Shown piece after piece: positions 1 through 64,000 of a stretch of 64,000 nt of DNA. Both the position numbers and the translations under genes were made by a program. The first letter of the stretch is position 1. Every line of letters starts with the position of its first letter. The stretch lies in assembly GCA_951406725.2 (NCBI GenBank), contig OX597825.1, positions 17,546,001 to 17,610,000 of the forward strand. Direction: 5' to 3'. The stretch is from Octopus vulgaris (lineage: Eukaryota). The notes under the pieces were generated by a model that was not told where the DNA came from, did not search any database, and was given only the letters and a program-made list of their open reading frames with translations.

Positions 1-55
1 ATATTAGCCAAAATTTCTCGTTCTGCTTCGTAGATGTTCTCGTTATACCACTACC

Positions 56-431
56 GCTGCTGCTGCTGCTACTGCCGCCATGCTGCTGCTGCTGGTGCTG
101 CTATTACTACTACTACTACTACAACATCAACTACTACTACTACTACCAATAATAATAATAATAATAATGATAATAATAATAATAATAATACTGCTGCTGC
201 CACTACTACTACTACTAGTACCACTACTACTACTACTACTACTATTACCACTACTACTACTACTATTACCACTACTATTACTACTACTACAACATCAACT
301 ACTTCTACTATTACTACTACAACAACTACTACTACTACAACAACAGCAACTACTACTACTACTTCTACTACTACTACTACAACAACAACAGCAACTACTA
401 CTTCTAATACTACTACTACTACTACTACTAC
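56..431. repeat. Compound trinucleotide microsatellite (GCT)n/(ACT)n/(AAT)n
   Basis: Directly visible. The three overlapping ORFs here (poly-T/N, poly-L, poly-V) are translations of the repeat. Confidence 0.95.
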
Positions 432-2499
432 TCTTGGTGCTGCCGCTACGTATATTATAGAATTACGCATACACAAGCACTATGCTCTTATTTCAAATAT
501 ATATTTTTGTTAGTGTGTTATGTGTATTTGTGCGTGTGTGGGTGGGTGTACATGCACTATAATATTTACCTTGTCCTTTCTAAAACAATTGGCTGTTGTT
601 AGAAATCCACTTACCTTCTAACTGTAACATGTCAAACGACCAGTAATAGCTTCTTACTTAGACTATATATAAATGAGTATATACTGTGGAATAATTATGC
701 TCTTCACCGATGCAGTTTTAGCAAATTCACATTAGATACCAGGAAATCATTAATAATATTACATGAACGGCTGACCCCTAATACTGTAATTCAAATAATA
801 TTCAAAACCAGTTTATAAACCGAAGAGGGCGCTAATTTTCTATACGGTAACTAACACTGTGGTTTGTTTTATGTACGTTATTTGATGTTGCATCTTGAGA
901 AGTGATAACTTTTATGGTTCCAGAATATGACAAAATCCTCATCGACTTATTGAAGGAAATATCAATGAATTGTTGGCGATCGAACTAATTCGTTTCTTAT
1001 TCAGATTCTCATAGCAGGAACAACAAGCTAAGTTACTACCAAGATTTTTATGTTATTTCATGTCAAATATAAAGTAATACCTTATTACTGACGTAATTGA
1101 TAATGGCCAAAATCGTGATATAAATGGTTTGTATATATGTATATATGTGTCCTTATATAATTTACACGGTTGATATATATATAATTAGATTTAACTCATT
1201 GAACAGAGTAGATGCGATTTTTATTGCCAAAGATCATAGTTATACTTTCCGTATCAAATCATACATTTTAATATACTAATTTTCGTTCAGATAATTGAAG
1301 ATATGACTTGATTACTACTAAATATTTTGAGCAGATTATACATTTCCAATAACATAATCTTTGAATAAATAAGCTTACTTTCATTCCTTTAGTCCCATTG
1401 TGCTTTTCAAATAATTAATTATTATTGATTTCCGAAATACACGATGCAATGATAGTAACGTAAACTATAAACGCAGATATAATCATAAATTACCCCAATT
1501 TCAGGGGCTTGAAATACGAGCAGTTAGGAACGGTGACTATTTCTACTACAAAGACGGAATCGTAGCTTCATTTTAGCTCAACATGCCGTTTGTTTCCTCC
1601 AATAATTTTTCGACGTGTAAAATACCTAAATTCAAAATTTAGTTATTATATATAATACTTCTTGCTCCCACGGCGTCTATGATATCGTTTTCACATTTTA
1701 TCAAAATGAATATATCATAGGCTTTATCTACAAAGTACGAAAAAATAACAGAATAACATGTATGTAATGATTTAAGATCCCGCAAACGTATCACCTTTAA
1801 AACATGCAGTAACTTCATGAAGAAGGAAAGGAGGACACGTTTGGATATCACAACTAAGATATATTACAAAGTCGATTCAGAGATGATAATCATACTTGTG
1901 TAACATTTGAACATAGGTGAGTTCGATGAGAAACAAATGTGTGATACATAAGCAACGTCAAATGATATCACTGCACCATCATCTACTGTTTAGTACTAAG
2001 TCACCATTATGTATTTCACTACAGTCGTGAATATAGGCACTTACTAATGTTCGTATTAGGACATTGACAATTATGTTTTTGATGAGGAATAATATACAGT
2101 ATCGGGAACATGGTATTAGTGATAATGGCTTCAATTTTGCAGCAACATCTCATATCAGCTTAGCCATGTGTTTCACTAATTGCAGACCGCTATCATTGAT
2201 TGATACACTTTCTGGTTTATGTCTGTAAAGAAATAGCTTTGATGAAACTTTTGTATGTCTTTATTAAATAACTCGATGCTTGAATAGTCTATCAATTTCA
2301 AAATAGAAGGTCGATTCCAAACGTCTTGAGTCGTTTTGAGGAGAGTTAGTTACAAATGACCTAGATTATTGTAATGTTAGTATTAGTACTATACATCTAA
2401 TAAGCTGGCCTGTTATTCTAGATTGAAAGAAATGGCTGTAACAGCATTTGAACACACGCTGTTAAACATTGTTTGTTACAGCTGACTAGTTTGCAGAAG

Positions 2500-2850
2500 A
2501 CAGTTGGGAAGTTAGAAGGCACGTTATGCAATAAATGTTTGGTTTAAACTTGGGAAAAACGCTCTAAGTACATATGGGATGTTCCAGCTTGCATATAGAT
2601 TCCCTTGTATGAGCACAATAGATTTAAGGACGGAAGAAAGGCTGTTTGAGGCGATTAAAGTTGTGGGAGGGAGAGCGAGCTGAGAACAACAGAGGCGGTG
2701 AAGAAAATTTGCAATTTCTTGATGAACATCGTCGCATGTTTATAAAGACAACGGCCAAGCGGCTTAAACTTGGTGTGGCAACTGTACAGAGAATTATTCA
2801 TGAATATCTGAACAAAGTTTGTTCCGTGGTGCTCAGTAAGGCACGTCATC
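2500..2850 (+). mobile_element. Degenerate mariner transposase N-terminal (HTH) relic
   Basis: A frameshifted read gives YAI..FKLGKNA..TYGMFQLAY, then FLDEHRRMFIKTTAKRLKLGVATVQRIIHEYLNKVCS. This matches the mariner pattern YAIKFCFKLGK...LxEDRRxxIxxIA...GTVxxIIHExLxxxKVCxxWVP. Confidence 0.7.
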
Positions 2851-3871
2851 ATAAGCAACTACTTGACAGAGATGGGCGTCAGAATTATCCGTAAAGAAGT
2901 CACGACAGATTTGAACTTATAAATCGATGGCTTAAAGTTATCTTCCTATGTATTTATTTTGGAGGAGTGGCATGATGTGGAGTAACCAGATTACATATGG
3001 GTGACACGTCGCTTGTGAGGAATGAAGGGTGGTATCAACTCATAGGAGTGGGGAATTTGGAGGATGTTAGAAAGTAGTTTGTTAATGTCGGATGGGTTAT
3101 ACCTGACGTCAAAAACTTTGAATAGAAAAGATCGCGTCCATAATACGCAGTGATGGTCCATTCGGACAGATAACTGCCGACCTAAAAAAAAAGGAAACGC
3201 TTACATTCATCGGTGCGGAATTTTATCTCGCGATTGCTATTTTACACGCCGTCGAATTTCTCTCTGACATCAACAACACGGGTTTCAAAAAAATTAGTCT
3301 TATGTAATGGTTAACTGTCGAGTTCTACTGAGTGGTAGGATACAAGGAGATCCAATGCCATAAATTTCTTCAATCAGAAAATATGCCACTGCTTGTAATG
3401 CGTGTGTCCACTAGCATTAAGATATCGAAAATAGATATGCTTGGACTATACTTGACTGAGTCAGGATGATACTCTTCTTGGAAATGGAATGATTTAGAGT
3501 TTGCTCCGAAATCCTGAGATACATAACTGAAAACAGATTGCGTACGTGTGTAAGTAGATGGGGAATTTAAAAGATAAGCGGTGAAAAGACGGAACTCAGA
3601 AGTATATGCTTTGCAATAATAAGGCAGAATTATCATACCTTGGTGTTTAAATGGTTTGAAGCGACTAGGACGGATTTCCTACGTGGGACATTCTCTTTTC
3701 GGGGAGACCTATAAATGGTATAAAGCATTCATTCATCTCTTATATCTAACCTTAAGGAACATTAATCATTAATTTATCTAGTGTTACATACACTCAGTTA
3801 CCTCTAGATTAAGTCTTATATCTCACTTCAACATCGGGAATAGATACGACATATACATACATATATATACA

Positions 3872-3932
<61 letters not shown>

Positions 3933-4387
3933 TTATTTATTTATATATATTTATTTATATATCAGAAATACAAAATATCTATATTATTAAATATATATTA
4001 AATATATCAAACGTAGCGACATATATGGTCTACATATTTAATTCTTTGATTTCAGCTCAAATCCATAGAACAGAACAAATATCTTAACAAAGATCTATAT
4101 CTAATGTAAACAATTTTCAGGAACATTCAGTGTTACTTTATTAATTTTTTAAAAACAAATATTTAATTAGTATTGATAATGACCTGAATGTTTTTACACA
4201 AGAAATGAGTATTATGAAATAACAAAACGGAAATTTAGCAATAAACCAATAACAATGGAGTCGAGTAAAGAGTTATCGAAAAAAAAATTGTATCATTCCT
4301 TATAACATATACAACGCAATAAAAAACAGATGAACATATATATGTATACATATACATGCAAGACGGCACACAAATACGCACATGTAC

Positions 4388-4464
<77 letters not shown>

Positions 4465-4476
4465 CATATATACATA

Positions 4477-5160
4477 CAGGTGTTGCACAAAATAATGGAA
4501 ACACCTTAAAATTTCAAACAAATTTACTTTAATATGTGGTACGACCGCCTTGGGAATAATTACACCTTGAATTCTACGAGGTATGGGCACGTACAAAGTA
4601 TGAATTGTACGTGCCCATATCAACTCATGTTGATATGTTTGTCCATTCTTCAGCTAAAACAGTCTCCACTTCTTGTAGTGGTGATGGTATGAGATATCGA
4701 CTCCTTACTTGTTTTTCTAAAATGCACTATAACGTTCCATAATATTGAGATCTGGGGGCTCTGGTAGCCAGATAAGATATTCAACATCACTAGAATGTTC
4801 CTCGTATCATTCAGTAACAACCTTAGCTGTTTGAATCGGTGCATTATAATCCTGAAAGATTACGTTTACCTCAGGAAACAGTTCTGCAAACATAGGAAGA
4901 ATATGATGAGATAAAATGCTTAAATAGCCTTGACTATTAATTCTGCCCTGAAGGGAAACTACTGGGTTGGCGGATTTCCAATATATAGCTCCCCAGGTCT
5001 TCACAGATCCTCCTCCATGTCTAACAGTTGGAAGAAATTAGTTCTGGTCAAATGCTTCTTTTGGCTATCTCCACATGTATACTCGGCCGGTGGTCGGAAA
5101 TAAGGTAAAGGATGACTCGTCCGAGAAAATAAGATTCTTCCACTCATCTTCTTGTAACTT
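4477..5160 (-). mobile_element. Tc1-like DNA transposon, 3' portion with one TIR (transposase pseudogene)
   Basis: Minus-strand fragments: WKNLIFSDESSFTLFPTTGRVYMWR (first catalytic D); WGAI...GRINSQGYLSILSHHILPM...IFQDYNAPIQTAK (the QDDNAP motif, second D); a degenerate P-Q-S-P-D-L-N region. The end reads TA|CAGGTGTTGCACAAAATAATGGAAACACC at 4475-4505, typical of a Tc1 TIR beside a TA target. Confidence 0.88.
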
Positions 5161-5319
5161 TAAACAATTAATATTCAACCTCATATAAACTGAGATTGTT
5201 GTTGGCTTTGAACTGATTTGGTTTCTATGTGTATGTATTCTGTCAGTACGAGTACTGAGAAACGCCATTCTCGATTAACAATTCGACAGCCATCACACTC
5301 ACGCACGCACGCATGCACG

Positions 5320-5414
<95 letters not shown>

Positions 5415-5577
5415 TACATATATACATATATATATGGATACATAATAATAATATAATATATACATGTATATATATACGTATATATATAGTATGGTTATAT
5501 ATATGTGAATATATATATATATACATAAGATATGCGTGTGTGTGTATGTTTACACACACACACACACACACACACAT

Positions 5578-5609
<32 letters not shown>

Positions 5610-6098
5610 TGCGGGTAAGTGGTAGGTGGAGAGATATCAGGAAGTAACTTGAGAGATGTAGTGATATATGGTTTTCCACCAGATACTTAGAGTAAACAAA
5701 AATCGACTTGTACATGGACGAGAGAAATTTAGTGTGAATTCTTAAATAAAATAATTGTAAGTTCTACATATTCATACAGGTCTCACATGCCCGTATTGTA
5801 TTCTATATTTATCAATTTAAATTCTAGTCATAAATCTTATTTATTTAAGATTTTTCTTTGACATCATGTCAGTACTGGAAAATTGATTTTTATACTTTAT
5901 ATTATTAATGGCCTAATCAATATCTTAATATAATAATTACAATAATAAATTTTCATCGGTTACAGTTTTATGCACATTGCACTGTAACTGCTCTCTTATA
6001 CACACAACTGCTCTTATACACACAAAAGCCCGCATTCTAATAAGCACAGATACATACAAATACAGTAAATTAGCCTGCAACACTTTTATTACACACAC

Positions 6099-6150
<52 letters not shown>

Positions 6151-6314
6151 ACAGTGATTTCACTATTTACTCCGTCGGTATATACAGTTTACATATATAA
6201 CAGGGGAAGAATACTTACAGATTTCATATCTGTTAGCAAACGCACAGTAAACTTTTCACGGGAATGTAATCATATTGTATATCGTTTCCTACTTTTCACG
6301 TATATATATATATA

Positions 6315-6357
<43 letters not shown>

Positions 6358-6449
6358 CTTCAGCTATTGGCATGCAATACATTCTTCATTTTGGAAATTG
6401 AATGATTGAAATGTTTACAATGCTATCTTCTTAAATTTATACTGTGGAA

Positions 6450-6612
6450 AGTAGTTGGCATTAGAAAGGCTATCAGACTGTAACAATCACGACAATCAAA
6501 TATTGCAGCTCGGTGCAGTTATCTCGCTCGTCGAAACCTGTTGAATGGTCCAATATATGCCAGCATGAAAAAAAGACGATATTAATACATTACTATGATG
6601 ATGATGATGACG
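6450..6612 (+). mobile_element. Degenerate retroposon 3' end with (GAT)n tail
   Basis: gttggcattagaaaggctatcagactgta...gtccaatatatgccagcatg...gatgatgatgat resembles the 3' tail of RTE-related octopus retroposons. Recognised by pattern only. Confidence 0.45.
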
Positions 6613-7186
6613 AGGAAACAATTTCACAAAGGCATAACAATAACAAGGCAAATATATTTTCATCATTTGGACTTAGAGTGAAGAACTGCTTCAAGTATTG
6701 CTGTAAAATTCAGAACAAAACATCAAAACATATATACAAAAGTTGTAAATATAGAAAAGAAAATTATCGTATATCCAATGATACATATAAAAGTACGTCA
6801 TTCATATGTAAACATAGACGCTCACGTGCTTCTGTGTGTATGTGTAAAATTCAGCCACAATGCACCAATCATTATTAATAAACTAACATGAGCTATCAGC
6901 ATACGCCATACTTTCACCGTCTTTTCTGTGCGGTAAAGTGCACGCTTATAAATATTCTTCGTTCTGTAACCTCTTTATCATAGGAAATATCAAAGATGTA
7001 ATATTTGGAGGAGAGACGCTTAAACCTGTTCGTTTATATTTGTGTAAACTAGAGTTAATTGAAATGAAGCTCCTGAATCAAAGACTTCCTGCATCGACCG
7101 CTTTAGGAATCCATTTCAATCTTGCGGGTTCGATTAGGATTGTGGCACTAACACCTGAGAGTTTTTGCATGAGATATACATACATA

Positions 7187-7395
7187 AAGGTGGCAAGTTG
7201 GCAGAGTTGTTAACACGTCGGGCAAAAGGCTTAGCGACATTACGTCGGTCTTTACATTCTGAGCTCAAATTCTGCCGAGGTCGACTCCCCTCTCATCATT
7301 TCGGGGTCGATAAGTAAGTAACACTCAATCCATGGGGTCAAATTTAATCAACATATCACTTCCCCCAAATTGCATTCCTCATTCCTATCATAGAA
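7187..7395 (+). mobile_element. SINE family B (aaggcggcgagctggcag head), diverged
   Basis: Homologous to the reverse complement of 21216-21449; contains ttctgagctcaaattctgccgaggtcgac. Confidence 0.75.
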
Positions 7396-8703
7396 AAAAA
7401 TATCTACATACATATATGTACACATCTACGCGCGAACACACACAAACACACACACACACACATACATACACACACACACTAAGACACTTAGGTTTGTGTG
7501 TTTGTGTATGTATGTCTGTGTGTGTGTGTGTGTGTGTGTATAATAAGTGTGTACAATTATTTCGTATGTAAAATATATAAAAATTCATGCTAAATGATCT
7601 CTGTTCTATACATGTCTACTACTAGGAATGGTTTCATCGAATATCCATATATAAACTTACATCTATTTTCACAAGAATATTCATGTATGTTATAAGGTAT
7701 GTTTAAACGGGATACAAATAAATTAATATGTTTAAATATAAATTTATCTGTTTCGTGCTTATTTTTGACATATAGTTAGAATTTTTAAATAAAATAAGAA
7801 CGAAAATAAATTTTACATTCTCTAAAACAAATTCTAATCTCATTGTTTTATTATCTGAACTGAAGATAGTCACTGTATAAACTTCTAAACCACAACAAAA
7901 GAAGTTATATTTTCATGATAATAACTTCAAATTCTAGCGAAAGGAATCAAAAGCACAAAAAGAAAAAAGAAAAAGATATTACACGAGAAAATAATTTTTA
8001 TAAAATCGCACCCCTCCAACAAAGATATGATTCAACGCTGTCCAGCTTTTAATAATAGAGAAATGAATTTAACTTCTTATGGCCTCACGTCATCAGTTGT
8101 TGTTTAAGAAAACCGAATTACATTCTAATTATTTGTTTTAATTTTTTATAATATTTATCTATTGATTTAACAAGTCTGCTTTGAAAACAATAACAAGTGA
8201 CATCAAATGTTTAAAGAAAAATGTCTTGTATTGCCTTAATTATTTCCCATTATATGGGAAGTATGCGAGAATAAAACGCAAGGCGTCTTTCAAATATTGT
8301 ATTTTAGAAAAAAATATGTTTTAAACTAAAGATATAGAAATCAATGATATGAATTCATTCCTGGTCAAAAGCTGTCGTTTCAAACGAACGTTATTAATTT
8401 CTATATTAAAAAGGCAAATTATATCAAGTTTTCAACTGAATAAAAGAAATCAATCTTCAATAATATGAATACCTTTTTCATTTTAATAACTATTTTGAAA
8501 TTTTCATTATTTATATTAATGTTTGGAAAAGCGTAGAGATTCGAGTGAAGCTTGCATTAACATTACTATAGCCTTCAAATGCGTTCATAACAGAATTGCG
8601 ATTCCACAGTTTAGATACAACAATAGAAATAACAATATATATCTCAACTTGTCCTTCCTCAGTAAATCTTATATATATATATATATGTATGTATGTATAT
8701 ATA

Positions 8704-8778
<75 letters not shown>

Positions 8779-8779
8779 G

Positions 8780-8825
<46 letters not shown>

Positions 8826-8849
8826 ATATGGTTGTATCTATGTGTGTGT

Positions 8850-9075
8850 CAGAGTGTTTGTGTATGTGTGCCTGTATTTATCCCCCCACAATCGCCTCAC
8901 AACCGCGGCTGGTTCCACTATGTCTCTGTGATTTAGCGGTTCGGTAAAAGAGCCGAAATGAATAAGTAGTAGGCTTATAAGGAACAGGTCCTGTGGTCGA
9001 TTTTTTGAAGTAACACCCATTAAGGGGTTGCTCCAGTATGGCTGCAGTCAAATGACTGAAATAAGTAAAAGAATA
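8850..9075 (+). mobile_element. SINE family A, 3' half
   Basis: ttagcggttcggtaaaagag...ctccagtatggctgcagtcaaatgactgaaataagtaaaaga; matches 28930-29123. Confidence 0.8.
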
Positions 9076-11429
9076 TAAGATTACACATGAATGGGTTTTC
9101 CCTAGGCTGACAACCCTACATCAAAAAATTGCTAAGGTACAGAAGCATCAATGATTAATCAAAATTAACGTGACTTGGGAGAGTAAAGTCAACGACACCC
9201 CCTGTGGAGCAATGAGCTTTAAAAAAACAGAACTTTGATTCCTTATACCAGTACCATATGAAATACAAATGCTTGTTAGTATGTCCATCACCCACAAAGA
9301 CCTGACAACTTCAACTGACATAGGCACAAGTTAAAGTTTTTATCGTATCCTGAATGTCAAATGGAGCAACTGAATGTGCATTGTTGGTGCTTTGAATCGA
9401 ATATTGTAGATATGCAGCAAAGATTACTCACTTAAACGACAATGATTGATATTTCAAAACCAGTTAGCTTTATTCCAAGAAATCGTTTACATTTATCTTC
9501 TGACTACGAAAAAATTCAGGCATTTAAGTGTATACATCCAGAGATACATACAAGATAAATCACATTATTTTCGAAATTTATACAAAACTTAACGGTTTCC
9601 AGTATTCCCTTCACACCACCGAATATGGATCGAATCCTTTCCAATTAAACTATATATAAAGAAGCTAACGATAACCAATAATGTGTAGTACCATAACAGT
9701 TAGAGAAAAAAATAGAAATCAATAAATACGTCATATAGAGAATCACGAAATTTACACAGTTAATTAAGTGCAATATTCTTAATTACAGAAATTTCACTTG
9801 GTTTCGTAATTCACTCTTAATGATGCCGATTTATGCATAATATACATTGTGGCAATAATGTAATTTACATAAACGTTAAATATTCAACGTACTTTGTTAC
9901 TTATCAATTAAGTTTTGAAATTATATGAACAAAATTTTTTATTAAAAAAGCCAAATAATATTTTTACGTATGCCTACAAATAGGGTAATGTTGAATTTTA
10001 GAACTGAATTTTGTAAAACCCATTTCAAACCGTTAAACAAAAAAATATATACATACTGTAGGAATTTACTTGTAATTACTAAATATTTGGAGAATACTTC
10101 AGAAAAACCATCTTTTCGTTAGATAATGTCAATGTCATATACATAGAAAGAGAATCACAAAAAAATGCAGTAATAAAAAAAGAAGTTAGTTTCGTTTTAT
10201 CATTTGATATTTGCAACATATTGTTTATAGGTAACGTAAAATTAAAGAATTTTTGAAAAACGAGAGTCACATCCTTATGAGTATGGATACGAGAGGAAGA
10301 GCTAAGAAGTATAAATGAACAATACAGATGATTTTGGTCTCCACTTTCCCTCTGGTGTAAATAAAAAAAAAACTTGGTTTAAATCTCTGAGCTAGATATT
10401 TACAGTTAGAATACCGGATGGTAATGCCAACAGAATGTCCCATAAAGGACAGTTTTTGTCCGTCTAGCCTTTGCAAGGGAGGTCATCGCTCCTATACCTA
10501 GTCTTACGAGATACTCACAGACCTGGGTTTCTGAAGTTATCTGTCCTCGCCGTGAGAAAACCAAAAGCTAGTGACGAAACCTCTCTCCACCTGCAAATAT
10601 TATCTCCAGCCTTATGTAATACTCACAGACCTAGTGTATATTGAGATTATAAGCCAATCAGTTCGCTAACTACATGATGTGGACAGATTCATTATATTCA
10701 ATCTTCTATTGGGGAGTGACTATAATTTAGACTGTTAAAGTCAGAATGGGTGGAGGTGAGAAAGATGGATGATATTAAAATAAAGTCGACATCCGGCAAA
10801 TTTATTCAGTGATAAGACGGTAACCTGTATAACTAACAGACAAAACACAGGAAAGAGACGGTGCCAGGCGAAATATCTAGACTGATGTATGGATGTATGT
10901 AGCTATTTAGTAGATTAATTATATAGATTTAGTAGATTAAGGTCACAGAGGAAGTGTGATTACTGAAATACACGTGCAAACACACACACACACACACGCA
11001 CGCGCGCTTAGAATTTCAGTTTAAAAAAATTTAGACATTAGATCAACACTAGTAGAAAGATTAATAAGAAATATTCATAATATACCGAGCGGGGGAAAGA
11101 AAGGAATTAACAAAATAGGAAAATAAATAAAACAATGTAATAAGATAGGAGCAGAAATTAATTAATCATTAATGGAATATATTTGCAGAAGCTAGAAAAT
11201 TCTTCGTCGAAGAATGATAATGGTTAATGCTTATGCCATTTAAAGAAAAATAGTATTTTCCAATGTATAATTACATATGCGTTTCCTTGCGTAAATAGGG
11301 ACAAAATGCTGCATAATTCCGAATAGAAATTTTACTTGTTTAGAGCGATAATCTATTTGAAATAAATCAAAATAAACGAAAAAAAAATGACACACAAATA
11401 CACTTTTATAGTAAATATGGGTTTACATA

Positions 11430-11645
11430 TCCTTTCTGCTATAGGAACAAGCCCTGGAATTTGGGTGAGTGGGTAGTGGAATACATCGACCCAACTAAGC
11501 AACAGGTACTAAATTTACGGACCCAGACAGGATGAAAGGAAATGTCAACCGCGGTGAAATTGGAACTCAGAACGTAGCGAGGGCTGATATACGGTTAAGC
11601 ATCTCGCCCGGCGTGGAAACGATTCTCCCAGATCACGGCGACTTA
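11430..11645 (-). mobile_element. SINE family B, diverged
   Basis: Contains gaactcagaacgtag...aagcatctcgcccggcgt, shared with 21370-21420. Confidence 0.75.
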
Positions 11646-11759
11646 GTATGTGTTTACATATATTTATATAATAGAATATATTAATATATTAATATATTAA
11701 TAGAAGCCTATGTCTGCAGTCGTATACGTACGTGTATGTATGTGTGTGTGTGTGTGTCT

Positions 11760-11944
11760 CTCTTATTCTTATACTTGCTTCAGTTATTTCACTGCGGCCT
11801 GGACATATTCTTTGTAAGGCTAGTGGTTAGTCTATCGGTCAAGCCATGGCGGGGGACAAACAAATAGACGTGCCAAGCATAGGGCTGAATCCGGAACCAT
11901 GTGGTTGGGAAGCAAGTTTCTTACCACACAGCCACGCCTGCGCC

Positions 11945-11945
<1 letters not shown>
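11760..11945 (-). mobile_element. SINE family A, internally deleted
   Basis: Head ccggaaccatgtggttgggaagcaagtttcttaccacacagccacgcctgcgcc, plus a degenerate tail. Confidence 0.75.
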
Positions 11946-12020
<75 letters not shown>

Positions 12021-12049
12021 CATATACATATATATGTATACACAAACAT

Positions 12050-12130
<81 letters not shown>

Positions 12131-12138
12131 CGCAAACA

Positions 12139-12182
<44 letters not shown>

Positions 12183-12190
<8 letters not shown>

Positions 12191-12300
12191 TAAATTAGAG
12201 ACAAAACCACTATTAGGCAAATCAAACAATGAAAAACTTAAGCCAATACATAAGATTATTTAATTTATATTATTTAAATATATAACAAAATTATTAAAAT
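12183..12300 (+). repeat. Short TA-flanked dispersed repeat; inverted copy at ~46540-46670
   Basis: attaaattagagacaaaaccactattaggcaaatcaaacaatgaaaaacttaagccaatacataagatt is the near-exact reverse complement of 46596-46665. Confidence 0.8.
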
Positions 12301-13134
12301 ATATATATATATATGCTTATAATATTTCGCTTGAGCATGTCAAAAGTAATAACCTCGCGTTAGAAGCCAATATATATGCTTTAAAATAAAGAATTATCTT
12401 ATAGCTTCCGGACACCCGTAAAAAGCCTTAAGGTGATTCGCATGCACTCAAAGCTGAGTGCATTGCACCTTATTACCAGAACAACCTGTAAGCTAATGAA
12501 CTTGATTACATAATTCTTATACACTTGTCATTTATTTAATTTCCTATTACGCAATATATATACAGATACATTGATACACACACATATCCTATGTCCCTGT
12601 CGTAAGGCCTTAGTTCCACACACGCCAGCTTAATTTAATTCGTCCTTAGTCGAAAGACACCTGTCGTTATGTCCCGTTATTTATATTTGTGTAAGATTTC
12701 TGGGGGATTTTTCCGGCCTTGCTTCGTATACATTCGGAATGTAATGTAATGCTCTTAACTTATTTTTCTTTGAGGCTGGCCAGATTGGAGCAATCTCGAG
12801 TATAACCAGCCGAAATTGTAAAGATAATCTGGAACTCGACTGAGGATATAAAACCCCGAATGAGCCATCGTTGTTTTCCTTGTATCGTCTGTCTGGATAT
12901 TTTGTTATGTATATATGTATATACATACACATACACACACACATATATATATATACATACATATATACATGCATACACACACATCTATAATCTGTATATA
13001 CTATTTTGTTCTTTTACTTGTTTTAGTCATTTGACTGCGGTCATGCTGGAGCATAAAGGATTTTTTATTGGAAGAAACAGCATGGCCGCAGTCAAATGAC
13101 TGAAACAAGTAAAGAGTAAAGACTTTGCAAGGAA

Positions 13135-13877
13135 ATGAATAGCTGATTATACGGCGCTTCTATGACGTTATATTTCTTTAGGTCACATGGTTACTCTCAT
13201 CAAGGTTACCAATGGTTTTTTGCCCTACGGTTTTGTTTTAAATAGAATGTATTTCTATACCACACTATACAAAGCATGACAAGCAGATGTAGACGGCAGT
13301 AGCAAATTCCAGAAATATGATATTCTTTTTCTGCGGTGAGACGAAATTAACTCAGAACGTAGCGGGGGCCGATATACGGTTAAGCATCTCGCCCGACGTG
13401 CAAGAGATTCTGCCAGCTCACGCGCCTTCATATGTGTTTACATACATTTATATAATCGAATATATTAACATATTAATAGAAGCCTATGTCTGCAGCCGTA
13501 TACGTACGTGTATGTGTGTGTGTCTCTTATTCTTATACTGGGTTCAGTTATTTCACTGCGGCCTGGACTTATTCTTTGTAAGGCTAGTGGTTAGTCTATC
13601 GGTCAAGCCATGGCGGGGGACAAACAAAGAGAGGTGCCAGTCATAGGGCTAAATCCGGAACCATGAATAGCTGATTATACAGGGTTTCTATGACTTTATA
13701 TCTCCTAAGGCCACATGTTTACTGTCATCAAGGTGAGCGATGGATTTTTGTCCTACGGTTTTGTTTTAAATAGAATGTATATCTATACCACACTATACAA
13801 AGCATGGCAAGTAGATGTAGACGGCGGTAGCAAATTCCAGAAATATGATATTCTTTTTCTGCGGTGAGACGAAATTA
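13135..13877 (+). repeat. Local duplication: ~215 bp direct repeats (13135-13349, 13663-13877) flanking a copy of 11564-11901
   Basis: Direct sequence comparison. Confidence 0.9.
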
Positions 13878-14850
13878 GAAGAGGCGAAACAAATAGTAAG
13901 ACAAGCAACATCAATGGAAATTGCAATTTCATTAATGGATTTATCCCAAGCCTACTGTAGCTGTTCACTCACGCTAGAATTATATAATTAAGCCGTTACA
14001 TGTAACGAAACGCATAATTGTATTTATTATATATTCGTAAGTATTTCCTCTAGCCACCGATCATTACAGGTTTATCATGAATCCTCAATGAATAATTATT
14101 GCATACACTGGTTTGCTATATATTGGAACGTGGATGGATTACATGTAGTTGAGCAACAAAGGTTAAATCACAGACAGATGTAATAATATATTGCAGTGAA
14201 TTCACAATAGCTTAATAAAAACAACAAAGCGAACATACAAAGGCAAGCAAGTACACGCACACACACGCACACACACACACGCACACTCACACTTACATAT
14301 ACACAAAAATGGATTGATGGATGTTTCTCTGAGAAATATTCAATTACGCAATTCACCGAATTGCATGCTTCTGGATTAATATATGCGTGGTTGAAACGTC
14401 CCTAGACATGTATTCCCATAACGTAATTCTCAGACTCCGTCAGATTGACATAGTGTCTAACACAGATCTACAATTTGAATTCGAAATACAACCCACCCGT
14501 CGGGCTTCTATACATTTTGCTTCTATCTTGCTTATTCTCACGTAAAGGATGTGTTGACCCTAGGTGATAGAAAATAAAATCAGCCTAAAATGACACGTAA
14601 TATGTTCGCGATATAACGGACTGCTCAATGAAGCCATATGGATATGTATGTGTATGTAGGCGTACGTCTATGTGTCTGTGTGTGGTTATCTTGTTTAACC
14701 AATCAGAAACCAATTTGGAGAAGAAATAACTTATAGGTAAAAAGCACAGCAACTATTATTTTTCAAAGCATAATAATCGCCATATTATAAACTCACCCAA
14801 ATAGCAACCTAATGGAGCTAAATATATATATTGAAATGCATTACGTATAT

Positions 14851-15245
14851 AGGCGCATGCGTGGCTGTGTGGTAAGAATCTTCCTTCCCGAAAAAAAAAA
14901 CGGTTCTCAGTTCAGACCCACTGTGTGGCACCTTGGCCAAATGTCTTCCAATGCAGCTTCACGTCGACCAAAGATTTGTGACTGGATTTAGCAGCCTGAA
15001 AGAAGTCCCTCGTAGATGTATATATATATGTATGCATGTATGTGTGTATGCATATGTGTGTGTGTGTGCATTTGTGTATTTCTCCTCATCACCACTTAAC
15101 AACCGGTGTTAGAGTGTTTACAATAGAACAAGTAGTATGCTTAAATATATTTTTCTGAAGTCGATTTCTTCGACTAAGAACATTCGAGGTTGTACTCCAG
15201 CATGACTGTAGTTAATTGACTGAAATATGTAAAAGAAATAAGGAA
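14851..15245 (+). mobile_element. SINE family A, full length, diverged
   Basis: tRNA-like head gcgtggctgtgtggtaag...gttcagaccc, an internal (TA/TG)n tract, and tail ctccagcatg...gactgaaa. Confidence 0.8.
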
Positions 15246-15873
15246 TACGTATGTATGTGTGTGTGTCTATATATATATATATATATTCAAGTATACAATT
15301 AACTATATGTATCTACATATCTCAATCAATTTTTTCGTGCGTGTATGTGTGTGTATATGTGACTTTGCGTGTGTGAATGTATATACAAGTTCATTTTTCT
15401 GTTTCTTATACATGGAATGAGACAAGTTTGCAAATTGTTTTGAGAATATTTGACACTTAAATCAACTTTTCTCCTTTTGTTTTTAATACTCATCTGAACA
15501 TTTCGTAAATGCGAGTTTTATAAAGAAATAATAATATTCCAATATCTAGAAGATTAAATATAAACAGGTATTGTAAATAGGTGTCTAGCAGAAACAAAAG
15601 TTAGAATTGAATATAGGGGCGAATATAGGCTGGGAGAAGAATGCATGGAACCAAATGTATAAATACAGGGTAAATGAGGAAGACAGCAAAATGAGAAAGA
15701 AATGAAGATGGAAGGTAAAAAGTGTGACAGATTGTGTTATAGGGTATTTGTAATATTCATAGATTGTTCATGAAGTGAGGGGAAAATCTAACTCATATAG
15801 GCATTCAAAGACAAGCGCACAGATAAACATGCACAAATATGATTATACTATTTTATAATACGTTAAAACTGCG

Positions 15874-16045
15874 TGCTGGCGAGGTATTTTGCACGCCAGG
15901 CAAAATGCTTTCGCCCGACCTGTAATTTCTGAGTTGAAATCCACAGGGGTCTACTTTAACTTTTATCCTTCCGTGGATGTCTGTGTAATCGACTTATCCA
16001 TTTCCACGAATTTGTCTGCCATGTGCCAACATTTGAAACCAGTAT
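15874..16045 (+). mobile_element. SINE family B, highly diverged
   Basis: gctggcgag...gcacgccagg caaaatgctt...ttctgagttgaaat...ttttatccttccg. Confidence 0.55.
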
Positions 16046-16616
16046 TTCATATTAAGTTTAATGATTAGGTATTAAACACTATGAAGTATTATATATGTGT
16101 TAGAAGATAATATATTCTATTCCAATCCGTAGCAGATGTATAGCGGAAAATTCAAGTCATTTTACTGAAATTTCGTGCTACAGTTTGGAGTCTGTATGGT
16201 CGCCATTTTACACACGTTTTACTGAAAACCATAATATAATTGCATAAGACTATCTTAACACAATCTTTTGTTACATGTGACTTCATGAGGATTTGTTGGA
16301 ATAATGAAGAATGATGTTTAGTGTCATTAAACATTTATATCATTCCAGAAATTTGAAAGCGCATTATATCTATCAGTTTGCAGACAAAGTGTCACCACAG
16401 AATTCAAAGACATCAGACGAAATGGTGTTTTAATGTAAGATATACTAACGCAGTAACAACAACATGAGTTGCGATGAAACGGAACAAGATGACATTAACA
16501 GAATTGCTAATGATAATAGATAAGAGAAAGACTGCAATTCCAAGTTTAAAACAAAACGTAAAAAGAATAAGAAACTGCAAGTTGCATACGTAAGTCTATG
16601 AACACGTATCGATATT

Positions 16617-16666
<50 letters not shown>

Positions 16667-16717
16667 TAATAGACGCATATGGATATATATATATATATAT
16701 ATATATATACATGCATA

Positions 16718-16749
<32 letters not shown>

Positions 16750-16781
16750 CAGACACACATATATATATATATATACACATG

Positions 16782-16820
<39 letters not shown>

Positions 16821-16952
16821 TGAGGGTGTCTAAAAGACACCAACATGCCGAAATAGCAGTCGAAACTCTGACTATAAAACCACGTTAAATGTTCATATCG
16901 CACCATGAGGTAAAGCGGAGGGACAAAACATACAAGCAAAAATTATTGAATA

Positions 16953-17012
16953 ATTCAAGATCCAAGGATTTCTGGTTCTGCTTTAGATAAGCTTTACCGT
17001 CATCAATTGAAT
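16953..17012 (-). ncRNA. Type I hammerhead-ribozyme-like motif (copy A)
   Basis: Minus strand: AUUCAA-UUGAUGA-C GGU AAA GCUU AUCUA AAGC AGA ACC A-GAAA-UCC UU GGAUC-UUGAAU. Confidence 0.6.
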
Positions 17013-17582
17013 ATATCAAGGGTACATAAATACAGATATATATATGCACAGCAAACGATATACTTACATATACGAGCGTCGTACATACATACATATGCAC
17101 GTATGGACACAGCCAGTTTGAATCGCCCGCCAAATCACCGCATAAGTACGATATGGTTAAAATAAGCACCGCAGTGAATATAATAACGAATTATATAAAT
17201 TTATATATGAGGATAATATCGATATTTAAGTGTCGAAATTATCAAGTGGCCAGCATGAAAGAAATACCTTACAAAGGTAAAAAAAATTTTTTTTTTAACA
17301 ATTAAAAATGAGGGTGTCTAAAAGACACCAACATGCCGAAATAGCAGTCGAAACTCTGACTATAAAATATATAAATATATAAACTCATACATAAATTTAT
17401 ATAATTCGTTATTATATTCACTGCGGTGCTTATTTTAACCATATCGTACTTATGCGGTGATTTGGCGGGCGATTCAAACTGGCTGTGTCCATACGTGCAT
17501 ATGTATGTATGTACGACGCTCGTATATGTAAGTATATCGTTTGCTGTGCATATATATATCTGTATTTATGTACCCTTGATAT

Positions 17583-17642
17583 ATTCAATTGATGACGGTA
17601 AAGCTTATATAAAGCAGAACCAGAAATCCTTGGATCTTGAAT
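17583..17642 (+). ncRNA. Type I hammerhead-ribozyme-like motif (copy B)
   Basis: Stem I AUUCAA/UUGAAU; core UUGAUGA (17589-17595); stem II GGU/ACC plus GCUU/AAGC; GAAA (17623-17626); short stem III AUCC-UU-GGAU; cleavage triplet AUC. Confidence 0.62.
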
Positions 17643-18073
17643 TATTCAATAATTTTTGCTTGTATGTTTTTTCCCTCCGCTTTACCTCATGGTGCGATAT
17701 GAACATTTAACGTGGTTTTATAGTCAGAGTTTTGACTGCTATTTCGGCATGTTGGTGTCTTTTAGACACCCTCATTTTTAATTGTTAAAAACAAAAATTT
17801 GTTACCTTTGTAAGGTATTTCTTTCATGCTGGCCACTTGATAATTTGGACACTTAAATATCGATATTATCCTCATATCTAAATTTATATAATTCGTTATT
17901 ATATTCACTGCGGTGCTTATTTTAACCATATCGTACTTCTGCGGTGATTTGGCGGGCGATTCAAACTGGCTGTGTCCATACGTGCATATGTATGTATGTA
18001 CGACGCTCGTATATGTAAGTATATCGTTTGCTGTGCATATATATATATATCTGTATTTATGTACCCTTGATAT

Positions 18074-18132
18074 ATTCAATTGATGACGGTAAAGCTTATT
18101 TAAAGCAGAACCAGAAATCCTGGATCTTGAAT
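18074..18132 (+). ncRNA. Type I hammerhead-ribozyme-like motif (copy C)
   Basis: As copy B, with loop AUUUA and one U missing in the stem III loop. Confidence 0.58.
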
Positions 18133-18364
18133 TATTCAATAATTTTTGCTTGTATGTTTTGTCTCTCCGCTTTACCTCATGGTGCGATATGAACATTTAA
18201 CGTGGTTTTATAGTCAGAGTTTTGACTGCTATTTCGGCATGTTGGTGTCTTTTAGACACCCTCATTTTTAATTGTTAAAAAAAAATTTTTTTTTACCTTT
18301 GTAAGGTATTTCTTTCATGCTGGCCACTTGATAATTTCGACACTTAAATATCGATATTATCCTC

Positions 18365-18422
<58 letters not shown>

Positions 18423-18615
18423 GTACACACACATATAGGTATACATGTACTCATTTCCATTATACTTTTAGTTCCTTAAATTAGCGTATCTATGCATGAG
18501 TGTTTCAATCCGAAACTTTAACTACATTTCACTGTTTGCAAGTGTTTTTTTATGATTCATGCATTGGCGTTGTGATTCTCTTAACATTCATGCTAGGCGA
18601 CAAACAAACTAAACG

Positions 18616-18900
18616 TGGTGGCACATGGCTCATTGGTTCTAGCAGCGGACTCGTCATCGAGGGATCGTGGGTTCGAATCTCAGACTGGGCGATGTGCCCG
18701 TTTATGAGCGAAACACGTAAGTTCTACGCAGCTCCAGCACAAGGTAACGGCGAACTTCTGCTGACCCTTCCATCACATCTTTCGCTTACTCTTTCCTCCT
18801 ACATCTAGCAGCGACGGACAAGTGTATACGTATACGCCAATGAAACGAAGGAACCGGCCCTTATGAGCCATGCCATGTTTCGAAAAGGAACAAACAACAA
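18616..18900 (+). mobile_element. SINE family C (tRNA-derived head gtggaggcgcatggcctagtggttag)
   Basis: A-box and B-box-like head (gggttcgaatct); homologous to 43009-43320; (CAA)n tail. Confidence 0.85.
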
Positions 18901-19235
18901 CAGCATACGCTAAGCAATATAATAGGACCTCATTACATAACACACATGGTAACGGCAATGATCGTTGTTTAATCAAATAGTGTTGTCTCTTAGTCTTTCC
19001 CAAGAAATGTTGTCGTTAGAGAATTTGTCAACAGTGTTACTATTGTTTTTATTTGATTTAAAACTTTGCTTTGGCAATATAAACATTGCAGGTTCAATGT
19101 TTAATACACCTTTTTTGTAATTGAATATTTTTAAGATTCGCAAATAATGTAAGTAGGGGATATGATTCGGCTGCTCAGTTTCTTTACATATTGTTGTTGT
19201 TATTTAGTGTATTTGCTCTTTGTATTTGAAAGATG

Positions 19236-19489
19236 GTGGAGGCAAGTTGTTCAGTCGTTAGGGTGCCAGCACCATGACCCTAAGATTGTGGTTTCGATTC
19301 CTTGACCGGGCAAAGCGTTGTGTTCTTGAGCAAAACACTTCATTTCACATTGCTCCAGTCCACTCAGCTGGCAAAAATGATCAACACTGAGATGGGCTGG
19401 CGTCCCGTCCAGCTAGGGAACACATAGGACATAGAAACCGGGAAACTGGGCCTATGAGCCTCTCTAGGTTTTAAAATGGCGCATTTATT
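19236..19489 (+). mobile_element. SINE family C variant with 13-bp TSD
   Basis: TSD tatttgaaagatg at 19223-19235 and 19490-19502; B-box ggtttcgattcc; homologous to 52872-53135. Confidence 0.85.
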
Positions 19490-19577
19490 TATTTGAAAGA
19501 TGAGGCTTATTAGTGCGACATTTTAACTGAAACTACTAGCAAGTCTTAAACCTAACTACACCTTTATATATCTATAC

Positions 19578-19796
19578 CAGTGTTTTTCAATATTTTTGCT
19601 GGAGCGGAACCCCAAGGAAACATTCCACTGGCTAGAGGAACCCATGTGCAATAATTTAATAGACTTATGCACACATATCTGCACAGGAGAATTAAAAATT
19701 ACTGCCGATTTTAGCAGTTTTGTAATTTCTTGCGGAACCCCTGGACTGTACTGGTGGAACCCTAAGGTTCCGCGGAATCCTGGTTGTAAAGCACTG
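19578..19796. mobile_element. hAT (Charlie-like) MITE
   Basis: TIRs CAGTGTTTTTCAA...TTGTAAAGCACTG; repeated subterminal (C)GGAACCC motifs; left flank atctatac resembles the NTCTAGAN target. The right flank matches only imperfectly. Confidence 0.75.
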
Positions 19797-20846
19797 AAAT
19801 ATATACTACCGGCCCCACATAAATAGTTTATTTATCTTGTTTAAACGCCAATTTTTCTGCAAGATAGCGTTCTGGGACCCTATGTATATGTGACCAGAGA
19901 GAATTGGAATGATTGAAATGTAGACAATAAAAACCCATTCAAGAGAACAGTATGAAATGTTTCTCTGATACATTATCGCTTTGAGTAGAATTTAGAAACG
20001 TGACTTGAAAAAATATGGCATAAATTCTTTGGATAAAATGTTAAGTCAAAATGTGTGTCTACATCGGGTGAGGGGGAAAGAGGAAAAGGTATTAGATTAG
20101 AAGTCTCTGCAAGTAAGATATATGATCTATTGTTTATTTACTATATTTATTACATTTTGTTTTTCATATTTTCTTCTTTCTTTTGTCGTATTTCATTCAA
20201 AATTGCTCGGTATTCTTTTATTCATTTTGTTCTCCTTTATTCCATTTTCTTCTTAATTTTTCAATATTTTGTATATATTTCTCATTTCTTTCTAACCTAT
20301 CTATTTGAAATTATTTATCACACATCTTTTTATTGAAAATTATTCGCATATTCAAAAATAATGTTCCAATTCTTGTTCTATCAAATATTTATTACAGTGT
20401 CAGTTTTCAGATAAAGATAAAATGTATTGAATAATCAACTAGCCAAAACATGGAGTAACAAATATGAAAATCTCAATTCTAGCAGTTCTGGTATAAATAA
20501 CTCTTCTTAATATATTGAGTATTTTTTTCTGTTTCCTATCGTTTCTATTATAGATATATGAGTATGTGTTCGTATTTGTGTGTCTGACTGTGCATGCGTG
20601 CATGAGCATTTCGTTGTTAATTGGAGATTCAAACACGTATAATTTACATAAACGTAATCTGACGAGTAATACTGCTATATGCTCAATGTAGATATATTCA
20701 CATCGTACTAACTACGCGGATCCTCATAATGCATGATATGTCACAAACAAAATAACGTAAGTGGCTGGAGTAATATACTGTGAGATTATCCAATGTAGAT
20801 ATATATAATTATCAGAGAGCATATATTGAGAAGATTGTTATTTCTC

Positions 20847-21449
20847 ATTTCTTTACCACCCACAAGGTGATAAAAGTGGAGGTGACAAATAAGGACAGAC
20901 AAAGGGATTAAGTCGATTATATCGACCCCAGTGCTTAACTGATCCTTCTTTAATCGGCCCCGAAAGGATGAAAGGCGAAGTTGACCTCGGCGGAATTTGA
21001 AATCAGAACGTAGCAGCAGACGAAATACCTATTTCTTTACTACCCACAAGGGGCTAAACACAGAGAGGACAAACAAGGAGAGACAAATGGATTAAGTCGA
21101 TTATATTGATACCAGTGCGTAACTGGTACTTTATTTAATCGAGCCAGAAAGGATAGAAAGCAAAGTCGACCTCGGCGGAATTTGAACTCAGAACGTTGAG
21201 GCAGACGATATACCTATTTCTTTACTACCCACAAGGGGCTAAACACAGAGAGGACAAACAAGGAGAGACAAACGGATTAAGTCGATTATATCGATCTCAG
21301 TGCGTAACTGGTACTTTATTTAATCGAGCCAGAAAGGATGGAAAGCAAAGTCGACCTCGGCGGAATTTGAACTCAGAACGTTGCGGCAGACGAAATACCG
21401 CTAAGCATTTCGCCCGGCGTGCTAACGTTTCTGCCAGCTCGCCGCCTTA
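20847..21449 (-). mobile_element. SINE family B with one head and three tandem ~185-bp body copies
   Basis: Units start at 20847, 21031 and 21216; single head at 21400-21449. Confidence 0.9.
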
Positions 21450-23543
21450 ATGTTTGTTATTTCTTTAGCTTCCAATAATCTTCACATACACCGTTCGAAT
21501 TTATTTTGGCAATTGCAGGCAAGCAGAATTTTGATGCTATAAAAGTCTAAATGTTAATAGCAGATTTCATAACCATTGGACGATGTAATTACCGTTGTCA
21601 TTCGTTAGTTTCACAATATTGAATTGAAAAAATGACATTCACATAATGCCATATTCTGTCTGCACTTTCATATATTCACCTCTAAACTTCTTATTGTGAA
21701 AATCTTAGATTTTAAGTTATTTTCTCATTACCATTCTCTGTCTTCAAACTAATATATATATATATAGGGCTGCTAGGAAGTCACATTTACACATCTGTAG
21801 TTCAAACTTGATCAAACCTGTGAACAACTCATTGTTCAAGTATTTGTCAGAAAGCTATAATTGAGCTAAGGTTTTCGACCGGAGGAATTACTTATTGTTC
21901 ATGCTTTCAAAAAGTGTAGCATTCCCCATATTCGATACTGAGCAAAGATGATGACTTAACATTCTTATTTTAATGTGAATACCACCACCATGGGCACACT
22001 GTATAACAGGAGTCCTTAAAGATTTTGGTTAGCAATTATAAATTCGCAATTCATATTCAGATATTTGGATCACTCTTATTCTGATGTAATAATTGCTAGA
22101 CTGACCCATTCATTTATCGAAATTTGAAAGGTAGAAGCAGAAGTAAAGTTTGACGAGGGAAATCTTCTATAGTACTAGGATGGTACTTTATTTGTATTTA
22201 TCGACAGTTTTTCAATTACATTGATATGAAATCAAAGAACACAAACTCAGAACAATGATGTGTTGATGCACTGCGGCACTGTGTATGTGTGTGCATGAGT
22301 GTGTGTGTGTGTGTGAGTGATTGTGTATACATGTGACTATACGTGTATCACTCTGGGGGAAAGTCAGTATATGTTTGTATTTTTCATGGAATTTTGCTCT
22401 GGTATACGTGCGGGGTTTTTTCCTGAATGTCGCGGGTTACTATGATTCGCCGTGATTGCTTATATACCAGGACCCTTGGAGGTTTGTTCGATATTCACAA
22501 AACCATCTGCTTCAAATATTTTGATCTAAGCTGAACACAAGTATGGCTTATAATTTTACTCACATATTGTTGTGCATCATGAGACTAAAATTATTACTGT
22601 TATGGCAGGCTTTTAACTAAAGTTCTTCCGGCGATTTATGATTTCGTTCTTTTCATTATCTGCATCCTCTACCATCAATTTATTTTTTTCATCATGATAG
22701 CGTGTCATTTTTGTAAGATTTAAATATTTCTAGTAATTTAGGCGATTGTTGGTGTCTCTTAAAAGAGTTACATTTTATATAGAGGCTCCGCACATCATAA
22801 ATATGTTCATCTTCACAGGAATCAGACGTAAAGCTATATGAAATTGTTAAAACTACCAATGAAATTGAGGTATCGTTGCTAATTTTTTTTTCTTTTTTAT
22901 CGCATCAATGCTTTGAAATTTGAGTGCATTCTAAACAAGGTAACACTGCAAACACATTATAAATTGCTTCAGATTTTCTTTCAAATATGAAACATTAATT
23001 CAATGGAAAATATTTATCTCTGACAAATAATCGGTTCTTTGTGAAGATAACTTTGAACACGATTGTATAGAAAACTATTCAAAATAACTTGATATATTAA
23101 ACTATGTTATCTTCCTGTATGAGAGAGTTTCGCCTATAAAAACATACGCTAATAAGAAAACATATCCGGCAACTTAGATACTAGATTCAACAATATTGCC
23201 GTATCATTAGTTACTGTGTAAGTTAAGACTATTCTCCTGAAAATTGTATATTCTAAATTGTAAATTGTGTAGATTCAGAGTTTATATCTACGCAAAAACT
23301 AAGATAATACTGAGATAACTACTAGAGACAGCGCCCTCTAAAATAGTTTGAAATATATCTCTGAAAATCTGCGTATATCTACGTTTGTTACGATTATGTA
23401 TATTTCCCAAGTGCCTACAGAACGAAAGAAAATTATATTTTAAAATGGAGAAATTATTCACTTTTCCCACCCATTTGTATATCTCTATGAGGAAACATAC
23501 ACACATTCACACGTGCACATACATACATACATACATACATACA

Positions 23544-23577
<34 letters not shown>

Positions 23578-23671
23578 CAGACAGTTACGCATACTAACAC
23601 ACACATATACAAAGATGCTTATAATTGTATGAATATTATATATATGTATATGTATATATATATATACATAT

Positions 23672-23728
<57 letters not shown>

Positions 23729-23792
23729 CATATATACATGCATATATGTATGTATAAATATATAAACATATATATGTATACATATATATGTA

Positions 23793-23856
<64 letters not shown>

Positions 23857-24310
23857 CATATACATACATACATAGATATATACACATATAATATTAACAC
23901 TAGTAAACAAATGAACATGTCCGTTGTGTAAAGTATGTAAATATATATGTTTGAGTATGTGAGATGTGTTTGTAAATTTGCCTATGTCTAACCATTTCAG
24001 ATAGAATTCATTTTTATACACAATTTCTCACTTATACACACACATACCGACACTCCCAGGCAAAAATATACAGTGAAAAACAAACTTTGAGATCCTTATA
24101 CACAAATGCACATAGACACACATGTGGGGCGCGCACACACACATATACTCGCATATGTTTTGTATCTGTCCTCTTTTTCCCTCTCTCGTTTGCCATACTT
24201 CCTTTTCTTTCTCGCTTCCACTCTCAGTTTGTTTTTCATAAGATATATTTCTTAAGGGTGTATTTATTTTTCACCCATATATATATGTATAAACATACAT
24301 ACATACATAC

Positions 24311-24429
<119 letters not shown>

Positions 24430-24898
24430 TCTTTTATCCTTCAACTTGTTTCACTCATAAGGACTGCGGCCTTAATTTATTCTTACAATTATATATTTAT
24501 ATTCCTTTATCCTATTTCTGTCGTCTACATTACATTTTCATTCCCTTCTCTATCTGATTACAATCCTGTCGGTTTTCTCTTACAACTACTTTACTCTCTC
24601 CTTATTTCTCTTCACCACTTGCATATGTCTTTTCTTGGTTTCCGTCTCAGCACATTTATAAAAAATTTTGCTATCTTTTCAACACCACACATTTGATATC
24701 TGTTACAACATGCAACGAAGTTGTCGACTGATGGTCCCTTGCAGTTAATCATGGAATTACACCTGAAAAATCTGATAGTGGGGTTCTAAAACAACCACAT
24801 CGCTGGAACGTATGCAGGGAACCAATGATGTATACTTGTGTCTATCATACTTCTTCATATATATATAAATACCTACATATACATATATGCCAACATGC

Positions 24899-25014
<116 letters not shown>

Positions 25015-25544
25015 ATGCATGTATGTATAACAAGTGGCAACTTAGGCAACCGATTTGGGCCGAAAAATGTTTCTCCGCAGTGAATTTGTTGCTGGACAAA
25101 GTCTGCCTGGACGTATTTAGAATTTGTTTCTGGTCATTGTTGTTACTATTCTATGGAAATGTAGCTTGTGTTGTACAGACCACATGGATCGTTCATTCCT
25201 ACTTCCATAAATAGTCTTCAGGACACATGGAAGCGACTGTATGTTTGAGATCCTTTTTAAATGCGATATATCTCAAGAGAATACCATGTACATTTTAAAG
25301 TAGTGTTCTATTCCACGTTGGGAACAAAGTTAAATGGTGTTTTGTGACAAAAAGGGCGGCTTCCATATGTTGTGTTAGAAATCGATGGAAGAAATCTACC
25401 ATTACCGTATTTCCCATGTTACCTCAATATCCGGTGTTGCATCCTTCAGATATTGTATTAGTAACGACAAAAGGGTCCCACACTGAGACAAACACACATG
25501 CACAAATACACAAATACATGTATATTTGTGTTTCTGTGCGTATG

Positions 25545-25575
<31 letters not shown>

Positions 25576-26128
25576 ATAAGCTGGAATGGTATTGTTGAAG
25601 ACAAAACAACACTTTCAATAAAGCGCTTTCTCCATAACAAGAGTTACATAATTTATGAACAGAATTTGTCTCTATGGATTATCATTCGTTTTGTCGGAGC
25701 GGTTCGTTATGTAAAGAACTCACTGATTTTCACACAATTTTATGTGTGTGAGTGTGTATGGGGGGCTTTGTCTGTGTAGATGTGACTGTTTCTGGATGTG
25801 TAAGCTAAAACATGTTGTATACTCCCATGTGATTTTTACATGCTATCAATTGCATTTCGCCACTATTCCCAACAGCTCGTTGAAATGTTATAACTATTGT
25901 TATCAGGCGATTATTTCCTAAGAGACGAGGAGTGTAATATGATAAAATAACCATGTAACTTTAATTTTAAACTCAGCACGAAACCTCTAGTCTCTCCTGT
26001 AAACTGCGAAAGAAATTACATTAACTATTCACCAAAAGTAAGTTATATTTGAGTGTTAGCAATACAAAAAATATTTCAAATATCACCAGGTGTAGTAAAT
26101 GCAAAAACTATTGCGACTATTTCAAGAG

Positions 26129-26163
<35 letters not shown>

Positions 26164-26882
26164 TTTATACATATGGAGATCAAAAATTATTAAGATTAAG
26201 CCGAAAATTCTGATGAATAAAGTAGACTGGAATATGAATACGTAGAAAAAAAAAACTTTATCTGGCGCTCTTACTTCCAGAAATTATAACGTGGTGCGCT
26301 GCATTGATAACACAGAATATCCATGCTGTTATTAATTGCACCTGCTAAGTATTACGCTGTATTGACTGACATATAGTAGGCAACGACTGTCTCCAAATAT
26401 ACTTACGCAAAACTGATACAAATTTTGATCATATATATTAAATAATAACCAACAATGATTTAGGCTGCCCAATAAATTTTATATTATTTGTAAATTCCAC
26501 TGTAATTCTAACCAGGGAAAGTGAGTTATTGTCAATTTTGTCGATTTATTGAAGAAATCATTCTTTTTCTAGAAAATTCAAACATAGACGTATCCACCCT
26601 TTATCTGGTACTAGGATACGAGCTAGGATACACGTCAAGATCTCTTCAAATATATACCTTGTCTTTAGTCAGTACATTTGACGAAAGTTTGAAACAAAAC
26701 GTGTTTAATTAAATTTCGTTATGTTACACATGCAGACATTTAATAGACAGTTCACGATTTTAAGATAACGATTTAAATTCTTCTTTATATTTTTTATGCA
26801 TACTTACGTATTTATAGATAGACACGGGAATATTCTACGGAACCAATGGTAAACAATTGGTTTATTTCTGAAGATTTTATCC

Positions 26883-27049
26883 GTGTGGCTGTGTGTTAAG
26901 TAGCTTGCTTACCAACCACATGGTTCCGGATTCATTCCCACTGCGTGGCATCTTGGGCAAGTATTTTCTACTATAGCCTCGGGCCGACCAAAGCCTTGTG
27001 AGTTGATTTAGTAGACGGAAACTGAAAGAAGCCCGTCGTATATGTGTGT

Positions 27050-27089
<40 letters not shown>

Positions 27090-27211
27090 GTGTGTGTGTG
27101 CGTGTATGTTTGTGTGTCTGTGTTTGTCCTCCCAACATCGCTTGACAACAGATGCTTGTGTGTTTACGTCCGCGTAACTTAGCGGTTCGGTAAAAGAGTA
27201 AAAGAGTAAAG
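26883..27211 (+). mobile_element. SINE family A with internal microsatellite and 3' deletion
   Basis: Matches 28711-29000, then jumps from gcggttcggtaaaagag straight to the (taaaagag) tail. Confidence 0.88.
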
Positions 27212-27599
27212 TGTAAGTAGTTTTATGTCAGTGTCAAAAGGTAGTCACTCATCTATTAATCATTGAAAAGCGAAGGAAATTGGAATACGATGATTACTTA
27301 ATGCACTTTATGTATAGACTTTATATACTCCATTTATACAATTTTATAGACTTAAAACACAACACTCCCTCTTCGACTTATCCTCTTTTTCTCCCTCCTT
27401 TGTCTTCAGCTCTTTGCATTTCCTTTGTAATAATCACTTGAAAACGTTACAGACAGGCTAAATAACGGAAATAATTTTGTTAAAAAATTACACATTTCAC
27501 TCACTACCACGACTTACTCCCTACCCCTTCCCCGAAGGTGTGGTACTGTGAGCGTTACGGACGAGCTAAGTAAGTAATGACAAGAAGAATTATTATAAA

Positions 27600-27994
27600 C
27601 TAGCAGTATCGCGCCGCGTTGTTGGGGTTTGTTTCGACCCTTTAGAATCGGAATTTTTGAAAAATAAAAATTTTGCTTTATGTAGCTTGTTATTCTCTTT
27701 AAGTGAACATTTTTCTGGTTGAAATACACAGAAAGATGGCGACACAGCAGTCAAAAAATCGTAAAAAATAGGGACTTTCATAGAAAAAATCATATTTTTG
27801 ATGTAAATAATTTTTGGTGTTAACATGGTCCGATTTGAATTAATCCTGCTACGGAAGGAAGAGCAAGCCTTCTTCTATCATATTCCCAATTTTGGTCAAC
27901 TTGCGCCGTAGGGTCTTGGAGGAGATAGTGTTATTTGATGGCTACCAAACTTGGCACACACACAGACATACAACTTCAGCTTTATATGTATAGA
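27600..27994 (-). mobile_element. Non-autonomous Helitron
   Basis: Minus strand begins A|TCTATACATATAAAGC and ends ...GCGATACTGCTAG|T, with a GC-rich subterminal segment and no TSD. It shares its 3' terminus with 57024-57658. Confidence 0.8.
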
Positions 27995-28710
27995 TTATGT
28001 AGATATATTAGTTCCAGTATTCAATGTTTATTTTGCTTGCTTATACAAAAATAAAAAAAAAAAGATTACTTAGTATATCTTTGTAGTAGGATGTATACCT
28101 ACATCTGCAGAATGACCTAGTTACTGCTGATTCGGAATACAGCCATATCTAACCATTCAAAGGAAGAGAAACCACCTACGTCCAGTTCAGTATTTATGTA
28201 TTCTTTAATTTGATCACTCCCTCACTTCACTTCAAAACTTATTCCTAAACGTAGCACTTAACATTTTTTAAGATTATAGCATGATTATAAATTTCACTGT
28301 TTTCTTCCAATGACGAGTTCTTTTGCAGCATAAATCTTTTCAGAGTAAATCCGCAAGACAAAAGGAAATTTGGCATTTTTCCTGAAATACGTCAATGATT
28401 TAAGTAAGGCAACATTCCTTGGAAAATTCACGCTAAGGCAGGATAATTCAATAAAGATTCATTCCTGTTATAAATGAGAAAAAATATACCCTTGGAAGTA
28501 TTTTCAGCATTTTTGGAAAAAGATGTTTTTGTCGAGTACTTTGTTTTTTTTTTCTTTTGATGATATTGACGTGATATTGGACATTTTTCTCATTTTAATG
28601 ATTTGTAATAATTTTGACATCGCAAACTTTGTAATTTTTGAGTGTGAGATGTTATATGAATATAGGCAGAAGCTTATTATTTATTAATTATCTAATATAT
28701 TCATATATAT

Positions 28711-29123
28711 GTGGCTGTGTGGTAAGTAGCTTGCTAACCAACCACATGGTTCCGGGTTCAGTCCCACTGCGTGGCATCTTGGGGAAGTGTCTTCTGCTAT
28801 AGCCCCGGGCCGACCAAAGCCTTGTGAGGGGATTTGGTAGACGGAAACTGAAAGAAGCCCGTCGTATATATGTTTCTATATATATATATATATATATATA
28901 TGCGTGTGTGTGTTTGTGTGTCTGTGTTTGTCTCCCTAGCATTGCTTCACAACCGATGCTGGTGTGTTTACGTCCCCGTCACTTAGCGGTTCGGCAAAAG
29001 AGACCGTTAGAATAAGTATTGGGCTAACAAAAGAATAAGTCCTGGGTCGAGTTGCTCGACTAAATGCGGTGTTGCAGCATGGCCGCAGTCATATGACTGA
29101 AACAAGTAAAAGAGTAAAAGAGA
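28711..29123 (+). mobile_element. SINE family A, near full length
   Basis: gtggctgtgtggtaag...ccgggttcagtccc head, central (TA)(TG) tract, tail gactgaaacaagtaaaagagtaaaagag. Confidence 0.92.
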
Positions 29124-29149
29124 GTATATGTATGCATATATATATATTC

Positions 29150-29250
29150 TCTCGTTTCTTTCTGTGTTCCTTTCTGTGGAAGTGCGTAGGCTCGAAACGT
29201 TAAAGGCATATACTGATGCATCTGTTTCTTTTCTACACCACCTGTCCCGT
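29150..29250 (+). repeat. Short dispersed repeat with minimal hammerhead-like motif; second copy at ~38255-38370
   Basis: tttctttctgtgttcctttctg-tggaagtgcgtaggctcgaaacgtt...tacaccacctgtc is shared between the two loci. Confidence 0.7.
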
Positions 29251-29253
29251 CGT

Positions 29254-29329
<76 letters not shown>

Positions 29330-29339
29330 ATATGTGCGT

Positions 29340-29597
29340 GTCTGTGTGTGTACGTGTCTGTGTGTATTTGCGTTTATGTGTCTCTGTTTGCCACCCCCCG
29401 AAAAAAAAAGCATCGCTTGACAAACGATGCTGGTGTGTTTTCATCCCCGTAACCAAGCGGTTCGGCAAAAGAGACCGATATAATAAGTACTTGGCTTGCA
29501 AAGAATAAGTCCTGGGGTCTTTGCTCGACTAAAAGCGCTGCTCCAGCATGGCCACAGTCAAATAACTGAAACAAGTAAAAGAGTAATGAGTAAAGAG
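29340..29597 (+). mobile_element. SINE family A, 3' half
   Basis: Second copy of the 28920-29123 tail. Confidence 0.88.
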
Positions 29598-30044
29598 TTC
29601 GTTGTTGTTTTCTAGCTGCCGATCCAATGCGTTTAGCTAACAAATATGAATTGTTATCTCACCGCCAATGAAGCATGTATGGATTTACGTGTCCATGAAA
29701 TGTTGATTATATCATCCATAAAAATTACACAAAGTAGGAAACCGACCAGACACATTGTAAAATAATTACAAATTCTATAAATTTTGTTAAATATCTGAAA
29801 TAAATCTCATGTGAACAGCCCAACCTGTGACGTGTAACAGTGTTCTAGTTTATTTGAAGGATGTTGGTACATTTTCCGTCCAGACAGTTTCAATCACAAT
29901 AATTAGATCGAGCTGATGAAGTGGCAACCGACACTTGAGAGAGATACGCACCGCATAGTGGTACATATATCGAGACTACGTGATACTAAAATGTAGTTAT
30001 GTTGCTTGTACACGCACACATGCAATATGTATTGTATATGCATA

Positions 30045-30083
<39 letters not shown>

Positions 30084-30164
30084 ACAATTTGAATATATAT
30101 ATATAGCTATATTGATAAAAAGAATGAAAGAAGCCTCGATATTATGTAAATAGAGGAATTTATC

Positions 30165-30284
30165 TGTAAATGCAATATGTGACAATTATTCGGTAGCCAT
30201 GATAAAACTCCGAGTTTCCACATCAGTATCTGAAACTCGGAGTTTTATCATGGCTACCGAATAATTGTCACATACTACATTTAC

Positions 30285-30285
<1 letters not shown>
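30165..30285. repeat. Fold-back element: 54-bp arms, 13-nt spacer; related copy at 44579-44727
   Basis: Arm 30165-30218 is the near-perfect reverse complement of 30232-30285. Confidence 0.92.
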
Positions 30286-30353
<68 letters not shown>

Positions 30354-30356
<3 letters not shown>

Positions 30357-31081
30357 TTTGATACTTTGATACTTTGATAGGTTTCGGCCATTATTGGCCC
30401 AGGCCATGTCTAACTTAATAGCACCACCTGGTGAAGTCTTTCAAGTCAGAATTTGGGCACTATGGCCCACTCAAGTAGAGAGTTATTGTTTACAGAGACA
30501 TATCCGGGTGTAGGGGGTTTATCCGGGATTTCTTGAAGGAATCTGTCCAAGGACTTCTTGAACCCTATAGGGTCAGTTTCTATTTTAATGTGTTTTGGTG
30601 TAATGTTAAAGAGAGCGGGGCCAATTGAGGTGAAATAATTGTGCCGTATTGTTGTTATGAGATGAGAGTGCGATTTTTGTTTTGGGCGGATGGCTCGGGG
30701 CCCAAGCCTTGGATGTACCTTAAAGGTGATGCCAACATCATTTGGGCAATGCTGATGGAATATTTTCCACATCATGCAGATGATGTAGCGCTCACGACGA
30801 CGTTGGAGAGAATAGAGTTTTAGCTTTTCTAGTCGACCCCAATAGTCGAGGCCTGTCATGCCATCTATCTTTTTTGTGATTGCCCTTTGAGGTGCTTCAA
30901 TTTTTATGATACCTTGTATTGTGTGGGGAGACCACAGTGGACAACAGTATTCAAGGTGGGGTCGGGCAAAAGGGGAGAAGAGAAGGATAATGGTGTGGAT
31001 ATCTCTCGACTGGAAAGTTCTGAGAATCCAGGAACACATTCTGCGGGCCATGTCAACTTTGGTGTTTATATGAGTGGCCCA
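30354..31081 (-). mobile_element. 5'-truncated CR1-clade LINE (ORF2 C-terminus, 3' UTR, (ATCAAAGT)n tail)
   Basis: ORF 30446-31051 has [13 protein letters not shown]...[32 protein letters not shown], the characteristic CR1 post-RT region. An 8-nt tandem tail lies at 30354-30379. The reading frame is uninterrupted and the element sits in (TA)n. Confidence 0.9.
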
Positions 31082-31148
31082 TATATATATATATATATGT
31101 ACATATATATGTATTTATATTTTATATGTATATATATGTGTGTGTGTA

Positions 31149-31202
<54 letters not shown>

Positions 31203-31230
31203 CATATGTATGTATTTATATGTATATATA

Positions 31231-31278
<48 letters not shown>

Positions 31279-32045
31279 ATTGTATGTATGTATGTATATG
31301 TATATATACGTATGAATACAGACGTACACACACAATTATATGTATTGCATGTATGGTATATAAATATGTGTGTATGGTATATAAATATGTGTGTATGCAT
31401 GTGGATGTGTGTCTGTTTCAGACCTTCCTAAATCAGGTAGGCTAAATTAAGTTGAATGTTTTCTGTTTACTATTTTGCAGTTTAGTTTTTTTTTCTTTCA
31501 TACAATTTCTGGTATTTTTTTATGTAAAGGTCTTCATCTTGTGCAACGAATAAAATATCCTTTCATCACAGGTTCGGGTTATGCCATTATTAGAAAATGC
31601 TCTTGTTTCCATCTTATCTCCTTCATTTTGTTCCGTTTTACCACTTCTATCACATTTATTCGATAACTTTGCTATGTTTCTCCATGTCATTTTGTAGCCC
31701 AACCTTTAATTTTACTTCTATTTCGTTTACAATTTCAATTGTAGTTTCTTAGTATTCCTCATAAGCGCCTGTTTTTTCCATTTATATTGTACAACCTTTT
31801 GGCACCACGAAGTCGGAAAACAGATCATCTTAAAAAGACATTTATGTCGTTCTAATGGAGATATTTTATAACTACCTTGTAGAACGTAAACATTATTGTT
31901 CTATATCGGAGTGTAAATAGTGTTGTTCGTTCTGAGCAATTATGTTAATACGGAATATCAGATCAATTCCTTCAGTGAATATACAAAGCGTTTCCTACAT
32001 TCCCTGTTTTCTTATTGAGCCTTGCTAATTTACCTGGCGTCCGGT

Positions 32046-32466
32046 TACTCTTTTTACTCTTTTACTTGTTTCAGTCATTTGACTGCGGCCATGCTGGAGC
32101 ACCGCCTTTAATCGAGAAACTCGACCCCGGGACTTATTCTTTTTCTAAGCCCAGTACTTATTCTATCGGTCTTTTTTGCCGAACCGCTAAGTAACGGGGG
32201 ACGTAAACACACCAGCATTGGTTGTCAAGCAATGCTAGTGGGACAAACACAGACACACAAACACACACACGCATATATATATATATATATATATACATAT
32301 ATACAACGGGCTTCTTTCAGTTTCCGTCTACCAAATCCACTCACAAGGCTTTGGTCGGCCCGAGGCTATAGTAGAAGACACCTGCCCGAGGTGCCACGCA
32401 GTGGGACTGAACCCGGAACCATGTGGTTGGTAAACAAGCTACTTACCACACAGCCACTCCTGCGCC
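32046..32466 (-). mobile_element. SINE family A, full length
   Basis: Near-complete reverse complement of 28711-29123. Confidence 0.92.
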
Positions 32467-32609
32467 GAGCATAATTTATTCAGTTTTTACTGAAAAAGCA
32501 AATGTAATATCTTATATGTGTCTCAGTATTAAACTAATGCGTCTAATTTATCTCTTCGTAATATTTTATGCGTATGTTGCACTGTGGAGAGCAAATGGAG
32601 GATGAGGAC

Positions 32610-33718
32610 TGATAATTGTGGTAAAGATGAATCCCAAGTCAATTCTCTCGTTGATACGGTGTATAGTTTCAGTGCTGATGTCGAACTGAAAAGTTGAGGT
32701 GTGTTAGTCTTGAAGAGAAGCAAAATCAAATGTATGGGCAAACTAGCGATACCGTCGGGGAAGATTATGAAGCAGATAGAAGAGACTAGCTATAAGTACT
32801 TGGCGATATTGGAAATGGATAATGTGATGAAGAAAGAAATGACAGAAAATATTATTGTGGAGTACGTGCGCAGAATGTGACCGATCCTTAAGTCGAAACT
32901 AAACCGATAGAATAAGATTGAAGCTATCAACATCTGGGCGACTTCACAACTTACATATAGAACAGGGGTTATCGCATGGACAGCAGACGAACAAATCAGC
33001 TTAGACAGAAAGAGAAGGAAGACCCTGACCAAGAAAAAGAAAGGGAAGAGGACTGATTGGATACAAACATAGCATTGGAGCAGAAGAAAACACCATAACA
33101 TACGATGTAAAAAATGCCACAGAATCGCTATTATTGGAATTAAGAAGGCTAGGCTTTTTTAGGATGGAAGATTGCAAAGATAAAACACTTTACAATCACT
33201 TGAGAATGAATGAAACTGAAAATAGGTGTATAAACAAAAGAATGCATGGACAATTTCATAGGGATGTTGAAGAAGAGACAGACAGAGAAAAATATGGCAA
33301 TGGATGACTCAGTGCAACCATGAGATAGAGGAATAGGAAACCGGACAAAGTGTTAATTGAGAAAGAAAGCAAACGATGTTAAGTCATAGATATATCATGC
33401 CCAGCTGACAACAAGGTATGGGATAAGGAAGAAAGAAAAGTCGATAACTATGAAAGGTTAGCCTGGGAGGTTACGCATTTGCGATCGTTGAAAAAGGTGG
33501 TGGTAGTACCAATAATTGTCGGAGCCCTGGGAACAGTGAGTAAAATTCTCGAGAAGTACGTGGAACAAATAGGGGCTACACTATGGGTGGAAAACTTCCA
33601 GAAAACAGCACTGGTTAGAACTGCTCGAATATTCTGGATGGTACTCGAACGATAAAGGTTTTTTTTTACCTTAGTTTACTGGTAGTGAAAAGTTGATACC
33701 ATAGTACATCTAATAATA
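32610..33718 (+). mobile_element. Degenerate R4/Dong-clade (RLE) non-LTR retrotransposon, 3' part
   Basis: Broken frames give SLVDTVYSFSAD, YKYLAILE, ILKSKLN..NKIEAINIWA, LDRKRRKTLT, KRMHGQF, and KPDKVLIEKE...VIDISCPAD (PD..D restriction-like endonuclease). These are followed by VVPIIVGALGTV and QKTALVRTARI, with a stop at 33653-33655. Confidence 0.88.
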
Positions 33719-34299
33719 GATCTAGAAATTGAAATACAAAAGATGCTGCATTTCAAGGTATAAGCTCTACCTGTTAGTACATGTGTTCCTAGTATCGTAC
33801 AGATGCAAATTTCAGAAACATGTAGGCAAAATCTCAGAAAAGCCATGTCCCACAGAAATCAAAAAAAGTTTGCAGCGACGTGTAGATCCCAATTCATTAA
33901 AAAATAACCAAATATCAGCGTCATTGATTTGTGTTTTGTTGCAGTACATGAATGTATTTCTGCATTGAGTCCCCGGGATTTTCTCCCCAAGCTTTCAATA
34001 GCATATAAACATGTTTTTCAAAGTATGCATTGTGTGAGCCGGGAAGTGATTGCATCAAACACGTACATCAAAGGCAAAATATTCATATCGATGACGATGC
34101 TGATGATGCTGATGACAACAACATCTACAACAGCAACAACAAAAACCCAAAATTACACCAGCAAAAACTATATTTCAGTGACAATGGATCAAAGAATGTT
34201 ACAAATGACAAGAGCGGGCTGGGAACTCACATTCTAAAGAATCGTATGAAATATTGGAGGGCATGTTTTTAGAACGCTGTTTCGATTCTGCCAATTCAT

Positions 34300-34326
34300 A
34301 TGATGATGATGATGATGATGATGATG

Positions 34327-34379
<53 letters not shown>
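34300..34379. repeat. (TGA)n(TAA)n microsatellite
   Basis: Directly visible. Confidence 0.95.
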
Positions 34380-34999
34380 TGGGATCCTCCCCCTCAAGAA
34401 ATCTCTCTAAACAATACAAAACTATTATAAACACATAAATAAACATCCAAATTTTAGGATTTCATAAACCAACAAATGGCAGAAAATGAAAAAAAATTTA
34501 TAATGACATTTCAACAATAAAATATTGCGTGACAAACGTCACGTTTCATAATAACAATTCCTTTGCAAATACTTTGTCAAACGAGAGTATAAGGAACACA
34601 AACCAAATTCATCGTAAGCCAACGTGCTTTCAGAGAAGAAATATTTATGTAAGAAACGATTTGCTGAGACATCTAAATCACGGCAGCATTGTCTTAACAA
34701 GATGGGTACATCTATCAAGAAATTACACTACAGGAAGAAAGTAAGGCGACTGTAGCTTTACAAGGTCGTTACCTTGAGTTGTTGCATCAAATGACAGTTC
34801 TAAGCATGCTTTTGCACACACATAAAGTGAAATCTCATTTAGAGAAGGCACATGGGACAATACGTTTCGTGTTTAACACTGAGAATCCAGGAGAAAGACA
34901 ACGCACACGTAATAAATACTCGAGAAAATGATATATATATCGGAAGCTCATTATTAGTTATGTAGGCTTAAGGGATACGTAGGTGGGGAGGTCATCATC

Positions 35000-35371
35000 C
35001 TCTTTTCTTTATGACTTTAACCCTACAACGCGGACTATAGGCCACTTATAGTTGAATTCCATGTTGCATAATTTTTGGCTTCTGTACTTATACTCTGCCA
35101 CGAATGTCCCACTTCCTCTATTTCCTTTTGTGTTGATCTCCGCCACGAGTTCTTAGTCCTACCTCTCCTTCTATAACCATCCGGTTTCAACTGTATAGCA
35201 CTTTTTGGTGTGTGTTTTCTAATCGTGCTACCAATCCGGATCCACTTTTTCTTAAATATTTGCTCCCTAATCGAAACTTGATTTGTTCTTTGCCATAGCT
35301 CCATATTGCTTATGTGTTCGGGCCATCTAATTTTCAGTATACTACGCAAGCATCTGTTGATGAATGATTGT
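35000..35371 (-). mobile_element. RTE-clade LINE 3' fragment
   Basis: FINRCLRSILKIRWPEHISNMELWQRTNQ...KKKWIRIG...GYRRRGRTKNSWRR; the typical RTE ORF C-terminus. Confidence 0.85.
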
Positions 35372-35609
35372 AGAATGATTAAGACGAGAATAAGTAAGGC
35401 AAGGACTTACTTTTCACCTGTTAAAGAAAGTATGGAGCCCATCATGGCCAAACAAAATTTCCTCGTCCGGAAAGTATACAAATAAACTTAAGAGACGTGT
35501 TCCGTAGAGAATATGATTGAAAGAACTTCGAACTCTTTTATAAGAGCAGCAAATATTGTAACTAAATGCGAAGTAGTAAAAGACATCTAAGAACTTTTCT
35601 GCCCAGAAA

Positions 35610-35765
35610 GTGGCTGTGTGGTAAGTAGCTTGCTTATAAACCACATGGTTCCGCGTTCAGTCCCACTGCGTTGCATCTTGGGCAGATGTCTTCTACTATA
35701 GCCTCGGGCCGACCAAAGCCTTGTGAGTGGATTTGGTAGAAGGAAACTGAAAGAAGCCCGTCGTG
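35610..35765 (+). mobile_element. SINE family A, 5' half
   Basis: Matches 28711-28866 and ends in (TA)n. Confidence 0.88.
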
Positions 35766-35777
35766 TATATGTATATA

Positions 35778-35831
<54 letters not shown>

Positions 35832-35978
35832 TAGTGAGAATTTGCCAAAAACAAAACAAAACAAAAACATTTTTTAAACGGCTGTGTAAACAACAAACGG
35901 ATGTATTACTTTAACACTCGGGAAGTGGGAATGTCTTATACAGAAAAAGGTATAGTGGCTAGCGATATACATACATAC

Positions 35979-36040
<62 letters not shown>

Positions 36041-36817
36041 CTCATAACATGAATTATAAGCACCACTGAATTGCTAACATTTTTTCTCCTTTCTTTTAAG
36101 AAAAACAAAACAGTTATAAATGGGTAGACCTTTACTTTACCTAAGTGATTCTACCTACTACCAGTTTTTCCATAACGAAATAAATCTTGCTTATGTTTAC
36201 GGTAAAAATAATAGAATTAAAAATATTTTTACTATCCTATTCTCTTTTGGATATATTAATTTACATTTGGAGTTTGTTAACAATTACACGTAAGATGTTC
36301 AAAAAGAATCATTCATGGAACGCTCATTTTTTCCCGCTATCTGTTATTATTTGTCCAGTAGAAACGTCTGTTACGAAGGAGCCACAGTTGGTTCTATCAC
36401 AATATGTGAAAGATATATGAAGATATTCGTTTCGTACATAATTTTTATTATGATTAATAATGCCTTATTTTATTTCGATGTACTTTAGAATACATGTTCC
36501 TATATTTTGGCACGATTCTCACCGGCCGTTTGCTTCAGCCGTTTTTATAATCGGTGACTTGGGTCACGTAGTAAAGATTATAGAATGTTATCGTTTCTAA
36601 TGGGTTATAGAACATCCCACAAATCTTTGAAAGATTTGTAGATTTTCTATAATTCAGTAGAAAACTCACACGCACAGAGCAACAAAACCCTATATACATG
36701 TTTAGGAATGTGCATGTCTATATGTATGTATGCTTGCATGAATATACGTATTTATGTGCGTGTGGTATATGTTCGTAACTATTTATAATATATGTGTGAG
36801 TATGTATGTCTATATAA

Positions 36818-36873
<56 letters not shown>

Positions 36874-37541
36874 ATATTTATCTATATGTGTGTATATATT
36901 TCCTGAATGTTTAATTTTCTAAGTTCTAGCATGACTTCATAGATTTGGCTAGAGTTACTTATTAGGCCAAGTAAACGAAAGAGATGGCGATCTTGTCAGT
37001 TTGAGGTCGTACTTGCATACTGTGATTTACACAAGTTATTCTTTTAGACGTACCGATGCCAATAGTGAAACCAAACTTGTAATTATATTAAGAGACCATA
37101 AGAAACATATGAATATAGCAACATGAATATAACAACAGCATGGACATCTATAACGATTTATTTTCTGTCATACCAACCTTTATCAATATGAATAATAAAC
37201 TAGGCCTATGTAATTATCCGCATACGGTAGTATGGATTGTGGCCTGAAAGCATTGAGGCCTTCTGAGTTAAAATATTTGAGATGCATGTTAAAGCTATAT
37301 GTTTCTACTGAATTAATGTTGCTAAGCAAGCATGATTTTATGTGCGTGTGTATGTCTACGTGTTCTGGTACTTGTGTTTATAAATACTTCTCAATACACG
37401 CAGAGGCACATATACACGTACATACAAAAATACACACATGTATGTATATATGTATGTATGTACATGTTATATATATATATATATACATACAAACAAGTAT
37501 ACACATTTATGTATATGCATGTGTGTATCTATGTATGTATG

Positions 37542-37581
<40 letters not shown>

Positions 37582-37599
37582 TATATATATGTTTATATA

Positions 37600-37687
<88 letters not shown>

Positions 37688-39264
37688 TACACTTTAGTGC
37701 ATACAGGCCTACGTGTGATTCTCTGAATGTGGGTGTATATATGCGTGTTTGAAGCCGTTGGATTGGAAGGAAACCTCGGAAGAAGCATATTTAATACTAC
37801 TTAAGTGCTTTAAGGTGCCACTTCTTGCAACAAAAGTTACAGTATCTGCTAAATAGAGGAATTCTGTTAATAATTCAGCGAAACCTTCATTTGATTTATT
37901 TTTGTTTTCCCAAGTAACATCGTATACGATGCTGTAAATGAAGAACGAACTTTGAAGTACCTCATTATTGTTTAAATCATAAGTATCGTTTAGTGCAAAA
38001 GAATCTTATATTTCTTGCACTTTAATTTGTTTGATAACATTGAAAATATATCACAGATTTGAGACGACATATGTTAACAGTATAAAAAAAAATATTTTAG
38101 GATTCACCCTTCAACCTACTATAACGCAAAATTTTATCGTTTATAGTGTGTGTAATAGTTACTAAATATCTCGATTTAAAAAAAAATATTTAGCTAACGC
38201 CCTGATAGATCGGTAGCCACTACACACATTTTTTACTCTCCTAGTTTCTCTCCTTGTTTCTTTCTGTATTCCTTTCTGAGGAAGAGCGTAGGCTCGAAAC
38301 TTAAAATACCTTTACAATTCATGAGCGTTATACTAATACATCAGTTTGTTTTGTACACCACCTGTCTTCGTCTTTTGTTTATTTCGTGAATTCTCTCCTC
38401 ATAAGATAATATCTTGCACGTTCGTTTTTCAACAATATCTCCTAAAACATTGTACAATCGGGCAGTTTCAAAGAGTATCTGCTATGCGTGCGAAGTAGAT
38501 TTCCTATCAGACAACCATGTTTTGGTATGAAATATATCTTTACAAAAGCATTAAATAATTAGAATTGGCTAGCAGAGATATGAAACATCAATTATATAGA
38601 GGAGACATGGTTTTTCTTGCGTTTAATATATGGCCCATATAAAGTAGTCAAAATCAAGAGCCACAATGAATTAGAGCCAGTTGTTCGATGATACTACGGT
38701 GTACAGATCCTGCACGGTATTCCCTGATAAATGCGTTGCTCAATGCATTTATTCCCAGGTTTTAATTCATTGAATATATTTGAATACAAGGTTTACTTTG
38801 TACAACTAAACATGTAATTTCAAAAGAGAATTATACCAATAATATAATATATCTCACTGGAATAGCACACGACGACTCAATTGTATCAACTAGAATTTTA
38901 TAATTTGTTCTGTAATATATGCAGGGCCCATCCAGATGACCTATCAAAAACAACATTATAAAAAAAGATGTTTTTAACAACAGATCATGAAATTCAACGT
39001 ATTAGACATAAGAAGGTAGTAACTTAAGCGTGAAAAGGGTTTCAATCCCAGCTCTGTCACAAAATTATAAAAATACAAAAAAAAACTTGTGATATGAATG
39101 TCGGATTTCACAGTTTCATAAGGCATGTTATGTAAATAATATACATAATTCCTCATATCTTAATCAAAGAACTATATTTGTGTGTGTGTGTGTGAGAGAC
39201 ATAGATGAGTGCGTGAGCGCGCGCGCGTGTTCGTAGATAGACAGATAGATATACATATCGATAC

Positions 39265-39745
39265 GTGTGTGCCCTTGTCTTTGTGTTTGTCCTCCACCAC
39301 CGTTTGATCAGCGGTGTTTGTTTATGTCTCTGTAAGTTAGCATTTCTGCAACTTTATAGTGGAGGCGAAATGACCCAGTGGTTAGGGCAGCGGACTCGCG
39401 GTCGGCAGATTGCAGTCTCGATTCTCAGACCGGGCGTTGGGTGTGTTTATTGAGGGAAAACACCTGAAAGGTGCACGAGGCCCCGACAGGGGCTGGGGTG
39501 GCGACCCCTGTTGTATTCATTCGCCATAACTTTTTCCCACTCTTTCTTCCTGTTTCTTGAGTAACGCTGCGATGGACTGGCGTTCCGTCCAGCTAGGGGG
39601 TGCACATACACCACAGAAAACGGGAAACCGGGCCCATGAGCCTGGCGAGATTTTAAAGGGCGCATAAATAAATAAAATAAACCCTGTAAAAGGTTGCTCC
39701 AGCGTAGAGGCGGTCCAATGACTGAAACAATTAAACGTAAAAAAA
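39265..39745 (+). mobile_element. SINE family A 3' half interrupted by a family C SINE (39359-~39680)
   Basis: Family A tail pieces at 39265-39350 and 39690-39740 flank gtggaggcgaaatgacccagtggttagggcagcggactcgcggtcg...gggaaaccgggcccatgagcc. Confidence 0.8.
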
Positions 39746-40343
39746 TATATATTTTCGAACATACGAAACGCATTTCAAAACAACTGCTTTACAGTTGTGG
39801 GCAATCAAGATATTATTTATTTTATTATATTTGTCAACTTAAAGTGAAATAAAAAAAAAAAGCAAAAACATCTCCGTTGAAACAGTAACATTGTATTGAC
39901 TGTAGTAAAATTGAAGAATTCTGTGCAATGGAGTGAATGGAAAGAGGTTTAATTTATTCATAGTACGTATTTAATTTAGATGAATTATGGAGAAATACTG
40001 CCAAATAAAGAATATAAAAACTCATAAATCTTTTATCCATGATTACCTACGCCAAGGCAACATTACTTTAAACAGTTTCACATTCATACTTCTCTAATCA
40101 TATAGAATTTTTCAAATAGACATAAATAGCGAATTGTGGAAATAAACAGGTACGAAAATGCATAAGCACAAGCTTATGCAATCAGAAACACAAATACATA
40201 CACTCATAAAAACACAGACACACAGAGAGGCACACGTTGACTGTGAATCGTACACACACATATGTATATACAAGTATATGTATGTGAGTTGTGTGTGTAC
40301 ATGCAATTATATATGAATATATATTCATACATATACATATATG

Positions 40344-40392
<49 letters not shown>

Positions 40393-40422
40393 GTATATAT
40401 ATGTATATATATATATATATGC

Positions 40423-40456
<34 letters not shown>

Positions 40457-40516
40457 ATATACATATATCTATATCTATATATGTATTATATACATATATA
40501 TGTATGTATATATATA

Positions 40517-40558
<42 letters not shown>

Positions 40559-40561
40559 TAT

Positions 40562-40610
<49 letters not shown>

Positions 40611-41125
40611 CAGTATATATATATAGGAACACACATATCTCTGTACATGTACATATATCCTTATGTGTGTGTGTGTGTGTGTGTATAAAAATATACATAT
40701 ATATTATATATGTATGATGGAAGGCATGAATGAATGAATGAGATTAAATGCGTATTGTTTATTGTTATTGTCATGAATTTAACATATAAATAGTAATATA
40801 GATCTTTAAATATACATACAAATTTAATAATATATATCTGTAGATGCATTTCGATCTAATTTATTGAACATTATAAATACAGAAAATTATGCATCGCCAT
40901 GTTTATCGCTTGAAACGAATATATTTTCTTATATTAATATATGTGTAATATAATCCAAGCGTTTACTTCCAAGAACATGAAAATTTAACCATAACTGTAT
41001 GGAAGTGACCCATTTAGTAGTTTCCATTTCTTGGTGTCATCAACAGAAATATAGCTTCGGTAGCACGAAGCACATAAATCTGTATTCCTCACCTTTAAAT
41101 TGGAAAATCGCTTCTAAATTTACAT

Positions 41126-41127
<2 letters not shown>

Positions 41128-41167
<40 letters not shown>

Positions 41168-41306
41168 CAGTAGTAGTAGTAGTAGTAGCAGTAGTAGTAG
41201 CAGCAGCAGTAGTAGTAGAAGTAGAAGTAGTAGTAGTAGTAGTTGTAGTAGATGTAGCAGCAGCAGTAGTAGCAGCAGCAGCAGTAACAATAGTAGTAGT
41301 TGATGC

Positions 41307-41359
<53 letters not shown>

Positions 41360-41375
41360 AAGTTTAGTAGTAATA
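41128..41375. repeat. (AGT)n/(AGC)n microsatellite
   Basis: Directly visible. Confidence 0.95.
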
Positions 41376-41489
41376 GTTGTTAATAATTATAACAACTACA
41401 ACAGCGTTGTCGTCGACGACTACGATGACAATGATGATAGTAATGATAATTAGGATGATAATGATGAATGATGATGATGATGATGGTGA

Positions 41490-42760
41490 TGGTGTGCTTT
41501 ATTTGCCATCAGGGCGACGTATAAGGCGAATAGTTCAAACAAGGACACAAAGTGTTGGCGTTTACAGAAAGTGAAATGATTTTTAAAAAATAGATGAAAT
41601 ATGTACACAGTGTACAATGAAACAAAGAATGAAAAAGAAGGAAAAAAGATTACAGCGATGTGGTCTTCCGATACAGGAGGACCTCTAGGGATAACTGAGT
41701 TCCTTCTTTTTTCCTTCTCGAGCCATGCCTGGCTCATAAGGGCCGGTTTCCCGGTTCCCTTAGCGTATAGGTTCTCCACCTGGACGGGACGCCAGGAGGA
41801 AAGAGTGAGAGAATGTTGTGGCGAAAGAGTCAGAAGAAGTTCACCACTACCTTCTGGTGGAGCCGCATGGAGCTTAGGTGTTTCGCTCTTAAACACACAC
41901 ATCGCCCAGTCTGAGATTCGAACCCGCGATTACTCGACCGCGAGTCCTCTGCTCTTACCCCTAGGCCATGTGTCTCCACAGGGATAACTGAGGAGTACCA
42001 TCGTGCAGCATCTGCCCGTACACCAAGGGCAAAGTGCCTGCTTACAAGTCTAAGCTTAAAGTAGTATCATCTACGCTTTCAATTTTCGCAACATTCACCC
42101 ACCTTTAAGTAAATTCACTCGAGGAAAGCATCTCGGCTCTCCCGCCACACTTTCCCTTTTTCAAGTGAAATTTGTAAAAGTTCGATGGGGGCTCTAACAA
42201 ATAGGAATGTCTCCTTCCCCATGCCTTTCAGCCGTATCCACCAGACAACCTGTGTCGTCACTGCCACTAGGTAAATGAAAAGAGCCTTACCTGCCCCAGC
42301 AAAAGAAGGAGGCGAGACATTCATCACTATGGACTCGGCCGATAGACGGATCTGTCCCACCCAGATAGCAGCTGTTGTACATAACAATGCCCAGACACTG
42401 AACTAGTGCGTCAAGAATGGTTTCGTATCTGTGCCTGCACATCGGACATGACTGTCTGACAGCACATCTGTGCTTCTATAATTTGTCTTGAACAGTTACG
42501 GACACTCGGTAGCATTGCCAGGTCATGGATATCTGGAAATTATCCATTGAAGATCCCGACTAGACAGTTCTCCGTCCGAGGAACTTCGTCATACTTCTCC
42601 ACCGCTAATTCTCTGTATATAGCTAAAGTGGAACATCTCCCGTTCCCATTGCCAGACTGGTAGTGGCTTGTGAGCACCTGGCTGTATGTTACGTGGCAGG
42701 CGCCTAGACTCCGTCTCTCAATTACCAAGGACTGCATCTCCATCCAAGAGACGAGCTGCG
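41490..42760 (-). mobile_element. L1/Tx1-clade LINE 3' fragment (zf-RVT region and 3' UTR), interrupted by a SINE
   Basis: Minus strand reads WQCYRVSVTVQDKL*KH...SCPMCRHRYETILDALVQC (CxxC...ET..H...C zinc knuckle), then IRLSAESIV...VVWWIRLKG. AATAAA at 41503-41498 is followed by (CAT)n. Confidence 0.75.
41700..41979 (-). mobile_element. SINE family C with 13-bp TSD, nested in the L1/Tx1 3' UTR
   Basis: TSD agggataactgag at 41687-41699 and 41980-41992. Confidence 0.92.
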
Positions 42761-42841
42761 TGCAAAGAAAGGCAGTATCACCAAAATCTTAGAGCAGAAG
42801 AAATTAATAGAATAAAGGAAAGAATATGTATCTCTCTCTCC

Positions 42842-42895
<54 letters not shown>

Positions 42896-43008
42896 GTGAG
42901 TCCCCGTGGGTATATAGACAGTCGGTGTATCCGTTTCTGAAGTTGTATCACAAGTCTCTCCATATATCCCTAACAAAGCGATTACCTTACCTTCAATTGC
43001 CTTCCGAT

Positions 43009-43320
43009 GTGGAGGCACATGGCCTAGTGGTTAGAGCAGAGGACTCGCGGTCGAGGGATCGCGGGTTCGAATCTCAGACCGGGCGATGCGTGTGTTTATG
43101 AGCGAAATACCTAAGCTCCACGCATCTCCGGCAAAAGGTAATGGCGAAACTTCTGCTGACTCTTTCGCCACAACCTTTTCTCACTCTTTCCTCCTGCATC
43201 TTGCAGCTCACCTGCGACGGACCGGTGTCCCGTCCAGGTGGGGAACCTACCCGCTAAGAAACCGGGAAACCGGACTTAATGAGACAGGCATGGCTCGAGA
43301 AGGGACAAACAACAAAATAA
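43009..43320 (+). mobile_element. SINE family C, full length, 14-bp TSD
   Basis: TSD aattgccttccgat (42995-43008) and aattgctttccgat (43321-43334); tRNA-like A box tggcctagtgg and B box gggttcgaatct. Confidence 0.92.
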
Positions 43321-43828
43321 AATTGCTTTCCGATCGGTTAGAGAAAGTGTTGCATCTTTCGTATGGAAGTAATGGTCTCCCTCGGAGATACATAATAGGT
43401 TAGTAGAGGTACATGTAGAGATGCTGGTGATCTTTAGTACTCTAAGAGTCAGAACATGAAAACATGACAGATTTGTCTGCCCACCAGACTGTATAGAAGG
43501 AATTGTCGCAGAGAAAATAATTGGCAAACTGATGACGAGTTGCGATCATACAGTCAGGTATGGTCAGTGTTTGCGGCGAGTGTATGTTTCTTGAGTGAAA
43601 GACAAAAGACATCATTTTACCCTTTGATATTCAGAATCGTTTGAAAATGCTTTCTTAAACAATTACCAATATAATTGTCTCAACAGGTGTCGGAGTGTAC
43701 ACATGGCCGAGCTCCAGCTGAATGTTAAGGCAATCTTTCATTAATTATAGTGACTTAATGATACAATAGATAATGATGCCATGGTTCTTTATTATTCATT
43801 TGGATTCCAGCTGTTATTGCCAACCGTG

Positions 43829-43881
<53 letters not shown>

Positions 43882-44146
43882 GTATGTATGTATGTATGTA
43901 TATATATAACAATTTAATAAATAAAACATATGCATATATACATACATATATGTACATACCTACATCTATATGTATATATACATATATGAGTACAGGACAC
44001 CACAAATACACGTAGAACACAACGAGAAACGAAAACAGGAACAAAACAAGGATACGGATTTTTTTAACAACAAAAAAACAGAGTATAAGACAAACAACAG
44101 AGGGAACATTCCCCTTCTTCAGCTGCCCCTGTTTCGGCTCAATGCA

Positions 44147-44353
44147 TAGAGGGGAAACCACTATGTGGACACCCTTATGCTAGAAATAGAGCCGCTATGG
44201 TCTTACCACTAAGAAATGTTCGAAGAAAAATTTAGCAAAACAACCAAAACGTTTTGGTTGTTTGCTAATTTTTTCTTGAGAACATTTCTTAATGGTAAGA
44301 CCATAGCGGATCTATTTCTAGCATAAGGCTGTCCACATAGTGGTTTCCCTCTA
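44147..44353. repeat. ~207-bp spacerless imperfect palindrome
   Basis: Centred at 44250/44251 (caaccaaaac|gttttggttg); the arms carry several mismatches. Confidence 0.92.
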
Positions 44354-44464
44354 ATATGTATATAATACAATTTTACTGAACCTTCATTTTTTTTATATGC
44401 TAGACCACTGGTGTGAAATTCGATGTTAATTAAATTAATATCTAATATCTCACACTCATTTTAA

Positions 44465-44516
<52 letters not shown>

Positions 44517-44522
<6 letters not shown>

Positions 44523-44723
44523 CGGTAAGATAACAAAAGAATGAGACCTCAATATTATATAAATAGAGGAAATTTATCTGTAAATTAATGTGACCATTAT
44601 TCAATAGCCAAGATAAAACTTAAGATGGCCATATAACCGAAGTGATGGTGTTGTGGATTTCCACTTCGGCATCCGAAACTTAAATTTTTATCTTGGCTAT
44701 TGAATAATGGCCACATATTAATT

Positions 44724-44727
<4 letters not shown>
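44517..44727. repeat. Fold-back element, same family as 30110-30285, between (TA)n tracts
   Basis: Shared leader (cctcRatattatRtaaatagagga..tttatctgtaaat) and shared arms. Confidence 0.88.
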
Positions 44728-44799
<72 letters not shown>

Positions 44800-45959
44800 C
44801 GTTGTGTGTGTGCGTGTGTATGTGTGTGGTTGTGATGTAATAGACTAGACAAGTACATCTGTATATCATTCAAATGATTTGATATTTCCTTTCATAAAAC
44901 TATGGTAGATTGTAAAATGTGTTTACATTTTTAAAAGATCCACTAACAAAGCATAGCTACACTTAGAACCTGTCAGTGTTTGGTTACCTCAGTAAGCAAC
45001 CCAGCAATTTCAATCATTTCAGATCAGTACTTCATATTCCATATCTGATATATTTCAAATATTACAAGTTTTTTTAGCAAATAGTTTTTGACAACAAATC
45101 TTTTCCAGCTTCGAGAGAATGAAGTCGGACTCATTATATTCTTCTCAGGCATTCATTAATTCCATTGTCTTAAGTCTCATCAGATACAAATTGTTTCACA
45201 TACACAAAGAAATTACATGATTTCAACTCATAAATGAAAAAACTTTTATACAATTTATATTTCCTTTCTTCGTTCGTGTAAAGCTCAACTCTTTCTCTTT
45301 TATGTTATTGTAAATAGGTTTTGGAAGAAATTCAAAGTTGATTGCTAAGATTAAGAAAGCTAACTCTTCTGCAGTCAGTTGTCAGTTCGTATCTGACGTA
45401 TATTCCCCACGCATTGCCGTTTGATAGAAATTATTTTACATCTTCTGCTGAAGTACTCGTTGAACTGTGCATAACTGTCATATTTGAATGACCGTTTAGT
45501 CCTAAACAACTTGTAAAAACACACTTTTGTGTTTGCATAACATACACAATGGTAATTTTGAAGAGATAAAATGTATTTTTCTTTCTGCTTATTGTTATTA
45601 TGGCATGTTATCAATTGACATATATTCCTTTCTTTTTATTGTCTACGTTGAATCGTACAGAAACAATTCGTTGTATTTCTCGCGAGAGAAGTTTAACCAA
45701 ATCATGCACATTCGTCTAAATAAATTTATATTTGTAATTCAATGTGTGAAACGTAAAACATGTACAGGACACTTTAAGGATATTTTTAATTTAAGAAACA
45801 AACAATGAACTATTACCGCTTTGATATAATATAACGCCAGAAACATTATTCTTGATTACTTAAGAAACAAAAGGTATTCAAAAAACCGTATAACAAAGCA
45901 ATATACTATCTTCAACAGTTATCAATAGCCGGGAAACAGAATACGTTTCCTAGACGTTA

Positions 45960-45990
<31 letters not shown>

Positions 45991-46383
45991 GGGTTCACCA
46001 AAAAAAATTTGCTTTACCACACACCGAACTTTTAGATTTCAGCAAAAAGAAATTCAGCAAATATATATATATATGTTTCCTAGAAGTTAATATATATAAC
46101 TATGTCCTGGAAGAGATAATGATTTTAATGCAATTTTCTGTTTTACTTTTGATTATGAAGTCATGTGCTACATTTCACAAAATTGATATCAGAACTAGAT
46201 TATATTTTAGCCAATATTAATTATGCTTCTGCAGATTCTGATGATGCGGATTTTGCTAAATCCGTTGCTCAAAATAATATAACATAGTGTTCCAGTTATT
46301 TGGTGATTTCTTCATATGACCTACGCCTAAAACTGAGGCAATAACCTGGGCGTGTTTGTACACTCTCGCATTTATATATATAT

Positions 46384-46432
<49 letters not shown>

Positions 46433-48882
46433 TATATATATTGATTAAAATCGCCAAGTTAAATATTTAAACCACCTGAAGAATGACTGTAACTCGAAAA
46501 TTTTAAGAATTGAACAGCCATGACACGATCGTAGTGTTATATTAATTATCTTTTTTAATAATTTTGATATATATTTAAATAATATAAATTAATTAATCTT
46601 ATGTATTGGCTTAAGTTTTTCATTGTATGATTTGCCTAATAGTGGTTTTATCTTTAATTTAATATAATATATGTACATATATATACATATATATTTAGGA
46701 TTGGGGGTCAAGAAACATTCTTTTCAACCACATGGTGCCGGGTACAGTCCGACTGCGTAGCACCTTGCCCAAGTGTCTTCTATATATATATTATAATAAA
46801 ACATTATAATTCTGCATGTATATGATGAAGTGATATTTTTTTTTTAAATTAGCAACTGGCTAGCTTTAGGAATCTGGCACTAAGAGGCAAACTTTATCAC
46901 ACACTTATTGCAAATTCTAGAATTATGAATATTTTTCTATTTTCGGATAAGAAACTTCTATGGAGCATATTTAATAATAATTTTCACGCACTTAAGTCTG
47001 GAAACAGGGAACAAATGCCTACCAAACTTACTTTTTCTCTATTACTTCAAGATATTCTTAATCATTCAAATCAACTTGAATAACTTAAATGGGATTTTAT
47101 GTAAATTTTACAACTGACCCTTGTTTTTAAAGATTTACATTTTCAATTTCGTATTTATATATAAAAAGCTCGTTTTAAAATTCCCGAATATTTGGTAGAA
47201 ACACGATGCCATGAACTACAGGCATTTCAAGTATCTATATTGTACAAAAGACCTGTCAAATTAGTGATTTATCTAATAAGATTCTAAAGCAATTTTCATG
47301 CGACATTTGGGACCTACATTTTTTTCGTAGTTTGAGAAATATCATTACTTTTCAATACGAAGAGAAATTTTATTAGCAATGATGTCAGCAGCTGCAGGTG
47401 TGTAAATAAAATACACAGAAGACCAAGTTACTAGCAAAGTTTTCTCACTAATGACAATCGATGGCTTAACAAATGGTTATTTTCGGAAACTCACCATTCA
47501 AAAACACAAATTTGTGCGAATTATTTTGAGTCTACAGTCATTGCAAACATAAGCAAAGTGATCTAGGAAATTGTACAACTGATTATCAACACTTATCATT
47601 AGATTTAAATCACCTGCATACAAACGATCTCTCTGTATTTCGCTTCAGACATACAATCATTATTTGGTAGAACTGAGGTCAATTTCCTCTTTCAGGAAAT
47701 ACTTTTGCAATAGATTAGCCTTTTCACCAGGGCAACAATTTTCTCTCAACACATTTAAGTTTGGAAACGGAAAAAAAAAATACTGAAGGAAGTTTTTAAA
47801 GTAACATATCGGATAAAAGGATTAACGAATTTGCAGATATATACAATATCCAAGATCATATACTATGTGGTAAATTCTGAATTATTTAGCTAAATCTCTT
47901 ATTTAAAACTGCATCTAACGTATCATTTAGTGAGAATTTCCATAGTGATGACACTAAGTTTAACAACAAAGGACACAAAAGAAAAAGATAAATCACTCCA
48001 ATACTGACAAGTTTTTGCCTCTCAATTTAGCTACAAGAAAATACTATTTCAAAACAGATCAGCGCAGTCCAATTAGAGAGGATAATTATACAAAATTAGA
48101 AAACATTATCCTTGCATTTTGTTGATAGAAATCTAAACTTGGAAATTGAATTAAAGAAATAAAATCACCTATCACTGAAGGAACAAAGAATGAGAACAAA
48201 ACAGCAAAATTACAAGCTAAATACGCAGGCAATGGAGGTTCCTTTGCTCAAAATAAAATCAAATGATAAAGAAAAACTTGGCCTGTGTTTTCTCCTAATA
48301 ATATTAATATTTTTTTCGCACATAATAAAGCTACAGTTTTCAAAGATTTTTTCTTTTGTTACACACCATGTATATGTACGTGATTAGCATTCTCCATTTC
48401 TAATGTGTTATTTATATATTTGCTTATTTATGTATTTATTTGCGATAATGAATACAAAAATCAAAATAATAATAAACACAAACTAGATATCAAACAAAAG
48501 GAAGAAAACAAAGGAAAAGGAAAACAAAAAAAAAGCCATGAACACGGTGCGAAAATAATGTTACTTTCCCAAGTCTGTAATGCAGCTTAAAATAGTATAA
48601 AAGAAATGAAAAATAACATTGTAATATACTGACATTTATTGCAGAAATCAGACTCTGTAGGGGAAACTATTCTCTCTTCAGACATTTGATGATGAGAAAT
48701 CGATATGGTTAAAATGTAAAAAAGATGTTTCGTGTCAACCACGGTCATAGGATTCCGTGACTTTCCAAGAAAACCTTTCGAATTCCAAGTCTTTTGAGGA
48801 ATCTTTAATACGTTCTTTCTTTACACCGCAGTTTTATACTGATTACAAACAGGAATAGAATATAACCAGGATGTTTGAGGAG

Positions 48883-48925
<43 letters not shown>

Positions 48926-48968
48926 ACACACACAAACACACACACACATATCTATACACAGAGAGCCC

Positions 48969-49007
<39 letters not shown>

Positions 49008-49492
49008 GTTATACATATATATGCAAAAATATATATACATATATATATATATATGTTCACATAATACATATATACATACAAATATATATATATACACGCA
49101 TATGTATATATATGCGTGTAATATATATATATACACGCATATAATATACATATATGTACATACGCATATATATCATATATATGTAAGTGTGTATGAATGG
49201 ATGCGTTTGTCTATAACTCTGTGTGTATGTGTGTGTGAATCAAAGTGTATAAAAGAATAAAATGAACTAAAAAAAACTTCTTTCTCAAAAAAGAGTATAA
49301 AATATATGTTGTATGGCAATCATTCACACACGCAGAGTAGTAAACAGTATGTCTGATCATGTATATGCATATATATAAGCCAATAAAGAAATAAATATAT
49401 ATATATATATATATATAATACATACGTACAATACATAAATATATGTAGGTAGGAACACATATACATAAATATATGCATAAATATTTAGGGAA

Positions 49493-49531
<39 letters not shown>

Positions 49532-49662
49532 TGCAGATTCATCTACATAGATTCAATGTCGATTCTATATACATGTAGACATTCAATCTTTATTAATTAT
49601 TTTTCCTCATTCACACAGAACCACTACACATAACGTACGAGGCCAAAGCCAAATTGATGCGT

Positions 49663-49699
49663 GTCTATCTATCTATCTATCTATCTATCTATCGATATA

Positions 49700-49730
<31 letters not shown>

Positions 49731-49767
49731 TTAAATATCGTTCTTTCTTTCTATCTATCTATCTATG

Positions 49768-49828
<61 letters not shown>

Positions 49829-49905
49829 GTCTGTCTATCTATCTATCTATTTAAATATCGTTCTTTCTATCTATCTATCTATTTTTCAATCTATCTATCT
49901 ATCTG
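49663..49905. repeat. (ATCT)n microsatellite with a 120-bp higher-order duplication
   Basis: The interruption ttaaatatcgttctttct occurs at 49731 and 49851. Confidence 0.9.
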
Positions 49906-49946
49906 TTTATCTACAATATATATAGATATATGTAACTTTATACATT

Positions 49947-50000
<54 letters not shown>

Positions 50001-50024
50001 GTATACATTCATTTTGATATATAT

Positions 50025-50082
<58 letters not shown>

Positions 50083-50100
50083 TCATCATTTGATATATAT

Positions 50101-50154
<54 letters not shown>

Positions 50155-50166
50155 CTGTATCTATTG

Positions 50167-50214
<48 letters not shown>

Positions 50215-50744
50215 GTATCTATTCATCTATTGATATATATATATATGTATATGTATATATTCATCTATTGATATATATATATATATATATCGATTCATGT
50301 AGATATGTCTATCTGGTTGTCCATATACATACATGCATGCAAACTTACACACAGACAGAGACCCACATACGCACAAGTTTTCTTTTTCAATAAAAAGACA
50401 CCGCCTATATAAAGATTGTAAGAAGAAATTTAACTATAAATGAGTATGGATATGCATGTGTAATTAGGTATATGTTTTGATGTCTTCTCTCTGTGTATTT
50501 GTTTTGTAAGGGAGGTATGTGGCATTAAATTATTTGTGTGCGTGCGTGTATATTTGTATATAAACGTCAGATGACATATATGCGCAACAGTGAATGTTTC
50601 TCTCTGTGTGAATAAGAAAATAGAAACTGCGTACTACGTTGACATGCGATATACGCGAAATGTGATGAAGTGATGTACAATTTTGTTACTTAAAAGTTCT
50701 AAAAGTTCACCAGATTAATCTTATCTCTTCACGCCATGTTTTTC

Positions 50745-50780
<36 letters not shown>

Positions 50781-50874
50781 TGTGTGTGTGTATACGTATA
50801 TATATAAATATACACACACACACATATATATCATATATATATGTATACAGACGAATATGCATATACATATTTAT

Positions 50875-50968
<94 letters not shown>

Positions 50969-51433
50969 ATATGTCTGTATGCAAATATCACACTAGTGTT
51001 TCGGAAAAGTCATTAGCAGCACAGCTATAGGAGATAACGTGACATATTAAAAATTGTAACATAGGTGACATGTACATATGTATATATGTATATATACGCG
51101 CACACATACATATATATGTGTTTGCACATATCATATATCAATAAATGTGTGTTTGTGTGTGTGTGTGTGTATGTGTGCGAGCGCGCTTGTGTGTGCTTGT
51201 GTGCTTATGTGTGAATAGCTGTGTTTATACGTATACGTATTTCTTATTGATGTGCTATTTTCGTCTCCTACTGTTATACGCCTTTGTTTAGTTGCATCCC
51301 CGTAACTTATTACTCTGAGCCAAAAAGTTACCAACTAAACTTAACATTTGGTACTTTTGTGATTTGCTTACTCTAAATCTTGTTACCTGAGCTCCAACTT
51401 ACGTGTAATACAATGATGGTATCGATTTAAACA

Positions 51434-51511
<78 letters not shown>

Positions 51512-51514
<3 letters not shown>

Positions 51515-51901
51515 TTTTATTCCTATATTTCTTTAGTTGTTTCAGTCATTTGACTGCGGTCATGCTGGAGCACCGCCTTTAGTCAAACAAATAAACCCCA
51601 GGACATAGTGTTTATAAGCCTAGTACTTATTTTATCCGCCGTTTTTTGCCGAACGGTGGGTTAATGGGAGCGCAAACACGCCAACATCACTTGCCAATCG
51701 ATGGTGACGAACAGATACACACAAATGTATACATCTATGCATATGACAGGCTTCTTTGACTTTCCATCTACCAAATCTACTCACAAGGCTATGGTCGGCC
51801 CGGAGCTATAGCAGAAGACACTTGTCCAAGTTGCTATGCAGTGGGACTGAACCCGGAACCATGTGGTTGGGAAGAAAGCTTCTTAACAGACAGCCACGCC
51901 A
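51512..51901 (-). mobile_element. SINE family A, full length, diverged
   Basis: Matches 32046-32466. Confidence 0.88.
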
Positions 51902-52189
51902 TGTATATTATTCTATGTATTCCTTACGTGTGAAACTCTAGCTGTGAGTATGTGTGAGAATACGTTTCTTCACAGCGTCTGACATTTTAAATGCATATCT
52001 ATGCGTCTACAATTCATTTCAATCTTTAAGAATCATATCAAAAGATGATCCCCATAATGTCCAACATCACCATAACCTCTCACTCAAAAAATGTGCAATT
52101 CGCTGCTGCTAGTAATATTCGAAAACAAACAAAGATGTTAATAACAGCTTCGATCAAGGGAAAGAATACCTTCTACACGCTGTACAAAA

Positions 52190-52750
52190 GTATCTAAAAC
52201 AAAAGCCATCGCATGAAGGTGACTAAGATCAACATATAGAAATCTGTCGATCGGACTACACTCTTGTGCGGCTTATAGTCGTGGCTCATTTATCAGCACT
52301 ACCTGCTACTCTGTGATCTAACTCATCAACGTTGCTTTCGCATCACCCTTAGAATTCACTAGAGTGACTATACCTCAAATGACATGGTCTTACAGCAGAT
52401 CTCGTCACCTGAATGGAGGAACAGCGATTGTACAAGATTAGACACTATGGTAAATTGTCCTTTGGCAACCTTTATAGAAGATCACTAAAGAATAAGTACA
52501 AGAACTCCATAAAGAAATCTGTTGGCGCCTGTCATGTTGATTACAAACAGTGTTCTGTTCTTGTGCATTATCTTCGAGCCTGGCTTTTCATTAAGCAAAA
52601 GAAAAAGATAAGGATACTACGAGTAATCCCGAGTAAGCCACAATCCTATGCAGTCTCTGCGCTTGTCCGCCTCAAATTGGACTCAAGGTGTATCTCCAAA
52701 TCTCCGGTAGATGTGGCCAAACACCTCCGGAAATGTTCGCTCGCAAATTC
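52190..52750 (+). mobile_element. Degenerate RTE (BovB-like) LINE 3' fragment
   Basis: TKINI*KSVDRTTLLCGL*SW...HQRCFRITLRIH*SD, then MEEQRLYKIRHYGKLS...KYKNSIKKSVGACHVD. This matches the RTE pattern TLLYGSExW...HQRCLR.IL.I.W...RLPK..LYGEL...KRYKD.LK. Confidence 0.8.
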
Positions 52751-52871
52751 CTGCGAAGGTTATAAGTTAGAAACTAAACTAGCATGAGAATCGTATAAAT
52801 GAAATGCTTTCATTCACATCGATGTTATATAATGTTAACGAAAGACCCTTGTGAGCTGTTACAAAAAGTAT

Positions 52872-53135
52872 AAAAAATAATAATAAATGAGCCCTTTAAA
52901 AGCCTAGCCAGGCTCATGAGCCCGGTTTCCCGGTTTCTATGGTGTATGTGTTCCCCAGCTGGACGGGACGCTAGTCCATTGCAGCGTTACTCATTTTTGC
53001 CTGCTGAGTAGAATGTAGCATGGAGAAATTAAGCGTTTTGCTCAAGAACACGACGCGTCACCCGGTCCAGGAATCGAAACCACAATCTTACGATCACGAT
53101 GCTGATACTCTAACCACTATGTCACGCGTCTCCAC
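52872..53135 (-). mobile_element. SINE family C variant with 12-bp TSD
   Basis: TSD tacaaaaagtat at 52860-52871 and 53136-53147. Confidence 0.9.
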
Positions 53136-54157
53136 TACAAAAAGTATGAGAACAAATTTTCGTACCAGTCATCAATAAGGTTTCCTATGATGAAAACGAA
53201 GCACGGCAGACGTCGATGCTATAGCAGCCTCCAGACAGAGAGTGGAGCTATAGACGAAGATACTAAAATAAAATTACTAAACAAAAAGCACATCGTATAA
53301 GAACAAGAGAATGACATGGCAGCAGAACCACCTTGCAAGCTTCTTGCTCCACTCCTTCATAGATTACGTATCCACAAAGGACCCTAAATGTATTTGCGAC
53401 CGTTCAGGTCATCATCAATATAAAGTACTTGTTGTCATCCACATATCAGGACCAGAATTCTTCGCCTCCGAAATCGGAAACAGTGAATAAAACATTCGAT
53501 GATAGTTCGTATAGCTTCTTGGCTAAATAAAAAAAAATCAGGTATGTATAACTCATACAATATTAAACTAAAATAGCTACATGCATATTTACTAATAGAA
53601 TCCCTTAAATCATTTTAAAATTATGTGTCATAGTACATTCAAGTTATGAGCTGTTGTTGACTGAAATATAAGTAGGAACAGGTGGTTTGTCGGTTATCCC
53701 ATGAAGAAATTTGTCCAGTAATCTTCTGAAAGTTACGGGATACTTTTTCTTGTAAATGCTCGCTGTTTTAGACTGATAGTTGCTGATAAAAGGAAAATAT
53801 CTGACTCCATATCACAGTTGGTATTACAAATGTTAATCTAGTATGTGTCACAGTTACTTACTTTAAAGCGATATTGTTAGCAAACATGGATTAACAATAT
53901 CCCATCAAATGTATCAGCATTTATGTGATAAAAATTTTAACCTATTCAAAGAGGAATAGCGGCATTTAAATAATATTAATATTCGTATTGAAGCCTTTAC
54001 ATTAACTTCGGGCCTCTCAGTTTAAGTTACACATAACCCCATATAACTGTTATTTTAGCATTACAATTCCATTTTATACTATAGTATGGTATACTTATAG
54101 TCCCAAATGAGCCGGAAGAATGATACGTTTTGTTAGGAGGATTTTGCCCAGTTTACG

Positions 54158-54266
<109 letters not shown>

Positions 54267-54469
54267 ATATATATATATATTGTCAATAAAAACGGGTAGA
54301 ATTAATTAATTATTAATCAATTCGACCGAGCAGTGTTCGATATGTAAAATGAGATCTAGTATTTTGGGATTCGCTAGTACCGGTGGTCTGGCATGTTTTG
54401 TCCGGTGTTACATATATCGGACGGATATGTTTGATTCTTAGTACTTTCAAATCTAAATCAGAATAAATC

Positions 54470-54529
54470 TCTGAGCTGATGAAACAAATGGCGTTTAATC
54501 AACTAATCCAGAAACAGGCTGTCCTCGGG
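54470..54529 (+). ncRNA. Type I hammerhead-ribozyme-like motif within a ~430-bp TA-flanked element (54282-54715)
   Basis: Stem I UCUGAG/CUCGGG; CUGAUGA (54476-54482); weak stem II (UGG/CCA); GAAAC (54511); near-palindromic stem III ACAGGCUGU; GUC cleavage triplet. Confidence 0.6.
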
Positions 54530-54713
54530 TATCTCATATGGATGTGATCTTTCGTTGTTTTTCCCTTATACCTATGTGAGTTATTTCTGAGTATGCATTG
54601 TCTGGGAGACTTTTTCTTGCAGTGGAAGAAATAGCCAAATTGTTGGCTGCTATTTCTAAAAAGCTCGGTGTGTGGTAAAGTAAATTATTTTACTTTACCC
54701 TATTTTTATAAAG

Positions 54714-54774
<61 letters not shown>

Positions 54775-54909
54775 TGATTGATTCTAGTTTCAGCTCATGG
54801 GCTGTGGCCATGCTGGGGCACCGCCATTTAGATATATGTATATATTTATATATATATATGTATATATATATATATGTATGTATGCATGTATGTATGTATG
54901 CATGTGTCT

Positions 54910-54947
<38 letters not shown>

Positions 54948-55507
54948 CAATATATTTTGTTTACTCAAATTACGAACAAGTATTGGAAATTTGAAGGATG
55001 TCATCTTCTAGATTACGTTGCATATAAGATAACAGTAATTTGACAACATAATTGTCATTGCAACGGGGTCTATAACCACAGAATAGTGGGAACACTTAAC
55101 AAAATGAAGAAACCACCGAAGTCTCAAAGGTTTGATTTTATGCAAATTATGGTACAGGAAGAATTCAAAGTGAAATTTAAATCCAGCAAACATAACGAAA
55201 TAGATTAAACAGATTTATATAATCGAATACTCAAAATCAATGGAGAATTACTCTCTTGCCATAAGCAAAACAGAACCAAACATTAAACTTCTTCGTTTCA
55301 ACAGTGACCTAGAATATGAAAATAATTTCCTTGAAGGCAGTAGCATATGACAGTATACGTGGTCCCTCGTGGTTAGCAATAATTCATCTGAAATATAGAC
55401 TTTTGTTAGATTTATTTCATTGGGTTCATTTTCATTATATATAAATATATGTATGTGTGCGCGCAGGTGAGTGTGCGTGGGTTCGCACGCACACATATGT
55501 GCATGTA

Positions 55508-55558
<51 letters not shown>

Positions 55559-55563
55559 ATGTA

Positions 55564-55860
55564 TCTCTTATTATAAAAGGCAGATTTTATCTGCCTCCCT
55601 TTGGGAGTTATACAAATCTACAATATAGGATTTCTTCAATTACAATTTACCTAGCAATTTTAAGAGTACAATGCATCGCGTCATGCCAGGTCCAGTTTTT
55701 AAAATTTAAACTCCAATTAAGCAAAATTTACAGAAAACTCACATTCTGGTGTGTGTGTCAAATGCTTTTCTTAGTCTGGTTTACACCACACGCAAACGCA
55801 CACACACAGTGTGCTACGAATAAAGTGAAACTAATTCAGTGTGTTGACAGGTAGACAATA
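55564..55860 (+). mobile_element. Possible Helitron 5' fragment
   Basis: Starts A|TCTCTTATTATAAAAGGC, like Helitron 5' ends. No CTAG 3' terminus was found. Confidence 0.35.
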
Positions 55861-56016
55861 GAATGCGATGACGACTATGACGCTGATAGATAGATGAGTA
55901 AAATGTATGGGAAGCTAACTCATAAGAGTGAGTGAAAATGTTCTTGGAAGAGAGTAAATAGCCAGAGAGTAATAAAGTAAACATACACTCATACATACAT
56001 ACATACATACATACAT

Positions 56017-56056
<40 letters not shown>

Positions 56057-56409
56057 ACATACATACACACACACATACATACATACACACATACATACAT
56101 ACATACATACATATACATACATACATACATATACATACATACATACACACACACACACATACACACACACACAGTATTGAAGCTTGAGAACAATCAGATA
56201 CATCTGCAACACATCTGTTGAAAATATTATTGTTCACACACATACATATACATATATACATACAGAGAGACAGACAGATAGACACACACACACATGATCC
56301 AGCATGGCCACAACCTCAAGGCTGAAACGTATAAAACAATAACAGAATATAAATGTGTGCATGTGTGTGAGAGAGAGAGTGTGTGTGTATATGTATGTAT
56401 GTATATATA

Positions 56410-57003
56410 TATAATAATGCGGGTATTTTCAACAGCTTGAACTAAATGTCAGAGGGGAATGGGATAAACTACTTATATTAACTTGCTATGAAAGCAGGTA
56501 GTAATTTTATCTTGTCCTTATTCATAGTGCAAGTTTTGAAGAGTGCATTTCGATTTTAACAGCTATTTTTTTCAAAGCTATATTGGAAGTAACAAAGGAG
56601 CATATTTGGCATATTTTGCTTTATGAGTTCAATAAAGACAACAACGCAACGGAAAGTACAAGAAATATTAATGCAGTATATGGGGATTGGACAATAAGCG
56701 TAAGGCAGTGTCAATGGTGGTTCCAGAAATTCCGAGCCATAAACTACAGCCTAGAAGACGAGCCTCATCCTGAAAGATCTGTAGAACTCGACAAGGACAT
56801 CCTGAAAACCCTGGTGGAACAAAATCTCATCGTAACTGTTGAGGAACTAGCAGAGAAGCTTGGATTTGGTCATTCAACCATTCATTGAGACCTGTGTGCT
56901 ATCGGAAAAGTCAGCAAATTGGGTCAATGGGTTCCTCACGAACTTTCCGAGTCTAATTGCATGCAGAGAGTGAATGTATGCTTTTCTTTGCTGTCACATC
57001 TCA
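56410..57003 (+). mobile_element. Mariner (Hsmar1/SETMAR-like) transposon, 5' part; transposase pseudogene
   Basis: ORF 56583-56888 reads KEHIWHILLYEFNK..NATESTRNINAVYG..TISVRQCQWWFQKFR..NYSLEDEP. After an in-frame stop it continues GKVSKLGQWVPHELSE (the WVPHEL motif). The catalytic domain is absent. Confidence 0.92.
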
Positions 57004-57023
57004 CCACTACTGCGCTATGTATA

Positions 57024-57658
57024 TCTATATATATAAAACTGTAGTTGTGTGAGTGTCTGTCCCCTTCGATTTAGATTCCTAACTACTCCCACATTTTGCG
57101 GTGCAGTTTAACCAAATTCGGGTAGCTTATAGTCGTGATTCATATCGAGCCCGTCTGACTATTAGCGCGCGTCAACGATGAGTCTACGATTTTAAAAATA
57201 ATTTAACATCATTTTTTATTCCATTTTAATGCATAATTTTTCGTGTGTCGATGGCGGCGGAGTTGGCGTCCACGCTCACACCTGCACCTGTGGGGAAGGG
57301 AGTGTAAGGAAATCAACGTCGTAATGCGTTGTCAAGGAGACCAGCGTTCTTTTAGAACAACGACTTCATGGCTTGAAGACACCAAAACAGAAATGGCTAA
57401 GAAAGCGTCTACATGAGTCTACGATTTAAAAAAAAATTTACCATCGTTTTTTTTCCATTTTAATGCATTTTTCGCTATTATATAAGGGAAGTAACTCTCT
57501 AAAAATGTCTACGATGAGTCAACGATTTTAAAAAAATTTACCATCATATTTTTTCCATTTTTAATGGATTTTTTCCTATTTTTTGGCTATAACTCTCTAA
57601 AAATGCTTATATAGTTATTTCCCTTACAAACCCGAGCAACGCCGGGCGATACTGCTAG
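57024..57658 (+). mobile_element. Non-autonomous Helitron, complete
   Basis: A|TCTATATATATAAAAC ... hairpin CCCGAGCAACGCCGGG (57631-57646) ... CTAG|T. Three internal imperfect repeats (gatgagtctacgatttaaaaa...ccatt). Confidence 0.9.
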
Positions 57659-57674
57659 TATATAAATATATGCA

Positions 57675-57705
<31 letters not shown>

Positions 57706-57930
57706 GTACTTTTTTTTTCGAAAAATATAAATTTAATAGATATAAATTTAATAGTGGTCACTTCCGGACTCTCCCACTCTGTGAGTGCCTCAGTTCAAAT
57801 CGCACGTGTCTTGAATGGGCTGGAGTATTTCTACTTTGGATTTATATGGGGTACTTAGTTGTGCTCATGACTTAGTGTGTTTGCTTCTTCCATGGGTATG
57901 AGTAAGTATCTCATTTACTTCTTTGCCACA

Positions 57931-57988
57931 TGTATCATTGACGAAGGGAGGGTTCTTTTTGAACTAACCCTGAAATTGGTTTGATACG
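57931..57988 (+). ncRNA. Type I hammerhead-ribozyme-like motif within a TA-flanked element (~57707-58140)
   Basis: Stem I UGUAUCA/UGAUACG; core UUGACGA (57938-57944); stem II AGGG/CCCU plus GUUC-UUUUU-GAAC; GAAA (57972-57975); loopless stem III AUUGGU; cleavage triplet GUU. Confidence 0.68.
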
Positions 57989-58139
57989 GTAATAATGGAA
58001 ATTTTTAGAGATTTCTGTCGACCTTTTTTCGAGTAGCGTGCGTACTGGGGAAAAAATTATATGGTAAATGGACAATATGTCCAAATTTTCGGCATAGTAG
58101 GCATTAGAAAATTTTTACTTTTTGCCCTTATTTATAAGT

Positions 58140-58192
<53 letters not shown>

Positions 58193-59319
58193 TATTATTA
58201 TTATTGCGTGTGTGTGTAATACATTTACAACAATAGTGCTTCATCCCGCTAGGTTTCCTCGAACTTTTGGCGTCACTGCCATCCCTATTCTTGTAAATGC
58301 ATATTAAATATGCACTCTACAAACATATTCAGTAAACTTACATTTTAATACTAACTCAGCAAAAATAAAAAACCAAACAATCAAGCAAACACTCTCAAAC
58401 ACAGAAGCTGTTGAGTGCAGCAAGTTACTGCTTCTGCTATGGAGTGTATCTTATCTCAGAACACATGGTATTGAGGATTTATTAAACCCTTCAGCGCAGA
58501 ACTGATAATTAGATGATATTCAGGGAACATATTCAACGCTGTTTATCTACAAAGCTTATTGTAATACTTTGAAAATCTCGAGAACATTCCTCCCGTTTAT
58601 GAGACCACTGTCATTACCATCAATACGTGATTTGTTTAATATTCCAAATGCGGTTGAATTTCAATTTATTTACTGTGATTTTTCGAAAAAAAATCCATAT
58701 CGATGTTAAGTAAATTACCTCCTGGACACCTTTTCCATTAGTTTTCCAATCGTATCAAATCAGTACGTGTTTTATATACTTTGTTAATGCCTAGTGTATG
58801 GCCTAAGAAAAAAAAAAACGATTTCTTTGAATCTAATACGATGCAACATTGATTCCCAATATGTTTATTAATGGCATACATATATGTGGTATAAATGGGG
58901 TATACACGCATATTTTGAGCATATTTTCGTAACAATCAAATAACCTATATCTACTAAACTACTGAATAAACTTTATTTTTCTTAATTATTTTATGCTATG
59001 ATAGCTGAAACTACTGTTGCTTATTATTAGAATAATTTTATAAAAACATAGTTTACCTCAATTAAAACACTGTCAAGTTAAAACAAGGAGAGGATGCATT
59101 GGATCGTTGAGATCTATAAAAAGTGTAGCTGATCTGGAAAAGGGAAAGAGTGATATTTATGACTGGTTTGTTACGATCATAAATGTGTACTATGAATATT
59201 TCGGGCTGACATATCGGCATCAAACACTTCACTCTCTGTAATTTCGTGCTAAGCCGTGACGCTTGTTATAACTCTAAACATATGAAGTTATAACGGCTGC
59301 TGATATTATAGAAATTACT

Positions 59320-59510
59320 AAGGCGGTGAGTTGGCAGATTCCTTAGGGTGTCGAACAAAAGGCTTCGCGATGTTCAATCCCTCTATACATGTAGTGTTCA
59401 AATTCCGCCGCAGTCGAATCTGCTTTTTACCCTTTCGGGTTCGATGAAATAGATATCAGTTGAGCTCCCCCATAATTTCAGCTTGTCTGCCTGTATTAGA
59501 AAGGATTATT
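59320..59510 (+). mobile_element. SINE family B, diverged
   Basis: aaggcggtgagttggcag head; gttcaaattccgccgcagtcga; cctttcgggttcgat. Confidence 0.75.
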
Positions 59511-59610
59511 ATATAGATTACAAATCAAATATCCCTGCCCAATTTGCTTGACTCGTTATTAGATGTAGTTTCGTAAGAATCGTATTTTTGCAGCTTTAAA
59601 TGTTGGTATT

Positions 59611-60002
59611 GGTGGTGGTGGAAGCACTCCGTCGGTTACGACGACGAGGGTTCCGGTTGAACCGATCAACGGAACAGCCTGCACGTGAAATTAACGTGTA
59701 AGTGGCTGAGCACTCCACAGACACGTGTACCCTTAACGTAGTTCTCGGGGATATTCAGCGTGACGCAGAGAGTGACAGGGCCGACCCTTTTGAAATACAG
59801 GTACAACAGAAACAGGAAGTAAGAGTGAGAGAAAGTTGTGGTGAAAGAGTACAGCAGGGATCACCACCATCCCTGCCGGAGCCTCGTGAAGCTTTATGTG
59901 TTTTCGCTCAATAAACATTCACAACGCCCGGTCTGGGAATCGAAACCGCGATCCTACGACCGCGAGTCCGCTGCCCTAACCACTGGGCCATTGCGCCTCC
60001 AC
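59611..60002 (-). mobile_element. SINE with family C head and a different 3' tail; 13-bp TSD
   Basis: TSD aaatgttggtatt at 59598-59610 and 60003-60015. The head matches 39359-39560. The 3' ~190 bp is unrelated to other family C copies and ends in (CCA)n. Confidence 0.9.
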
Positions 60003-61139
60003 AAATGTTGGTATTATCACTCTAATCTCATTATTCTTTGCCTAAATATTGCTATTATTATTTCTTTAATTGTTGATAGTAGTTTCATAGAAGCCTCACA
60101 AATACTAACGACTCCCATCATTTATTTATTACTGCTTAAAATACTACTCTCATTTAGAGATTCGATCGTCTGCTAGTTTCGTACTAACCTTATAATTGTG
60201 TACACATTTGTAATATCACCGTCTCCATTACATGTCTCATTGGTCTCATTAACGATTTGTTTGCTTGCTTATGTCAATACCCAACTGGTTTAAATAACAT
60301 CACAGATTTTATTATTGATATTTCATTATTAATATTCTTATTTGTCTAATTACATAATTCATTTATTTTACTGGTTCCAGCAGACATTTCGTTACTAGCC
60401 TATTCTCAATAATGGTATCATCATTGCATCATACAGAATGCTTTCTTGTAGCCTCAGCATCCCTATAGCATTCGGCACTATCTTTAATAGAGAGGAACAT
60501 ATTGGCGAACGTAATTCTTGACACATTCGCAAGATGGGACAGCTAAATACGAAATGCTCTCCGACACACGTCAAGACATCGAGAGCAAACCCCGAATTAA
60601 TCAAGAACAACAATCATAAGTTAACTCCCTTAATTAATATTCTTGCAGGCTGAGTAAAGGGTTTTACAGATCGGGAATTGTTTGACTAGTAATCCTTATC
60701 CCTTAAACCATTCCGATCGCTTAGTCAACCAATGCCTTCTTCCCCGAATATCATATTCTGGAACCCTATTGTGCGTTGCAAATCTTCCAATATAGAAATA
60801 TATCAAGAGCCCTGAGGGACATATTAACAAATTAGGCTCTGCTCGAATAAAAACGTTACGATAGCAATTATGGAAACGTGCCAGAAATTACAGTAAATTT
60901 GTCGTAAAAGTATAGCAGCTGTTATCACTATAGTAGCTCTATATATTATAATAAATAGCTTCAACAAAGAAGGTGGTAGTGGCTGGGGAAAAAAACTTTA
61001 AAACGAACTAAAGTTTATACACACACACACAAACACAAGCACATAACATATACACACATATTTGCATGTATGTATGTGGATGAATATATATATATGTATA
61101 CATATATATATATATATATATATATGTGTGTATATATTT

Positions 61140-61200
<61 letters not shown>

Positions 61201-61256
61201 CTATACATGTATATACAAATATATGAGCATATATTTATATTATAAATGCTTAGATG

Positions 61257-61303
<47 letters not shown>

Positions 61304-61308
61304 ATATG

Positions 61309-61340
<32 letters not shown>

Positions 61341-61428
61341 TATGTATATAAATATATATATATATCAACATATATATATATATGTATATGTATATGTATA
61401 TGTATATATATGTATATATATATATATG

Positions 61429-61467
<39 letters not shown>

Positions 61468-61974
61468 TTATGTATGTGTGTGTACGTGTGTGTGTGTATG
61501 TGTGTGTGTGTGCGTTTTAAAGTTAATATGTTGTAGCGACCAGACAGCTGAATGTAACTAAACTACATAAATACAATTAAATTGCTATATCAAACAAATT
61601 ATATGTTTTACTTCCACATAAAACAATTCTGAAGATATTTAAGAGACTTGCTGTATATTGAGGCAAGATAAATATTGGTGCAGTTTTGTAGTGACAGCTC
61701 GTTTTGTTAAACAATTTTTAAAGATTATCATATTCATTATCGCAATCTTTTGTCTTATTTTACCAGACAATGCTGTCACTGGTGGAGAATTTTTTTTCCT
61801 ATCTACATATCAAACGTTGCCACCTACAGAAAATCAGAAAAGAAAAACCTGCGTCTAATCTTACTATACTAGAATTTTGAACGAAACCAACTGATTTCAC
61901 ACGTAGTATAGTTGAGTATATATGCAGTCATGTTTATGTATCTGTTTCGATATCGATATCTATATATTCATATT

Positions 61975-62135
61975 GATAGATAGATAAATAGATAGATAGA
62001 TAGAAATAGATAGACAGATAGAAAGTCAGATAGATAGAGAGACAAATAGATATATAGACAGATAAATAGATATATAGATAGACACACAGACATAGATTGA
62101 TAGGTAGATTGGCACACATACACAGACAGACAGAC

Positions 62136-62227
<92 letters not shown>

Positions 62228-62255
62228 GGACGGACGGATGGATAGATAGATAGAA
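61975..62255. repeat. (GATA)n microsatellite
   Basis: Directly visible. Confidence 0.95.
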
Positions 62256-62333
62256 ATATTTTATACTCACACACATACACACGGAACATGCATATACATA
62301 CATATATGTGAGTGTCTGTGTGGGTGTGTGTTT

Positions 62334-62563
62334 GTATATGGAGGTGGTGGCTTAGTGGTAAAGTTATTCAGCTCACGTTCCTAAGGTAGTAACTTATATA
62401 TGCGCACGCGCGCACACACTGAGTCACGCACACAGACATATATATATATATATATATATGTCTGTGTGCGTGACTCAGTGTGTGCGCGCGTGCGCATATA
62501 TAAGTTACTACCTTAGGAACGTGAGCTGAATAACTTTACCACTAAGCCACCACCTCCATATAC
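62334..62563. repeat. Perfect 230-bp palindrome centred on a (TA)n tract
   Basis: Arms are exact reverse complements about 62448/62449. Confidence 0.95.
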
Positions 62564-64000
62564 GCACACAGACATATATATATATATATATATATGCATG
62601 CACGCGTGCGTGCGTGTTTGTCTGTGTATGGTATGTGTGTATATGCATGTAAACATAATTTTGAGGTTTTTAATCTGAACTAAACCAAACATATTTTGCT
62701 CGTTTTCTGTTTCGAAAGAGCAGGGATACAGAATTGTAAAACGCTATTAATTCTCAGCAGCACTTGTGGTGAAATAGGAACCGTAGCTATTTAGCTGAAG
62801 TTTGTTACTGGTGTATGCAAGCTAATATATTAATGAAAATAGGCAGTATCAAAAGTCTTCGAATTAAATATCATAAACCAACACATTCATATTTATCTTA
62901 GGACCATGAAAGCATTTAATTAAAAGATGCTTTCTTAATGTTATCTTATTGCCTACCGGTTTATATAATCACAAGTAAGAAGCAATTTTGTGAACTAGGT
63001 CAGTCTAGTTTCATTATTAGTTGAAACAACGTTTTCTTTCTCGCTTTGCGAATTGTATTCTTATTCCTTAAATATAATTGATCACAAGATGATATTTCCT
63101 AGATTAGGTTATCTCAAACTCTTGGCATATATAGTGCTTCTTAGATTAGAAGATTTTCGGAAGCGAACAGACGTTTGAAAGATTTGTTATAGCTACGTTT
63201 AAAAAAACAATGATATTAAACGAAAGCTATGTTATTCTAGTTGAAATATTTATTTATAAGACGAAATTTTATGATTGAAACCTTATGAAAACAATGACGT
63301 ATATGAGTCCTCCTCCGACTAGTGTGTATCTTAACAATTTCAATTATGAATGCTTTCATAAGAGCAGTGAGCTTACGTACCAACTCTATTATTTATTGTT
63401 ATTGAACAGCGAAATATTTCTACCACATATATATGTAGATTTAAACTGCTTTCAAAACTTTCGCACTTATAATGAGGCATTTCATTAATGATATATTGCA
63501 AAGAGTTGTTTTTTCCTCATGTAATTTTACTTTACAATATCTATTTGCTGTTTCGTTCCCACCCCTAAAAGATCACATCAAATTTTTCAGTCTACAAAAC
63601 GCATTGAACCCAAATCTAGATTCATTTTCTATAGAAAATTATTGAAATTAATTTATTTTTGCAAAGATTTAGCATTTTTACACTTCGGGGAATTTTGTTT
63701 TTCGAGGGAAAGAGAATATAAACTTACTAAAAGACACGTGATGTAATCCTTAGCTAAGGTGTCATGCAAGATAATTAGTTTAAAGTGAGGTGCGTCTACC
63801 TGTACTTCGAAGTATCTTACACCGGTACTTTACATAATTAATAGCAAGGAAGTAGATATATTCCCAGAATATGAGAAACATCAAATAAAATTAACCAGGT
63901 TTTTACGGATTTCATGAAATATCATGAAGATGCAGTCGAGGACCTAGTAATTGATTTGTGGGAATCAATCGATTATAGTGTATGTTTAAGGTTTTGACTA

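Follow-up and report, generated by a model that had tools for sequence, protein, structure and literature searches.

A multi-copy 490-bp repeat with Penelope-type junctions and an atypical hammerhead-like motif in Octopus vulgaris: a candidate retrozyme

Introduction

What kind of element leaves two head-to-tail copies of a non-coding unit of about 490 bp beside an inverted, permuted copy of itself in (TA)n-rich DNA, with a hammerhead-like fold in every copy? An earlier note on this locus, made from the sequence alone, had left the choice between a retrozyme and a Penelope-derived element. Retrozymes are a known class: the non-LTR retrozymes of animals consist of non-coding units in tandem that bear type I hammerheads and are the source of circular RNAs in coral, mussel and axolotl (PMC7229834; review PMC7761336). 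A preprint already ties the class to Penelope elements, describing retrozyme families of 51-972 bp linked to the pLTRs of Penelope-like elements (PLEs) by co-occurrence and phylogeny (Li, Clavereau and Pollet 2026, bioRxiv 10.64898/2026.07.22.740005). In that preprint one of nine predicted Xenopus retrozyme dimers was cleaved in vitro, and the mechanism that connects retrozymes with PLEs is said to remain to be worked out. So far the case for connecting animal retrozymes with Penelope elements is built on the hammerheads they share, on their co-occurrence and on the phylogeny of pLTRs.

PLE insertions are described as typically containing tandem copies with an adjacent inverted, 5′-truncated copy, and (TA)n targets are named for the Naiad clade (PMC8557442). 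The same source describes non-autonomous Chlamys PLEs such as MRC1 as non-coding, with multicopy head-to-tail insertions. A purified PLE protein was reported to cut AT-rich DNA on both strands and to begin reverse transcription internally, 3′ of the hammerhead; insertion in vitro did not depend on hammerhead cleavage (PMC11167929). The PLE hammerheads themselves are reported to be marked by a long helix II, a palindromic helix III and, after A9, one additional base and then a G-C pair (PMC4209133). Among natural hammerhead variants, U3-A8 and a U·U mismatch at the base of stem II have been described, in a 2011 study whose filter discards mismatches in or next to the core as false positives (Perreault et al. 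2011, PMC3088659). For O. vulgaris, 31 recently active Penelope-like families have been reported, in a paper whose main text does not contain the word ribozyme (PMC13282606).

Results

The locus and its junctions

Self-comparison of the window, by which we mean the whole 64-kb stretch of DNA analysed, resolved two head-to-tail units of 487 and 491 nt (17384/17391-18367; 96.9% alike; unit GC 0.335) and no further copy of the unit (Table 1). The anatomy is as first described, with two tandem units and an inverted copy of 1.14 units within (TA)n. The inverted copy was said to begin mid-unit, to read through the unit junction and to have a terminal redundancy of about 67 bp; we found that it extends from the equivalent of 17716 across the junction to that of 17782, with a redundancy of exactly 67 nt that is 100% identical. 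The left (TA)n-rich tract is the likely insertion target, and a target-site duplication is unreadable in flanks that have only (AT)n in common. The unit showed no coding signal: its two ORFs gave no Pfam match, and for one of them none of 16 candidates among longer proteins matched, a weak test. We found no RT/GIY-YIG ORF in or beside the repeat and no partner PLE ORF among the stop-to-stop frames of the window (11 scanned against Pfam). The 64-kb window also held no tRNA gene, and there is thus no sign of a tRNA-derived head on the unit.

Table 1. Features of the repeat locus, in window coordinates.
Feature	Position	Strand	Evidence or remark
Left (TA)n-rich tract	16620..16814	.	period 2, 98 copies, 82% matches
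Inverted arm, 1.14 units, 555 nt	16813..17367	-	hammerhead-sense 3′ end outward (left)
67-nt terminal redundancy, outer copy	16813..16879	-	100% identical to 17301-17367
Hammerhead-like motif, inverted arm	16953..17012	-	U3 17006; predicted cut after 16959
67-nt terminal redundancy, inner copy	17301..17367	-	100% identical to 16813-16879
Filler (TATATAAA)x2, 16 nt	17368..17383	.	at 5′-to-5′ junction of the arms; resembles TA-rich unit junction
Tandem unit 1	17384..17877	+	487-nt period; 17384-17390 repeat the unit's end
Hammerhead-like motif 1	17576..17649	+	descriptor match and folding; predicted cut after C17636
Motif 1 stem Ib (outer)	17576-79/17646-49	+	pair probability 0.85; extends stem I across a 3x3 internal loop
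Motif 1 stem I, 6 bp	17583-88/17637-42	+	pair probability 0.89
Motif 1 U3 and G8	U17589, G17594	+	U3 opposite G8 in 3/3 copies
Motif 1 C·A mismatch, base of stem II	C17596/A17622	+	equally readable as one extra base per side
Motif 1 stem IIa	17597-99/17619-21	+	pair probability 0.22
Motif 1 between stems IIa and IIb		+	3x3 purine loop
Motif 1 stem IIb	17603-06/17612-15	+	pair probability 0.99
Motif 1 G12	17623	+	
Motif 1 palindromic stem III	17626-35	+	monomer pair probability 0.01
Three hairpins 3′ of hammerhead	17721-38, 17754-70, 17803-17 (within 17721..17817)	+	folding, relatives' variants
Tandem unit 2	17878..18367	+	491 nt; 3′ end enters (TA)n via ~7 nt microhomology at TA-rich unit junction
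Hammerhead-like motif 2	18074..18132	+	U3 18080; one U fewer in loop III; predicted cut after 18126
Right (TA)n tract	18365..18421	.	tandem repeat detection

Both outer ends of the insertion are 3′ ends in the hammerhead sense and both abut (TA)n, with microhomology of ∼7 nt at the right end and 2 nt at the left. They map to 17782 and to 17872-17877, which is 146 and 236-241 nt downstream of the predicted cut, so that at this one locus the two 3′ ends lie ∼90-95 nt apart. Every copy at the locus reads through the predicted cut site. Because no outer end falls at the predicted cut and the arms cross it, the templates were likely circles or uncut multimers. A cleaved linear monomer as template is ruled out, since each arm passes through the cut site.

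The two arms carry different variants. Both repeats of the inverted arm have C at the equivalent of 17733, where both tandem units have T, and the inverted arm shows a single change of its own relative to the other two copies and to family variants in public sequence runs, compared with 11-12 in the tandem units (P 0.009-0.054, Poisson; 0.025-0.10, binomial). Of its 525 31-mers, 359 occur in the tandem arm. The changes peculiar to unit 1 explain a shared-word ceiling of 0.62 only in part, with 324 of 457 31-mers (0.71) common to another copy. Since the inverted arm is free of the tandem units' own changes and has its own C in both repeats, it did not arise by fold-back of the tandem as it now stands. 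A single event may have copied two different RNAs, or an older dimer may have gained the inverted arm later at its 5′ end.

The unit as a dispersed family

The unit was present in 20 of 24 listed public runs, 16 of the listed runs containing at least half of its 45 sampled words; those that hold it come from 11 studies and cover the coded organisms A-F and one faecal metatranscriptome. Four of the 20 (X4, X10, X8 and X19), all of them sets of short contigs, were aligned to one unit and gave 828, 264, 49 and 49 variant contigs, respectively, these being counts of contigs without genomic positions. The unit is therefore not single-locus, in keeping with the mobile element that the earlier note had proposed. 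The X4 contigs spread over a wide range of identity, with 158 at 99% or above, 210 at 95-99%, 217 at 90-95% and 243 under 90%. Summed depth in X4, which is not copy number, reached 200,381 over parts of the 3′ half, compared with 4,921-7,188 at 17452-17485; setting 4,921-200,381 against the depth of 28-58 for single X4 junction contigs puts the copy number roughly in the hundreds to thousands. Upstream of 17682-17697 and of 17825, several loose ends depart from the unit. The depth excess of the 3′ half and these upstream departures suggest that subfamilies or a partner element share a 3′ module.

The junctions seen at the locus recur in these runs. The head-to-tail joint 17877->17391 was found in three of the four (X4, X10 and X8), and X19 has a matching loose end; variant unit junctions run 17870->17391 in X10 and 17872->17390 in X8, and X4 also contains a 370-nt return, 17760->17391. 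One X4 contig joins opposite strands at 17387/17695, with the same geometry as the locus junction at 17384/17716, and a further opposite-strand joint, 17729/17825, occurs in X19. In two of the four runs (X4 and X19) loose ends behind 17872 enter TA-rich sequence. Contigs that run into unlike sequence number 1-2 per 100 in X4 and X10, and 11 and 23 per 100 in X8 and X19. These observations draw on 24 of the 199 loose ends in the four runs, beside which stand 1,185 further pieces. The recurrent unit junction, together with arms that cross the cut site, supports the proposal that a non-autonomous element was copied here from multimeric or circular RNA.

X8 and X19 are taken as RNA by guess, and their contigs carry no strand, ends or level; a junction-spanning X8 contig is compatible alike with a circle, a multimer or DNA. 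The contigs of the four runs showed no site where many molecules begin or end. X20 is the only run recorded as RNA (share 0.20), and we did not use it as evidence of expression.

The hammerhead-like motif

The motif had been called a complete type I hammerhead. All the elements named for it are indeed present in all three copies, including U4 G5 A6 N7 G8 A9, G12 A13 A14, A15.1-U16.1 and H17 among three stems, but that description understated two defects. First, the canonical C3-G8 (or U3-A8) core pair is missing: U17589 faces G17594 in 3/3 copies, so that the partner of U3 is G8 and not A8, and both positions are unchanged among the 40 of 72 substitution rows listed. Second, stem II is not flush with the core, because the 10.1-11.1 pair is replaced by C17596·A17622, and a match requires one extra base on each side. 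The 4-bp stem III with a loop of 1-2 nt that had been drawn is also unformable inside one copy; the monomer has 2 bp plus the 15.1-16.1 pair, at a probability of 0.01. The predicted free energy of the hammerhead topology is -8.6 and -9.5 kcal/mol in the two tandem units. Within the motif the three copies differ only in loops, as had been observed, namely at 17609 (loop II; A, T or C) and by one U in loop III.

A relaxed type I descriptor, which accepts U or C at position 3 and tolerates one extra base or mismatch at the base of stem II, matched three times in the 64-kb window, and the matches are the three unit copies and nothing else. The relaxation was chosen after the motif had been seen; the same descriptor gave no match in 20,000 dinucleotide shuffles of the unit and none in 30 shuffles of the window. 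We conclude that the feature is real and beyond chance. A strict canonical descriptor gave no match in the 64-kb window. The suggested comparison with Rfam likewise returned no hammerhead at E<=10, either on 14000-21000 or on a 111-nt stretch, and at gathering score nothing was found across the whole window, the best candidates being (TA)n-driven miRNA models far below threshold. The Rfam miss is explained by U3 facing G8 and by the C·A mismatch that closes stem II. A 25-base hammerhead pattern had no match in JGI metagenome contigs or in viral contigs. Because the two core features tested were absent, we do not file the ribozyme of this repeat as a canonical hammerhead.

Variation among relatives falls mainly in loops. 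The hammerhead (17583-17642) holds two of the 40 listed substitution rows (of 72), both in loops, and one of the 12 listed indel rows (of 23), in loop III. The stretch 17517-17582, outside the hammerhead, is equally without substitution among the 40 of 72 rows listed, and low variation is therefore not specific to the ribozyme. Six substitutions distinguish a divergent X8 loose end over 17600-17629; five lie in loops and one is compatible with pairing (read by hand; P 0.016-0.026, computed separately), and this relative retains stem IIb, GAAA, the 5′ strand of stem III and the extra A before G12. As regards covariation among copies, which the earlier note had made a point of judgement, variation is biased to loops, and no two-sided compensatory change occurs among the rows listed. 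In two of the hairpins 3′ of the hammerhead (17721-38 and 17803-17) the stems are kept and the loops changed in relatives; the downstream hairpins could possibly form a recognition module for reverse transcriptase.

Folding as monomer and dimer

The hammerhead strand of the unit folds better than its shuffles (z -3.9), and folded as a circle it reaches z -4.25 compared with -2.67 for the opposite strand. Stem III is self-complementary and forms no hairpin alone; its duplex is computed at -8.9 kcal/mol in the two-U form and -8.1 in the one-U form. For a transcript of units 1 and 2, the double hammerhead was computed at -136.9 kcal/mol and two monomers at -127.3, a difference of 9.6 kcal/mol in favour of the double form; the active folds lie above the free minimum (-136.9 versus -143.7 kcal/mol). 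The idea of cleavage as a dimer, which had been drawn from the short stem III, thus gains support from modelling. If the RNA is self-cleaving, its cleavage is most likely slow and dimeric.

Discussion

We propose that the locus records one insertion of a multi-copy, non-coding 490-bp repeat that is a non-autonomous passenger of Penelope-like elements, a non-LTR retrozyme in kind, with a predicted slow, dimeric and atypical type I hammerhead; we put the probability of this reading at roughly 0.6. That a Penelope-like element was involved in some way is very probable, and 'retrozyme' and 'Penelope-derived' are probably one answer rather than two (bioRxiv 10.64898/2026.07.22.740005).

As in the animal non-LTR retrozymes described by Cervera and de la Pena (2020, PMC7229834), the unit is non-coding, AT-rich, tandem and well folded, with a hammerhead fold in each copy and a dispersed multi-copy family, and its weak stem III favours dimers as does that of the axolotl retrozyme in the same paper. 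It is longer than the 150-450 bp given there, yet inside the 51-972 bp of the preprint (bioRxiv 10.64898/2026.07.22.740005). Its core combines U3·G8 with a C·A mismatch at the place where axolotl HHR_Amex2 has U·U (PMC7229834). The unit also has an adjacent inverted, permuted arm, whereas the main text of the preprint mentions no inverted copies, junctions or molluscs (bioRxiv 10.64898/2026.07.22.740005). Literature on hammerheads in cephalopods or octopus, and on inverted non-autonomous hammerhead repeats, yielded no description of the 490-bp family, which Repbase, Dfam or paper supplements may list.

The likeness to PLEs extends to both motif and insertion. Like the PLE hammerheads of PMC4209133, the motif has a base after A9 (C17596) followed by a G-C pair (G17597-C17621), a helix II of 3+4 bp and a self-complementary stem III; unlike them, it has an extra A before G12, U3·G8 instead of the U3-A8 of the PLE variant, and a stem I of 6 bp plus an outer stem instead of 4-5 bp. 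The partial tandem with an inverted 5′-truncated copy at its 5′ end, of which X4 holds a second example, is as described for PLE insertions (PMC8557442), and so are the AT-rich/(TA)n target and the 3′ ends at internal sites 3′ of the hammerhead (PMC8557442, PMC11167929). The spacing of ∼90-95 nt between the 3′ ends differs from the PLE tail of 30-40 nt, and the unit differs from autonomous PLEs in having no RT/GIY-YIG ORF. Chlamys PLEs such as MRC1 are likewise non-coding PLE passengers with head-to-tail multicopy insertions, but that clade is described as being without canonical hammerheads and comes from green algae, spike mosses and slime molds (PMC8557442). The mismatch at the base of stem II and the weak stem III have counterparts among natural core variants (PMC3088659). 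A halophile-derived sequence is written with U3 and G8, like the unit, but two nucleotides are inserted ahead of its position 3 and it does not come from an animal repeat (PMC7151607). The combination of C·A at 10.1/11.1 with U3·G8 was not found in the hammerhead-variant literature searched, including PMC3088659 and PMC7151607. On these comparisons the element appears to work like a retrozyme with PLE-type insertion, and we class it as a candidate retrozyme whose cleavage and circle are predicted.

In the mechanism that we envisage, multimers would be transcribed from tandem copies, and pairing of neighbouring hammerheads through their palindromic stem III would set free some monomers; a host ligase may then close these into circles. 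A Penelope RT/GIY-YIG protein would nick both strands of (TA)n DNA and start reverse transcription at internal AU-rich sites, 146 and ∼240 nt 3′ of the cut site. The template could be a circle or an uncut multimer, giving arms that cross the cut site and exceed one unit. Two cDNAs from different templates would then be joined 5′-to-5′ with the short TA-rich filler, leaving both 3′ ends outward. A bolder form of this reading is tentative: that a class of active hammerheads with U3·G8 and a two-part stem II closed by C·A, which Rfam and strict descriptors miss, powers a family of circular-RNA retrozymes that numbers hundreds to thousands of copies, belongs to an animal lineage not reported before and records Penelope biochemistry in its insertions.

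One alternative is that the same Penelope-driven mobilisation acted on a unit whose hammerhead is a weak or dead relic, retained as a binding structure or simply inherited, with uncut multimers as templates and no circular RNA. The two core departures and the lack of an Rfam hammerhead match fit this alternative, as do insertion ends that avoid the predicted cut site and tandem units that differ by ∼2.5%, as expected from a mixed linear multimer. There is also precedent, in that unprocessed RNA is reported as the main substrate in PAc, where no reads end at the cut (PMC11167929), and eight of nine Xenopus retrozyme dimers were uncleaved (bioRxiv 10.64898/2026.07.22.740005). However, a relic would hardly lead one to expect that change is concentrated in loops and that a divergent relative retains stem IIb, GAAA and the 5′ strand of stem III, and the identical 67-nt redundancy, which shares a variant of its own, fits more than one round on a circle. 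Slow natural core variants remain active, moreover (PMC3088659), and we consider a dead or weak hammerhead unlikely, if far from negligible.

Less probable still is that the unit is the pseudo-LTR, at the 3′ end, of an autonomous Penelope-like element, and that the locus is a cluster of heavily 5′-truncated copies that do not live independently of it. Its anatomy is the textbook PLE arrangement (PMC8557442), most PLE hammerheads are reported to reside in truncated copies (PMC4209133), and in X4 the 3′ half shows excess depth, with relatives that pair the 3′ module with other 5′ sequence. If 5′ truncation were random, however, the junctions should be scattered, whereas end-of-unit junctions return to 17390/17391 in three runs, among them, judging from matching depth, those of a subfamily ∼85% alike. 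The repeat holds no detectable ORF remnant, and few X4 and X10 contigs enter unlike sequence, although those of X8 and X19 do so more often and the contigs are short. A product made at the DNA level, whether a satellite-like or rolling-circle repeat with a (TA)n fold-back inverted arm or an assembly chimera, is very improbable, for although the window has other long palindromes (62268-62620, 44147-44353 and 13013-13113) and (TA)n hides any target-site duplication, the variants of the inverted arm are not those of a folded-back tandem, a similar inverted junction occurs in the independent run X4, and the strand-biased RNA structure and the hammerhead would go unexplained.

Returning to a Penelope-mobilised candidate retrozyme, the value of this repeat lies in its atypical core and its junction evidence. 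The family bears Penelope-type junction marks, and through these the idea that Penelope elements mobilise retrozymes can be put to a direct test. If cleavage by the motif occurs, the tolerated hammerhead core is wider than now accepted and whole families are absent from present counts of animal retrozymes; otherwise the repeat is one more ordinary non-autonomous Penelope repeat, its ribozyme decayed. Should the bolder, active-class reading hold, two internal priming sites, two templates and 5′-to-5′ joining would be the proof, so far missing at the level of junctions, that retrozyme circles are mobilised by Penelope proteins.

The window in which the repeat lies is AT-rich (GC 0.27-0.42), with microsatellites throughout, and looks like intergenic or intronic animal DNA. 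Besides the long palindromes already mentioned, it contains SINE-like repeats of octopus-like appearance along with LINE-like and mariner fragments.

Sequence elements and alternative folds of the unit

The palindrome TATCGATA, which matches the Drosophila DRE promoter element, was found immediately upstream of the 3′ end of the ∼490-bp unit in all copies (positions 17858, 18349 and 17217). It was also found once in the left flank of the insertion (16607), and a total of 7 occurrences was counted across the whole window.

Within the first hammerhead-like motif, each of the two strands of the extended stem I (17576-17588 and 17637-17649) was predicted to fold on itself into a small hairpin as an alternative to pairing with the other, and the 3′ hairpin (17637-17649) is predicted to lie at the 5′ end of any monomer released by cleavage. 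One contig from the public sequence run X4 carried a joint from 17760 to 17391, and a shorter variant of 370 bp thus seems to occur within the unit family.

Other repeats and transposon-like frames in the window

Palindromes, tandem repeats and transposon-like frames outside the unit
Feature	Position	Strand	Detail
Palindrome, short and imperfect	13013-13113		built from the end of a dispersed repeat
Tandem array, 185-bp unit ×3	20847-21399		copies 89% alike
Open frame	30449-31114	-	atlas score 0.94
Broken frame	33029-33652	+	
Broken frame	35038-35406	-	
Hairpin, ∼207 bp	44147-44353		self-complementarity 92%
Mariner/Mos1 transposase HTH fragment	56505-56885	+	PF17906, E 5e-20
Tandem pair, ∼100 bp per copy	57407-57605		copies 82% alike
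Palindrome, ∼350 bp	62268-62620		centre is (TA)n

The arms of the ∼350-bp palindrome look like a 5′ fragment of SINE type, and the ∼207-bp hairpin appears MITE-like. The open frame resembles the C-terminal portion of an endonuclease-reverse transcriptase of LINE type. The broken frames look like the C-termini of two further LINEs, one of the restriction-like-endonuclease type (plus strand) and one of the RTE type (minus strand). A Pfam search returned no match for the open frame or for either broken frame. The 185-bp array did not match the hammerhead descriptor, a relaxed type I pattern, and portions of its unit were found again at other places within the window.
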